A stretch of 64,000 nucleotides of DNA. Origin: Podarcis erhardii (taxonomy: Eukaryota). Both the position numbers and the translations under genes were made by a program. A model generated the notes under the pieces. That model was not told the DNA's origin, did not search any database, and saw nothing but the letters and a program-made list of their open reading frames with translations. Location: NCBI GenBank assembly GCA_964252035.1, contig OZ176200.1. The stretch is one strand, 5' to 3'. Numbering within the stretch: position 1 is the stretch's first letter; each line of letters opens with the position of its first letter. This document shows, piece by piece, positions 1-64,000 of the stretch.

Positions 1-999
1 GAGCTCAAATTCATAACTTCACTTTAAAAAAATAACATGTTTTTTTAATGGAACAGGATTATTTCAAATGATGTTCTGGGGAGTGAAGGGCAGCTTGTTT
101 TTCTATTATTAAAATAAATTATTAAACATGTGGTATTAAATGCAAGGAATGATCTAACAAAATCAAAGCATTTCTTATTGCATTTTGCCATGTGCTGTGT
201 AAAGAATTCAGCTCATTCTTTACAGTGCATTGCATAATGCTAGTTGACATAAAGCTGGTTTCAAAACACATGATGGCTATCTTACATGTGCCCTTAAATT
301 ATTGATTAACTGGGTTTTTTTGTTTTTTAGTAAAATGTCACCTATTTCTCCATAGAGATTCAACCTGGCTAACAAAACTGAACAGAACAAACCTAATCTC
401 CTTTAAAAAAACAACAACAACCAATATGCATTCAAGTTTATAAATGGACCATTTCCAATTCTGCTTAACAAAAATAACACAGAACTGATCCAGCAAAATA
501 AAAAGAGAAAATATGCAATTAACCAAATTCCATTTTTAAAAGCCAGGTCTTCAGCAACTGCTTGAAGCAGTATAGTTATAGTGCCTAATGGACCTCGCCT
601 GGGAAGGCATACCATAGGAACCACTGCCAGAAACTAACAGGAAGAAGTCATGCAGCAATAATGATGAGAACTAGAGAGGCTACATCAGGTACAAGGTAGA
701 TGTTGTTCAACCCCCAACTCCCATCTGTGTCCATTGGCCATGCTGGCTGAGACTGATGGGAGTTGGAGACCAACATCAGAAGGACCAGTAGGTGTGCATC
801 CCTGGAACAATCCAGATGACTGCATTGCAGCAGCCTGACATGTGAATCTGAGGCATCTGATCAAGGCCTGTATTTTAAAATGAGCTTAAAGATACATTTG
901 CAAATGTTTGTATGTTTCATGTCAGGCAGAAACCAGCTGGCTAAGTACTTTGGCAGTTGTTTATCTTCCTGCTCTCCTGAACAAGGACCCCCCTGATTT

Positions 1000-1961
1000 A
1001 TAGCAGTAGCAGGAGACAAGTTTCTCAAAGTTGTAAAAGGGAATTACAGGCTGGGAGCAAAGGTTACACTGACCCTACATATTACAAAATACAATCAAGC
1101 TGCAAAAACACTAATTAAGAGTTGGTAAATAGTAAGATTTATTGTTTAACAGAAAATAATACCATGTGCCTCTCATCAGACTCTAGCCATATTTTCCTAA
1201 GGTTTAAGGTATACTGAGAGGGTTAAAGGGCAATAAATTTTGGGAAGAGCTAATGGGAAAAGCAGCTGGCTGGGAAAGGGGGGTGTAAACTGAAGAGGCT
1301 TCTTTTGAAGCTGTTTTTTACTGAGTTCCTTTTTACTTTGCAAAGGCCTTTTCTTCTAAAAAGCTATCTATGTTATGTATGAGATTTGTTGGCTTAATGT
1401 AATTAGGCAAAGGATTTAGAAAGTAAGAAATGTTAGATTCTTATGTTAGATTCTTGTTTCATTGATGGTGTGTGAGAATGTGAACCCAAGATCTCTGTTT
1501 AGATAGAATTTAATACCACGAGCCATCTGTTTTAGCCATTTGTTTTGGAATGCAGGGGCAACAGGGCAAAAGGTGATCTGGTAATTAAGGTGCCTTGTCG
1601 AGGCAAATGTAAGATATATGGCTACTTGTCTGCCATTTATGGATAAAAGGAAATATAGCTCTTTGTCTCCCATAAAAGGTAATAGGAAATGGGTGTATCT
1701 TTTATGATTGGTTCTAGCAAACAGCCAATAGGAATTTCAACCAGGCTGATTGGACAGAGGCAGCCAAAGGAGGAGCAAGGGGGCTGGGCTGAGGAAATAT
1801 AAGTGCTGGCCATCAGGGCTGGCAGGGGCAGAGCTTTGGTAACCATATACCACTGTGCCTATGATTTATTTGTCTGACAAATAAATTATTATTTTAATTT
1901 CCCTATTGCTGCGTTGAGTATTTCATTCCAGCTAAGCGTTAACCACAAGCAGGGTGCTACA
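1000..1961 (+). mobile_element. probable solo LTR (ERV/Gypsy-like); 5' boundary uncertain
   Basis: CCAAT motifs (~1707, 1725, 1748), TATA-like GAAATATAAG (~1794-1803), AAATAAA (~1879) and terminal ...GGGTGCTACA at 1961. No TSD identified. Confidence 0.5.
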
Positions 1962-2069
1962 AATCCACCCAGAAACAAACCAGGAAACATAGCTTAATAT
2001 GAATCTGAGCATAAGAATTCAATTGCTCCCTGAGGCCCCCAAGCCCTTCCCCAAGTAAATAACTTCACA

Positions 2070-2459
2070 CTGACACATAATTTTGGTTTAAGTTAATGTG
2101 CAAAATTTAGGCCACAGCTTTATTGATTACAGCAAAGTGAGTGGTATTGGCTTAGGCATTGGCAACAGACTATAACTGATTCCTGCCTCTCTGGCTGGTA
2201 GTCTGAAAGGGTAAACACCAAACGAGGGAGCAACATCGATGAAGATCAACCAAAGCTCACCACAGGGTTCCTGTGGTCCTGTCACACTGCCGCTTTTATA
2301 GGCCCCCACCAATCACGCCACCTGCACTGATTGACTCAAACGGCCTGGTGTGATCAACCTGGCGGGGGTTGTCTCAGGGACCCGGGCGCAACCAGGACCC
2401 TCGTTAAAGAGGATCCCATTTGATTTAGAAGGTCAGGCCTATACGAAACAGAGCTGACA
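2070..2459 (-). mobile_element. probable solo LTR
   Basis: The minus strand begins TGTCAGCTC (2459), has ATTGG then CTATAAAA (~2295-2312) and AATAAAGCTGTGGCC (~2110-2124). It is CpG-richer than the flanks. The 3' end is approximate. Confidence 0.5.
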
Positions 2460-3034
2460 CTGTAAGCTAAACCAAAACTAGGAATTGGCATTTTTAGTGA
2501 TTTGGATATAATATCATTTGGCATAGGATGGATTAGCATGTACACAGGCATTCTACTTATGTGCAATGTTAGACTTGTTAAGAATATTTCCAGTTAAAGC
2601 TAGAATTTTAGAAAATGTTTGCTTATTAAGGCTATACACTAGAGGCGGGGAACATTTTTAGCCAGCTCTGTCTGACAGGTGGGCAGGGTAACTGACACCA
2701 TAAACTGGACACTTTTTCCAAAGAACAGCAGAAATGCTTATCAGGCACAAACAGCTCCATCTGGGAGGACACTAGTCATAGACATGCTGAATGCATGGAC
2801 AACAAAGATTGTATGCCATGTTTCAATCTTGAGTGAGGGCTGAGGGGGAGGTGCAATATTTGGATGTCAATGTCCAGGACAGTGTTTGATGTCAACACTC
2901 TTCCGATGAATTGGGACAGAGTTTTGGAATGCAGAAGGCACTATCTGAGGAAGTGGTCTTAGAGAAGCCTCCATCAGCAAACAGCACACTCTCAAGCAAT
3001 TGGTCACCCCTTGCCTGAAAATGACAATGACAAT

Positions 3035-3072
3035 GAATGCATGAATGCATGAATGAATGAATGAATGAATGA
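3035..3072. repeat. (ATGA)n microsatellite, possibly the tail of a minus-strand LINE
   Basis: Direct reading; on the minus strand AATAAAGTTTG precedes (TTCA)n. Confidence 0.8.
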
Positions 3073-4326
3073 AACAAACTTTATTTGCGTCGGCCATCAG
3101 CCATAGCAACAAAAGAACATTGCGGTATACACAGAACAAAATAAACAGTCAATTATATAAAACACAGGTTAGAGTCCTACATCAGCAGTCAAATATTGGA
3201 CCTTATTCTTATATAACTATGAATGTTTAGGACAGCTTATTATACATGTATAACTAGCTATGCATGTGCTTTAATAAGTGTTACAGAAATGGTGCCTAAT
3301 TGCAATTAGTTGACCTGTCTCTCATTACATGATTTAGAACCCTAGAAGACCAGGATCTAAACTACAAAGGAGGCTCCCTGCTTCAGACATTCTCTCTACA
3401 ACTCATGCACAGGAAACAGCATAGGGTGTTCATCCCTGCTCAGATGTTGTTTTTACACATGAGTAGAATGCCTAAATACTTCTCTTATAAACAGCACAAT
3501 CTTAGGTGTAGTTACTCTGCAATATGTTCCCCTGTGTTCAGAGGAGCTTACTAGCATATATGTGCTTACAGAATTGTAGCCTAAATATATTTTTCTTTTA
3601 AAGAGAGAGAGAGAAACTAGATTGTGAATTAGGGCTGTGCACTATACTCCAGAGACAGCTGATGTGATTTTAGTTTTAGTTCTTAAAAAATTTAGACAGA
3701 GCCCAAAAAGGAAAGAGCTCCATTATGGCCTTTACACTGCACTCCAATTTTCTCTAAAATGTCATACTGGTTATTATTTTATTTATGCCATTTTGTGTTG
3801 AAAATTGAAAAGGAACCCCATCCCACCTATAAAAGCATCCAGAGCTGCTTAAAAATGTCTTTTTAATGTTTTATGATCTAACTTTCTAACTAGATACTAC
3901 TTAAAGTTCCGAACAGGTAAGCTCAGGCCATTGCATTTAGTTATTAGAACTTCTTTTCCTCTTCATGCAAGAAAGGCAGAATCTAGAGGAAGAGTCTTAA
4001 TGTTGCCAGATGTTCATGAAGACAGAAATCCTCTAGTCTGAAAAAGTTCACAGAGAGGAGAAATACAGCTCAACTGCAACCATAATCATCTTTCTGCTGT
4101 CTACACCTACCTTTACCTTGCAGAATGTGGTGCTCATCTAGAGTCATTGTCTATATGACTAGAGTGACCAGATTCAAAGGAAGACATTTGCACCTGCACC
4201 TTTGCTCATTGTGCAGAAGAAGCAATATCATCAGGCCCAGCTTTTTCCTCTAACACTACACAACAATCTCTTCTCTCTATACACAACGATGACAAAACAC
4301 TCCATTATGCTGAATTAGAAGAGGTT

Positions 4327-4467
4327 CCATTGCTCATTGGAGGTTTTAAAGAAGACATAGCATGGCCACCTGTCACAAATGCTTTGGTTGTGATTCCTGT
4401 ATTGCAGGGCATTGAATTAGGTGATGCTTGGGGTCCCTTCTAACTCTACAATTCTATTATTTTATGA
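4327..4467 (+). mobile_element. CR1 LINE 3' end fragment
   Basis: GGGGTCCCTTCTAACTCTACAATTCTATTATTTTATGA resembles the CR1 terminus with an (ATTCTATG)n tail. Confidence 0.75.
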
Positions 4468-4884
4468 TGGGTTTGGGTCCTACCCTGTGGAATAGGAGAG
4501 AAGAGAGATGCTAAGATCTAAACTCTGCTCTGAACGGGTGGGTTGGGATGATGAGCAGCCGCAAGAAGCAAGAGAATGAAACTGAATTTCTCTTGGGGGA
4601 TTGGAGTTACTCCCTGTCGTAAACTCCTTGAGCAATCAGGAAGCCTGTCAGCACAGCATCAGCTGGTTTAAATAGAATCTGAGATAATGTCCTGGTCCTT
4701 CACAGGCTCATAAGTAGAGAGGAGTGGACTGTGAAATGGAAACAGCATCCAATAAACCTCCACACAGAAACAGACATGCACAAATTTAAGAAGTGTGGCA
4801 AAGGGAAGAAATGCAGTTTTGTTTGCATTAGAATGCAGACTTCTTTAACTTGCCCTTCCCGAATCAATCTGTGGACTAAAACAC

Positions 4885-5160
4885 AGCTATCATTTGACAT
4901 TCACACATTTTGTAATGCAGTTCTCCAACAAACAGTGTGTACAAAAATGCATAAATGAAGGGAAAAGGTGTGTACACTGATGAATACACAAAAATGCATC
5001 GTATTTGGATAAATTGCTTGCAAAATAGGTGCATTAGCCAAAACTCCATACCAAAATGCTGACAAATTTTCATGACCATTCTTTTAAAAAAAGAAATAAA
5101 TAAATTACTAACTGGAAATGGGGTGAAATGATCAGAAAAACTGAAAACTGAAGATATTTC
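4885..5160 (-). repeat. unclassified AT-rich dispersed repeat (copy 1 of 3)
   Basis: The reverse complement is similar to 39510-39800 (GGAGAACTGCAT...AAAAT, TTTTTGTACA, TGCATTTTT motifs). Confidence 0.55.
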
Positions 5161-6602
5161 CCCAATTTTAAGACTCTGTGTTCCAGTGTACTCTTCTTTG
5201 CTTATAATTTCTCCTGAAGTTCATGAAACATTTCCCCAAGGGATTTATGACTGTGATGATATTATTATTATTATCATTATCATCCTTATTGAAGATGTTG
5301 CCTTGGTTTTCCTCCATTAAAAAAAAAATGTTCAAGGGTTCTCACATACTAATGTACATACAATATGATAAAAATAAACAGGAGATTAAAACGCTGCATA
5401 AAATAACCCAACAGCAAGCAGTAGGATTCAGTCAAATGCTGGGAAAGCTGTCAGCAGATAAAAATCATGAAGATGTTCTTAGCCAATTTCCCCAGGCAGA
5501 CATTCTATAAAGTGGGCACCACTGCAGAAATTGCCCTGCTTAGACAGATGATATGTTATTGTTCTGCTTTGTAAAGAACACTTTGTTATTCAATGGTCAC
5601 ATATTCTTATTGAAAATTGTGAGACGTGGGAGTGTTCTCTGAATATATTATAAAAGTATGCTAATGCTCATTGTTCCCCATTATGTTGTCCAAACGCCAT
5701 GTCACTGTTCCCACTGTGAGCCATCCACTCTCCATATTCTCTCTCCTTCCTCTTTCCATAGACAAATATTTCCGTGTGTGTTTAGGTATGAATATGTAAA
5801 TGGTCCCTTTCTGATAATTAGGCTGCTTACTGTGGACAGTAAGCCCAGATGAACACAGTGGTACTTAACTTCTGAGTGCGCCTGCAGAGGACTGCACTGC
5901 ATAACAGATAACATTGAGTTTATGGCGTTAGTACTTAGTTCTTAGTGAAACAAAGCACATTTCTGTGGAAATAATCTCCATTTAATTTTTCCTTGAAGGA
6001 AAAGCCACAGTGTATGGTCAGATGCAGTGCTATACAGTATTCCAAGTCTGGATTCTAGTCTTGCACCATTTTCCTATCCAAAACCCTCCTCTCCAATTAC
6101 ACTTTGCCTTCGTGTTCAATGCAACTAACTTTTGGGTAGGATTGTCTTTTTAAAAAAATAATAATATTTATTAACATTTTAAAGACTACAAAAGAAAGAA
6201 AAAGAGTTAAACAAAACAATACAATACAATACAAAAACACCACACAACACCACACAACACCAACACCATAATATTAAATTAACAAAACAAAATAAACACA
6301 ATTTAAAACACATCCAATAATTTCATTATCTTGTCTTTCATTCCCTTGTTTCAACGACCTCCTCACACCTCCCTTTTTGTATTCCACTTTAATTAACTGT
6401 TTCAGCAATTCCTTTCCATCTTCCTCTGTTTTCTGTCCTGTAATTTATCTTAACATATTCTAACCTTATTTTTTTCCTTTAATATATAATTGTCTTAACA
6501 TATTTTAACCTTATTTTCCCTTTAATACTCTAATAATCTATTTGTACTTAATTCCTTATAACATCTCTACTAAAGCCATATAACTCCTTTCCAACATTTT
6601 CC

Positions 6603-6735
6603 TAACACTCATTAATTTTACAATATTTTTATAAATAGTCTTTAAACTTTTTCCAATCTTCTTCCACCGACTCTTCTCCCTGGTCTCGGATTCTGCCAGT
6701 CATATCCGCCAATTCCATATAGTTCCATCAACCTG
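6603..6735 (-). pseudogene. C-terminal ~45 codons of L1/Tx1 ORF2
   Basis: Translates as YMELADMTGRIRDQGEESVEEDWKKFKDYL*KYCKINEC*, homologous to YAELDRLTGRIRNRRDQRFTEDWNKFTEYIKNIC in the ORF2 fragment at 58520-58891. Confidence 0.8.
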
Positions 6736-7531
6736 GTGATCTTCTGTCCGATGCTCTTAACTCTTTTCCAAGTCCCTTCTGCGAGTCTTTTTCATATTTA
6801 TACTTGAACTTTACTTTGTCTTCCACTGATCTTATTTTTATTTTCCTTCCTTTGAAGCTAAAGAGTAAATCTCGGGGAAACTCCCACCTAAAGATGATTT
6901 TATTCCTTCTCGACAGGGCAACCAAATCTCCGTAGTTAAATCTAAAATCCAAAAGGTATTTCAGAACGTCTTTCAAAATTTCCACTCTTAACTGTTGTTC
7001 TTCTAAGTTCTTCTGGTAGTTCCAACAGTCTCTTATTTTGTTCTTCTCTTTTTTCCCTCCTCTTCCAAGTCCAAAGGCCCTCACAGTTTTAATCTCTTCT
7101 TGACCCAAATCTCGGTCCCAAAAATCATCAAATTCCTGTGTGGGGAAATCTATCAAACTTTCCTTCTCGAGTTCAGGTAGGGTTCTGATCCTCAAAATCT
7201 GATTTTCTTTAGATTCAATCATAGCAGGCATCAACTTCATAGCAGGCATCAACTTATGGTCATCAAATTGCATCTGTAAGGCTGGGACTCTCTCTCTCTC
7301 CAATTGTGTTACTTTAGGTTCAACGGCAGTAACTTTCTCCCTAGCCTTCTCTGCAGTTTGCCATGTCAAAGTAGATTCCTGTATCGATTTCTGAATAGTT
7401 TCTGTATTTGTGTTCACTTTTTGTCCCAAATTATCGATTTTGGTAGTTACCACATCCACCTTTTTGTGAAGCTGTTCCAGTGAGTCACTTATCTTACATA
7501 ATAAAACCACTAAGGCCTCTTCTGTCGACAT
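6728..7531 (-). CDS. L1-type ORF1p-like protein (coiled coil + RRM/CTD-like), 267 aa from ATG MSTEE...
   Basis: Heptad-rich N-terminus (LEQLHKKVDVVTTKIDNLGQKVNTNTETIQ) and a C-terminal IIFRWEFPRDLLFSFKG motif like vertebrate L1 ORF1p. The true ATG at 7531 is supported by an aligned ATG in the nested relative; the track start at 7546 is a non-ATG extension. Confidence 0.7.
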   Translation of the reverse strand: MSTEEALVVLLCKISDSLEQLHKKVDVVTTKIDNLGQKVNTNTETIQKSIQESTLTWQTAEKAREKVTAVEPKVTQLERERVPALQMQFDDHKLMPAMKLMPAMIESKENQILRIRTLPELEKESLIDFPTQEFDDFWDRDLGQEEIKTVRAFGLGRGGKKEKNKIRDCWNYQKNLEEQQLRVEILKDVLKYLLDFRFNYGDLVALSRRNKIIFRWEFPRDLLFSFKGRKIKIRSVEDKVKFKYKYEKDSQKGLGKELRASDRRSPG

Positions 7532-8100
7532 TCTCAACCGATTCAAGGTCCCCAGAATCTCACAGCTTTTTATCTTGCAGCTGGAAATCCCCCCAGCTCA
7601 ACTCTTGTAACAGTTTCAAAGGCTTCCTCTAGAGGGAAACAGTTTCTATTTGTATTAGTCCTTTTAAACTCAATTCAAACAATAAAGTTAGTTTCAATTT
7701 TCTGTTACTTTTACTCCTTTTTAAACGCAGACGGAGACAGTGGAAACAATGTATTCCTTATTTAACTAACTGTCAGTGAACGTTCTAATCACGATCAATA
7801 AGCATTCCAGAACACGTCAGTCCTGTTGGCAGCCCGTTTCCAGGATCGGAGCGGTGGTATTTTAACTCTGTTCGCTCTCTCCTGCAGGTATACTCAGTCC
7901 AAAACTTCCCCCCCCTTCTCCTGCCACCAAGGGGAGGGTTAGTATTTTTTGCTGATGGGAATTTAGTCCTTTACAATAGGCTTTCCGAGGCTTCAGCTTG
8001 CATCCTCATTGCTTCAATCTATTTACAAAAGGGGAAGGTGGACTTCCTGTTTTAGACCTCCCCGTTTCGACACCAAATGAAGATGTTTTTTAAAAAATCC

Positions 8101-9311
8101 GGGACTTCCGGGTTAGCGCCATCGGCAATGGCGGAATTCCCCTGATCCAGAGGAACCTGTTCCGCGAAAATTGGGTCTTGCCACTGCGGCGAAGGCGGAG
8201 ACCCTTTAAAAATCCCAGGCGGAGGAAGCCTGGGAACGTGGGATTCGGCTGACACCAGGAACGCCCCCCCTACACGCAAGGAAACCCCTTTTTCGGGGAC
8301 CTGAAGCGACGTGGGGTGAGCGGCACAGTGTTTTGAATCGACCGCTATTTTTACAGAGTGAAGCTGCACAGCCGTTGCCGGAGAGCGCTGACTTTTTCCT
8401 GGGGACAATTGGACTCTAAACAAGTACCCGTGAGTAGAACGGAAAATTGGGCTAAGAAACACTTTAATTTGGCACTCAGCGGGAAGGTTCTAAACAGGAA
8501 GTCCGCCTTCCGCTTTTGTAAATAGTCTGAAGCAAAAATTGTGCAAGCCAAAGTCTGGAAAGTTGTACATAAAGGTTTTTAATTCCTCCTGTTTTGATCA
8601 TCTAAACCCCTCTTGGAAGCAGGAGTAAAGAGGGGAAATTTGATTGTTCAAGCCTGCAGGAGAGAGAGTAAAGAAAGATAAATTTCCACCGTCTCAGACC
8701 TGGGAACGGGGTGTCAGGGACGGAGATTTTTGGTGAAGTTCATTGACTATGAATGGAACATCTTTTGACAGTTAGTTGAAGAAGAGAAACAAATTGATTC
8801 CAATGTTGCCTTTTGCATTTAAAAGAAACAAAAAATCAGAAAAATGAAAGTAATTTTTCTTTGTTGGATCTGCTTTTAAAAGATGGATACAAATAGAAAT
8901 TGCCTCCTCTAGAGGGAGCTTGTTAAATTGTTGCTGGAGTCGTTCTGGGGATTTTGCAGCTGTGGAGATTAGGATCGTGGGACCAGACTGTGACCTTGAA
9001 CAAAAATGTATTTGGAAGAAGTTTTGGTGCTTGCTTTTTGCAAGACAAGCACTTTGTTGGAGCAGATGCATGAGAAGATGGATTTGATGACCGTTGCAGT
9101 CAGAAACTTTGGAAGATATGGAATATTGTGTTTTTATTGTTATTGTTGTATTGATTTTTAGGGGGGTTTTTTCTTTTTTTCTTTTTTTTCTTTTTTCCCT
9201 TTTTTAAGTATTGTTATATATGCTTTGAAAATTTTTTGTTGTTGTTGCTTTCTTCTTTTTTCTTTCTCTGTAATTTTTGAAACTTCTAATAAATATCATT
9301 TAAAAAAAAAA
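8101..9311 (+). mobile_element. 1.2-kb non-autonomous L1 derivative (5'UTR + ~37 ORF1 codons + 3' tail + polyA)
   Basis: Starts GGGACTTCCGGGTT and is colinear with the outer element's 5'UTR. ATG at 9006 gives MYLEEVLVLAFCKTSTLLEQMHEKMDL, matching MSTEEALVVLLCKISDSLEQLHKKVDV. AATAAA is followed by an A10 tail. It is flanked by AAGATGTTTTTTAAAAAATCC (8080-8100) and AAGATGTTTAAAAATCC (9310-9326). Confidence 0.8.
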
Positions 9312-9757
9312 GATGTTTAAAAATCCAATTCTCCACTCTACTCACAGGTAGTTGCTTTAAGATCAAATTGTCGACAGGAAAAAGTCAGCGCACTCCGGCA
9401 ACAGCTATGCGGCTTCGCTCCGTGGAAGAAACAGTCAATTCGAAGCACCGCGCCGCTCACCCCACGTCGCTCCGGATCCCCGAAACCGGGTTTCCCCGCA
9501 AGTAGGGGAGGCGCAAAAGGTGCCAGCTGAATCCCACGTTCACAGGCTTCACCCGCCTGTGATTTTTAGTGGGTCTCCGCCTTTGCCGTGGCGGCCAGAC
9601 CCAGATTTCCACGAGGCAAATTCCTCCCGATCAGAGGAATTCAGCCATTGCCGGAGGCACCAACCCGGAAGTCTAAAGGATTGCATTGTCACTGATTTTT
9701 CTGAACATCACTTGGAAATCCTAGCTGAAAGGCAGCATAGAAATATTTTAAAATAAA

Positions 9758-9965
9758 CTAGGGCAGCACCCCCTGCTCACAGAGCTCGCCAAGCCCCCTT
9801 ACCTGCCACTCGCTCCCTTTACATCCTGCTCAACCCCCTTCCTTTACACCTCACCAAACTCCCCCAGCCCCTCCCCTTACATATCTCAACCCCCTCCCCT
9901 ACACATCACCCAAACTGCACTCCCCATTCACTTGCAAATTGGCCAAACCATGCCCCACTTCCCAT
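9758..9965. repeat. C-rich degenerate repeat; terminus shared with 57330-57362
   Basis: TAGGGCAGCACCCCCTGCTCAC is the reverse complement of GTGAGCAGGGGTGCAGCCCCTA (near 57362), followed by imperfect CCCCTTACAC units. Confidence 0.4.
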
Positions 9966-10045
9966 GCAGATCTGCCAGTTCTCTCTATTGCCCCTCCTGA
10001 AGAGCGCAGAGCCTCATCAAGGAAGGGCTAAGGCTTTGAGCACCC

Positions 10046-10518
10046 TGTGGGACAGACCGAGAAGGAGGCGAAGCTGGAATCAGTGAGGCAAGACACAGCC
10101 TTGCCATCAAGAACCAGGCACCACTTCCTTAAGTGGGATCAGACACACCAGCTCAGGTGTGTGTTTCAATGTGTGGTGGACCCATCGGGTAAGAGAGTCT
10201 TGGAAATAAACTTGCCCTGCCTCATCTTTAACAGCTTGGCCCCCACAAAGTTGATGGGCATTCCCATTCAAATAGTGTGTGTGCACTGCGTCATGTGAAC
10301 AGTTATGTGGAGAGAGGCATACCTGGGCTTCCACAAGTTGGCTTATCCAAGTTGGCACCCCTGTCTGCATCTACTGCTTTGCTTGCATACCTAGGAATCA
10401 TGATTCCTGGATTCAGTGCTTCCTGCTGAGCTTATCCTGTTAGTAGCCTGAATAAAAACCTCTGCCTTACTCTCAAGTATGAGCAGCTGTCATTGTGTTT
10501 CGGGATGGCAGCATGACA
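10046..10518 (+). mobile_element. possible solo LTR
   Basis: TGTGGGACAG...CATGACA termini, AATAAAA at ~10451, and a purine-rich start like the other LTRs here. No TSD found. Confidence 0.4.
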
Positions 10519-12180
10519 AGAACAACTGTACTGTAAAAGCAATAAATCCCCTCCCCCACCAAAAAAAATTACAGCGTAAAAGAAAACAGAAATGGTGGTG
10601 TTTTCGTCAGTTGATGTTCAATTGAAGTTTCTGCAAGGAGATGTGATGCCAGGAAGCCGCAGGACACCTGCAGCTTTAGCAATAGGGGCCACTGTAATTA
10701 GGTAACACTGACCCTGGGTAACAGGCACTGCTGGGGAGGAAATAACTGCATAGCATGAGCTCGGGGCCTGAGAGACAACCTAAGGACTTGCGCTTGTCAT
10801 TAACCCCTCGTAATTGCTCTGTGCCCAGTGGGATTGTAAAAAGAAAATGAACCGCTGATAGAATGCGTGACAGTGAAAAGTTTTTTTTAAGGGCGGTGAC
10901 TTTCAGCTGCTACCTGCACTAGTATGAATGGTTAGATCCTCTCCATTCAGTTTCTAATAGCTGGTATGAAAATTTTATCTGATTTTCTACTTCACTCTTT
11001 TGAAATATTGAAGGTTGATAAATTATTAAACCAAATGTAAAATGTTACAAATGTGCGTACGTTTCGTAAAGAAGCCTGCTCAGGCAGGCTGCATAATGGG
11101 CCTGTTTCTGCCGTGCAAATAAGCTCAAATCAAGCTTCCTTTCTTTTCTCCATCTGTCTCAAGGTCTGACTACTTATTCATGAGACATCCAAGTGCTGTA
11201 TATTTCCTAAGCTTTCTGCTCCACCTCATTTGATCTCCTTCTCTTCAGCTCTCCAATACTTTTAATGAACTTTCAGGGACTCCGATTTTTTACTCCTTTT
11301 TGAAGCACTTGGAAATCAAGCACCAGTTGACTTTGGGAGGACTATCAGCATGTTCCTGTGTAATGCAGAAATGTAATATAAATATTGTGTTATGTTTTAT
11401 TAGATCTTATTTTTTGTGGTTGTGAGTTTTTAAACATTGTTTTCAGTGTGTTGTATTTTAAATTGTTGCAAGCTGCCTTGGGACCTTTGCGGGAAAGGCA
11501 AGTAATAAATGATGATGGTGATACCACTGTGCTATTTTGCTAATGTTGGAGAGCTGGCAGTCAACGACACCTTTCTGTTATATCCTTTGGTCCATAGAAG
11601 ACTCATAAAATTTACATGCATGTGGATGGAGCTTTGCACCCATATTGGGACACTACTGTCCTGTTTTATCCTTCCTCCACAATAATACAACTTAATTCCA
11701 GGTAAAACCATGATCTGATCTGAATCTCATGATTTGGACACACATTCCTCCAATGGCAGAAAAGGAAAATCACCCCAACTTACTGGAGTGCTCTAGCAGG
11801 TTACCTCCTCCCACTTCTTCATCTGCCATTGCAGCAGAATAGGAAGCAGAATAAGGCTGCAATCCTAGGCACATTTACCTGGAATTAAATCCCATTAAGC
11901 TCAGTGTGCCTTACATCCAGATAGACATACATAGCAATGTGTTGTGAAGGAGCAGGCTGGTGAGGCAAATGGATTGTTGTAGTTGTTGTTGCTGCTGCTG
12001 CTGTAAGGGCCAGCAAAAGAAATTCTGCAGCGCGGGGGACCACACTGTGAGCATCCCTCATGTCTTCTTCTGCGAACACAGCAGAACAAGAAATAGCTTA
12101 AAGGCTCAGTTCAAGAATGGTTCGTTGGTTTGTTCTTTCACTGCTGAAGCCAGCCAATGAAAGGTTATTGGGGGCAGATT

Positions 12181-12230
12181 GCTTCAGCAGCACATATACT
12201 AAAATTGGAATGATATAGGGAAGATTAGCA
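12181..12230 (+). pseudogene. 3'-truncated U6 snRNA pseudogene (U6 nt ~7-56)
   Basis: GCTTCAGCAGCACATATACTAAAATTGGAATGATATAGGGAAGATTAGCA matches U6 at 46/50. The ACAGAGA box is mutated to ATAGGGA, and the 3' half is missing. Confidence 0.85.
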
Positions 12231-12311
12231 CAAAATACTTGGAGGTATATTGGTGATGGGAAATACCCCTTTCCCAGAGTTCCTTTCTCTCTTCTGCATT
12301 TCCCTCTCCTT

Positions 12312-12314
<3 letters not shown>

Positions 12315-12365
<51 letters not shown>

Positions 12366-13135
12366 TTGTACCACTTTGGGGAATTAAAAGTACATTAAAA
12401 CATCAGTCATTAAAAACTTCCCTAAACAGATGCCTTCAGATGTCTTCTAAATGTCAGGTAGATGTTTATCTCTTTGACATCTGATGGGAGGGCGTTCCAT
12501 GGGGTGGGCGCCACTACCAAGAAGGCCCTCTGCCTGGTTCCCTGTAACTTGGCTTCTCACAGTGAGGGAACCACCAGAAGGCCCTCGATCTCAGCGTCTG
12601 GGCAGAACAATGTGGGTGGAGACGCTCCTTCAGGTGTACTGGGCCAAGGCCATTTAGGGCTTTAAAGGTCAACACCAACACTTTGAATTGTGCTCAGAAA
12701 CGTACTGGGAGCCAATGTAAGTCTTTCAAGACAGTGTTATGTGGTCTCGGTGGCCACTCCCAGTCACCAGTCTGGCTTCCACATTCTGGATTAGTTGTAG
12801 TTTCCGGGTCACCTTCAAAGGTAGCCCCACATAAAGCGTGTTGCAGTAGTCCAAGCGGGAAATAACTAGAGCATGCACCACTCTGGCGAGACAGTCTGCG
12901 GGCAGGTAGGGTCTCAGCCTGCATACCAGATGGAGCTGATAAACAGCTGCCCTGGACACAGAATTACCCTGCACCTCCATGGACAGCTGTGAGTCCAAAA
13001 TGACTCCCAGGCTGTGCACCTGCTCCTTCAGGGGCACAGTTGCCCCATTCAGGACCAGGGAGTCCCCCACACATGCCTGCCCCCTGTCCCCCAAAAAGAG
13101 TACTTCTTGTCTTGTCAGGATTCAACCTCAATGTA
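12315..13135 (-). mobile_element. 5'-truncated L2 LINE with RT C-terminal coding fragment and (ATT)n tail
   Basis: ORF 12726-13094 (SLGVILDSQLSM...HALVISRLDYCNTLYVGLP...LQLIQN) is a typical L2 ORF2 C-terminus. The (AAT)n run is at 12315-12365. Confidence 0.9.
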
Positions 13136-13144
13136 CAAAGACTC

Positions 13145-13147
<3 letters not shown>

Positions 13148-13187
<40 letters not shown>

Positions 13188-13230
13188 CTCTCTCTCTCCC
13201 CCTCTCCCCCTCTCCCCCTCTCCCCCTCTC
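13148..13230. repeat. (TTTC)n/(TC)n/(CCCCTCT)n compound microsatellite
   Basis: Direct reading. Confidence 0.9.
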
Positions 13231-13704
13231 TCATACACGCATACACATTCTTCAGGCAAAGCAATTAAAATTATATTATAAATATAATGAGAAGCTGCAT
13301 CTTCTTTCTCCCTCTCTAATAAAGTACATGTGGGTGGGTGCTCTCTGAAGAGAAAGCAAAGATTGGGAAATGTTGCAACTGGGTTGGTTTTATTAGGACT
13401 GTTCTATCTGTTTGCTGATTGTTGTGTTCTGAATGGCCCCTTATTGGCTACAGGTTAACAACCTGAGAGAAGGAAGAGCTAATGGAGGAGTGTTCAGTCT
13501 TGATGCTCTAACTTTTTAATGGGAGTGAAGGAGACATTGCTTTAAAAATGGTTTCCTTCTAGAAACAGGGGGGGGGGGGCGGCTGCTGATTGGATTCATG
13601 TGTGTGCAGGCTTATAACTGATTGGCCAGCAGGGAAATGTACGGAAAATGGACATCAGAGAAACCGACTAAATGATCTAATTGATGACTATATTGCATAT
13701 AGAT

Positions 13705-13767
13705 GATAGAGATAGAGATAGAGATAGAGATAGAGATAGAGATAGAGATAGAGATAGAGATAGAGAT
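13705..13767. repeat. (GATAGA)n hexanucleotide microsatellite, ~10 units
   Basis: Direct reading. Confidence 0.95.
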
Positions 13768-16700
13768 GGGAGAGAGACAGGAAAGACTGTAGTTCTGTGT
13801 TTTTTCCTGGGCAAATTCAGCCCTACCTGATCAAGCTGAAAAATCATCCCTGCAGTGGACATGTCCAGTAGCCTCTTTGCAACTGTAGAAGGCAGGCATC
13901 AAAGTAAAGGCCAAAATGTAGATGAGAGAAAGGATATTAATTTCTCATTCCCCACACACATCTCAGTCTCTCAGGGTTAGTATTTAAATTCTTAGAACAC
14001 GGTGTCAAAGTGATTCATTGCTAGTAAAGATCAGTGCGTTGCTATAAGGAAATATTGCAGAAATTCATATCAATGGGGAGCAACATTCCACTCAAGCCAA
14101 TTTCTTTGATGGAGAAGGATATCTGGAATTAGTAGAGACTGTCTTGTGTGATGGATTACTTATCAGTGCCACTAGTTGATTTCTTGGAAGGGCTTACGAT
14201 GTGACAAAAGAGATCAGTTAGGGATATAAGAAGAAAGCATTGCTTTCCATTCTGCCCTACATTTGCTGCATGCACCTCTGTTTCTGTTCTACTGCAGTTC
14301 ATTTTTGACCAAAAACTACATTTTTGTCTTTGTGGCAGAATTAGGTAACTTAGGCAACTTGTGTAATTAATTACGTAAATTACATAGTTTATGTTGTCAT
14401 CACATTATTCCACATTATTCATTTCGATGCAATGGAAACACAATGGGTGGGGGTATAATCAACTGCATGTCATTTGCAGACTGAAAACAGTAACAGCGGT
14501 CAATACCAATAGTACTTGCTGGATGGATTTCTGTTCCAGACATGGAATGAATAAGCAATCATTGGTAGTTTCCAATCCCATTTCCATTGGAATTATCTGG
14601 CCTCCCTTTCACCAATCCATATTTGGACTGCAAATGGGGAAACTGGTCAAAACGTTTGTGGCCATTTCTTGCAATAAATGGCTGATATTTCCTACCTATG
14701 CTGTAATATTGTGCTCTTTGTCATTTGCAAAGATGAGGATATATCTGATAAAAAGAGAAAAGGTTAGCAAAGCACTTAAGTCAATAGTCTTCACATTTGA
14801 CATCAGTTGCTTGTCAAGACTTTCAGCATATTTGTCCAGTGATGAAATTTTCTTCCAAAAGAATCCCATAAAATCTTGCTTCTATGGAGCCACCTTTCAT
14901 TTCCCTTTTTTCCAGCTCTTGCATTCCCAATCCTATTCATGTTTACACAGGAGTGTTTTTTTGTTATTGTTTTTTGTATTCAACAGGACTTCTGATACAT
15001 TTACATGGGATTTTAGCCCAAGTGGGACTTAAATTTAGCGTACATAGGATTGTGGTGTGGGATGATTAACATTTCCTATATAATTCCCCCTATATTGCTA
15101 TAAGGAAGTGGCATTTTAAGAGAATAGATATATTTCCCAATATTGATAAGATACCACTTTCTCAGAATAATATAAGGGGATTGTAGACGAAATTTTAACA
15201 CACCTATAGCAGAAGAGAGTGAGAGATGCCTATGCTACACCTATATTTTCTTCCCAGTGAGGTTAAGGGCAGTTTCAGATGGAGGGTTTTAGACTGTGAC
15301 AGGGATAAATGGCTTCTCCCATGGCACCCATTAAAATCAAAGGTTCGCACAAGTGGTTTAAAGTGGTGGTTGGGGGCACCATCTGTTTTAGGTCATAGAT
15401 AGTCAGCAACTATCTTCAACAGCCAGTTTCGAAAAGAAGAAAGTTTCATTTAATGAATGTGAACAAAATATAATTAGGAATTCTGTTTTGGGTTCATCAG
15501 TAACATGTGCACATTTCAAACACCAGCACCTTGGTGTCACTGAAAATCCTGTTCTGCAATAATGTTAGATACAATGCACCATGAAGTTTCTGCAAGGTTA
15601 CAGGTGCCGCTATTAATACCTTGATGACTGTCAGTTCTTTTGTGCCTCCTTCACCTTTTCTCTGTCATAATTATGTCTCTAACAGAGATACCAGAATAGA
15701 GACTCAGTAGCGGGAGATTAATAGTACTACTACTGGGAAAGTTCTATACAGTCTGAAACATCCAGCAGTTTTGAAATTCTATTAGAACATCTCTCTGGTT
15801 AGAATGCATTCAAGGACCCCAGGGGTGTTGAATGCAGGCAGTGTGGCCTCTACTGAGAGCTAGAAAAAAGGCACCTCATTTTCCAGGGGCTCCTTAAACA
15901 GGGTGGGGCTAAGCACAAGTGTTCTTTCAATAAAGACAACTTGTAAATCTGTCCTTAAAGTTGGGAGCACCCAAATGGCTAGGGCTTGGGCATGCCCAGT
16001 TAAGACTTTCGATTTCTTCCCTCAAAATAAGAGGCATTCAGGTCATACCACAAACAGCTTTTGAAACAGCCTTCGCATGCCCCTCAACTGCCCTCATTAA
16101 ATCAGGACATCCCACTTTGGGGGAGCACAGCACCCAAAAATGCAGCACGTTGTGCTGTGGCCCTGAAGGACATTCATAGCGTGATCTTCCATGAGATCAA
16201 GGAGCCCAAAACCACACATTTTGGAGCACTGAAATCTCACGCAGGTCATGTGACTCATGTGGGAGCATGTCACAGAAGACATGTCTCCTGGTTTTCTGTG
16301 GCAAGATGTTGGAGGCTACGCTCTTGGTTTCAAAAAGGGTGTGTGCTTAGAGTTGCAGAGCTTTTCCACTCAAACTTGGTGGCCCAAGCTATTCCTTGTT
16401 TTTCTCCACCACTACCTGCTTCATGGCCCAAGCAGGTAACCACACACCCAGCTACTGGCAGACACCATGTTTTCTCAGACTGTGGCAATTCACAGTCTTG
16501 TCTGGATGGGATTTCCACCCAGCAAAAGTAGTAAGCAAGTAGTGAGCATAGATGAACCTAGCATCCTGTGGGATAAACTTTCCCTGACAGCCAAACTAAT
16601 GATATTAAGCAGCAGCGTTTTCTGCTGTGCACATCTCTGCCTGACCTTATACCAGGATGCTTCCCCCTTTTGACTTTCTTCCTTAAAAAGCCTAATAGAT

Positions 16701-17264
16701 TTTCTTTAGCTTGAGGCAGAGTAAACCTCTACTGGATTGAAGTAATGTAGAAATATTAGAAAAGATTGGGGCTGGGAATTCTTCCCTTCCTCCCCATTCT
16801 CCTTGCAGGGTGATTGGAGGAAAAATGTCTGACCTAAATCTGCCAGACACCTTCAAAAGCAGAAAGATAAAAATGTGTGAGGGGAGCGGTAAAATCTGCA
16901 AGCCACCCAGCACCAGTGAATAATTGTTATTGGAATGCAAATGCCACTAGATTAATCTGAAGGGGAAACAAAATCTGAGCAAGTGTTAAATGATTATAGT
17001 TTTACTCTCATATTTCTTTTTTTTCTTGTCTAGATAGATATTCTGCACTATAAATAAATATTTTCAGATGTAAGCATGCGCCTCATGCACATTAACTTGT
17101 TTTAATTTTATTTGAAATTTAAGCGAGAGAGGGAGGGCTAGACTTGAGGGAGAGCTAAATTTCAAACTGGAGCACCACCTACAGCATATTTGGTCAAATT
17201 GCAACGTGGGGGGGGGGGAATCCTTTTTGAAAACGAAAACAAGCAGGTCTAAACACCACCATTT

Positions 17265-18426
17265 TATTTGATTTGTTTTTAAAACTTTTTTATTAATAGT
17301 GCATAAAAAGAATACAAAATGGCACAGAGAAAATACATAAGTACACAAAGACAACTACCATATACACATACGAAAAGAACTTTCCCATCCCCATGATATC
17401 CTATCACCACACCTAGCGACTTCCCTCCACTACAGCTTGACTTCCATAGGTTTTGAATTCAATACCCAACATGGCAATCTTTTAGGTTTTTTATTTTAAG
17501 CTTTGTATAGACTATGTTATTATTATTATTACTTTCCCCCCTGTTCCTTTAGTCTAGGCATATCAGCATGTTCTTCTCTGAACAGTGTTTGTCCATATAT
17601 TCTTCAAAACATTGCCATTCTTGTCTTTGTTTTTGATTTGATTGCATTCTTATATATGCAGTTAGCTTCGCCATTTCGATAAATTCACTTACTTTATATA
17701 TCCAGTCATCTTTGGTGAGTATTGACTCATTCTTCCATTTGCTAGCAAACGCTATCCTGGCGGCTGCTGTGGCATAGAGAAAAATTCCTTTCTTTTTTGT
17801 GGTATATCTTTCCCCAGTAGGCCTAATAAGAATGCCTCTGATTTCTTTTGTATAGGTATTTTAAACATTTTTTTAAGTTCTTCATGTATCATGCCCCAAT
17901 ATGTCTTAGCTTTTTCGCAGCTCCACCAGGTATGGAACATTGTTCCCTCCACTTTCCCACATTTCCAGCGTAGGTTTGACTTTTGTTTATAAATTTTGGC
18001 AAGCTTAGATGGTGTTAGGTACCACCTGAAAAACATTTTCTTGAAATTTTCTTTTATATTGTAGCACGCGGTGAACCTAATGTCAATGCGCCAGAGTCCT
18101 TCCCACTGGTCCAAATAAATCGTGTGGCCGATGTCTTGCACCCATTTTACTATCATTCTCTTTTACTTCTTCTTCTTGGAGGTCACATTCTACTAAAAGG
18201 TTATAAACTTTAGATAGTATTTTCTTATTATTTTTCAATAGTACTTTATGCAATTTTGATTCTTCTCTGTCAAATCCTCTTTTTATATCTGTTTTAAAGA
18301 CACTTTTTAATTGATTACATTGGAGCCAATCCGATAAATAATGCCTTATTTCATCAAATTGTTTTAACTTTGGTTGACCTTGTTCTTCTGTCAGTAATTG
18401 TCTATAGGTGGCCCATCCGCTTTGCA
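17265..18426 (-). mobile_element. 5'-truncated L1/Tx1 LINE (ORF2 C-terminus with Cys/His zinc-knuckle region, frameshifted)
   Basis: ORFs 18083-18439 and 17752-18156 (RWYLTPSKLAKIY...WKCGKVEGTMFHTWWSC). A perfect 15-bp TSD TAAACACCACCATTT lies at 17250-17264 and 18427-18441. Confidence 0.9.
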
Positions 18427-18599
18427 TAAACACCACCATTTATATGGCCTCATTTTGGTGGTTTTGCTTATTGCAATAAATATTCATCCCAACAATGGAT
18501 TTCCTCTCCTGGTTCCTTAAGGGTGGTCGGAGTTTATTTGGCCTGGTGCTGCCATTAGAAAGCTGGTTTGGAATGTCAAGGAGGAGCAATAGACTGTCA

Positions 18600-18603
<4 letters not shown>

Positions 18604-18637
<34 letters not shown>
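18604..18637. repeat. (GT)n microsatellite
   Basis: Direct reading. Confidence 0.95.
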
Positions 18638-18638
<1 letters not shown>

Positions 18639-19689
18639 TATTTTTATCCAAGGGAAAGACGCCTTTTAAATTTTCTTCCTCATGAAGAAATAGCACATCA
18701 AAATAGCCTTGAGAAATCTACATTTTGACTTAAAGAGTAGAGTGCCATTTGCTGTTCTACATTATGCAGTGAAATTTCTTGGGCCAATGCTGGTTGGAAT
18801 AGGTAGATAAAGCAAGACTGTAGAAATCCTGAAGGGACCACTTAGCAATCTAGAGTAGGACTCAGCAAATGGAGGTTGGGTAAAATATGGCCCATGACCA
18901 GTATCACATTGTCTCACCAAAGGCAGGTAAACGTCATGCATGGGCTATGAAAATTGGATTTGCTGACAAGAGCACTTTGAGGTATTTCATGTATGATCTC
19001 CACTAACTACTCTCTTCTCAAAGTGGCCCTCCAGCAAAATCATTTGCCACCCAATAATCTAGGCCACTTCAGGACGGTGGAATCCTTTCCTGCTCCATTT
19101 TAAATAAACATCCACAATGAGAGGTGTATCCAAAGCATCCAGCATGAGGTGTATTGTCAAAGCCATATATCCATGTTTTTCACAGGAAGATAAGGAAAAA
19201 AGTAGTGGGTCAACTATTTTCATATTCCAGTGATCATATGAGGCACTGCTTGAAAAAATGTGAACACTACATGAGAGCAGCGCATGAGAGGACTATTTGG
19301 TACCAGACAGCACAGAATAGGGGAATGTCATCAGGATCTAAGCAAAACTTTTCAGAAGTAGATTTTTGAAGAGAGGTTTTTGTGAGGGAAATGAATTGCC
19401 TTGAATACAGTTCTGCTGAAAGTGAATTCCACAGGCTTGAGAGAATGTCACTATATGAAGGAATAGATATGGCCATTTAGCAAGCAGTAACTTATTACAG
19501 CATGCATATAACTAGTGCCAACGACTGCATAGACCCACCAAGACAGTGAGAAGAATTTTAGTATGCATCTGCATCTAATCAGAACTCTGATAAAGTGGGA
19601 ACAGTGATAAAAACTCCCCTCAGGACTTGAAAGGGTGACTCAGAACACCCGTCAACCAATGAGTTGCATGATCAATAACCAAATGTCAA

Positions 19690-19781
19690 GACAAAACAAA
19701 TTCCTTCCAGTAGCACCTTAAAGACCAACTAAGTCAGTTCTTGGTATGAGCTTTCGTGTGCATGCACACTTCTTCAGATAC
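19690..19781 (-). mobile_element. short Penelope-like element (PLE) remnant
   Basis: Near-identical reverse complement of 60052-60135 (TTAGTTGGTCTTTAAGGTGCTACTGGAAGGAATTT); contains a hammerhead motif. Confidence 0.7.
19744..19781 (-). ncRNA. minimal type I hammerhead ribozyme motif
   Basis: Minus strand: GUAU-CUGAAGA-A-GUGUG(CAUG)CACAC-GAAA-GC-UC-AUAC. Confidence 0.7.
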
Positions 19782-22700
19782 GAAGTCAAGAGGCTGTATG
19801 TTTTCAGCCTGAGGTCCTATGCTAGCCCCATGAGTCTAGAATGCAAAGCAAGAAGTTGCTATGGTTATAGGAAGCAACTTTCCTCAGATAGGCTAAAGAA
19901 AGAAAAACAACAGAAACTGCATGCTAATGTGGTTTGGGCATCAAACTAGAACGTCAAACACAGAAAGAGTCGGCCTTGTAATTAGGCACATGCAAAGTGT
20001 CCCTGAATCATATTCTGTGAGTCTTATTGACAGCCATTTGATTTCACTTGAGGAAGTGCCTCAGCACTTATCCAATTTGGGTGAGCTCTGGCAAGAGTGC
20101 ATCCTGAGACTTTTGCTTTCTTCAATGAGCCTTGGATGGTCTACCTCAGAAAAAGCATGCGGATTCACTCTGACTTAAAATAGTCCCTGCCAGGGGCAGC
20201 TTTATCTCTGAATCTTACTTTCTTCACTTAAAAGCTACAAATAAAAATGCTTAGATTCTTAGAAGGCAATCTTCAGTTTCTTCATAATGACCGAAGATAA
20301 AAGAACTGACAGGTAATCTATAAATCTACTTCTGGCTAAGGAATGAAGAGATATTAAACCATGAAAGATCAATTATTTCACTGCTATTTCTCTCTCACAC
20401 ATTCACATGCTTTCACTAGAGGCTTGCTATATTTTAGAACTGCATCTCAGAATCAGGGGTACTAAACCCCCTGTGTTTCTCTGGCTTATTCCATCTGGCT
20501 GTAAGATTGTCATGGCAATTCAGGCTTATTCATTTAATGCATATGATGCAGCAGTGGAACACTTTGCATGCAATGTGGCTATTTCCTCAGATTTATGGAT
20601 ATTTTACATGCACGGACTCCAAAATGTGCAGGTTTTGGGGTGCTCGCCAAAGGGTGCATATACAATTAAAAATAGATCCTGAGTACCCAGAAAAGCATGT
20701 AGTCCAGGGCTGGGGAACCTATGACTCTTCAGAAGTTTTTGGACCAAAATTCCCATTGGCCCTGGCTGGCATGGACTGTAGTCAGCAGGGGTTGAACTTT
20801 GGTCTTTCTGATTTCAGTGGTGCCCTGCGTGAGGCCAAAATTTGACATCCCCCTGCCTCTTGTTTTCTGTTCTACTCAGTTCATTACATCAAAGTTGTGA
20901 CACCCTACGGCACCCTCTAAGCTCAGTGCCCAGTGTGGCAGAACCAGTTGCACTGCCCTAAATTGTTGGACTATGGAAACCATTGTCCAACAACACCTGG
21001 AGAACCATGGGTTCTTCATCCCTTCAGGGTGTTATGCCATGAACCTGCTCACCTGAGGACATTGGACATAGTAGGTGGCGTGAATTAAAACTTTTCTTGT
21101 GGGATCTACTAGAGAGATTGGACTTATTCTCCAGTGCAGAGGTCTCTGGGAGAAACTACTCAGGAAGGTGTAACCTAAGTGAGACATTACTTCCACACAC
21201 TGAACTTAAGAGTCTTTCCAATCATCCTGACCTTCTTCAAGTTTCTAATATTAATCAGGCATCTAAGCAATGTGGAGAAACATAATGAGCCTACTTTTTA
21301 TTGGTAAAAACACAAAGGAAGATGCATCAACAAAATGTAGACAACATAGATCATCATACTTCCAATTTCTCTATTCATTCTCTAACATTTAAAATGTTAC
21401 GAGGCTGAAAACAGGCATTCATAGACTCACAACCTGATTGAAGCCTTGAGAGAGAACATTTTCCTGGGTGGTTGCCTTCTCCTCACCCTCTCCTTTCCAA
21501 TGCTTATTAACAAAAGCACTGCTCTAGCTGTGATAATGAGGAGAGAGGAAAAGTCCATTTTCCAAGAAGGCAATTCTAATTTTTCCAGACATAACTTCAG
21601 TTCTCCACTTTTCTGCAGCAATTTGCAAAAAGTAAAAGATCCTCATGAAAACTTGTCAGCATTATAGTGTGAATTTCTCATAATCAACACATTTTTCTAC
21701 ACTGTTCTGACTGATGTACACATTTTTACAAGCCATTTCTCTTTATATAATGTATTTGTATATGTTACTTACACCAATATTTTTGTTTCATGCACACTTT
21801 TACCTAACATGTGCATGTTTCTAAGTGTTGTTTGATTGGAGAGCTTTATCCCAAAATTCAGATAAGTGCAGATTAAGAAGGATGGCTATGTTTCTGTTTT
21901 CATATTGTTTCAGAAAGTGTGGATTGGATAGATTCACCTTTAAATATGAATCTAATTTCTCCCCAACTTTATTTAAGAGGCAAATATTTTGCTCTGAGAC
22001 TCTTAGCCAAGCAAAGGTCTTGCTAAATGAGCCCATAATAGTGAGTTTAGCTTCAAAGTTGGATCTGCCAGATCTAACCATTTTGCTCTCAATCACACAA
22101 TGTCACACAACAATCAGAAGACTTGTTAGCAATCTTACAGAACAAGCCTTGCCAAACTTCAGCTCATCTGTAGAAAGAACATTTTTGCTTAAATTTTACT
22201 TACATATTCTTACAAACATGATGAGAAACCCCCTCCCCCCCACACACACCTATTTGGTTAGTGTGGAGTGTTAAACCATTGCTGCCTTTCAATTGTGGAT
22301 AATATAATCCAGTATATTGCTTGGGGAGAACTCTGGTCTCTTGGGATGAAAAAAGACCCCATAAATGTACTGCAAGCTGTTATCTAGTCTTCTAAAATGA
22401 TTCACTTCAGGGATAAGATCTTTTATGCCAACTTTTAGCTCAGGGGAAACTTTTATGACCAGGATATAAAGTTCTGAATAGAGAGGGTTTATAATGGAAA
22501 ACCACAGTGTATCTATGGGATCAGCTGGAGCAATGCTATTATACAATTTACAGCCGCCTTTGCTTTAGAGTCCCTAGAACAATGATCTCTCACAAAGTCC
22601 AATATTAGAGAGCTGTTTCTAAGATGGCAGGAGTGGAACAAGAGGCAGTCCTGCATTGCTGGGAGTTCTACCCCCTGTTCAAAGAATCACAGCTAACTGA

Positions 22701-23460
22701 TGATGATTTCCATATATAAATGGGGAGAGATTCTGTACTTCTTCAGTATATAGGTCAAACATCTGAGCATATGGCCCTTGGGGTGTCAGTTTAATTGAGG
22801 ATTTCCAGTACACTTTTCAGCTCATGTGAGATCCCAAAGCAGAGAACATTACACATATACAATAAAACAGCAGTGTTATCAGCACAGAGAATAATATAAA
22901 TCCAACCAAACTATCACAACAGGAGATTAACAGCTTGCTTTAAAAGAAATGTGTTAAGCTCTTGAATTTGGCAAATGTTGAGAGTTAAAAGAATCCCATA
23001 AGGAATACAGAGTGAGAAGGTTCTCTTAATTATCACAACAACCTAGCCTCAGCCAGAGGGAATACCTGAGGCAGAAATTCATTACTAGGCCTCTGTGATT
23101 GAAGAAAGTCCTAACACCTTTAGGCCAGAGGTCTTTTAGGTTTGCTATTTGGCTCCTGAGACCAGACTGGCCAACCCAAACCTTTCCATCACCTGATGAC
23201 ATATTATGGCAGGCATGGGTTGGCTAAAGCCAGCAGGGGCGGGCTTTCTAATTTCAATGTCACCCTGTGCAGGGCCAAAAATTGGCATCCCCCTATACCT
23301 CTCACCTTCTGTCCTGCCCAGTTGACTGTGTCATAGTTCCTAAACATTTTTATTCACAGACCACATTAAAATTGCTCAGGATCTTGGCGGACCACTTAAT
23401 CATGTTTCTGCCCATTGTAGCAACTATAATCCCATTCATGGATGCAGTACACAGACTCTC

Positions 23461-23857
23461 AAAGCTGATCACCAAAGAATTGATGCTTTTGAATTATGGT
23501 GCTGGAGGAGACTCTTGAGAGTGCCATGGACAGCAAGAAGATCAGATCTATCAATTCTGAAGGAAATCAGACCTGAGTGCTCACTGGAAGGACAGATCCT
23601 GAAGATGAGGCTCCAGTACTTTGGCCACCTCATGAGAAGAGAAGACTCCCTGGAATAGACCCTGATGTTGGGAAAGATGGAGGGCAAAAGGAGAAGGGGA
23701 CGACAGAGGACGAGATGGTTGGACAGTGTTCTCGAAGCTACCAGCATGAGTTTGACCAAACTGCGGGAGGCAGTGGAAGACAGGAGTGCCTGGCGTGCTC
23801 TGATCCATGGGGTCACAAAGAGTCGGACACGACTAAACGACTAAACAACAACAAAAT
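23461..23857 (+). mobile_element. Bov-B (RTE clade) LINE 3' end
   Basis: GAATTGATGCTTTTGAATTATGGTGCTGGAGGAGACTCTTGAGAG...GGGGTCACAAAGAGTCGGACACGACTAAACGACTAAACAACAACAA is the Bov-B terminus. TSD CAGACTCTC is at 23452-23460 and 23858-23866. Confidence 0.92.
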
Positions 23858-24528
23858 CAGACTCTCGGCTCAGTTATTCACCAATGGCTTTATTCCAAAA
23901 GTCACGGCAATGTCCAAACATAGATAAAGCTACATGGTTCAGAAGTTTGTCACAGACTTCTAAGGTATATTGTAGGTGTAAGCTAAGAAGTTGTCCCTCA
24001 TAGGACAGGGAGCACAGTCATTTGTGCAGTTGTCATCCAGAGCCCTGGAACTGGGCAAGCAAGCATGCACTCGTGCAAGTAAGCTGGGCCTGTCATGCCA
24101 ATGCAGTCATTGCCTTGACCTTGGTGACAGAGGCGGAGGCAACATGGCTGACTCACTAGCTGATCTGGTCTCAGGCACCTCCCTAGTGGTACCACCTGAA
24201 TGAAACTCGCTGGTGGTCCACGGATAACAGTTTGGGAACCCCAGTCTATACAATAAAACTCATCAGGATATGTATAACTATTTCAGAATTACTTTCCCTT
24301 CATTTCTTATTCTGGCCCTCAGCAAGTCTCTTTCCTCCCTTGCCCCCCAATCACTGCTGAGTGCCATCAATCGGCAGCAGCAAAACCAAAGCATAATCAC
24401 CTGGATACAATCTGTTTGCTGCAATTTTATGTTCTAGTGCAAAGGGACAACCCACAATATTACAGTCTATGAGAAGATCAGTAGATTCCAGACAAATTGC
24501 ATGACTGCACAGCTGATTTAAAACATAT

Positions 24529-24658
24529 NNNNNNNNNNNNNNNNNNNNNNNNNNNNNNNNNNNNNNNNNNNNNNNNNNNNNNNNNNNNNNNNNNNNNNNN
24601 NNNNNNNNNNNNNNNNNNNNNNNNNNNNNNNNNNNNNNNNNNNNNNNNNNNNNNNNNN
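24529..24658. other. assembly gap (130 N)
   Basis: Run of N. Confidence 1.
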
Positions 24659-24901
24659 AATGTTTAGGATGAATTGGCAGCTCACCATTAGATATAGAAG
24701 GAATGCAATATTTTTAGGGAGATTTCACAGACACCTTTATGGTGTGAAATGCACACTAGCCTGAGAAATAGTCTTGTGCTACACCAAGAATTTCTGAAAC
24801 CTTGATTGGCTAGATGAAGCTAGATTTGGGTAATCTTTTAGGGCACTTCACTTATTTGTCTCCCTACTGCCATGCTATCAAATGAAATCAAAGAGCACAC
24901 T

Positions 24902-24902
<1 letters not shown>

Positions 24903-24940
<38 letters not shown>
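24903..24940. repeat. (GT)n microsatellite
   Basis: Direct reading. Confidence 0.95.
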
Positions 24941-24942
<2 letters not shown>

Positions 24943-26080
24943 ATTAGTCAGTTTTGACTCCACAAATCAAATAAGCTCAACAACAGCAAACTAAATGGCA
25001 TACTCTTAGATCTAGTGTTGTCACTGGAGACACAAGGACAATGTCAATCATCTTGCTCAGTGGGTAGTTGTGTGCAGCTATCCATGATAATACCTTTATT
25101 TGTCAATTATCTTAAAGCTCTTTACATATGTTATCTAACTCAATAATCCTTAAAGCAATCACGTACTTGTTGTGAATTACCAATGTGAATTGGGGGCAGA
25201 AACTAAGAGATGATAGCTTCAGTTCATGAGCTCTGCAATAGTAACAAATCATGGACTTTCAGATTTATCAGTACTGGGAACTGGGTTTCCAGTAGCGATT
25301 TCATGGCTGAGTCAGAATCTGCATTGGGAACATCTCATCATACCTGTAACCACTATGCTGCACCTCTCAGTTTCTTATAATGAGCGGTATCCAACTAAAA
25401 CATACTCAGAGTAGACTCACTGAAATAAATGGACATGGCTATTCTAAGTCCATTGGTTTCAGTGGGTTTACTCTGCATGTGACTTAGCTGGGTACAAACC
25501 TAAAGTGTGTAGCTTCTGTGTGTATATTGAATGCAGCCACCGGGAACAATTTAAGCACAGTTAAAACACAAATAGAGGCTTCAAACATGATGGTAGCAAA
25601 GCACTTTCCTTTGATGAATATTCATAGCAAATTGATGGGTTTTGTTTTTGCAGTAGTCACTTCATTAGCCAGCACCATTAACAATGCAAAAGTATTTGTG
25701 TAAATAAGCGACTGAAGGGTGATGACACTAGAGGCAAGGGATTAACAAATTACCTCAATTGGGTAAACAGATGCGGTAGTGTCACTTTGGAAGGAAGGGG
25801 TCCTCTCTGCCTATGCTGCTGTTTATACTAGACTATCTTGGCTGTGAATCCTGGAAGACCTTCTCTCTGCCTTGCAGGCCTTTTCCCACCTGGCCTGGGT
25901 GCTGGGTCCCTGACTGACTCCAGCTGCAAAAACTGAGGCTTCTGAACAGATTCTTGGGCTGGGGTATTGTTTAGGGAGTTTTGTTGCAGGAGGTGTGTGT
26001 TGCTTGTTGTTGCTGTTATTTTTTGTATATTTATTTTATACCTTCTTGTGATATATGCCCTGCTTCTCTCCACCTGGCTT

Positions 26081-26107
26081 GGGGCGGGGCCTGACAGGCT
26101 CTATAAA
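26081..26107 (+). promoter_or_regulatory. GC box + TATA box pair
   Basis: GGGGCGGGGC at 26081-26090 and TATAAA at 26102-26107. Motif match only. Confidence 0.3.
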
Positions 26108-26329
26108 GGAGTGCTGCTGCTGTTGCTGGGCAGAGAGGGCTCCGTTTTTGTTTTAAAATTTGCTTTTATTTTTTATCTATGTCATTTTAAATTGTGATTG
26201 ATATTAATGCTGTATTCTTAGTTTTAGATTTTATGATTTATGTGGAAATTGTTTTCCATATGGTTGCGTACTTTTTGATGTGTTTTCTTTATTGTTTATG
26301 ATTTTTGTTATGTGGGTAATTATGTAAAT

Positions 26330-26567
26330 CTTGTCATGTTGTAAGCCACCTTGAGCATTGTTTTAACTATGGAAAGGCAGCATAGAAATAAAACGATGAT
26401 GATGATGATGATTTATGTGGAAATTATTCAGTTTGGTTGTGTATTTTTAATGTTTTATATTTTTGCTTATGTTGCAGATATGTATTATTTTCATGTTGTA
26501 AGCTGCCTCGAGGGTGGTTTGTACTGTAGGAAGGTGGCATACAAATAAAATTATGTATGTATGTATG
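26330..26567 (+). mobile_element. two tandem L2-type 3' ends
   Basis: TGTAAGCCACCTTGAG...AAATAAAAC(GAT)n and TGTAAGCTGCCTCGAG...AAATAAAAT(TATG)n. Confidence 0.6.
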
Positions 26568-26740
26568 TTCTCTTGCCTAGCAAATAAAAACAGTTTTGGC
26601 AGTGCTCCCCCTGAACTGGGTGCAAGTAAGAAGCCAGGCAGGTAGAGATGACATCAGATGTAGCACGGGTGGGTATGGTTTGGGAGAAACAACCTTGCAG
26701 GTGAAATTGGGATCCCTAGCAGGCCAACTTTGGCCCTTCT

Positions 26741-27269
26741 TGTAATGATCTCAGGCAGACAGCAAGCTCCAATAAAGAAGAATGAGTCTTTATGCATGTT
26801 TATTTACAATTTACATCTAGAGAGCGGCTCTGAGCCTGCCGCCATTAGCTACGAATTGGTTACTCTGAGTCTCCTCCTGTCGCAGCACGAAAGGTGCCAA
26901 AGTCCCGTCCTTCCTCTTATGCACTTCCATTGTATTTTAACCCTTTCAGCTCTTCTAGTTTGGGGAGGAGGTGGGTGGAAATCCCCTCCGCTCTCAAATG
27001 AAGAGCCCTCTGAACGCTGTTTCTCTACTGGTTGCATAGCAAACCCCTCAGTGCTGTCTATCTCTTTCCCTCTCCCTGCCTGTGAACTGTCCGAGTCTGC
27101 TGCTCTATCTGAGTCTGGGAACTCTTGGTGAAGGAGGTCCGAGCTAACCCACTCCTGCTCTGTCTGAATTATTTCTTCTCAGTCATACTCTGGCTCTCTC
27201 TGTACTGACAGTCCTTCATCTCCAGAGCTTGACTCTTTCTAAGCGTTCAATTCAGCCTCATCCCTGACA
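26741..27269 (-). mobile_element. solo LTR (Gypsy-like), 529 bp
   Basis: TGTAA...TGACA termini, a 5-bp flanking near-duplication CTTCT/CTGCT, and AATAAA on the minus strand near 26800. The minus strand begins TGTCAGGG, as does the LTR at 59879. Confidence 0.7.
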
Positions 27270-30200
27270 CTGCTGGAGGTTCCCTACCCCTGGTCTAAAT
27301 TGGTGTATCTTCTAAAGCTGGCAGAATTTTAGAAGGGAAAGCAGGCTAATATGTGGAGCTGCACACTGACAACTTGTTTCACACAACCCTATAAGCGTGT
27401 GGTGGAGGGGTGATGTGCATGCCCAGCCCCCAATCCCTCATTGCTTCAAACCATTTCACTTGCTCAGTAAGTATATGAAGCAGGCCACAGTTCTATTAAT
27501 TTCAATCAGAAAGAGTTAGGAATAGGCTTGACTCTCCCACTGAAATAAATGGTCCTTGCAACTGGCCAGATTGCATCCAATGTTAACAGGTACAAATTAA
27601 TCCATTTGTAGGTCAGTCCGTTGTGGGTCAGTTTGGTGAATAGCGCTCACTTTGTGCCAATTTCTACACACAATCCAGTTGCCAAGGATCAGAGAATAGT
27701 GACAGCTACACTTTATTGTGCAATGTGAGCTCCTAATTATAAGCACAAATTGCTCTTCTGGACGTGCCACTATGTAAACAAAGGGCTGTGGAAGGGGGTA
27801 ACCCACATTCATCATCCAGCAAGTATATGTACAGTGTTTCCTCCTCTGCGTCTCTAAAAATGCAATGAGGGAGATGAAATGGAAGGTTCCTCTTTCCCTG
27901 CAAAAGATCTGACCCAACTGGTGACACGAAACATGTCTTAGGAGGAATAGGTGGTAATTTCATCACAAATGACAGTAGGCAAGTGGTCTTTCAAGGGAAT
28001 CCCTTGGATCAGAGCCTCACCACTTCAAATTAAAACCTCCTTTCTTCAAAGTTTAGTTTTTGCTAACAGCATTACAAGGCTGGCTTGAAAAGTGGCTTCT
28101 TAGGCAGTTCATATGTTGCAACATCAGCACTCCTTACCTGTTTCACATGAAACTGCAAATTACCAATTTTTATCTTTTAGTGTAGAGGTATTTCTCTTGG
28201 GCTAGAAAAGTGGGTAGCAGTCAATATGGTGCCCTTCAGATACTGTCAGACTCCCATCAGCCCCAGCCATTATAGCCAATAGCCAGGAAGGATTGAAGTT
28301 ATATTCCAACAAGATCTGGAGGACATCGCTTTGTTCTAGTCCAAAAGAGTCACAAACTGAGCTGCTGTTTTCTATGTATGAGTCAAGGCATATCTTGGCT
28401 CAATAGCTAAGAGTTCACTCCTGCCTGGGCTGCATAAAGGATGCAAAAGCTTGAGTACGAAGTGAAGTCCTCAGCAGGCAACAGTTTTGAAAGGGTATAA
28501 GAAGCATTGGGATCCATACTATTCCTTTATCCTTTTTTAGATTGGGGCTGAAGCACTGACCTAATGCGTTGATTTCATTTTGTAAAAACCCGTGACTTAG
28601 TGCAATTGGCACATAATGAAGAACATTTTTCACAGATAGTGTTTTGTCTAAAAAGAGAGAGCATAAATAGGCAAAGGTCTCTTGCCCTAAGTAACATTTT
28701 AAAATGCAAATTTGTCAGTGTCATTCCGAGAATTAATGCACTGGCTGATAAGCCCGTAATGTCCTCAATTTGCAAATTACGGCTCTTGGTAGGTAATATC
28801 CCAGGAGATAAATTCTGAATAAAAAAGCTGGATTAAGTTTCTCCTCATCATAGAAGTTTATTTGAAAACAACTACATTCTATCTTAAGCAGGCCACATAA
28901 GTGTATGGCCTTTTGTGTGTGTGCTTTAGATATTAAAACACCAACACTGTAACAACGGTGGGCTTTGTTTTTCCATAAAATTCACATCAGAATGTGAATG
29001 AACTGTTGGAACTTTGTTGTCTAGGAGACCTTATATATATGCAGAGCTAATACATTGCTTTGCTCAATTTAAAGCTGTAGATTTCTCACAGCTAAGCAAC
29101 TGAGCATTTAACTGCAATTATGAGCACTATCATCCACATTAAAGAGGGCATATTTCCATTTATACTCCTACTGATAGGAATATGAGGGTGAAAGTAGAAA
29201 TATCTTGAGGTCATTAAGAGCATGCCATGTCCTCACAACTCTGAGATGAATATCAGATGCCCAGCTCTTCCTGAACCCGCCAGTGTTTTTCAGGAGTTTG
29301 GGGTATGTTGATTTCATAAAAATTAATGGTCTTTTTCAGTGCCATAGCTCAATGCTCCTTTTTTTAGATTCATAAAAACTAATCCCAAGTTTTGATACAT
29401 CTTTCTGCAGAATTAATATCTTAACACACAGGTAATAGGTGGCATGACATTTAATCTCTTTGATTAAATTATATGCTAAAAATGTCTTATAAATAAAAGA
29501 AACAATGGAGGCAACTTTTAAATTATCTTGATTGTTCTAAAGTGATAGATTTAATGGTTACCAAGGGTGATAGTTAGAGCCCATTAGAGCTCTAAGAGGG
29601 CTCTCTTTTTTTAATTCCACAGTTCTGAAAAGACATCGTGGCCTAGGGTAGCTTTGCCCACATTACTTTCATTTAATCAGATGAAAACTAAACGAAAGCT
29701 GTAGGGTGTTTCTTTTTCTTTTTCAACCGCTACAAATTTCAAACCACCAAGATTACAAATCCGAAATCTGTTTCAAAGGCAGAGGTGCTGCCTCTTAGGC
29801 TTCGACCATCCAAGGCAGCTGCCTCAGCCTGCACTGACTGGCAGAAACATTCATGGGTTAGATTTGCAATCTACAAGCAAAAGAAAACATAAATTGTTGT
29901 CTTTCAGTGCCTACATAAATGCATTGCACCTATAATCATATATGAGCTCTGAACTAAGGAAGAGATCTAGATGACAGCTCTTATAGGACAGACATATTTA
30001 TTATTAATTTTATTTGTTTTTCTCTTTAATCTATTATGAGAACATTTCACTCCCCTACCTAAAGCTTACTATGAATGCAATTCATAATTTCTGCTATATA
30101 TTCATGCATTTCCATTGTTGTGATGTGATTTTTAAATATCCATATATCGTCTTACTGTGTAGAACAGGGTTCTACAACTTACAACCCACCAGGGTGACTG

Positions 30201-30865
30201 TACTCTACCATCCATGCATTGTATTGTTTCAGGAGACTAACAATCATCACACATCCCCTTCTCCCATTTTGCATCCCAATGAGAAGTAACTGGGATATAC
30301 ATGATGTGACAGCTCAGTGCTGTGCATGCTTAGTCAGAAATCAGTCCCAGTATATTCAATGGGGCTTCCTCCCTAGTCAGCATGCCTAGAACTGAGTCTT
30401 TGATGGCATTTTGGGATACACTGAAGGAACCCAATGGCAGGTTGATAGTTTTCAAAGGTTGGGAACCTCAGTACTGCAGGATTGTAGTAACGGGATATGT
30501 TATGTCACAGTATCATGTTAAACAAATTGCTTCAGACTCTTGAAAGGACACAAAAACAGATCAAGTTACCTTGTGAAATATTAGCAAGTGTAGCAACAAA
30601 TAGTATCTCAGACAAATTATCTAGGAACACAAATGTAAAGAGACTGGGCAGAGATAGCGAAATGGTAAGTTTGTGTTAGCTCTTATTCCACCTTCCCATT
30701 TCTCAATAAATCTTCATCTTATAATTGGTTCACCTGAGACTGAGTGGAAATCAGATTTATTATGGTCTTTCATGAACATACACACATGTGCACACGTAGG
30801 CACTATATAGTAAGCTACTAGGAACTTTGAGTCCTCATATAATCCCTTTTTCACTATACACCATT

Positions 30866-30868
<3 letters not shown>

Positions 30869-30899
<31 letters not shown>
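30869..30899. repeat. (CA)n microsatellite
   Basis: Direct reading. Confidence 0.95.
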
Positions 30900-30903
<4 letters not shown>

Positions 30904-31844
30904 GTCATGACTGATGTTTACACTTCGGGTTTGGAGAAAGCAAATGAGGGCCAGGAGATTCATGCTGAAGATGATAAGTTCTCTTATCTAGTAAGGCATT
31001 ATTTTTTTGTCTTCTCGAGAGAAAATAAAACAGAACAGCATTCACTATCTAGAGATAGAAGTGATGGTTTTATACTTTTTAAAAGAAATTTGAAAACTGG
31101 GCCTGCTTGTTATACTGAACATAAGCTCAATAAGCCATGCAGTGGTTGTAGTACAAAGGGTTCTCTCTCTGCTATTGTGAGCTCTACTTTTTCAGGTTCC
31201 GGGTAATGGAGTGAGAGTCCTCCATGCATAAGGTTACACAAGCAAAGAGTATTTCAGATCTTCTAATGAGCACACAGAGATCAGGCGCTCACAATCTCTC
31301 TCCTCAAGTGCATTCAAAAAAGAACATAGAGGGTTCAGATTGTACGTAGGGAGTCTATGCATATCAAATGCATGCACAAGGTCCATACATTTTGTGTGGG
31401 AGGTCCTTTTTTATTTTAAAACAGCAAGATGATAGTTCCCTCGTGTGCCTTGTCATTCTGGCATGCTCTTCAACAGTAACTGCAATTGTCTATTTGGTAA
31501 ATCACTTTTACAGGTCTCTCTCTTAGCTTGCTTTCTTGATTCAAGGAAGCCTAAGGTCCAGTCCTATGAGTTGCTTTAAGCAGTAGAAGCACAGTGATAT
31601 CTTTTTGCAGATATTAAGTATGAATGTTATGTTATCTATTATGCTGTAGACCTCCCTGGGGCCTTTGGACCAGGGACAGTATTTCTTAATAGATAGAATA
31701 ACTAAATAAATGTACTGCTTAAGCTAAAGGTGACCCATGCAATCCTCAGCAGCTGTATGTGTTGCTGAGATTAAATTCCATAGCTAAGGCTGGAAGCCTA
31801 CACAGATTTGTAAAGCTGACATCTCATTTGTTTCTGAGCCCAAT

Positions 31845-32292
31845 TCAAAGTGCTGGTTTTGACCTATAAAGCCTTAAACAGCTCGGGGCCACAATACCTC
31901 AACAACTGCCTCTCTCCATATGAACATAACCAGACTCTGAGATCATCCTCTAAGGCCCTTCTTGTGCCTTCTCTGTGAGAGATCCAGAGGGTGGCAACAT
32001 GAGACCAGGCCTTTCCTGCAGTGGCTCCCTGTTTGTGGAGTGCTCTCGGGGTGGGGATTGGCTGGCGCCTTCGTTATACACCCTTAGGTGAAAACGTTCC
32101 TCTTCAACCAGGCCTTTGGCTGATTGACATCCGATGCCCTTTTAAATGTTGTTGTGGGGGAGTATTGGGTTATTTCAGTCCTTATTTTCATGTATTTTGT
32201 TTTTTTTATAGTCTTATTTTATGTTGTGAACTGTCCTGGGGTCAATGGATAAAGGGCGGTATACAAATTTAATAAACAACAGCAACAACAAC
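31845..32292 (+). mobile_element. L2 LINE 3' fragment
   Basis: TTCAAAGTGCTGGTTTTGACCTATAAAGCCTTAAAC...GGGCGGTATACAAATTTAATAAA(CAA)n. Confidence 0.8.
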
Positions 32293-32817
32293 AATTTTAT
32301 ATGGCAATATGCACAAAGTTATATTTTTTAAATGCCAACATGGGGAGGCGGGGTAAGCTGGATCAGAGTCATGGAATGGGATAGGAGGGATTTAACCTTT
32401 TGCCCTTGTACTAGAATCCCATCATCCTACCTACCACACCCACTATTCATCACGGAAAGAAAGTTCCCATTGATGCTAGTGGATATGCTCCTACATTTCT
32501 CCAATGAAAACAGGGATGTCCCATTCCATAATGATAATTTATACCCCACACATCTTATTCAGTTGCCTGTGCAGTCCCAAAGTGTCTTGGGGTGGTTTTG
32601 TTTCTGGCAGGAGCAGACACCATGGTAGGGCCTACCTGACCTCCTGGAAGGTGAGTTGCTACTGCTTCCAGAAGGGGGAAGGTTGCAAATGAAGTAGCCA
32701 ATCCAATATGGTGCGTTTGCACTATGATGCCTTCCCTGATGCCTTGCCCCTTCCCCTTACCTCCCAGTAAGCATCAATGACTCACCTGATGGGAGGTTAA
32801 CTACAGGTTAACCAACT

Positions 32818-33291
32818 CAGGGCCATCTTTACCCGGGGGTGCAAGGGGTGCGGGGCATCCAGGCACTGAATTCTGGGGGGCACACGGCACCCTCCGCTGA
32901 AGCCACCTAAGCTCTTAACTATTCACCTGTTAAGAAAGAATAAATAATTTTGATCAAGCTAGAAAAACAAAATACATATATACCTACAGTAGGTTTACCG
33001 AAATGTATACCTACAGTTTCACTAAAGGACTTTCGACTTTGTGCGCTCATTTACCAAAGATGTGCCGCACTGCGCCAGCGGCAGCGCTTGTCATTCACAA
33101 CGGCAGTGCTTCTCAGACTCCAGGACAGCACTTGTCATTGTCAACGGCGCAGTGCACACAAAATTAACTAAATTTGGGGGCCCTGGGCAGATCTTTGCAC
33201 CCCGGCAGCACATATGCTAAGGGCTAAACTAAATTTGGGGGCGCTGATGGATCTTTGCACCTCAGCAGCACATATGCTAAAGAGGGCCCTG
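32818..33291. mobile_element. non-autonomous hAT element (MITE), 474 bp
   Basis: 13-bp TIR CAGGGCCATCTTT / AAAGAGGGCCCTG (1 mismatch); 8-bp TSD AACCAACT at 32810-32817 and 33292-33299. Confidence 0.85.
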
Positions 33292-35149
33292 AACCAACTA
33301 CAGGTTAACCAACAATGAGAGGTGTTCTTAAGTTTTCACAGCTGCAGCAGCTTAATTTTAATATTCTTTTAATAGTATAGTGTTTTGCCACTCTCTTTTG
33401 CATGCCATGTAGTGCATATAATAAAACAAACAGCATTAAATTCTTATCACTCAAAGCAGCCTGCAACCCACAGAAGCTAATGGCAGAACTCACGTGTATT
33501 TGAACGGATGCAGATTACACTCCCATAACATGAGACTATAAATCATTAGTGAAGATGTCTTCTTCTGAATGCACTCCTGACCCCACATGGGCTTTGCGGG
33601 TGCAACCTGGAAATTTATATTCAAATTCAATTTTAAAACATTCATCTACACCACATCAGTTGGAGAATGGCATCACTCTGGTGTGACTTATCAAGCCATT
33701 TATAACTAAGAAACAATGCTCTGTTTTTCCATTGTGCCTGTTCAAAAACCATAAAGGAAAACCAATCTGAGCTGAGGTGCCAGGTTCGAATGATGGATGC
33801 TCCCAAGGAAGCCTTGCTTTATTTTGTGAATATTCCATGAGCAGCAATAAGGGGCCCTCTTAATGGGATACATTATTCATTGTGGTTTACATTTGCAATT
33901 CTGTTTATTTTATTTTACGTACTACCCATTTTCCCCAGGAAAAAATAAATAAATGAAACCAGATCATTTGTTTCCTTTCCTCCACTCACTTAAGGGAGGC
34001 ATTTCCAATGTTTTTTTAATTGCTTTGTGCATATCAAGAGCCATTAGGCATCACCATCGCTTTGCTGCTTGAGAAGCCAGCGGAACATTGTAGCATATAG
34101 CAAAGTAAATAAACCTGATTAGTGTCATTATCTCTGACAATTGCAGAGTCAATAACATCAGAATCACCCATAGAGATACACCCAACAACACTTGAACACA
34201 GCCAATAGACATTTCAGGCCAAATATGTCCCAAGCGAAATGCCATTACTAGCTTCAATGGAATTACATCAGCCATGAATTTATCACCTGCAGCTGTCAAA
34301 CCTAATATGAGCAGAGTATATTTCAGGCATACTTAAAAGCTAAATTAAATGGAAAGAGGTTTTAGGGGGCATTTAAACACTCTGTGGCAGAGCTGAGAAT
34401 CCATCCCCTAGAGCTTTTGCAAAGCGAATAAGAAGTGGGCAATGAAACCAACTGGAAACTGAAAGAGAAGCTGATCAATCTACTTTCATTGTCTTTTCTG
34501 GGTGACATGAAACTGGGCAGGGGGGTGTTGTCGTAACAGAACAATATATATGTAGTTTTAAAAGGAAAGGGTAAAAAAAAATGAACTTGATTTTTGTCTT
34601 ACAATCTTGGTATTATTAGAGTCGTATAGAAACTGTCTTAAAAAAACAATTTTCTTTGAAGTAATGGTTGTGGGAAAAGAAGCTGAAAAATATCTGATGC
34701 AGCTGGCCTCCTTCCTGACAGCAGATGGGTCACATTTAATGTCATTTCTCTGATGGCCAGTATGGGCAGTAGCAGGGTATGGGGAGCAATCCCAACTACT
34801 CCCAACACTGGCTTCACTGATGCCTCAGTGGGGATGAAAAAAGGCCACAGCAAAGTGATGACTTTGTGACTGTGCTAATAGGAGCACACTTGCCTAACCA
34901 TGAGCTCAGTTCAAATCACTGGCTTGAGTCTATGCACCCCACCATTCCTTAATTCTAAATGCTCATTTGCCTCCCAACACAAGGGCTATTTTCTCAGGGC
35001 AGCCTCAATTTTGACCCCACTGGTATAAAACATGGTATGAAGAGAAAGTTTAAAGTGGGGTTATTGCCAACCTGACTGCAATGAAAACCATATGTAGTTA
35101 TTAAAACATGTGAAAGATACATCATCACTTGGGTGCAAATCAAATCAGG

Positions 35150-35520
35150 CAAAGGTAAAAGGTAAAGGACCCCTGACAGTTAAGTCCAGTCGCGAACGAC
35201 TCTGGGGTTGTGGCGCTCATCTCGCTTTACTGGCCGAGGGAGCTGACACTTGTCTGCAGACAGTTTTTCCGGATCATGTGGCCAGCATGACTAAGCCGCT
35301 TCTGGTGAAACCAGAGCAGTGCACGGAAACGCCTTTTACCTTCCCGCCAGAGTGGTACCTATTTATCTACTTGCACTTTGATGTGCTTTCAAACTGCTAG
35401 GTTGGCAGGAGCAGGGACCGAGCAACGGGAGCTCACTCCGTCATGGGGATTCGAACCGCCGACCTTCCGATTGGCAAGCCCAAGGCTCAGTGGTTTAGAC
35501 CACAGCACCAACCACATCCC
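35150..35520 (-). mobile_element. Sauria SINE (tRNA-derived), full length
   Basis: Minus-strand head GGGATGTGGTTGGTGCTGTGGTCTAAACC with B-box GGTTCGAATCC, and a (TTTACC)n tail. Confidence 0.9.
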
Positions 35521-37059
35521 TATATAGATCAAATCAGGGACTTCCACAAAATAACCTCCCCATGCACAGTTAGCTAACCTTGGACTTTTCGTTCTAAATT
35601 TACTCAACTCTGTTTGACATATGCATATTTTCCAAGTAGAAGTATTCAGACTTTCCCAAATCTTTGCTGAAGACTTTCTTTAGTCAGCAGGCCTCCTTTA
35701 TCAGCATAATTCGTATTAGGCTGTAAATCCTAGACACACCTACTTGGGAGTAAGTGCCATTCAACTCAGTGGGGCATACTTCTGGACATGCATAGATAGG
35801 ATAACGATTGTGCTGTTAGTAAGTCAGTGAATGTTCTAAGTCAGTTACTAAAGATACTGATGCCTCCAGTTGGAGACCCTGAGGTCATTTCCACCAAACC
35901 TTCCTTTGATAAAAAGATCCTGAAGTATCTCTCCAATGTGGCTGTTAAATTCAGTGAGCGGCAAGTCTTAAAGAGCCCCCTGGTCATGGTGCTTGGTAAC
36001 CTAACCTCCTTTTGTTCTTATATTAACAGGCTAACCAGTTCAGAAATAAAAAGGAAGACACCACAAGACGAAAATACTTCAGAATTTCTTCTCTGCCCTT
36101 CCAGAGATCCAATTTACTTCAAAGGGAGTCGCACATGAAGACTTCTGCGTGGATTGTGCCATAAGGCTTAGAGGCGCATGAATGTATTGGATTGCATCAT
36201 TGCTAGTGATGGGTCATAAATTAAGAAACTCCTTGTACTAGGCTACTGCTGGGTGGATGGAATCCAGGTGCACTCAGCGGAAATGGAGAAAGCTAGCTTT
36301 GAAGTTTGTTATTAAGCTCTTTTTTTAAAAAAATACAATCAAAATATGTCTCTTCTCTCCACTTTAAATTATATTAGGAAAGGATGATTGTCAGAAGAAA
36401 TCACTCGTAACCAAGCAAAAGAGCTATACCTGAAGGTCAGCTGTCAGGGAAAAAAGATCCCTGCTGCAGCTGCCAAAGGGGCACATCAATTTTGCTAAGC
36501 AATGGAGCAATTTCTCTCATGGTAGCACAGAACACTGGCATGGAGTCCTGAGAGAACAGCTTCATTACTTCAGCACAAATGAGAACAACTTCATTACTTT
36601 AGCCATTTGTCTTGGCTTTCCAAGGGGTAACTAAGAAGTTCTTTGTGTTGACCTTTGCTGCAATACTAGCTGGAGGCTGGAATATTTATTGTTAATAAGA
36701 ACCCATCTAATCCAAAGGCATCAAGCGTTCATCTATTTTGGCCACTCTGGTGTTAAATTTAAAAGGGTAGGAAGGATTCCTTTAAAAGCAGGTAGGATGT
36801 TAGTATCTGCATCACTACTGCTGTTACTGTTAGTAGTATTAGGACTTAGGACTGGAGGAGAAAATAAATTTTGTTTGCATTTTAATGAAATATTACCTAA
36901 TTTAGACTTCTCGGAACAATACATGAACCAAAACCCAGCTATCCTAAATCTGCAATCCTCTGATTTTTGCAGTGTCGTTCTCCAGCTAAACAAGGTGTAC
37001 AAGAAGCATCTATCAGGGGAAAGCATTGAAATGCATTTATTGGAGGAAACTACATATAA

Positions 37060-37087
37060 ACCCAGTCAGATGGGCAGGGTACAAACT

Positions 37088-37138
<51 letters not shown>
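37060..37138 (+). mobile_element. L2 3' tip with (GTT)n tail
   Basis: AAACCCAGTCAGATGGGCAGGGTACAAA followed by a (GTT)n run. Confidence 0.65.
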
Positions 37139-37139
37139 A

Positions 37140-37330
37140 TGTTAATGCAAAAGTGTCTCTATTAGTCAAACTATGCAAAAAAGGTGTTTATTGGGAGAAA
37201 TTTGCATTAAAATGCTAAAGAATTTTCACAAGGATTTTTTTAAGAAAAAGAATAATCCCAAATTATTGCAGAGAACTGAGTTTAAAACTAGGGGGGAGGA
37301 CTGAAATAACTGAACTGAGAGATTCATCCA
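37140..37330 (-). repeat. unclassified AT-rich dispersed repeat (copy 2 of 3)
   Basis: The reverse complement resembles 39510-39750. Confidence 0.5.
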
Positions 37331-39509
37331 GCTCTACTAATAACTGTACTGCTACCGGTACTATACTTTCCTTACACAAATTCAATTGAATTTCACAGTA
37401 AAATCACCAGCCCAAAGAAGGATCAGCTAAAAAAAAACACTTATTCCAGTGAAGTATGATTTAATTTGACAATACTTATGACTTATGACTTTGTTTGACT
37501 CATTTATCTGAAACCTGCCTCCTGCAGATTTGCTAAAATTCACTTGAAACTTTAGCCTTAATAGCCAACAATTTTATTATCACATTATCATTTATGGGAA
37601 AGAATTGACTTTGTCAGGTTGTTCAGAAAGCCCCACAAAAGTGTAGAATTTACAGCTTCTCATGATTAGTAACATTATTGTGAGAGGCTATAACTCATTC
37701 TCTTTCATATGAAAGAATGCATATCTCAGCCGTAAGTTGAAGATGGCATATTTAAATTGTGGCTTGAGCATTCACAACTTACTTGTTAAAAGAATGTTGC
37801 TCTTTTTAGCACAGGGAAACATCAAGAGGCCATTGGTGTGAAATGAAAGTCATGGGCATGTTTGAGGAACAAGCCAATATTTACAATTGAAGAAATGCAT
37901 CAAGCTCTTATAGAAAGGCAGGGGCTGCAGCTACCCTGTAAACCTTTGATCAGCATTTGACTCCCGAAAGGAGAAGACATAGGAATGAAAGGGCTGCTGG
38001 CCACTCTCAGAAGCAAAAGTATCAGACAGTAAGAATGGTTGTTGCTGCTGCTTACAGTCTTGTGATTTGCCATGGAGGCCTGTGATTGCCACAGTTCCTC
38101 TGCAAAGTGAGGATGCTAACAAATTAGCAGCATGAGGGCCAGCCTGTTTGTGATAAAGCCTTTGCTTGTGCTTCACAGCTGTCTGAAAATAAGTCCTCAA
38201 CAAAACAGGCAAAACAACAACAACCCAAAAACAAAAGACTTACTCCTTTGGCTGTACCAGACCCCAGGCTGCCCATTAACAGATTAGTAGTATTTATCCA
38301 TTCCAGTTCTTTGAAATGGCCTTTATGGACATAAATTCCAGGTTTCACAATATTTATTTATTATTTGTTCACAGTTGTCATATCCCATCCTCCCTCCGCC
38401 CAGGGAGGTTAGCAGCATGAATAATAAAGCAAAGCAATATGGTAAGAAAACCGTAATTAAAATCACAGACTGCCACTCAATCAGGGATAAGAAGCAACTA
38501 GATCCATTGTGCCACCCCACTAAAAGCCAAATTCATGCCTTGAAAGTGTGGGCAGATATTCATGCCTTTAGCTGTCACTTAACTACTTCTGTTGTGAAGT
38601 GTCAGCCAGATGTCTCCTGGGTGGGAGTTTGATAAACATGGCAATGCCACCAAGGATGCCCTTTCTTAAGTCTCTTACATGGGCTGAAACAATCCCTCTT
38701 GAGTCCTCAGTTCCCTCGACAGCAACTAGTCCACAGCATTCTGCACCTGCTGCAGTTTCGAGACCATCTTCAACATTCACTACTTCCATGTAGTTTTTGA
38801 ACACAATATAGTGTTGTGCCTTTGACATATAGCTCAAAGCAGTTTGAGCCCCACATATCTTAGAGCCTATCTCCTCATTATCATGATCCTTCATGATTGG
38901 TATCATCAGCTTGGGAGTCATTAGGAAAAAGGTACCTTTGGCTGATGATCCAAGTAGACAAGAGGACCAGTTAATTACGGCCAGGGATGGACAAACTTCA
39001 CTTGGATTAGCTGAGAATTTGCTCTGTTTATGAACTTTCTCAGCAAGCATTCAAAAGCATTCAGCATTCATTTGCTGAGATTGAAATCATCTCAGTGTTT
39101 ATGAGCTTTCTCAGCAAGCACTCGGAAAAATCCTAGCCTGCTTTTTTCTTGGCTTTATCATAGTGGTGCATGTGTGAGAACAGTGCTGTGCACATCTACA
39201 TCATTATATCAACCCTTGAAATTCGTAGTTTGATTTCCTCTGCCCTGCACACAATCACACCATTGACAAGTACAGAATTACTTGGAAACTCAACCCTTTT
39301 CCTCCAGACAAACAGCCAGGAACTAGAGGGGTTTTCAGATCTGGATGGGGAACAAGAAGGTTGCAAAATGTTTGCAAGTAGTGATCAAGAGAATCGCTTC
39401 AAAGAGAAAAGACACCCACTCAACAAAAGGTTGTTTCATCAAGTGATCTTATCACATAATTCACACCCATAATGAAGAGTTCACACAGTTTCATAGCAAT
39501 CAGGAAAGG

Positions 39510-39800
39510 TGCATTTTGTTTTCTCTCAGTTTCACATTTTTCCAATCTTCAGTTCAATTTGCCACATCTCCACATCAGTTCGTTATTATTATTATTTTTT
39601 TAAAGGATCCTCACAAAAATTCAGAAGCATTTTGGTGCACATTTCTCCCAACAGACATATGCTTCTATACAATTTCCCCTAATATACTGCATTTTTGTAA
39701 GTTACTTTCACTAATATATGCATTTTTATTCAGACTCTCTCCTAATAACTGCAATTTTGTACAATTTTATTGGAGAACTGCATGATAAAATTCAGAGATC
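39510..39800 (+). repeat. unclassified AT-rich dispersed repeat (copy 3 of 3)
   Basis: Shares motifs with 4885-5160 and 37140-37330. Confidence 0.55.
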
Positions 39801-40924
39801 AGTAAGGCTGCATTCACATGGCAGGTTTTTCTTTTCTGCTTCCTTGACATTTACCTAACAATTTCCACATTATATTTGAGCTTACACACAACTACTTCCA
39901 GAAATCTAGCAAAATACGGCAGAGTTTAGCACTAATTTCTGTCTGTATTACTTCCCCCCAAAAAAACTTCTTGCAATGCCATTAACCCAGCAAAGTTACA
40001 AAAGTTGTGGTGCTATACCATAATACAGTTCCTTCCTGCCATTTTCATGGGGGAATCACAGGGGAACAGAAACACACATCTGCAGAAGAGGTGGGTGTGG
40101 AAGGGGTAGGGAAGCAGCGATTATTGTCCAGAGATATGCATTGTTGTGTCACACCATGCCCACTGCTGCGAATGAAATGCAGCGTAGCATGCCAATATAT
40201 CAGTCAAAAAGCCACAGTTCCTGCTTCTACCTACAAAGCAGCTGGTCTTATCTACTTTGTCTGTCAAATGCTGACTGCACATGCCCAGAACATTTTGAAC
40301 TGGAGAAGAATGCCTGGGGGGAAACGATGCTTACTCTAAAATACAGTCAAGCATTATGAGCTGGGCAAACTGTACCTGGTTATTAATTTTATGGCTATTA
40401 AAGCTGAGGGAGAAAGCTGCACATTATGCTCCGCTCTGTGATTGTTTCCCCTTGCTTTCATGCAAAGCCACTGCAGCAGGTGGCACTCAAGTATGGCTGG
40501 AAGACCAATGGGAGGGAGGGGATGCTTAACTTTTTTCTTGTCCACCGTTTGTCTTCTCAAAAAATTCTCTCTCACACACAGCTGCTTTGCCATCTGTAGA
40601 GAAAAGATGTGAGGCGACTACCTTCAAAGAAAAGGGGAAAATGGAACAGAAGTGAAAAGAGAGGGAAAGGGGAGGTGGTCTCCTCTTTAGCACTCCTCAA
40701 TGTCAGGTCACTGCTTCGAAGAAAGGCCTGCAGCTCCGTAGCAGAGCACAAGGAAGGTTCAATCTTCGCATCTCTGTTTGAAACAAAGATCAGCTTGCAT
40801 GTTTTGGGAAAGGTCTCTGCCTCAGATCCTGGATGTCTAGAGCCAGTCACAGTTGACAACGTTCAGTTAGATAGACAAACTGTGCAATGTGGCAGCTTTT
40901 TGTGGCTTTGGAGTACATTGCCTA

Positions 40925-41065
40925 GGTCAGGTGTGGGGAACCTTTGGTTCTTCAGGTGTTGCTGAACCAGAGCACCCACCAGCTCCTCCAAGCATGGCTA
41001 ATGACCAAGAATGATGAATGATACAGTTCAGCAATATCTGGAGGACCAGATACAGCTGGCCTAGG
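40925..41065. mobile_element. degenerate short hAT-type MITE (family also at ~690-805, 20705-20790, 28235-28330, 63885-64000)
   Basis: Shared CAGG(T/G)GTGGGGAACCT start and CAACATCTGGAGG(G/A)CCA end motifs. Confidence 0.55.
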
Positions 41066-41456
41066 TCATGAAGAGAGAGGTGTCAGATATTTTCAGGCAA
41101 TCATTACCCAAGCATATGATTACCAAGCATATGGAAGAACCATCTATAACACACACTCCCTAGATTTCAATGTGTGATCAGTGACAGTCCAAAGGGGGCC
41201 TGCATATATGCACATATACAAGGCACCTTCCGGGGCAATGATAACTCTGAACAACCAGAGTAGGGAGCCTCCTTCAGAATGTCACTAAAATAAAATATAT
41301 TCTGAAATAACACAAAGGTTACTGTAGTGTTGCTCTAGGTCCTTGTGGTACATGTTTGCATGTATGAGAGTAAAGCCCTGCTCACAAACTATTCATATAC
41401 TATATAGGCATCATGTCTTCTTCCTCAAAGGGATGCAGGTGGCGCTGTGGTCTAAA

Positions 41457-41759
41457 GTCATGACCGACTCTGGGGTTGTGGCACTCATCTCGCTTTATTG
41501 GCTGAGGAAGCCGGCGTACAGCTTCCGGGTCATGTGGTCAGCATGACTAAGCTGCTTCTGGTGAACCAGAGCAGCGCATGGAAACGCCATTTACCTTCCT
41601 GCTGGAGCAGTACCTATTTATCTACTTGCACTTTGATGTGCTTTCAAACTGCTAGGTTGGCAGGAGCAGGGACCGAGCAATGGGAGCTCACCCTGTTGCG
41701 ACCTTCTGATCGGCAAGTCCTAGGCTCTGTGGTTTAACCCACAGTGCCACCCGCGTCCC
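41457..41759 (-). mobile_element. Sauria SINE lacking its 3' tail; abuts an inverted SINE head at 41430-41456
   Basis: Body colinear with the 35150 and 53440 copies; head GGGACGCGGGTGGCACTGTGGGTTAAACC on the minus strand. Confidence 0.9.
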
Positions 41760-41868
41760 GTCCTGTTCATAGCCTATCCCTAAATAAGCGTAACAAGAGC
41801 ATGGCAGTTACTTTTCTGCCAAGAAGCCTTTCTCTTTCTGTAACTATTACTTGTGGCATGAGTTTTCC

Positions 41869-41871
<3 letters not shown>

Positions 41872-41904
<33 letters not shown>
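41872..41904. repeat. (GT)n microsatellite
   Basis: Direct reading. Confidence 0.95.
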
Positions 41905-41905
<1 letters not shown>

Positions 41906-42299
41906 ACGCACACAATTCTCAGTCAACAGTGTTTTCATCAGTTCTTTAGGTTTTCCTAGTACATGTATTCACACAGACAACCACACCTTGACTACCAACT
42001 CACTTGTGTTTTGTGCCATCTTGTGGGGGAATCCTAAATGTGCAGGGCAGAAAGACAATCTCTGAAATGAGTTCATACCTTCTCTCTTGGTATAAAAAAT
42101 GGATCAAACAAAAGCTCTAGAAGCTTAAAATGGATGTTTGAACAAATATCTAAATGTCAGAATAGAAAAAAATGAACCATAGATGGTTCAAACATTTATT
42201 ATGATGGGCCAGAGGAAAGCCTGTAAAATTGTTAGATGTCTGATCATCTCCTGCATATTATTGCTCCCGTTCTCTCTAAAATCCTTTGTTGTCAGATAA

Positions 42300-42435
42300 T
42301 AATAATGATGATGATAATAAATTATTTCTACCCCGCCCATCTGGCTGGGTTTCCCCAGTCACTATGGGAGGCCTCCAACAAAAGATTAAAAATGCATTAA
42401 AACATCAGCCATTAAAAACCTCCCTAAACAGGGTT
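42300..42435 (-). mobile_element. L2 3' end
   Basis: Reverse complement of the L2 terminus seen at 52000-52120 and 63408-63540. Confidence 0.8.
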
Positions 42436-42476
42436 GTATGCCTCCTAAACTAAACTATGGAAGCTAAACTATGAAG

Positions 42477-42763
42477 CTAAACTATGGAATCTGTTCCCAC
42501 AAGATATAGTGAGGGTCACTAATTAGGATGGCTTAAAAGAGGATTAGACAAATTGACAGAGGGTAAGGCTATCAGTGGCTACTGGCCACAATGCCTATAT
42601 TCTATCTCCACTGTCGGAAGTACCATGCCCCTGGATACCAGCTCATATCCTGTCTGCTGGGCTCCCATGGGGATGGGAATCTGGTTGGCCACTGTGAGAA
42701 CAGAATGCTGGACTAGATGGGCCTTTGGCCTGGCACAGCATGGCTCATCTTCTGCTCTTATGT
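42477..42763 (+). mobile_element. CR1 LINE 3' fragment (older type)
   Basis: TTAAAAGAGGATTAGACAAATT...GGCCACTGTGAGAACAGAATGCTGGACTAGATGGGCCTTTGGCCTG...CTTATGT. Confidence 0.8.
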
Positions 42764-45700
42764 GGACTTTCTAGGTGACAGGCTGCAAGAGCAGGCAGGA
42801 GCGCATTAATGAGCACCTGGCTGAATCTGGGGAATTTGCCATCTTAATTTGCACAGTGCTTCCAGCATAGTGTCACTCCAGCACATTGTAGGGAATTAAC
42901 ATGGCAGATGTATGGAGATGCTCACTGAAGTATGTGGTGGGGGAGAGGAATTTAAAAGGCTGGACGGGCAGGATAGATAGGCCTTGCCTGTTGGGGCCCT
43001 GGCAGCTCCCTGAGAATACCACGGGGTGATTCTGGCTGCATAAAAGCAGCCTTTTCCCCGCAGAGAATGTTTCTAAAAGTTTTTTTTTCCCTCCCACAGC
43101 AGAAAGAGGAAGAGAAGGCAAACATCCATTATGACATGCAAATTTTTGCGTTGACAAAACGATGCATATTTTAAATGGAAATCTTTGAACCTCCACCGTG
43201 TCCACACAAAAACAAACAGCTTTTCAATGGCTGAGGAGAGGGAGGGAGAAAGATAATTTTCATGAGAATTTAAACCGTTTAAATGGGGATGAATATGGAT
43301 GAGGACATTTGAACAGATTCCACATTGTATGTCTGTTTCACATCTGCCAAGCAATGGCTAATCCCACTGATTAGGAAGTGTAATGACAAAATGTTTGTAC
43401 CTGACATATCACACCCCCGCTCCTTGGCAGCTCTTCAGTATCAAAGGCCTTGTGTGATGACACCATATGTCACTGCCTGCTCAGGATCCTAAGAAAGCAG
43501 AACTCCCTAGGAGGTATCCTTTATTGATGCTTGTAGGAAAAACAATTGACTTGGCATCATCTGGCAGCACAGGAGGATGACAAAAGCTTGTGTGGCAAAA
43601 GGCAAGGGAAGAATTAATATTTGGGAGAAGGCATCCTATGACATTGCATAGAGATGTGGCATCTTGTGTTTTTGGTCACCACTGTTTACCTTTTGCCTCT
43701 GTATCCATATGAAATTGATGAAGTGACTCTTAGGGTGGATCTACACTTAGGGAGGGGAAACTGCTATAAATAACTCCAAAATTGGATCATTTTAACAACA
43801 ACAGCAACAACAACACCTTATGGAAAAACACGTATAAAAATTTCCTGCTCTCTGGTGCCATCTGGTGTTGCATGTTTATAGCATGTTCAAATCATTGTTT
43901 CTTTATTAATGTAGCTGAGTCCAGAGTATGCCACAATAAATATGTTAATCTTTAAGGTGCCAGAAGGCAGGGGTGTGTGTGTGCTCAAAAATAAAACAGA
44001 TGACAACGCCATCCAGAAAAGAAAAGAAAACCAGATTTCCTGGGCTATCTTCAAAAACTTTTGGGATATAATGCATATTTTGTAGTCAAGGCTTTGAGAG
44101 TGAACCCTGAGGAAAAATCCATACCTGCTGCTTTGCTGGGCATCTTCAGGAGAAGAAAAGTCTGAGTAAACCCTACACAAATCAGGACAGTCAGATGGCA
44201 TCTTGTATGCTTTCTTCTGGCAACTCCTGCAGCCCAGCCAGTGCCAAATGTATTGCTCTGCTTCCCTGAGGCTGAGAGGGCAGCCTGGGCAGCCCAGGAC
44301 CTCCATAAACACTGCCCAGGCTTGCACCCTGGAGATGTCACTTTGGTGTTGCTACCACAGAAAAAACAACACAGGAGGCAGCAGTTATGAGTTACTGGTC
44401 TCTGCAGCCACAGCAAGCGCTGTGATTCTTCAGCAGTTTGACTTCACCCCGGGAGGTGAACTCCATTGTCTCTCGAGACAGATGGCTACCAACGATCCGA
44501 ACACGTGGTATGCCATGCTGCAGAAGGTTTGGGTGTAGTGGAGGGGATGTGGATGGAGCACGGGCTATTGGGGGGGCTCCAGCACCGGTGGGACACTTTA
44601 CGTTGAATAAAATAAATAATAAAGTAAAGTGGAGATTCTTAGAATTCTGTCAAACTGAACAGCGGAGACACATAGCTATTCTGCTGTGCCTCTCCCAAGA
44701 CCATTTTCCCAAGCCTCTGATTTTTTGCTTTCCGTCTGCAAATAGTAATTCACCAAGGAAAGCCTTATTAGAGGGAAGATAACTATGAGAAAGACAGAGG
44801 CATATATAGGCAGACAGATGGGGCAGAATTTGCATGAAGGAGTTTAGATTAAAACTATTTCAAACTATCCTTTATTCTATTCAGATATTTTGCTCTCCCA
44901 AGAAGGCTCTTTCCTTTACTCAAAGAGCATCACTTGTGTTCAATTGCACCCACTATAGCTCTACCCTTAAACACCATTATCATCATTTTGCATCCCATTT
45001 CCCCAAGTCAGAAATGAAAAGGTGCTGATTTCCTTCAAGTGTAATTTCAGTCCCATTTTCACTCACTGGGTAAACTAGGAATATCTCTTCGATACTCCTC
45101 TGTTCCAAACTAACTTTGATGAGCCACAGAAATAAAATTGACTCACTACGAAGAAAGATCCTTCTTTTCACTCCAATTGCTTATGACTGCTTTCCCCAAA
45201 GTAGTTAGAATTGTCAGTCCACTTTGGTAGCATGCTTTCATGGGGATAATGACAGTGGTTTCAGATTATGGTTTAATTATAGTTGTGGGGAATGAGGTTC
45301 CTAGCATTATAATCAATCATAAAACTGCATGGGGAAATGGCAATTTTCTTTTTTTAATCTAAGAAATGTATATAAGCCATGGAACAGTTGCAGTGGACAT
45401 ACAAGGTTGGTCAGTTGTTAACTCTAACTTTGTGAGCATTTAAGCCATCTTTAGAAATGATTCCCCTGTATTCAGGGAACGCTCTACTCCAAGACCTCAG
45501 TCCATTTGGTGACCATCAGAAGGGAAATCATGCAAAACTCCCAATTGGTGTGGAAGAACTGCACACTGATATACACCCAGGGATCCCCTTCCCATGTTGG
45601 CAGAAGGGGTACAGTTCCAGGGATCGGTGCTAAGATTGGTAATAGTTAGGAAAGTTGAACGAATAAATGTTTGCAATTAGAGCCAAAACAAACTTCCCCC

Positions 45701-45869
45701 AATTTTCTTCTTTGTGAACATTAATGACAGTTTTTTTTCTGGGCGAGCCTCACATACTCAGATGTCCTCCAGATCCTTTTGACACCCTATACTGTACTCA
45801 TCATTAGAGAACTATGACTACATTAAGGATCCTACATAGAGGACTAAATCAGATCCTGATGGGTACATG

Positions 45870-46068
45870 GAACAGTGAGGTTTAGAGATAGTACAGCCAC
45901 TGAATACCAGCTGCTGGAGATAGTGGAGAACAACCATGGAAGAAGGCTGTTGCTTTTATGACTGCTTGTGGACCTCCTAGAAATATCTTGGCTGGCCACT
46001 GTGAGAAACAAGATGCTGAAAAAGGTAGGCCTTTGGTCTAATCCAAAAGAGTTCTTCATATGTTCTTA
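45870..46068 (+). mobile_element. CR1 LINE 3' fragment (older type)
   Basis: GGCTGGCCACTGTGAGAAACAAGATGCTG...GGCCTTTGGTCTAATCC...TATGTTCTTA. Confidence 0.7.
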
Positions 46069-48477
46069 GTCACCAGTGTAGAACCAATAGGCTTTAAACC
46101 AGTTAGTCATAAGGGGTGCTTAACCTTTTCCAGTCTCAGGGCTGCATTCCTTAGTTTATGGGAAACCATCTGAGAACCACATGCCAGGCTGAGGTCCTCC
46201 ACCTGCATCTTAGAGAATTCTGCAAGTCGCATTTTGTAAATGGGCTATTGATAACTGTAATTCCAGAGTGTGTTTATAGGACGAGTATTGTTTACTGTTT
46301 GGCAGATGTAAGGTTTCCTGCAATAAATTGCCACATGAAGAAGGTAGATCAATGTTAAATTAAATCAGCCCACTTCCTAATGACTGTTTGCTTTCCTTAT
46401 CACTAAAACCCAATAACATAGTTTAACTCAGCCAACGTGGCTGTTACTGCTAGAAGTGTGTTTTTTTAAAAAAACAACCGAAGAAATATGGGAACACAGG
46501 GATTAAGGTCACATTAGAAACACCAGATATTAAATATTTAGGAAAGGGGAGGGGAGAGAAAGTACATGACTTTGTATATATCATTGCAAAAACTAAATGC
46601 TGAATATTTCCAGTCTGCTAGGCCATAGCAATAAAGACTTCATTTCGTTATATTATGTAATATACTTCTTGTCAAGATTCTGCCCTGCCCAGTCCTAAAC
46701 CCAGGGGTCTCTTCAGTGGAGAAGCATGGGGAGCACATATCCACCCTTCTAGTCACCCTGGCAAGCCAATGGGTCCAGATAACCCTGTTTCAGATCTGGA
46801 AATTTCATCAGCTGCTGCCAAGTTTCCTGGCTGGCTCTCAGACCCAGCCACCCTCATCTCCCCTTGGAACACAGGGGCAGAGAAAATGGGAAACTAAACA
46901 GGACCTTCAGAGCCATTGCTGAAATGCCTGGCTAGCTACAGGTGAGACTACTTAGGAGGAGAAGGTGTGGCCCAGCCTCAGGGAAAGTCTCAAAGGCCAG
47001 AAATTTGCCTGTGCTTGTACCACACTGGTTCTCTGTTGTGCACTGTTAACTGCCCAAGAGATCAGGTAAGCTAAGCATCACTCATTCATTCAGAAATCAG
47101 GGGGAAGAGGTTTATGGCTCCCAAAGGACCTTCTTTTCAACACCCTCAACTCAGCCCATTTACCTTCAAATTAATTTATTTTCCAATAACCCAAGTCATT
47201 TGTAAAGCACAAGACTTTTCCTACCTCTTAATTTCTGCCTAGGAGCCTGTAAAAAGCCAGTATCGGTATCTGCATTTGTCTCAGCAGTCCCTTTGTCATT
47301 TTTATAGATCCTCTCCCCTACCCCTCTCTTTTTATATAATGAATGCCAAAATAAATTGAGAGTGTCTGTGATGCATGCAGTAACAAATACAATAGAAGAG
47401 GCTTGGGCAGTTTCCATTTCATATTATGCACATTAGAAATGCTCCAAACAAGGAAGACGAATGAACACATGATAAACTCCAGGCCATATTGGAGTCTGAC
47501 TAAGGACGCATTTGTGCATGTGTAACATTAAGCATATTGGTTATTCATTCAGTCTGCCACTCATTTTAATTTGGGTTCATATGTAAAAGACATCACACAG
47601 TTGCTTGATAGTTTAATGTCCGGACTTGGGGAAGCATTCAGGCTGTGGCAATCACACTGGAGAATGGTAAGATATTCAAGGAACCATTTTATCTTGGCTA
47701 AATATATCAGTCTAGAACGACACACAACTTCTTTATACAGTATTGCTTTTATGTTGATCTTGTACTGATTTTATGCTAGTTGTTTTGCTTTTGTGCTTTT
47801 TTAAAAAACAACAACAATGTTTTGATGGTGTTTTACATTCTGCTGATTTATACATTTTGTAAAAACTGGTCAGAGGACCCCTTTGATGGGTGGTGTAAAA
47901 ACATTACAAACAAATAGATAAATGTGGTGATACCATGTGTGGCAGCAACACTGTATTTATGACATTCCACTGAATTGTAACAACCACCCACTCACTCCAC
48001 TCACACCTCAGAGGTATAAATAATAAATTAAATTAAGTATCTATATACTAGCACTGAAACGTGTGACAATTTGTATTTTTAATGATCTACTGAATTAGTA
48101 GGATCCAGTTTATACCAGAAGCAATGCATGATATCAGGGGACCATCGCACACTGATTTATTTTATTTTATTTGGCTTGATACATTTTTGGACATCTAGTA
48201 GATATTGGCTTGCTAATCTTGGGTGGTTGTTCTTCAGACCAATAGTGACTCTGACCCTCTCTAGGAGGGTCAATTGCCTTGAATGAGAGCCAGTCTTCCC
48301 TAGAATTCTGCTAAGCACTGAGACTTGAAAACCAGAATCTGGCAAGTGGTACACAAATAAGGAAGCCATGAGGAAAATGCAAGTCCACCTTAGAAGTTAT
48401 ATCTTCTAGACAGCAGGATCCAAGGATCACCCAACCAAGACTGTCGCAGTGTGAGGCAAGATGGTCCCCTTCATTCC

Positions 48478-48708
48478 TAGAATCATAGAATCATAGAATC
48501 ATAGAGTTGGAAGAGACCACAAGGGCCATCGAGTCCAACCCCCTGCCAAGCAGGAAACACCATCAGAGCACTCCTGACATATGGTTGTCAAGCCTCTGCT
48601 TAAAGACCTCCAAAGAAGGAGACTCCACCACACTCCTTGGCAGCAAATTCCACTGTCGAACAGCTCTCACTGTCAGGAAGTTCCTCCTAATGTTTAGGTG
48701 GAATCCTC
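48478..48708 (-). mobile_element. CR1 LINE 3' end with (ATTCTATG)3 tail
   Basis: AGAATCATAGAATCATAGAATCATAGAGTTGGAAGAGACCACAAGGGCCATCGAGTCCAACCCCCTGCC. Confidence 0.9.
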
Positions 48709-49854
48709 TAGAAGACAACTGGACTAGCAGATGAATCTTACTTCAGCATAGTTATGGCACCACACTTGAGATCAAACAGGCCATGTGACACACACATCTC
48801 TCTCTCCTCCAACAGAGGGGAATGAATGGGGATGGTCCTCAGGAGAAAGGAGTGGGGGCCTCCACCATTGTCCCCTATCACCTTCTGCCTGAGGCAGTTG
48901 CCTCACTCTGTCTGAAGCAAGCTGGAGCAAGATGGTTCTGCCAGGAACATGAACCTTGAAATTATGGTCATGGAGAAAATATCAGAAAATTGTAAAGTAT
49001 CTGAAATGAATTCAGGAAGCATGCACAGAGAAAACATGTGAGACTCTGAACGTGACTTCAGCCATTTTGTCTATGTTTCAGTTTAGGATTCTTCTTGCAG
49101 GCAGACTCAATTAAAAAATACCCAGTGTGGTCCACTTTGAAGCATTAGTTGATGCCTGAACTTCACGTTCCCTCAGCCTAGTTATGAAGAAGCAGGGAAC
49201 TTGCTCAATCAGCTCACAAGGCAGATTTCATTCAAGCTTCAAACCCTTTACTCCCAATTAGTTCTAGTCTCACTCCACTTGAGGCAAGTAGAATCAGCAG
49301 GACTCCTTTGCAACATTCATTAAATTGCCCGCCTGGTTTTGTGAAGTTCAGGTTCCCCATTAAATATCTACCTGTTACCTGCCTCTTTTTATTTCTCAAA
49401 TAATCATTGGCACTAATAGCGGGCAGGAGATGTATTTTGAAGCTGGTAAAGGAAAATATGAACACAAGATACAAAATGTGCTTCCCATTACAGCAAGGTA
49501 AATATATAGGGCACAAGGTCTTACAAGTCCTAGAACAGGACCACAGTATTGTTGCACCCCAACCCAATCTCTGAGCAGTACAAGATTCCAGGGGTTCCTG
49601 GCACTTACCCAGGGTCCATGTTTCCTTTGGGGAAGGAGGCACAATGGAGGCTGTGGTGTCTTCGTAATACACCATTTATTTACACATTTCATACATACAA
49701 CCCAAAGGGTCTTGTTTCTCCCATAGCCACAGCCTTGGAATCTAACAGACATCAAACATTGCTCTCTGACCCTCTCTCCAGTTTGCTGTTTTTTCCTTCT
49801 ATGTCACATCACTACTCTAAAACTATCTACTCTAAACTGTGAGAAGTGAGGTTA

Positions 49855-49958
49855 CAAGGCCTTCTAGGTAGTGGTGCCCGCCCTGTAGAACACCCTCCCA
49901 TCAGATGTCAAGGAAATAAACAACTATCTGACTTTTAGAAGACATCTGAAAGCAGCCC
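49855..49958 (+). mobile_element. L2 internal fragment
   Basis: Near-identical to 51895-52010. Confidence 0.8.
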
Positions 49959-50667
49959 TGTTTAGTATTATGTATGAAGGGATGCATTAAACAGTCTCTC
50001 CAGCATTGTAGATTTTTGAGGGACTATTTACTGAGAACTTCCACGGGTGCCATAGTGGGCCCACTGGAGCCTGCAGGCACCACACTAATATCCTCTGTGA
50101 TGCAATATCTATGCACAAAAACCTTGGCCTGTGCTCAATCTGTATAGATGTCTAAACTAGCCATAGATCACAAGACTCCAGCCATCTCATCCCAACCCAA
50201 AGGAAACCAATCCTCTAAGTACATGCTGCAGCCCTGGTGTTCTCATAGCTCGGAGAACTGGGGTGCAGTCATATAACAGTATTTTAAATGTTGGGAAGTG
50301 GGGAGAGGATTCCGGCCCTCTTGGCAATTTTATCAATATACGTATGACTGCTAGCACCTCATTTTTTACCTGACTGAGACTGAAGAGGACAAAGCTGACA
50401 GCCAGGGACTGGACTTAAGTTGATGGGGCAGTGCCCATCAGTGATTGGGGCAGTGCCCATCCATCAGCTTCCAATGATTAAATCTATCAGAGCTTTGTGC
50501 AGGGCTGCACAGACTACTCCAAGCCAATGCCTCCACCAGCCACAGCCACTGTGAAAAAGGCCTACATGCCTGTGTATACATAGAGCTCCTCCACATGGCA
50601 GAAGATCCTATTGGCTCAGGATTTCTATCCATACACACAACATGCATGAAGGGGCTCTATGCATGTA

Positions 50668-50909
50668 CAGTGGTACCTCGGGTTACATACGCTTCAGGTT
50701 ACAAACACTTCAGGTTACAGACTCCGCTAACCCAGAAATAGTGCTTCAGGTTAAGAACTTTGCTTCAGGATGAGAACAGAAGTTGTGCTCCAGCGGCAAG
50801 GCGGCAGTGGGAGGCCCCATTAGCTAAAGTGGTGCTTCAGGTTAAGAACAGTTTCAGGTTAAGAACAAACCTGCAGAACGAATTAAGTACGTAACCAGAG
50901 GTACCACTG
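50668..50909. mobile_element. Tigger/pogo-like (Tc1/mariner) MITE, 242 bp
   Basis: 19-bp TIR CAGTGGTACCTC(G/T)GGTTAC, TA TSD at 50666-50667 and 50910-50911, and internal TTCAGGTTA repeats. Confidence 0.9.
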
Positions 50910-51740
50910 TATATCATGATGTGCCTCAGGCCATTTCCTGGCCATTGGACATGCAGCTGGCAGAAGGCATGGCCAACGGTCCATCAGGCAAGGCTATATT
51001 CTCATTGCACCTTCTTTTATGTGAAAGAGCATTTGTCTGGACCCCTCTCTGTGTTGGGCTGTGGTCCCTGGTCACCTGTCTCTGTGTTTCCCTCTCAATC
51101 CTCTTTACGCATACTGTTTACTGTAGCCTTGCATAGAAGGCAGCTCATATGTGCTGGAGAGCTGGGGATGGGAGATCCTTTTCTGCCTCGTGTTCCAAGG
51201 AATAATGATGTCAAAAGCAGAATATCATTTCAGCTGCAGGCTGGAGGGATGTGAAGCAGCACAAAGGACACTTATCAAATCTCCTGGGGTTCGTTCAACA
51301 TGTCAGCACAAATGCTCTTGTCAGTCCTCTGGCTTGTGATGCAGATAACCAGAACTGGCAGCCATCAGTGCAAACTGCTCACTTAAAGGGAAAGGAAGAG
51401 CTGTCACTGCTCATTTATTTATCTGCTGTGCTTTGGAGCCATAATACCATAGGAGTATTATTAAATCATCAGAGGCAGCCTTAGGACGGAACGAGAGGTG
51501 CATGACCTAAACAGTCAGGGAACCCTCTCACCTCCAGCCACTTATGGCAAGAGAGTATCATGGGGGTTGTGCGATCAGAGGCCTTGTGGGAAGGTGGGTG
51601 ACATAAATGCCATTCACTTTCTAGCATAATCAGTGTGAATGCTGGGTAGAGCAAAGGCACTTCCAAACTGCTGCTATTTTGGGGTGGGCAGTGGTGCGAG
51701 GTAAGTGGACTAGAGGGACTAGGCTAATCCGTGCACAACC

Positions 51741-52120
51741 CAAAGTGTTGGCGCTGACCTTTAAAGCCTTAAACGGCCTCAGCCCAGTGTACCTGAAGCA
51801 GCGTCTCCACCCCCATCTTTCTACCCGGACACTGAGGTCCAGCTCCGAGGGCCTTCTGGCAGTTCCCTCACTGTGAGAAGCAAAGTTACCAGGCAGAGGG
51901 CCTTCTCGGTAGTGGCACCTGCCTTGTGGAACGCCTTCCTATCAGATGTCAAGAAAATAAACAACTATCTGACTTTTAGAAGGCATTTGAAGGCAGCCCT
52001 ATTTAGGGAAGTTTTTAATGTTTGATGTTTTATTGTGTTTTTAATATCCTGTTGGAAGCCGCCCGGAGTGGCTGGGAGGCCCAGGTGGGCGGGGGATAAG
52101 TAATAAATTATTATTATTAC
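51741..52120 (+). mobile_element. L2 LINE 3' fragment with (ATT)n tail
   Basis: ORF 51679-51876 (KVLALTFKALNGLSPVYLKQRL) and the L2 terminus GGGCGGGGATAAGTAATAAATTATTATT. Confidence 0.9.
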
Positions 52121-53439
52121 TGTTGTTGTTGGCTCCTAAATGTTCCCCCGGCACCTACTTCCGAAAGCCTGAGAAGCTTCTGTCCAGCTTAGGGAGGCAT
52201 AAGGCTCTGATTGGTCCAAGATCTGTTCTGCTATCCAGCTTTTGGAAGGAGGCAGAAGTGCTCCAGCATCCTGTCAGAGCCTTGGTGTCTACTTCACAAA
52301 GCCCAGGACATGTCTGTCTGCACGTGTGAGCATCATACATCCCTAAGCCAATGTCAAGGTATGAGGACAGCGTGCACACAATGTCCCGTCCTGCCCCCCA
52401 GTTGCTTTCTGGCCCTAACTGTTCCCTACAACAACAACAACAACAACGAAGTCCTGCACACCACTGGGAGTGGGGTTCAGTTACATACTGGCAAATTCAA
52501 GCTTCACAATTAAAGTTAATTTGGGGCTCCTGTTCAACAAACTAAAATCCACCATCACCACCTCCCGCCCAAAATTGCACTTTCTGCAATAAGAAAAGTG
52601 ATGGGGAAAATGTGCTGGAAAAGGTGGGATAGTATAAGCTCCCCCCACAAACACATTTGTATTTGCTTTTATTTGCTTTTGTTTTATTATGTGTTTTGTA
52701 TTCTCATTTTGTATTTTTATGTTACGAATTGCCCTGTGATCAGCGGATCGAGGGCAGTATGAAAATGTAATAAATAAATAAAGAGAATAATAATAATATG
52801 GATGCTCAATAAATAAATCCTCAATAAATAGGTCATCTGGAAGCACTTGTTCTTTCATAGTTTTCTTTCCTGGTAAAGGTGTACAAAATGACAGAACTGG
52901 GACAAGGTAGTTATGTACATATTCTGATGATTTCACACATATTTAAGTAAACAATTTGATTATGAAATGGAAACTTTGCCCTTCTCTTAAATGTATGCTG
53001 AGTATTTTATAAAATAAAACAAATATTGTATCTAAATTAAGAATTAAAAAGGATATAAACAAGGTGCATTTGATGGGCTGATACTCTTCTTCAAATGCAG
53101 AAGCATCATGTTTTAAGTGGAAACAAACTGTTTCTGAGCACATTGTGTTTTTAATGTTTAAATAATAATAATTAGCCATTATAGTTCACTGTTAAAGAAA
53201 GGGCACATTCACACAGTGAAGAAGAAGGGCAGACTAACTTTCGCTAGATGACTCTTACATAATTTTATTTCACAAAATTTATACACCAGTTGATTACAAA
53301 AAACCGAAAACAAAACCTTAAAGCGGATTACAAAAAGATAAAACAATAACATTTTGAAGAATTCACAACCCTACTTTAAAACATACAAAGGTTAAAATAC
53401 TAAAACAGATTAAAATTACCCAAAATAACTTCTGGGTAA

Positions 53440-53795
53440 AAGGTAAAGGTAAAGGGACCCCTGACCATTAGGTCCAGTTGTGACCGACTCTGGGGTTGCA
53501 GCGCTCATCTCACTTTATTGGCTGAGGGAGCCGGCGTACAGCTTCCGGGTCATGTGGCCAGCATGACTAAGCCACTTCTGGTGAACCAGAGCAACGCACA
53601 GAAACGCCGTTTACCTTCCCACTGGAGCGGTACCTATTTATCTACTTGCACTTTGACATGCTTTCGAACTGCTAGGTTGGCAGGAGCAGGGACTGAGCAA
53701 CAGGAGCTCACCCCGTCGCGGGGATTCAAACCTCTGACCTTCTGATCTGCAAGTCCTAGGCTCTGTGGTTTAACCCACAGCGCCACCCACATCCC
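53440..53795 (-). mobile_element. Sauria SINE, full length
   Basis: Head, B box and (TTTACC)n tail; 16-bp TSD AATAACTTCTGGGTAA (53424-53439) / AACAACTTCTGGGTAA (53796-53811). Confidence 0.92.
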
Positions 53796-53982
53796 AACAA
53801 CTTCTGGGTAAGTTTGTCTAAACAAGAATGTTTTTAGCAGGTGCTGAAAAGAGTGAAGTGAAGGCATCTGATTGATCTCAATAGGCAGGGAGTTCCAAAG
53901 TGATCTTATCAGTTTGGAATGGGTATTATATGGCACCTGGAGTAGCACCAGTTCTGCCAATTGAAGCAGTCAAGTGTGCATA

Positions 53983-55066
53983 CCGTATTTTTCGCCCCAT
54001 AGGACGCACCGGCCCATAGGACGCACCTAGTTTTGGGGGGGGGGAAATCAAGGAAAAAAATTTGATTCCCCCCCCCCCAGCCTGCAGAGGCTTTGCACAG
54101 CCATCCCCAAGCTAGAAGAGGGAGATGGAGCGCTCCATCTCCCTCTTCTGCCTTCAGGGACAGCCTCCCTAGCCTCCGTGGGGCAGCAGCTTGCCCCGCT
54201 GTCCCCCGAGCTTGTGGGGCTGGCGGTGGGGAGAAGCAAGCAAGCTTCTCCCCACGCCAGCCTCCAAACCAGGTCGGGGAATAGCGGGATGGCGGCGCTC
54301 CGCCTCCCCGCTGTCCCCCGAGCTTGTGGGGCTGGCTGTGGGGAGAAGCTTGCTTGCTTCTCCCCACCGCCAGCCCCCAAACCAGGTCGAGGAATAGAGG
54401 GATGGCGGCGCTCCGCCTCCTCGCTGTCCCCCGAGCTTGTGGGGCTGGCTGTGGGGAGAGGCTTGTTTGCTTCTCCCCACGCCAGCCCCCAAACCAGGTC
54501 GGGGAATAGCGGGATGGCGGCGCTCCACCTCCCCGCTGTCCCCCGAGCTTATGGGGCATGCTGTAGGGAGAAGCTTGCTTGCTTCTCCCCACCGCCAGCC
54601 TCCAGACCAGGTAGGGGAATAGCGGGATGGCAGCGCTCCGCCTTCCCGCTGTCCCCCAGCTTGTGGGGCTGGCTGTGGGGAGAAGCTTGCTTGCTTCTCC
54701 CCACTGCCAGCCTCCAAACCAGGTCGGGGAATAGCGGGATGACGGCGCTCCGCCTCCCCGCTGTCCCCCGAGCTTGTGGGGCTGCCCGATATCTGCTCGA
54801 AGCCGGGGTGCGCTCCGGAGCGCGCCCCATGCTTCGCGCTGCAGGCTGCCGCCCGCAAGCCTTGCGAGCCTGGTGGGCACTGCCGCGGGCTCCCAAAGCT
54901 TGCGGATAGCTTCCTGAAGCCTGAAGAGCGAGAGGGGTCGGTGCGCACCGACGCCTCTCGCTCTCCAGGCTTCAGCGAAAGCCTGCATTCGCCCCATAGG
55001 ACGCACACACATTTCCCCTTCATTTTTGGAGGAGGAAAAGTGCGTCCTATAGGGCGAAAAATACGG
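53983..55066. mobile_element. Tc2/pogo-like non-autonomous DNA transposon (1084 bp) with internal GC-rich tandem repeat
   Basis: 27-bp TIR CCGTATTTTTCGCCC(C/T)ATAGGACGCAC and TA TSD at 53981-53982 and 55067-55068. CCGTA termini are typical of the Tc2 group. Confidence 0.88.
54198..54782. repeat. tandem repeat, 5 full units of 112/113 bp plus a partial sixth
   Basis: GCTGTCCCCC unit starts at 54198, 54310, 54423, 54535, 54648 and 54760. Confidence 0.95.
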
Positions 55067-56197
55067 TATATGGGTTGAGGCGATCTCTCAGGCAAGCTGG
55101 TCCCAAGTTGTTAAGGCCTTTATATGCTAATAGTAACACCTTGAACTTGTCACGGTAGCAAATCAGCAACCAGTGCAGATCTCTGACCGCAGGTGTTATA
55201 TTCTCACAAAGCTGTCGGAATCAGTCCGTGCAGTGATTTGCAGATGCTGATGAATGAGATGATGCCTTTGCTTCTGTTTCAAACCACAGGCTGCTATGGA
55301 AGTCTTTCCCAATTGTTGGCATGTAATTCCTAAGATCTTCCACTTGGTGTCCTCATTTACTCTCTTTAGAAATGGGGGAATGGGGAATTCTTTTTTTATA
55401 TCTATTTAGTTTAAGGAAAGCTGCATTTGAGCAGCTGGATGCCACAAGTTTGCTCAGGGTGGCCAGATGCAACAGTGTTTTCTGCCCAGTTTGTGAATCT
55501 AGAACACGATCCAAGAAAGTTAAGCACTTCCAGGTCTGATTGATTTCAATGGGAAAGCTTAAAATATGCTTGCAGTTCCCTTGCTGAAATCACTGGGACT
55601 TCAAAGCTGGAATCCTATACACACTTGCCTGGGGGTAGGGCTGGGTAGATTTTGGTTTCACTCATTCTTTTCTTCACAGTTCCACATCATTTTGCAATTA
55701 CTTTAAAAAATATCCTCCTAAAAATTTAAAAGCAAATAAACAAACCAATTTTAACAAGGAGGAATAACAGAGATGGGCACAACACAGAAGCTAACACCAA
55801 AAATCTAACACATCACAGCCTTTCCAAACTCCTCTCTCACTGCACTCAAACCTTGTTTTAAAATGCCACTTCCCTCCTTCAGCATCACCCCCTCCTCATT
55901 CTACTCCAACCTGTTTAAAACAGTCAGTTTCCCCCTCTTATTGTTTCCCCATCCCTCCTTTACTTTGCCCTTGTTTAAAGTCACACATTTCCTCAATGTA
56001 CCTCCACTCAGCTTTACTTAAACTTCTGCTGTTGTTTGAAACAGCCATTTTTTTCCTTTCATTGTCTCTAGCTTTTTGCCGTACTCAAACATCTCACGCT
56101 TCCATTCTTCATGGGAAAACCTCAAATTTTCCATAGTACCTTCACACAATGGATTTCATTCTTGGTACCATGTGTTGTCCTCAACATAAAACTTCAA

Positions 56198-56466
56198 GCC
56201 AGTGTGGTGTAGTGGTTAAGAGTGGTAGATTCATAATCTGGGGAACCAGGTTCGTGTCTCCGCTCCTCCACATGCAGCTGCTGGGTGACCTTGGGCCAGT
56301 CACACTTCTTTGAAGTCTCTCAGCCCCACTCACCTCACAGAGTGTTTGTTGTGGGGGAGGAAGGGAAAGGAGAATGTTAGCCGCTTTGAGACTCATTTGG
56401 GTAGTGATAAAGCAGGATATCAAATCCAAACTCCTCCTCCTCCTCCTCCTCCTCCTCCTCTTCTTC
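56198..56466 (+). mobile_element. tRNA-headed SINE with CORE/L2-like tail (Squam3/MIR-like) and (CTC)n(CTT)n end
   Basis: A-box TGGTGTAGTGGTTAAG, B-box-like GGTTCGTGTC, core GTGACCTTGGGCCAGTCAC and tail AGCCGCTTTGAG. Confidence 0.8.
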
Positions 56467-56727
56467 AAATTCAGTGTAGTAATTTAGAACTTATTAAGAA
56501 GCTAACACACAACATCCAGCAACTGGACTTAACCTTCTCTGACAGAACAAGCTAACAAGCTTACGAGCCTATCCATCTTTAAAAAAATACAATGACATGG
56601 AATTAGGGACAGCATGAAAATTGGGGTAGTCTATGGGTAAGGGGGCACTGAGAAAAGTAAAGAAATTGGGGGAGGAAATGAAGGTGAACACAGGAGTCAA
56701 AGGATGGTTGCACAAAAGGAGGGAGTA

Positions 56728-56987
56728 CACTGGTACCTCTGGTTGCGAACGGGATCCGTTCCAGAGGCCCATTCAAAACATGAAAAGAGCACAACCCACA
56801 GCGGCCTGTCTGTGCACGTGCGGGTTGCAACCTGCCGCTTCTGCGCATGCACGTGATGTCATTTTCCGCTTCTGCACATGCACGAGTGGCGAAACCCAGA
56901 AGTAACCCTTTCCAGTACTTATGGGTCGCCGCGGGACATAACCTGAAAGAACGTAACATGAAGCAGACGTAACATGAGGTATGACTG
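56728..56987. mobile_element. Tigger/pogo-like MITE, diverged
   Basis: TA-CACTGGTACCTC ... GAGGTATGACTG-TA termini. Confidence 0.75.
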
Positions 56988-58301
56988 TAGTAAGAATGGG
57001 CAAAAGGGATGAAGATGAGAGCAGGGGCATGGAAGCGTGACTTCATAGCCGGGCAAAAGGTTATAAGGATACTTGGTAGTTGCAATGTGAGGGAGGAGGA
57101 AGATACAAGAGGTTACCATGGGGTGGTTTGTGTGCTTGGTGGGGGTCCACAAAATAAGGGGGAACACATGGTCATCAGGGGGGAGGTGAAAATGGGTGCA
57201 AAGTGGGGCTGCAGAACAGAAGAGAGGCTTCGGAAATGGAGTTGGGAAGGTGAAAAATGAGGCTAGTAGTTGCATGGGGTTGGAAGGAGACGCTCCAGGG
57301 AGTTATTGTAGGGGGAATGGCAGCAGAGTTGGTGAGAGGAGTGAGCAGGGGTGCAGCCCCTAGTCTAATATAAAAGCAGAAGAGCTTTTCCTAAAGATCA
57401 GCATTAAAAAAATTAAGTTTAACCTACGCATTCAGAAGTAGGAGCTTACTCCCTGGAAACGGTACATAGGATTGCAATCATGCTGATCCTAATCAAGTGG
57501 GTATTGTGCAGTATCTTGCTGCTCTTTGGGTTTGTGTATTTTAAGGACTGACAAAGATGCTCGGCTTTTTAAAGACTCGTTAGGGGCATGGCTATGTAGA
57601 CTATCATGGCGAGATCCTGAGTTTCAAAACTTGCCACTTGATACCTGTCTTCTTTTTCACAGCCACCATAACTAGGGAGTATTGCCCTAACTGAACACAG
57701 TGGGTCTGAGAAAACAGCCGTAGGTTTCTGCTGCATAGCCCTTACATTGGACTAGGCTGTTTCTTTGTAGTAGGGCATGCAAGATAATCACAAAGTTTTT
57801 GAAACTATTTTTCAGCGGCTTATAATTCAGCTGTACATAAAAGCAGTTTTGTAGCATCAGCTTATTTTTAAAATGTGGTTTATTTTTTATTGAGGGGCTT
57901 CTTGCCTCTTTCCGATACATGCTTTCCATAGCTAAAGTTAAGATCAAATTACCATTTAATTTTCCATGTGCACATTTTTGAAGCATCCAGCCTCAGAATG
58001 AAGCATTCATGACAAAATAGGTTGTGTGTCCGTGCTTGTTGCCTTGCCATGTGTTTGCATCAAGACAATATAAATTCTTCAGCAAGCTCACTGGAGCTAA
58101 TTGGATTAGAGTTCCGTTACGTTGATCCCATGAAGACATTTGTCCCTGGAGGCCCTTTATGTTAAAAACAAATTATCAGTGGGGCCTTTTTGTAATTAAA
58201 TTAATGCTTCAACACACTTCCTCCGTCTTGACACTGAAAGACGGCAGACATGGCTAGATAAACACAGCCGCCTGTCAACACAGCATATACTATTTGCTTT
58301 T

Positions 58302-59389
58302 TTTTCTGTATATAATTTTTATTAATTTTCCAATAAAAACAAATTTATAGCACAATTAAACATTAGGAATTCATCACACGTCTTTTTTCTTTTAGACTTC
58401 CATCAACATGTCTGATAATTTTCCGTAGTTATTACATATCTTCACATTTCTTCATTTATATTGCACTATGTATATCTTATCTTACCATGTTATTTAAACA
58501 ATATTTCTACCAAACCTTCTTACAGAGCTTCTTGGAAACTTACAAACATTATATCATTATCACAAATATTTTTAATATATTCTGTAAATTTATTCCAGTC
58601 CTCAGTGAATCTTTGGTCCCGTCGGTTGCGAATCCTCCCTGTTAATCTGTCCAGTTCTGCATAATCCATTAATTTCGTTCTCCATTCTTCAATCGTGGGC
58701 ATTTCTTCTTGTTTCCATTTCTGGGCCACAAGAATTCTAGCTGCTGTTACTGCATACAAAAATACTTTCTGATCCTTCCTTTTTATCTCACCACCTAAAA
58801 TTCCTAATAGGAATGCTTCTGGTTTTTTAACAAATGTATATTTCAATATTTTCTTTATCTCATTATATATCATTTCCCAGAAGCACTTCATTTTTTTACA
58901 TTCTCACCACATATGATAAAATGTCCCTTCTTTCTCCTTACATTTCCAACATTTATTACTCACCTTATACATCTTACGTAATTTGACTGGTGTTATATAC
59001 CATTGATATATCATTTTCATAACATTTTCTTTAATTGTGGTGCATGCTGTAAATCTCATCCCTTCCTTCCATAACTTTATCCAATCATCAAATTGAATGT
59101 TATGTCCAAAATCTTTGGCCCATTGAATCATAACTGATTTAACCTCTTCATCCTTCAAATGCCATTCTAATAGTAATTTATACATCATAGATAAATTTTT
59201 AACTTCATTATTCAATACTTCTCATTGAAACCTAGATTCTTTTTCAAAATAGCCTCTTTCTGCAACCTGAACCTGAACATTTCTAAACATTTCATTAATC
59301 TGAAAGTAATGCAGTCAATCATTTACATGTTCTTTCACTTCTTCATATGGTTTCATTTTCCACTTACTTACTTCTTTCTCGATATACTG
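58302..59389 (-). mobile_element. 5'-truncated L1/Tx1 LINE (ORF2 C-terminus, disrupted)
   Basis: ORFs 58904-59215 (QWYITPVKL...CWKCKEKEGTFYHMW) and 58520-58891; 14-bp TSD TACTATTTGCTTTT at 58288-58301 and 59390-59403. Confidence 0.9.
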
Positions 59390-60051
59390 TACTATTTGCT
59401 TTTGGAGCAGAAATCTGGAAGCCAAGGCCTACATAACTCAGTGTCTCTCTTTCTCAATTTAGACAAAAGGATGTGCTTGCTGCTTTCTGTTCCTGATCTG
59501 TAGGACCAATGCAACAATTAAGAGTTTGCTAATACAGATGATGCTGTTTACCCATGGTGACGCTTCTGCCATTTCAGGGTGACCATGGGCCTGTGCAATA
59601 GAATCTTTAGTTAGATTGCAGCCAGGTTTCATGAGCTCATGTGCATGAGATTACACTATGTTAGCTAGTGTGATTTGTCCAATGTATGTAATCCTTCCTT
59701 GCCAAAAAGTGGGGAGAATTGTGCGTGTCCGGCGAGCTGGCATGGGGTGCATATTTGCATTGTGCCAGGATCACACACTCCCAGAGCTAGTCCCATTCCC
59801 TATTGTGTGGGGGCAGGATCACAAGGGCTGAGGGCTGAACTTAATTGATACCGTGTGGGATTTTCCCCAATCCCCCACTGTCAGGGACTGGACTGAAGAG
59901 GAGGGCTGGGAATTGCCCCCTCCTCTCCCCCTCTGCTTCCTTCAGAGGGGGAGGGGAAGAATCACCCCCCCCCCAATAGCTGCAAGAGGAGAAGGAGACA
60001 GGGTTGAATTACAACAAGATGCTGAACTGCCAATTTATGAAAACAAAATGT

Positions 60052-60089
60052 GTATCTGAAGAAGTGTGCATGCACACGAAAGCTCATAC
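60052..60089 (+). ncRNA. minimal type I hammerhead ribozyme motif
   Basis: GUAU-CUGAAGA-A-GUGUG(CAUG)CACAC-GAAA-GC-UC-AUAC; predicted cleavage 3' of C60085. Confidence 0.7.
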
Positions 60090-60186
60090 CTAGAACTAAC
60101 TTAGTTGGTCTTTAAGGTGCTACTGGAAGGAATTTTTTTATTTTGTTTTGACTATGGCAGACCAACACGGCTACCTATCTGTAACT
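60052..60186 (+). mobile_element. short Penelope-like element remnant
   Basis: Matches 19690-19781 in reverse complement; flanked by a duplicated AACTGCCAATTTATGA (60025-60040, 60183-60198). Confidence 0.7.
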
Positions 60187-62267
60187 GCCAATTTATGAGG
60201 TATTGGGAGGAGGAGGAGGAGTTGGAGAACTGAGAGCAGACACATCCTTGGAGAGTCTGGGAACTCCCTCTCACCAGTCACTTAGAATTCAAGAGCAAAG
60301 AGTGTAACAATGTTTGACTCATGAGACCTCCTGTGGGGACACAGGGTGTTGCTGGAGAATGAAAGGGAGGGGATCAGAGTGAGCAACGTCACCATGGCGT
60401 CCAGAACTAGATTCGTTGCCTTGCTCCACAATTGCTGAATAAAACCATAAATACAAACTTCCTTGTTTCTTCTTTGATCCTGGAGGCTACTGGGGGAGGA
60501 GAGAATCCATCGAGTCCAACATTCAAACTGCAACACCATTGATTCAACGTGTGCATGCTGCAACATGCCTGCAACCTGTATGATTTCTGCATGTGTTTGT
60601 CAGGTATTGGGTCTGGCTTTCATGTTCCCTTCCTCTCCCCTTCTAACAAAGCATTATATTACTATAGCAACACTGAGTATATATAGATGTTACAGTCAGT
60701 GTTAAGATGGTGTCAGTGTGCCACTTCACTTTACTGCTTACTGTAATGTGTGCACAGACAATCTGTCAGTGCAAAAACAGTCACATCTTCAAAGCGTAAC
60801 TTCTTCCAGAAGAAGAAAAATTGGGGTGGAGATATATAAACGTGGCACTAGCTTGCAAGTACAGCGCTGGGCTTTGTATTTAATCTGGAAATCAAGAAAG
60901 AGTCGTACATCTAAATAATGTATGGCTAATATAATTATTTTGAAAGCTCTGCAAGAGGGGATGTCAGACTCCTGATAGGTTCACATCAGGGTTTCCTTTC
61001 ATTATTCGCCTCTCGTTCAATATTGCCCCTTCACTATGGATTGCATTGATTTTGTAATCAAGAAAAGTAGTCATGTGGTGATTTTTCTTCCTGGAAAAGA
61101 GGGGGAAATAACAAGGGTGCCACTCTAGGAGAAACTGTTTGGGGAAATTATCTGTAATCAGATGCTTGAGGCTGGAAATTAACATTAAGCTAATTTGTTT
61201 CCCGCTAGAAGGATCAAAATATTATATTTCCTTCTGCACAATGATCCAAATAGAAACACTGAGAATTTGGGCACGGTACATGGGGAAAAACCAAGTTTAT
61301 ACTGAAATTTCTCAGAAAAAGCAACACAAACCACTAAATATTAGGGGTCGTTCACACTTCCCCTTGCTCCATGCCTGAAAAGCATGGGTCCAAGAAGTTT
61401 GGCCTCTGCCCTGCAACTTCCCCCCAGAAAACATATTTTCCTAAAAACGTTCCATAAAGAAGACCACACCATTCAATAAGTATCTTGCATAACTCTAGCT
61501 TTAAAACCTGCTGGTCTTTATTGTGGGAGTTTATAGAAATAGTGGACATTCGCAGGGACTCACTGAGGGAGTGGGGGGGCACAGTTTTGGAGGAGTAAGG
61601 CAAATGCCACTAGAAAAACAACTAATTAACTTGGCTGCTCTGGGACTGCAATCTTTTTTTGGTCTTCTGATCTGGACATTTACCTGCAAAGTTTGGGTAA
61701 CTGTAACCTTAGCAGAGTTTGCAAGTTCTTGGTTGCTGGACAATGCACAAACTTCTTCCTGACAGGAAGCATTCCAGACAGGGCTGTACCATGGGGGAGC
61801 TGCTGGGGCGATGGCCCTGGGTGTTTCTAGGGGGTCCTGGGAGGGTGGTATGAGGAGGATGCAACAGACATGTGCCCTTCAAATCAGTCTATGAAGACAC
61901 ACTCCCCCCACTGGTTCCAGATGACTTGTTTATTGAGCATCCATCCCAATTTGTTTGCACAAACTTTGTGGGAAGGTTAGATGATGCCACACCAAGCAAT
62001 TGTTATGCCATACTTTCCAGAACATTTCCTCATCACTTTCCTTATTGTAAAAAGTGTGATTTTGCCGTTTAAACTGAAACAGGTTTGTTGTATAAGAGCA
62101 TCATATCATCTTTAACTGAGCATCCCGAATTTGCCTGCATGTTACTGAATATCACCTGAAAATAGCAACAGTTTGGAAGCACTCATAAAGTGGTCAGTCA
62201 TATGGGAGAGGTGAAGCACTGTGGGGAGCTATCTGCTCTTGCAGCAGTCATGGAAATGGTCACATGA

Positions 62268-62357
62268 CATAGCTGCCAATGTTTCCCTTTTTTTAAGGGA
62301 AATTCCCTTATTCCAAATAGGATTCCTCGCAAGGAAAGGGAAAAGTTGACAGTTATG
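62268..62357. mobile_element. 90-bp hAT-type MITE
   Basis: TIR CATAGCTGCCAA.GTTTCCCTTT / AAAGGGAAAAGTTGACAGTTATG; 8-bp TSD TCACATGA at 62260-62267 and 62358-62365. Confidence 0.85.
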
Positions 62358-63407
62358 TCACATGATCCTTCAGTAATCCAGGCATACCAGTCTCCAATTA
62401 AACTTCTAAAAGCAACAATTTGAGAATCCTAAAAGCAATTCCATACTCTCAAACTAATAATTTCAAGGTTGCCAGGCCAGAACTTTCAGCCACTGGATGC
62501 CTGGGCAAACAGGAATGTTTTTAATTCTCTCCTGGTGTCAATAGGCAGGGAGTTCCATAGTGGAGCTGCTGCTATGCCAAAATATTGATTTATTATACAG
62601 GGTCACACACATTAGCTGCTGTTGAAAGCAGGGGAACATTGGCTACTTTGCTTTTAGCACCCAATCCTGTGACTCCTATTTGTAGACTTCATACGTGGTT
62701 GTTGCAGCATGCAGAATCTTCTTGCAACAAGTTTCTCCCAGCAACTTCTTCCTCCTACCAGCTTCATCGCCTCTTGATACTGTACTATGCTCCTTCCGTT
62801 CCTTCACCTGACTCAGTCAGTGTCTGCATCTTGTGATCAGCCACCTTGGCATCAGCAAAGAAACATTTTCCTTCCATCCATCTAACTAGCTTGTGTAAAG
62901 GAGCTGCCTCACCATGCAAAGCAGAACTTGCGAGCCTCCTATCTTAACTTTGCACTTGATAGTCCACTGCCCCCCCTCCAAACCCCCCCCCCCCAAAAAA
63001 ACCACCTGATTTCTGGGTGCTTTCACTCCAGCAGGCAAGCATTCTGTAACAAAAAGCAAACACGATGACAATTTATTTAACCAACATGGCTTTTGACTCC
63101 CAGCACTCTCCATATTCCAGAGAAGATGAGCCAAGCTAATGTGACAAGGTCAGTGCTTTCACTTGAACTGTGAGGATCAAAACATTAGTCTTTTGGAAAG
63201 CTGCAGAAAATGTCAGAAAGGAGAAGAAAATCACTGCACCCTTTTCCTGACATTTCCATGCCAGATACAAACTCCATTTGTTTCCTCTACTGGCTAGTGA
63301 ATATAATGGCTGGGGACTATAATCATTGGAATGAATTATTATATGCCTATGTTGTGTGTGCATCATCACTATGTATGTTTTGTGGCATGCATTTATTTAT
63401 TTGTTAC

Positions 63408-63540
63408 ATTTAGGGAAGTTTTTAATGACTGATGCTGTATTGTTTTTAATATTCAGTTGAAAGCTGCCCAGAGTGGCTGGGGAAACCCAGCCAGATGGGC
63501 AGGGTATAAATAATAAATTATTATTAATTATTATTATATT
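63408..63540 (+). mobile_element. L2 3' end
   Basis: TTTAGGGAAGTTTTTAATG...GGGAAACCCAGCCAGATGGGCAGGGTATAAATAATAAATTATT. Confidence 0.85.
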
Positions 63541-63544
63541 ATAT

Positions 63545-63735
63545 CTCACTTTTCCTCTAATGAACTCAAGGGGGTATCCATGGTCCTCCCTCTCCCTATT
63601 TTATCCTCACAACAACCCTGTGAGGTAGGATATGCTGAGGAACAGCAACTGACCCAAGGTTACCCAGTGAGCTTCATGGCTGAGTAGAGACTAGAACCCT
63701 GGTCTCCTAGGTCTTAATCCAACACTACACTACTG
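63545..63735 (-). mobile_element. MIR/CORE-like tRNA SINE
   Basis: TTTTATCCTCACAACAACCCTGTGAGGTAGG...GACCCAAGGTTACCCAG...AGAACCCTGGTCTCC is the reverse complement of a CORE SINE. Confidence 0.75.
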
Positions 63736-64000
63736 TGTGTGATGGATGGGAGATACTCAGGACATGATACAGTCCACTCAAGGTGCAGAGAATCCTGGGA
63801 GAATTCAGTAGGCTTATGTCTGTCCACCCCATTCAGTTCTCCATCTTGCCTCAAGTTGAAGTAGCTGTTGAAACCATCCAGAATGTGTAGGGCAACCTTC
63901 TCAGACCTGATGCATCAACCTCGTCTTTTGGATTTCATCTCCCATTATCCATGGCTATTGGTCATGGTTAGGGTTCCAGCCATTACTGGAAGGCACCAGG

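What the first reader, a model, noticed from the sequence alone, without database searches (positions are those of the whole stretch)
6147..9673. ORF1-only ('half-L1'/HAL1-like) element: open ORF1 joined directly to the last ~45 codons of ORF2
Seen: without the nested insert, this element is ~2.3 kb. It has a complete CpG-rich 5' end, an open 267-codon ORF1, then immediately the ORF2 C-terminal tip, 3'UTR and polyA signal. The endonuclease and RT are entirely missing. The tip is homologous to the ORF2 ends of the ordinary L1 fragments at 17.3 and 58.3 kb. Known: mammalian HAL1 elements keep ORF1 only and are thought to be mobilised in trans by L1. Inference: this may belong to a lizard non-autonomous L1 family that supplies its own ORF1p and keeps the 3' segment recognised by a partner's RT.
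Basis: partly seen in the sequence, partly recalled or inferred. Interest (0 to 1): 0.75.

Follow-up and report, generated by a model that had tools for sequence, protein, structure and literature searches.

The report
Lizard ORF1-only LINE-1 derivative copy
This is a young 2.3-kb cut-down copy of a lizard LINE-1 jumping gene that keeps its promoter, a shortened first gene and its tail but has lost the copying enzyme, so it must have been copied by a complete LINE-1; it resembles the mammalian "half-L1" elements, but I could not show that other copies share its exact structure.

Summary
On the minus strand, 9672->6141 is an L1 derivative of 2,302 nt once a nested 1.2-kb mini-L1 (8101-9309, plus strand, own TSD) is removed. 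It has a CpG-rich 5' end, a 911-nt 5'UTR and an open 267-codon ORF1. ORF1 is joined at about 6735 to the last ~44 codons of ORF2, followed by the 3'UTR and AATAAA. No EN or RT remains (about 3.7 kb missing against a 6,234-bp Podarcis L1).

ORF1 is a true L1 ORF1p homologue, shown only through a profile of relatives (human ORF1p structures, E 7e-19). Pfam does not hit it directly. This copy lacks 15 residues of the RRM core, the N-terminal ~53 residues and the C-terminal ~45.

Contigs from two related species carry the empty site, so the insertion is recent.

The family claim is only indirectly supported. 58% of the element's 31-mers occur in a species that lacks the locus. I could not count copies with this junction. 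Four deletion derivatives seen here all have different junctions. The ORF2 tip shows no conserved RNA structure, and the nested mini-L1 moved without it.

The scan has already noted more than 100 HAL1-like elements elsewhere in this genome, one of them of 2,299 letters. These are leads, not tested here.

The parts
6141..9672 (-). Whole inserted block (outer ORF1-only L1 derivative plus nested mini-L1); absent at the orthologous site in two related species
   Evidence: table 8. X1 record 1 covers 5405-6140, then 3 letters, then 9673-9954. X7 record 25 covers 5866-6140 and 9673-10265. X3 records 16 and 23 run from the flanks into the element (filled site).
9310..9672 (-). Outer element, first part of the 5'UTR: CpG-rich 5' end starting ACTTCCGGGTT, the same start as the nested copy
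   Evidence: CpG o/e 0.93, GC 0.57. 77-79% identical to the 5' ends of the L001 L1 and of the nested copy.
8101..9309 (+). Nested mini-L1: CpG-rich 5' end, 5'UTR, first ~37 codons of ORF1 (ATG 9006), then only the last ~140 nt of the 3'UTR and A10; TSD at 8080-8100 and 9310-9326
   Evidence: Contigs of X7 bridge the site without the insert (joints 8069/9310 and 8078/9336).
7532..8079 (-). Outer element, second part of the 5'UTR
   Evidence: 85% identical to the 5'UTR of the P. raffonei L1 derivative (L003 3181-3605 and 5863-5989) and 71% to L001.
6728..7531 (-). ORF1, 267 codons plus TGA: coiled coil, RRM with a 15-residue core deletion, CTD; lacks the N-terminal ~53 and C-terminal ~45 residues of intact lacertid ORF1p
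7219..7255 (-). Perfect 18-bp tandem duplication inside ORF1 (LMPAMK repeated), in frame
   Evidence: 100% match, 2.1 copies.
6731..6737 (-). ORF1/ORF2-tip junction. ORF1 homology runs to ...RRSP; ORF2 homology starts at (G)TTGATGG. The TGA stop is ORF2 sequence read out of frame.
6602..6734 (-). ORF2 C-terminal tip, about 44 codon equivalents. It is in frame with ORF1 after the TGA, has an extra A at 6723, a TAA at 6631-6629, and the ordinary stop position at 6604-6602.
   Evidence: 87-93% identical to the tips of three Podarcis L1s.
6141..6601 (-). 3'UTR with short tandem repeats, AATAAA at 6172-6167, T7, A5 (6151-6147) and GACAAT (6146-6141)
   Evidence: 85.7% identical to the L003a 3'UTR; 60-63% to L001 and L013.

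Best explanation
This is a young retrotransposed copy of an ORF2-less L1 derivative. It consists of the L1 internal promoter and 5'UTR, a shortened ORF1, the last ~44 codons of ORF2, the 3'UTR and a poly(A) signal.

Proposed mechanism:
- The element is transcribed from its own CpG-rich 5' end. It starts at the same nucleotide as the independently inserted nested copy.
- Its polyadenylated RNA is reverse-transcribed and integrated in trans by ORF2p from an autonomous L1 of the same lineage.
- It most likely belongs to a multi-copy, HAL1-like non-autonomous lineage of lacertid L1 rather than being a one-off.
- Its ORF1p probably still trimerises through the coiled coil, but with a damaged RRM it is unlikely to be a fully competent RNA chaperone.
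- The ORF2 tip is probably a passenger, not a recognition signal.

Shown: the architecture, the ORF1p homology, the absence of EN and RT, and the recent lineage-specific insertion.
Inferred: trans-mobilisation, family membership, and the state of ORF1p function.
For: - Architecture and breakpoints.
- ORF1p homology.
- Empty site in organisms A and C, filled site in B.
- Both the outer and the nested copy begin at (G)ACTTCCGGGTT, which points to a defined transcription start.
- The nested mini-L1 has almost no coding capacity but has a TSD and A10, so trans-mobilisation of deleted L1 RNAs does occur in this genome.
- 58% of the sampled 31-mers of 6147-7600 are held by organism A, which lacks this locus. 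The tip plus 3'UTR make up only 40% of that stretch, so near-identical ORF1/5'UTR sequence must exist elsewhere.
- At least 11 distinct contigs share the window's ORF1-start arrangement through 7550: table 7.
- Summed contig depth of the 5' end (0.85M) is close to that of the 3'UTR (0.9-1.0M). This depth is not a copy number.
- Several in-frame indels with the frame kept open, and dN/dS of 0.11-0.36 against L1 ORF1s.
- Leads only: the scan notes many RT-less 1.6-2.3-kb L1 derivatives in this genome, including one of 2,299 letters against 2,302 here.
Against: - No second copy with this junction was seen.
- In about 120 kb of Podarcis DNA examined, the four internally deleted L1 derivatives all have different junctions: L1 positions ~1985|5693, ~1085|~6100, 4763|5679 and 1462|2715.
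- At least 134, 131, 56 and 17 contigs in the four runs continue from the tip into ordinary ORF2, so most carriers of the tip are ordinary L1s.
- The outer element has no clean TSD and only an A5 tail.
- ORF1p lacks the RRM core segment, so retention of ORF1 may be incidental.
- An open 801-nt frame is expected by chance in so young a copy.
- dN/dS against L1 ORF1s mostly reflects history inside autonomous L1s.
Confidence: 0.6

Rival explanations
1. One-off internally deleted L1. A single retrotransposition event produced the ORF1/ORF2-tip junction, either through RT template switching or microhomology-mediated jumping on the L1 RNA, or by copying a uniquely deleted source. The junction was never amplified further.
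For: - Four deletion derivatives show four different junctions.
- The L003a junction lies at a TTGGA microhomology, which shows that such jumps happen.
- The window junction allows only about 2 nt of microhomology.
- No shared-junction copy was found.
Against: - Size-biased sampling favours amplified lineages.
- There is 58% 31-mer sharing with a species that lacks the locus.
- Several further in-frame changes in ORF1 (N-terminal loss, RRM deletion) suggest a lineage with its own history.
- A scan lead reports a 2,299-letter ORF1-only copy elsewhere (untested).
Confidence: 0.27
2. Post-insertion genomic deletion. A full-length ~6.2-kb L1 inserted here and later lost about 3.7 kb in situ.
For: The ends would look the same, and junction microhomology is compatible with end joining.
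Against: - The insertion is younger than the split from species whose flanks differ by only ~1-2%.
- Yet the copy would need the large deletion, the nested insertion and several smaller indels in that short time.
- The nested mini-L1 shows that short deleted forms are themselves mobile.
Confidence: 0.08
3. Retrocopy of a spliced L1 RNA (SpIRE-like). A cryptic donor near the end of ORF1 was spliced to a cryptic acceptor just before the ORF2 tip.
For: - ORF2 reads ...GAAG just before the retained GTGATGG/TTGATGG, a possible AG acceptor.
- Two derivatives have 3' breakpoints only 14 nt apart, at L1 positions 5679 and 5693.
Against: - The closest intact ORF1 protein continues ...RRSP-D-R-G after the breakpoint, so the codon there starts GA, not the GT a donor needs.
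- The L003a junction lies at a TTGGA microhomology, not at the same acceptor.
- The DNA of the closest parent was withheld.
Confidence: 0.05

Closest known systems
Mammalian HAL1 (half-L1) elements (Smit 1999; Bao & Jurka 2010, as cited in PMC5753468 and PMC13756887)
   Same: L1-derived, keeps ORF1 only, lacks ORF2 EN/RT, and is presumed to be mobilised in trans by L1. HAL1s arose independently several times.
   Different: - HAL1 is described only in mammals in the literature I could search.
- Here the host is a lacertid lizard.
- ORF1 is shortened and has a 15-residue RRM deletion.
- A 44-codon ORF2 tip is retained.
- Amplification of this exact form is not shown.
L1 ORF1p type II (coiled coil-RRM-CTD; Pfam Transposase_22; PDB 2ykp, 2yko, 2ldy, 2w7a, 2jrb)
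   Same: A profile of 95 relatives aligns to human ORF1p from the end of the coiled coil through the RRM and CTD, including the motifs NLRI.G.PE and FRWEFP..LSF.
   Different: Too divergent for a direct Pfam or PDB sequence hit. This copy lacks the segment that aligns to human IIVRFTKVEMKEKML.
Spliced integrated retrotransposed elements (SpIREs) and other internally deleted L1 insertions of mammals (my own knowledge; not read here)
   Same: L1 copies with both ends intact and an internal segment missing, inserted as such.
   Different: No GT...AG signature could be verified. Here the missing segment is nearly all of ORF2, so mobilisation must be in trans.
End-only LINE derivatives such as RIME/ingi and NARTc/L1Tc of trypanosomes (my own knowledge)
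   Same: Non-autonomous elements made of the two ends of the autonomous LINE. The nested 1.2-kb mini-L1 is of this type.
   Different: A different LINE clade and host. The outer element still carries a long ORF.

Membership tests
HAL1-like (ORF1-only L1-derived non-autonomous retroposon) | ORF homologous to L1 ORF1p | tested here: met
   49% identity over 99% of the ORF to a P. lilfordi L1 ORF1p that sits upstream of an EEP-endonuclease ORF2. A profile of relatives hits human LINE-1 ORF1p structures at E 7e-19.
HAL1-like (ORF1-only L1-derived non-autonomous retroposon) | No ORF2 endonuclease or reverse transcriptase | tested here: met
   Only L1 positions 1-307, 1261-1893 and 5693-6125 of a 6,234-bp L1 align. 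There is no other ORF of 60 aa or more with L1 similarity.
HAL1-like (ORF1-only L1-derived non-autonomous retroposon) | L1 5' and 3' ends, inserted by retroposition (poly(A), TSD, presence/absence) | tested here: inconclusive
   Met: a full 5' start, AATAAA, and an empty site in two related species. Not met: a clean TSD. Only a 7-nt CAATCCT match was found, and the empty-site contigs contradict it. The A-run is 5 nt.
HAL1-like (ORF1-only L1-derived non-autonomous retroposon) | Many dispersed copies sharing the same ORF1/3'-end junction | not testable with these tools
Indirect evidence: 58% of 31-mers are shared with a species lacking the locus. Blank results. Chance hits only.
HAL1-like (ORF1-only L1-derived non-autonomous retroposon) | ORF1 kept by selection among copies of the non-autonomous lineage | not tested
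   Only dN/dS against autonomous L1 ORF1s could be computed (0.19, 0.11, 0.36). That does not isolate the non-autonomous lineage.
L1 ORF1p type II (Transposase_22) | Direct match to Pfam PF02994 | tested here: not met
   No hit at E up to 10 for the whole ORF or its C-terminal half, nor for P0001 or P0002. Five of 95 remote relatives match PF02994.
L1 ORF1p type II (Transposase_22) | Coiled coil + RRM + CTD order | tested here: inconclusive
   - Coiled coil: a single helix over residues 3-91, block-mean pLDDT falling from 77-90 over residues 1-40 to 51 near residue 80.
- RRM and CTD: aligned to 2ykp through the profile.
- The RRM core of 15 residues is deleted in this copy.
- The AF2 models of the C-terminal half were too poor (pLDDT ~30) for a fold search.
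SpIRE-like spliced L1 retrocopy | GT...AG at the boundaries of the missing segment in the parent | tested here: inconclusive
   The acceptor-side AG is present. The donor side is not supported by the closest ORF1 protein, which continues RRSP-DRG.

The most novel reading that the evidence does not exclude
Lacertid L1 has spawned, independently of mammals, a radiating set of ORF2-less parasites of L1 (about 1.2 to 2.3 kb). In these, ORF1 is being whittled down in frame, losing the N-terminus, two heptads and the RRM core.

The 2.3-kb form seen here would be an early, still long-ORF stage. Its coiled-coil-plus-CTD protein would be kept because it co-assembles with, or competes for, the partner's RNP.

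If true, this would be a natural experiment on which parts of ORF1p matter for cis-preference and trans-mobilisation.
Probability: 0.2. Interest if true: 0.7.

Novelty: new member of a known kind. Interest (0 to 1): 0.42.

Why it matters
ORF1-only L1 derivatives (HAL1) are documented for mammals. I found no description for squamates in the searchable literature.

A recently active lizard counterpart would show that ORF2-less parasites of L1 arise convergently wherever L1 is active. Young copies, an empty site in sister species and a series of differently shortened forms would make several questions testable:
- Is ORF1p needed in cis?
- Which 3' sequences are sufficient for trans-mobilisation?
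- How do such elements affect the autonomous L1 population?

This single copy alone is of moderate value. Its ORF1p is damaged, and its membership of a family is not proven.

Tried and rejected
- **Pfam:** the ORF, its C-terminal half, and P0001-P0003 gave only coiled-coil noise.
- **PDB by sequence:** the single sequence and a 3-sequence profile found nothing.
- **ESM Atlas features:** nothing above 0.9.
- **AlphaFold2:** 3-4-sequence alignments gave pLDDT ~45, with only the coiled coil confident.
- **Word search with the C-terminal 100 residues,** aimed at short Logan ORFs ending ...RRSPG: no candidates.
- **Exact-protein look-up of the 267-aa ORF1:** not on record.
- **22-mer junction scan of JGI metagenomes:** 8 hits, all in 55-70% GC bacterial contigs with no further similarity, so chance.
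- **L002, L012 and L014:** ordinary L1 5' parts or fragments, no junction.
- **Conserved RNA structure in the ORF2 tip:** the consensus fold is -2.9 kcal/mol and the single-sequence z-score is +0.29. Rejected.
- **Special conservation of the tip across six diverse L1 3' ends:** not seen.
- **TSD for the outer element:** rejected (together with the empty-site contigs).
- **Contig ends at 6733-6735 as evidence for a shared junction:** considered and rejected. Intact ORF1 has a tandem RALDRRSP repeat there, and that alone would break de Bruijn contigs.
- **Bao & Jurka 2010** could not be read.

The N-run at 24529-24658 was left untouched.
Full report
**1. What is there**

The region contains one long ORF, on the minus strand: TTG at 7546 or ATG at 7531, to TGA at 6730-6728. 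From the ATG it is 267 codons.

Read on the minus strand, the element begins with a CpG-rich stretch, 9672->9325. Its CpG o/e is 0.93 at 57% GC; the flanks have 0.16-0.20.

The element is then interrupted by a related element in the opposite orientation. A self-comparison shows that 8103-8450 (+) is 79% identical to 9325-9673 (-), and 8453-8962 (+) is 69% identical to 7578-8092 (-).

This nested element spans 8101-9309. It has an A10 tail and a 17-21-bp target-site duplication, AAGATGTTT(TTTA)AAAAATCC, at 8080-8100 and 9310-9326. It carries the 5' end, the 5'UTR, the first ~37 codons of ORF1 (ATG 9006; 46% identical to the outer ORF1 start), and then only the last ~140 nt of the 3'UTR (L1 positions 6100-6234).

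Removing the nested element and one TSD copy leaves an outer element of 363 + 1,939 = 2,302 nt.

**2. Boundaries and age**

I laid Logan contigs of four public runs on 5400-10400.

- In organism A (X1, record 1) and organism C (X7, record 25), single contigs run from the left flank to 6140, then 3 letters, then on from 9673. These are empty sites.
- In organism B (X3), the flank contigs are nearly identical to the window (1 difference in 772 letters, 2 in 436) and run about 25-30 nt into the element on both sides. This is the filled site, presumably the source species.

The flanks of A and C differ from the window by only ~1-2%. So 6141-9672 is an insertion that arose, or is still segregating, after very recent speciation.

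The outer copy begins (G)ACTTCCGGGTT and the nested copy begins GGGACTTCCGGGTT. Two independent insertions therefore start at the same L1 nucleotide, as expected for transcripts from a defined internal promoter.

The outer element has no convincing TSD. The best match is CAATCCT, 7 nt, and the empty-site contigs are incompatible with it. Its 3' end reads AATAAA (6172-6167)...T7, A5, GACAAT.

**3. The junction**

Two references were used:
- a P. lilfordi locus with ORF1 followed by an EEP-endonuclease ORF2 (L001);
- an uninterrupted 6,234-bp L1 in the same species (L013 9029-15262).

Against the 6,234-bp L1, the window element aligns only to L1 positions 1-307, 1261-1893 and 5693-6125. About 3.7 kb is missing, including all of EN and RT.

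Fine alignments show the following. ORF1 homology continues to ...GACAGAAGATCACCAG. ORF2 homology starts at (G)TTGATGGA(A)CTATATGG.

The closest ORF1 protein found is P0006, 65% identical over the C-terminal half. It reads ...LGKELRALDRRSPDRGLEQ..., so the break comes directly after RRSP.

Further details of the junction:
- The TGA stop is ORF2 sequence (TTGATGG) read out of frame.
- Because of an extra A at 6723, the rest of the tip is in frame with ORF1.
- The retained tip corresponds to the last ~44 codons of ORF2, up to the ordinary stop position at 6604-6602. This copy has a TAA at 6631-6629.
- At most about 2 nt of microhomology is possible at the break.
- A GT donor is not supported, because the next ORF1 codon in the closest relative encodes Asp.

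**4. Is the ORF an L1 ORF1p?**

Direct searches fail:
- Pfam.
- PDB by sequence.
- ESM Atlas.

The word search found three lacertid proteins:
- P0001, P. lilfordi, 370 aa, 49% identity over 99% of the query. One source names it 'L1 transposable element RRM domain-containing'.
- P0002, from a Logan contig on which ORF1 is followed by the ORF2 EN N-terminus.
- P0003, P. raffonei, a gene model on a rearranged L1 derivative.

Because family scans left the protein open, I ran the exhaustive search with a profile of the C-terminal half. It returned 350 proteins at E <= 1e-3.
- Of 95 that I aligned, 5 match Pfam Transposase_22.
- The 95-sequence profile hits human LINE-1 ORF1p (2ykp and 2yko, E 7e-19 and 8e-19, covering the end of the coiled coil, the RRM and the CTD), mouse ORF1p (2ldy, 5e-17), the isolated human RRM (2w7a, 1e-9) and the mouse CTD (2jrb, 4e-4).

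So the family is a divergent type II ORF1p.

The window's copy is shortened relative to intact lacertid ORF1p:
- It lacks the N-terminal ~53 residues. These are present in L003, where 163 bp separate two segments that lie only 6 nt apart in the window (7540 and 7533).
- It lacks 14 residues of coiled coil, which is variable among relatives.
- It lacks 15 residues (LITLRTKEERDKILN in P0001) that align to human IIVRFTKVEMKEKML. From my knowledge of the ORF1p RRM structure, this is the third strand and second helix of the RRM.
- It lacks the C-terminal ~45 residues.
- It has a perfect 18-bp in-frame duplication.

AlphaFold2 with the shallow alignments gave a confident helix only for residues 3-91, and nothing usable beyond that.

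dN/dS against three L1 ORF1s is 0.11-0.36. These paths run mostly through autonomous L1 history. An 801-nt frame staying open in so young a copy proves nothing about function.

**5. Family or one-off?**

The source genome is not searchable with these tools.

Indirect evidence for relatives:
- 58% of the sampled 31-mers of 6147-7600 occur in the contigs of organism A, which has the empty site. The source species shows the same share.
- The tip plus 3'UTR make up only 40% of that stretch. So near-identical ORF1 or 5'UTR sequence must exist at other loci. A uniform 58% would correspond to roughly 1.7% divergence from abundant variants (my estimate).
- At least 11 contigs in X3 share the window's arrangement at the ORF1 start (table 7).
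- Contigs in X7 bridge the nested-insert site in uninterrupted 5'UTRs (joints 8069/9310 and 8078/9336).
- Summed contig depth is about as high over the 5' end (0.85M) as over the 3'UTR (0.9-1.0M), against 45-100 for single-copy flanks. The tool warns that this is not a copy number.

Evidence against a dominant shared junction:
- 134, 131, 56 and 17 contigs in the four runs leave the window at 6723 and continue with the reverse complement of ...GGAAGAATGGCAGATGAAGGTGATGG. That is ordinary ORF2 (table 7).
- In the ~120 kb of Podarcis DNA I could read, the four internally deleted L1 derivatives all have different junctions. These are the window's outer element, the nested mini-L1, L003a (ORF2 middle at L1 position 4763 joined to 5679 at a TTGGA microhomology), and an antisense copy in L003 (1462|2715).

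Internal deletion therefore looks frequent and heterogeneous in this L1 lineage.

Earlier notes of this scan list more than 100 'HAL1-like' RT-less elements of 1.6-2.3 kb in this same genome.
- One is 2,299 letters, 'carrying ORF1 but essentially no ORF2'.
- One 1.9-kb form was followed up as a half-L1 with a mini-ORF1.

These are leads I could not test. The size match with 2,302 nt is suggestive.

**6. The role of the ORF2 tip**

Within the window/L001/L013/L003a group, the tip is the best-conserved segment:
- tip: 87-93% identity;
- ORF1: 69-78%;
- 3'UTR: 60-86%;
- 5' end: 64-79%.

Across six more diverse L1 3' ends it is no better conserved than the ORF2 sequence upstream of it.

A consensus fold of eight tips has -2.9 kcal/mol and essentially no covariation. 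The window's tip folds no better than shuffles, z = +0.29.

The nested mini-L1 lacks the tip completely and still transposed. So I see no support for the tip as the signal recognised by the partner's RT. The shared requirement appears to be the 5' start plus the distal 3'UTR and poly(A).

The 3' breakpoints of the window element and of L003a lie only 14 nt apart. With two cases this is an anecdote. It could reflect a preferred template-switch site or descent from a common rearranged ancestor.

**7. Verdict**

The element works like a HAL1. It is an L1-derived, ORF1-bearing, ORF2-less unit that inserted recently and must have used another element's ORF2p.

Membership of an amplified family with this junction is likely (about 0.6) but unproven.

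The claims that it supplies a working ORF1p and that the ORF2 tip is a recognition module are weakened.

In the literature I could search, HAL1 is described only for mammals. A lacertid counterpart would therefore be a new member of a known kind.

Noticed in passing
window 8101-9309 (+), TSD 8080-8100 / 9310-9326: A 1.2-kb mini-L1 nested in the outer element's 5'UTR. It has the full 5' end, the 5'UTR, ~37 codons of ORF1, then only the last ~140 nt of the 3'UTR and A10. It has almost no coding capacity yet a clean TSD, so it was mobilised in trans. Its 5' end forms a 350-bp inverted repeat (79% identical) with the outer element's 5' end.
   Followed up: partly
L003 (P. raffonei CM049768.1) 5863-8165 (+) and 9-685 (-): Two further rearranged L1 derivatives. 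L003a has the ORF1 N-half, a foreign LINE C-terminal fragment (6587-7117), the ORF2 middle and the tip, joined at a TTGGA microhomology; it is annotated as a spliced gene (LOC128406054). An antisense copy joins L1 position 1462 directly to 2715. L003a is the window element's closest relative (3'UTR 85.7%, 5'UTR 85%).
   Followed up: partly
window 58,200-59,200 (-) and 17,200-18,180 (-): Two ordinary 5'-truncated L1 3' parts of more distant L1 lineages. The 58-kb copy has the typical ORF2 C-terminal Cys-rich region with one internal stop. The 17-kb copy is heavily decayed.
   Followed up: partly
window 6728-6631 (-): After the ORF1 TGA, the ORF2 tip continues in the same frame for 32 codons, owing to an extra A at 6723. 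At least 30 contigs of X1 lack that A. Readthrough of the single stop would append an ORF2 C-terminal peptide. This is probably chance.
   Followed up: no
window 10,243-10,400 and 9,780-9,900: To the right of the insertion lie a G-rich GGGGAGGGG-type low-complexity stretch and, from ~10,243, another high-copy repeat (summed contig depth ~124,000-161,000 in X1 and X3, ~19,000 in X7; 89 loose ends at 10,298 in X1).
   Followed up: no
P0006 (838-aa gene model, DNA withheld), P0004, P0012: Annotated 'proteins' in public reptile gene sets that fuse L1 ORF1 pieces to host domains: RING/B-box in P0004 and a receptor-like C-terminal extension in P0012. These are probably gene-model artefacts over L1 fragments. 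Intact ORF1 of the P0006 type has a tandem RALDRRSP repeat exactly where the window's ORF1 breaks off.
   Followed up: no
   Followed up: no

What the first reader, a model, noticed from the sequence alone, without database searches (positions are those of the whole stretch)
8101..9311. 1.2-kb mini-L1 that retrotransposed with both ends intact but almost no coding capacity
Seen: it is colinear with the outer element from the GACTTCCGGG start through the 5'UTR into ORF1, then switches after ~37 codons (MYLEEVLVLAFCK... vs MSTEEALVVLLCK...) to a T-rich 3'UTR, AATAAA and A10. It is flanked by a target duplication differing only in homopolymer lengths. Inference: the full 5' end, polyA and TSD suggest it moved as an already-deleted RNA, a SINE-like Pol II parasite of L1. 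With the outer element and the ORF2 fragments, the window appears to hold three steps of a reduction series.
Basis: partly seen in the sequence, partly recalled or inferred. Interest (0 to 1): 0.72.

Follow-up and report, generated by a model that had tools for sequence, protein, structure and literature searches.

The report
Internally deleted lizard L1-derived retroposon copy
This is a real, young 1.2-kb insertion in a lizard genome: a LINE-1-derived jumping gene that kept its front and tail ends but lost nearly all its coding sequence. I could not test whether it spreads as a family of its own.

Summary
Window 8101-9311 (+) is a complete retroposed unit. It has the family 5' terminus (GACTTCCGGGTT at 8103, preceded by two extra G), a full 903-nt 5'UTR with a CpG-rich first 350 nt, 36 codons of ORF1, a 197-nt T-rich tail, AATAAA and an A-run. 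A 17/21-nt target duplication flanks it.

It lies antisense inside the 5'UTR of a 2.3-kb ORF1-only "half-L1" on the minus strand, not inside a full L1. Contigs from other copies of that host family run through the site with one copy of the duplicated sequence, so the insertion and its duplication are real.

The ORF1 stub is of the shortened half-L1 type. The mini is only 69-79% identical to its host, so it did not derive from this host copy.

Intact ends plus a target duplication are equally expected after a later genomic deletion. The young age of the locus makes a later deletion less likely, but I found no second copy sharing the 9113/9114 junction.

This scan has already noted short non-coding L1 derivatives elsewhere in this genome (s1-259098, s1-268875, s1-274856). 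Whether they are the same family is unknown. Ordinary to mildly interesting.

The parts
8080..8100 (.). 5' copy of the target-site duplication (21 nt, T6/A6 version)
   Evidence: it matches 9311-9327 apart from two homopolymer lengths. Contigs of other host-family copies carry one copy of it.
8101..8102 (+). Two extra G ahead of the family 5' terminus
   Evidence: the outer element starts directly with GACTTCCGGGTT. An X6 contig with a different flank also starts to align at 8103 (record 26). Taking the extra G as copied from an RNA cap is inference.
8103..9005 (+). Complete 5'UTR (903 nt). The first ~350 nt are CpG-rich and are the likely internal Pol II promoter.
   Evidence: it is colinear with the 911-nt 5'UTR of the outer element, at 79% then 69% identity; the first 350 nt have GC 56% and CpG observed/expected 0.91. 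Promoter function is inferred.
9006..9113 (+). ORF1 remnant: start codon plus 35 codons of the coiled-coil N-terminus. The open frame runs on to a stop at 9159-9161.
   Evidence: gap-free alignment to the outer ORF1 N-terminus, 16 of 37 identical. Against the full ORF1 protein P0001 it needs a 14-residue gap.
9111..9118 (+). Deletion junction (between 9113 and 9114)
   Evidence: homology to ORF1 ends here. Downstream sequence is colinear only with the last ~155 nt of the outer 3'UTR.
9114..9301 (+). T-rich 3'UTR remnant with a short T/C tandem array (9167-9205) and AATAAA at 9288-9293
9302..9311 (+). A-run (8-10 A). The last two A may belong to the duplication.
9311..9327 (.). 3' copy of the target-site duplication (17 nt, T3/A5 version, same as in copies lacking the insert)
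   Evidence: joint 8069 to 9310 in X2 and X6.
6147..8079 (-). Host element, downstream part: rest of the 5'UTR, ORF1 (7531-6728, 267 aa), ORF2 C-terminal tip, 3'UTR, AATAAA and short A tail. It is a half-L1.
9328..9673 (-). Host element, first ~346 nt of its 5'UTR
   Evidence: The orthologous empty site for the whole host element is seen in X2 (record 17).

Best explanation
The stretch is one young, end-to-end copy of an internally deleted derivative of the lacertid half-L1 (L1-derived, ORF1-only) lineage. It keeps the whole 5'UTR with its CpG-rich promoter region, 36 codons of ORF1, and the last ~200 nt of the 3'UTR with the polyadenylation signal.

It was most likely transcribed by Pol II from its own 5'UTR, or from that of its parent, then polyadenylated. 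L1 proteins supplied in trans then copied it into a TG|AAGA site (TT|AAGA in sister copies) by target-primed reverse transcription. That left a 17-nt duplication.

The ~1.1-kb deletion, measured against a half-L1, most likely existed in the RNA or arose during reverse transcription, not later in the genome.

Shown: the anatomy, the insertion, the duplication, the lack of coding capacity, the absence of a Pol III head, and the young age of the locus. Inferred: Pol II transcription, trans-mobilisation, and the timing of the deletion.
For: - Complete, colinear 5'UTR starting at the same base as the host element.
- CpG observed/expected of 0.91 in the first 350 nt.
- ORF1 stub homologous to the shortened half-L1 ORF1. 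The host ORF1 is 49% identical to a Podarcis protein that its source names 'L1 transposable element RRM domain-containing'. That protein's nearest Atlas structure clusters are LINE-1 ORF1 / Transposase_22 types, TM 0.52-0.63.
- The 3' ends are homologous and carry AATAAA plus an A-run.
- The duplication is validated by host-family contigs that lack the insert.
- No tRNA or Rfam head.
- Age bound: the host element is absent at the orthologous site in X2, whose flanks differ by ~2-3%. It is present in X1 (~0.2%) and X6 (~1.3%) (table 8). The nested mini is younger still, which leaves little time for a deletion of 1 kb or more.
- Both mini-specific parts, 8606-9106 and 9209-9273, are present well above unique depth in X2, which lacks this locus. 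So both parts belong to multi-copy families (tables 2 and 4).
- Unchecked notes of this scan report other short non-coding L1 derivatives in this genome.
Against: - No second copy with the 9113/9114 junction was seen. No listed contig bridges it, and the reads tool skipped the low-complexity stretch 9123-9208 next to it.
- The junction-spanning 51-aa frame has no relatives.
- The 3' part is roughly 5-20 times less abundant than the 5' part in summed contig depth. The tool says this depth is not a copy number. Taken at face value, most elements with this 5' part have another tail.
- The argument against a later deletion rests on general rates recalled from knowledge, not on a measurement.
Confidence: 0.6

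Rival explanations
1. Post-insertion deletion. A complete half-L1 (or full L1) copy of the mini's subfamily inserted here with its duplication. It later lost ~1.1 kb (or ~5 kb) of internal sequence through a genomic deletion.
For: Intact ends and a duplication are fully compatible with this. No other copy with the junction was found. The parent-type 5' part is abundant, hundreds of unique-depth equivalents in summed contig depth (the tool warns this is not a copy number), so some damaged copies are expected.
Against: The locus is young: the host element is absent from X2 and its flanks are ~1.3% or less diverged from the carriers. Deletions over 1 kb within a 2-6 kb target in that time are rare, from general knowledge and not measured here. 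The genome is reported to hold several mobile short L1 derivatives (unchecked notes).
Confidence: 0.25
2. A self-propagating family of short internally deleted elements. A deleted master copy is transcribed from its own 5'UTR, and many copies share the junction.
For: The promoter region is complete and still CpG-rich. The conserved 3' end is retained. Both halves are multi-copy in a species that lacks this locus. Notes describe similar non-coding families in this genome (s1-259098).
Against: No junction-sharing copy was observed. The 3' half is much rarer than the 5' half. This copy differs from the majority of related contigs at 9 or more sites (table 3), so it is not itself a consensus master.
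Confidence: 0.35
3. SpIRE-like origin. A spliced parent RNA, with a donor in ORF1 and an acceptor in the 3'UTR, was retrotransposed once.
For: Spliced L1 RNAs are known to retrotranspose in humans (PMC5860796). A GT lies three bases beyond the position in the outer element that is homologous to the junction.
Against: With the outer element as a proxy for the parent, the bases just after the junction homologue (7420-7419) are AA, not GT. The bases before the 3' resumption (6304-6303) are AA, not AG. The true parent was not available.
Confidence: 0.07

Closest known systems
HAL1 (half-L1) elements of mammals (Smit 1999; Bao and Jurka 2010, as cited in PMC5753468)
   Same: It is L1-derived and non-autonomous, keeps L1-type 5' and 3' ends and has no ORF2. 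The mini's ORF1 stub and its host element belong to such a lineage in lacertid lizards.
   Different: HAL1 encodes ORF1p. The mini keeps only 36 codons and encodes no functional protein. It is reptilian, not mammalian.
SIDEs, short internally deleted elements of non-LTR retrotransposons (R2 SIDEs, PMC3414825; Persaeus/CR1, PMC6740152)
   Same: Both termini of the parent are retained, the middle is deleted, there is no Pol III head, and it depends on the parent's proteins.
   Different: The SIDEs named in these papers come from R2, R1/R2 hybrids and CR1 (Persaeus, Ag-Sponge) or are the trypanosome element TbRIME. They are defined as multi-copy families with shared breakpoints. Here only one copy is documented and the parent is of the L1 lineage.
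SpIREs, spliced integrated retrotransposed L1 elements of humans (PMC5860796)
   Same: A full-length 5' end, an internal deletion present at integration, and normal L1 hallmarks.
   Different: SpIRE deletions are bounded by splice donor and acceptor sites and lie in the 5'UTR or ORF1. No GT...AG is seen here by proxy, and the deletion removes ORF1 through most of the 3'UTR.
Non-coding and short L1-derived retroposons noted by this scan in the same genome (s1-259098, 1675 bp; s1-274856, 1.66 kb; s1-268875, 234 bp)
   Same: An L1-type front end and tail, little or no coding sequence, complete with duplications.
   Different: The lengths differ (1.2 kb here). Sequence relationship could not be checked, and the notes themselves are unverified.

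Membership tests
L1-lineage retroposon | Integration hallmarks: poly(A) signal and tail, a 7-20 nt target duplication, and a TT|AAAA-like nick site | tested here: met
   AATAAA at 9288-9293 and an A-run at 9302-9311. The 17/21-nt duplication is confirmed by insert-free host-family contigs. The site is TG|AAGA here and TT|AAGA in those contigs.
L1-lineage retroposon | Coding sequence homologous to L1 ORF1p or ORF2p | tested here: inconclusive
   The stub is homologous to the host ORF1. The host ORF1 is 49% identical to a Podarcis protein named as an L1 RRM-domain protein, and the Atlas structure neighbours of that protein are LINE-1 ORF1 / Transposase_22 clusters. Against this, there is no Pfam hit and no PDB sequence hit, and my own model was too poor to search (pLDDT 44).
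HAL1 / half-L1 | Encodes an ORF1 protein but no ORF2 | tested here: not met
   Only 36 ORF1 codons remain. The 51-aa frame has no relatives.
SIDE (short internally deleted LINE derivative) | Both termini colinear with the parent and the interior deleted | tested here: met
   against a related half-L1. The true parent was not in hand.
SIDE (short internally deleted LINE derivative) | Several independent copies sharing the same breakpoint | not testable with these tools
The single read-laying run listed no contig across 9113/9114 and skipped 9123-9208. No lizard genome collection is searchable here.
SpIRE | Deletion bounded by a splice donor GT and an acceptor AG in the parent | tested here: inconclusive
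   It is not met with the outer element as proxy, but the proxy is 21-31% divergent from the mini.
SINE | A head derived from tRNA, 7SL or 5S with an internal Pol III promoter | tested here: not met
   No tRNA and no Rfam family at E of 1 or below. The head is a 903-nt L1-type 5'UTR.

The most novel reading that the evidence does not exclude
The mini is one member of an active, non-coding, Pol II-transcribed L1 SIDE family in lacertid lizards. Such an element would carry only the L1 promoter/5'UTR and the last ~200 nt of the 3'UTR. It would be a second reduction step from half-L1 and would be mobilised efficiently in trans despite L1 cis-preference.
Probability: 0.35. Interest if true: 0.5.

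Novelty: new member of a known kind. Interest (0 to 1): 0.3.

Why it matters
One paper calls internally deleted families of non-LTR retrotransposons rare (PMC6740152). From general knowledge, mammalian L1 strongly prefers to copy the RNA that encoded its proteins.

Suppose short L1 derivatives that keep only the promoter and the tail really propagate in lizards. They would then mark the minimal cis elements that a lizard L1 needs for transcription and for recognition by its reverse transcriptase. They would also show a host-parasite layer (L1, then half-L1, then a non-coding mini) that is absent or minor in mammals.

As a single copy of undetermined history, it is an ordinary damaged retroposon.

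Tried and rejected
- **Junction frame, protein searches.** The 51-aa junction-spanning frame had no candidates in the word-indexed search and no hits in the full representative library. A blank is weak evidence, because such a short frame is rarely called as a gene.
- **Junction DNA in metagenomes.** An exact 26-nt junction pattern gave no match in metagenome contigs, as expected for lizard DNA.
- **Fetching other lizard DNA.** So neither parent elements nor other lizard DNA could be read.
- **This scan's notes by sequence.** The search of earlier findings by sequence was blank, which means nothing here.
- **The 9-nt match.** ATATGGAAT at the junction also occurs at the start of the host's ORF2 tip, which might hint at two deletions or a template jump. 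Rejected: 16% of Markov-shuffled tails give a match that long.
- **Twin priming or inverted duplication.** This might explain the inverted 141-nt arms (I1). Rejected: the arms are 79% alike and belong to two different elements, each with its own ends.
- **RNA evidence.** Run X15 is only guessed to be RNA, and its coverage follows DNA copy number, so I make no claim about expression.
- **Structure prediction.** The model of the full ORF1 relative was too poor for a fold search (mean pLDDT 44 with three sequences).
- **RT or EN domains elsewhere in the window.** None found.
- **Third protein search.** I did not use it. No callable frame spans the junction, so it could not have tested the claim.

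Full report
**Anatomy**

The stretch 8101-9311 reads, on the + strand, as a compact retroposon.
- It begins with two G (8101-8102), followed by GACTTCCGGGTT at 8103.
- That 12-mer occurs only twice in the 64-kb window, against 0.06 expected by chance. The other site is the 5' end of a second element on the minus strand at 9673.
- From 8103 to 9005 runs a 903-nt untranslated leader.
- An ATG at 9006 opens a 51-codon frame.
- After 9113 the sequence turns T-rich, with a short T/C tandem array at 9167-9205.
- It carries AATAAA at 9288-9293 and ends in an A-run at 9302-9311.
- The flanks repeat each other: 8080-8100 (21 nt) and 9311-9327 (17 nt). They differ only in a T run (6 against 3) and an A run (6 against 5).

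**The host element**

The 'outer element' is on the opposite strand and is not a full L1. Read on the minus strand it starts at 9673 and runs to about 6147.
- Without the insert it is about 2.3 kb.
- It has a 911-nt leader and a 267-codon ORF1 (7531-6728).
- It also has a short ORF2 C-terminal tip, a 3'UTR, AATAAA and a short A tail.
- The same scan had noted it as a half-L1 (s1-263167).

The mini aligns to it colinearly. Positions 3-350 match 9673-9325 at 78.9%, and positions 353-862 match 8092-7578 at 69.3%. The break between the two blocks is simply the place where the mini itself interrupts the host. When the mini and one copy of the duplication are removed, the host's leader aligns through the site without an extra gap.

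**The junction**

The first 37 residues of the mini's frame align without gaps to the host ORF1 N-terminus, with 16 identical.
- By my reading, real homology ends after the conserved N-x-G-x motif, that is after codon 36 (9113/9114).
- The same residues need a 14-residue gap against the full-size Podarcis ORF1 protein P0001.
- Like the host ORF1, the stub starts at what is an internal methionine of P0001.
- So the stub is of the shortened half-L1 type, and the mini's parent was more likely a half-L1 than a full L1.

Downstream of the junction, short exact matches are colinear only with the last ~155 nt of the host 3'UTR. The final ~90 nt align at about 70%, with the best conservation around the poly(A) signal. 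Measured against a half-L1, about 1.1 kb is missing: ORF1 codons 37 to the end, the ORF2 tip and the first ~320 nt of the 3'UTR.

**Is the insertion real?**

I laid contigs of three deep genome runs and one small run on 5600-10600. Single-copy flanks have word depth of about 100 (X1), 65 (X2) and 20 (X6).
- Contigs in X2 and X6 join 8069 directly to 9310, with ten letters between that are a variant of 8070-8079. They read a single copy of the duplicated sequence in the T3/A5 form.
- These are other copies of the host family that lack the mini. They serve as paralogous empty sites and confirm the duplication.
- In them the base before the duplication is T, giving TT|AAGA, a common variant of the L1 endonuclease site. 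This copy has TG|AAGA.
- One X6 contig with an unrelated 64-nt flank starts to align at 8103. That fits 8103 as the family's true 5' end, with 8101-8102 as extra G.

**Age**

An X2 contig of 1,210 nt joins 6140 to 9673, at the depth of single-copy DNA. In that organism the whole host element is absent at the orthologous site (record 17).
- X1 (flanks ~0.2% different) and X6 (~1.3%) carry the host's ends next to the same flanks. X2's flanks differ by ~2-3%.
- So the host element inserted recently, and the nested mini is most likely younger still.
- The first 350 nt of both elements keep GC 56% and CpG observed/expected of 0.91-0.94, falling to 0.39-0.53 further in. That pattern fits a CpG-island-like promoter that has not decayed.

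**Copy number of the parts**

X2 lacks this locus, yet it holds contigs at least 90% like the mini.
- Summed depth is about 56,000-70,000 over 8606-9106 and about 9,000 over 9107-9273, against 65 for unique DNA (tables 2 and 4).
- The tool warns that these sums are not copy numbers.
- They do show that both the mini-specific leader half and the mini-type tail belong to multi-copy families, and that the tail is far rarer than the leader.
- Most related contigs differ from this copy at nine or more listed sites (table 3), so this copy is not a consensus master.

**What could not be shown**

That does not follow, because a complete copy that later lost its middle has the same ends and the same duplication. 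Only independent copies with the same junction can decide the matter.
- No listed contig crosses 9113/9114. Contigs of repeats are 100-300 nt long, and the tool skipped the low-complexity stretch 9123-9208 right next to the junction.
- The 51-aa frame that spans the junction has no relatives in either protein library.
- The junction 26-mer is absent from metagenome contigs.
- The timing of the deletion therefore rests on indirect argument. The locus is young, and from general knowledge (not measured here) kilobase deletions within a few kilobases are rare over ~1% divergence. Unchecked notes of this scan describe several short or non-coding L1 derivatives with complete ends in this genome.
- My estimates are about 0.6 that the deletion was present at integration, about 0.35 for a propagating family (a subset of the 0.6), and about 0.25 for a later genomic deletion.

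**Other mechanisms considered**

- Splicing, as in human SpIREs (PMC5860796), finds no GT...AG at the borders when the host element serves as a proxy for the parent. The proxy is too divergent to be decisive.
- A 9-nt match between the junction and the start of the host's ORF2 tip is not significant (p about 0.16).
- Twin priming is excluded, because the two inverted elements are only 69-79% alike and each has its own ends.
- A Pol III SINE-type head is absent.

**L1 identity**

- Pfam and PDB sequence searches do not recognise the ORF1 proteins.
- My own structure model was too poor to search.
- The link to L1 rests on three things. The source's name for P0001 is 'L1 transposable element RRM domain-containing'. 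P0001's Atlas structure neighbours are LINE-1 ORF1 / Transposase_22 clusters with TM 0.52-0.63. The integration hallmarks are of the L1 type.
- The organism is a lacertid lizard, judging from the Podarcis hits and the scan's notes.

**Comparison and verdict**

- The element works like a short internally deleted LINE derivative (SIDE; PMC3414825, PMC6740152). It descends from a HAL1-like lineage (PMC5753468).
- It is not a HAL1, because it has no ORF1 protein, and it is not a SINE.
- SIDE membership needs shared breakpoints in several copies, which I could not test.
- The 'three-step reduction series' is plausible only at lineage level. The mini did not derive from this host copy, and I found no ORF2 fragments in the window.
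- It is a real but fairly ordinary feature. Its interest depends on a genome-wide count of copies that share the junction.

Noticed in passing
window 6147-9673 (minus strand): The host half-L1 is absent at the orthologous site in run X2: a 1,210-nt contig joins 6140 to 9673 at single-copy depth. It is present in X1 and X6. It is therefore a young, lineage-specific or polymorphic insertion.
   Followed up: partly
window 6602-6768: The ORF2 C-terminal tip of the host element is by far the most abundant stretch, with summed contig depth of ~3.8 million against ~100 for unique DNA in X1. At 6723, 37-70 contigs per genome run continue with a different sequence, which marks where complete L1 elements diverge from the half-L1.
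   Followed up: partly
protein P0003 (Podarcis raffonei LOC128406054): The first ~190 residues are ORF1-like. The rest is unrelated to ORF1 and looks to me like an L1 ORF2 segment. If so, this annotated protein probably comes from another internally deleted L1 copy.
   Followed up: no
window 54194-54755: A tandem array of ~112-nt units (four or more copies, 65-91% alike) lies in the most GC-rich part of the window (54%). Long open frames on both strands (53909-55095) have no Pfam match.
   Followed up: no
window 35151-35520, 41419-41775, 53439-53795: Three copies of a ~300-nt repeat (63-90% alike) that looks like a squamate SINE. That identification is from memory and was not tested.
   Followed up: no
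window 10109-10442: Another high-copy repeat (summed depth ~20,000-120,000 against ~100 unique in X1) lies just beyond the host element's 5' flank.
   Followed up: no
window 19694-19781 and 60052-60139: An 88-nt inverted repeat, 97% complementary, with its arms 40 kb apart. It is probably two young copies of one repeat family.
   Followed up: no
window 24529-24658: A run of 130 N (assembly gap or masked). I left it untouched.
   Followed up: no
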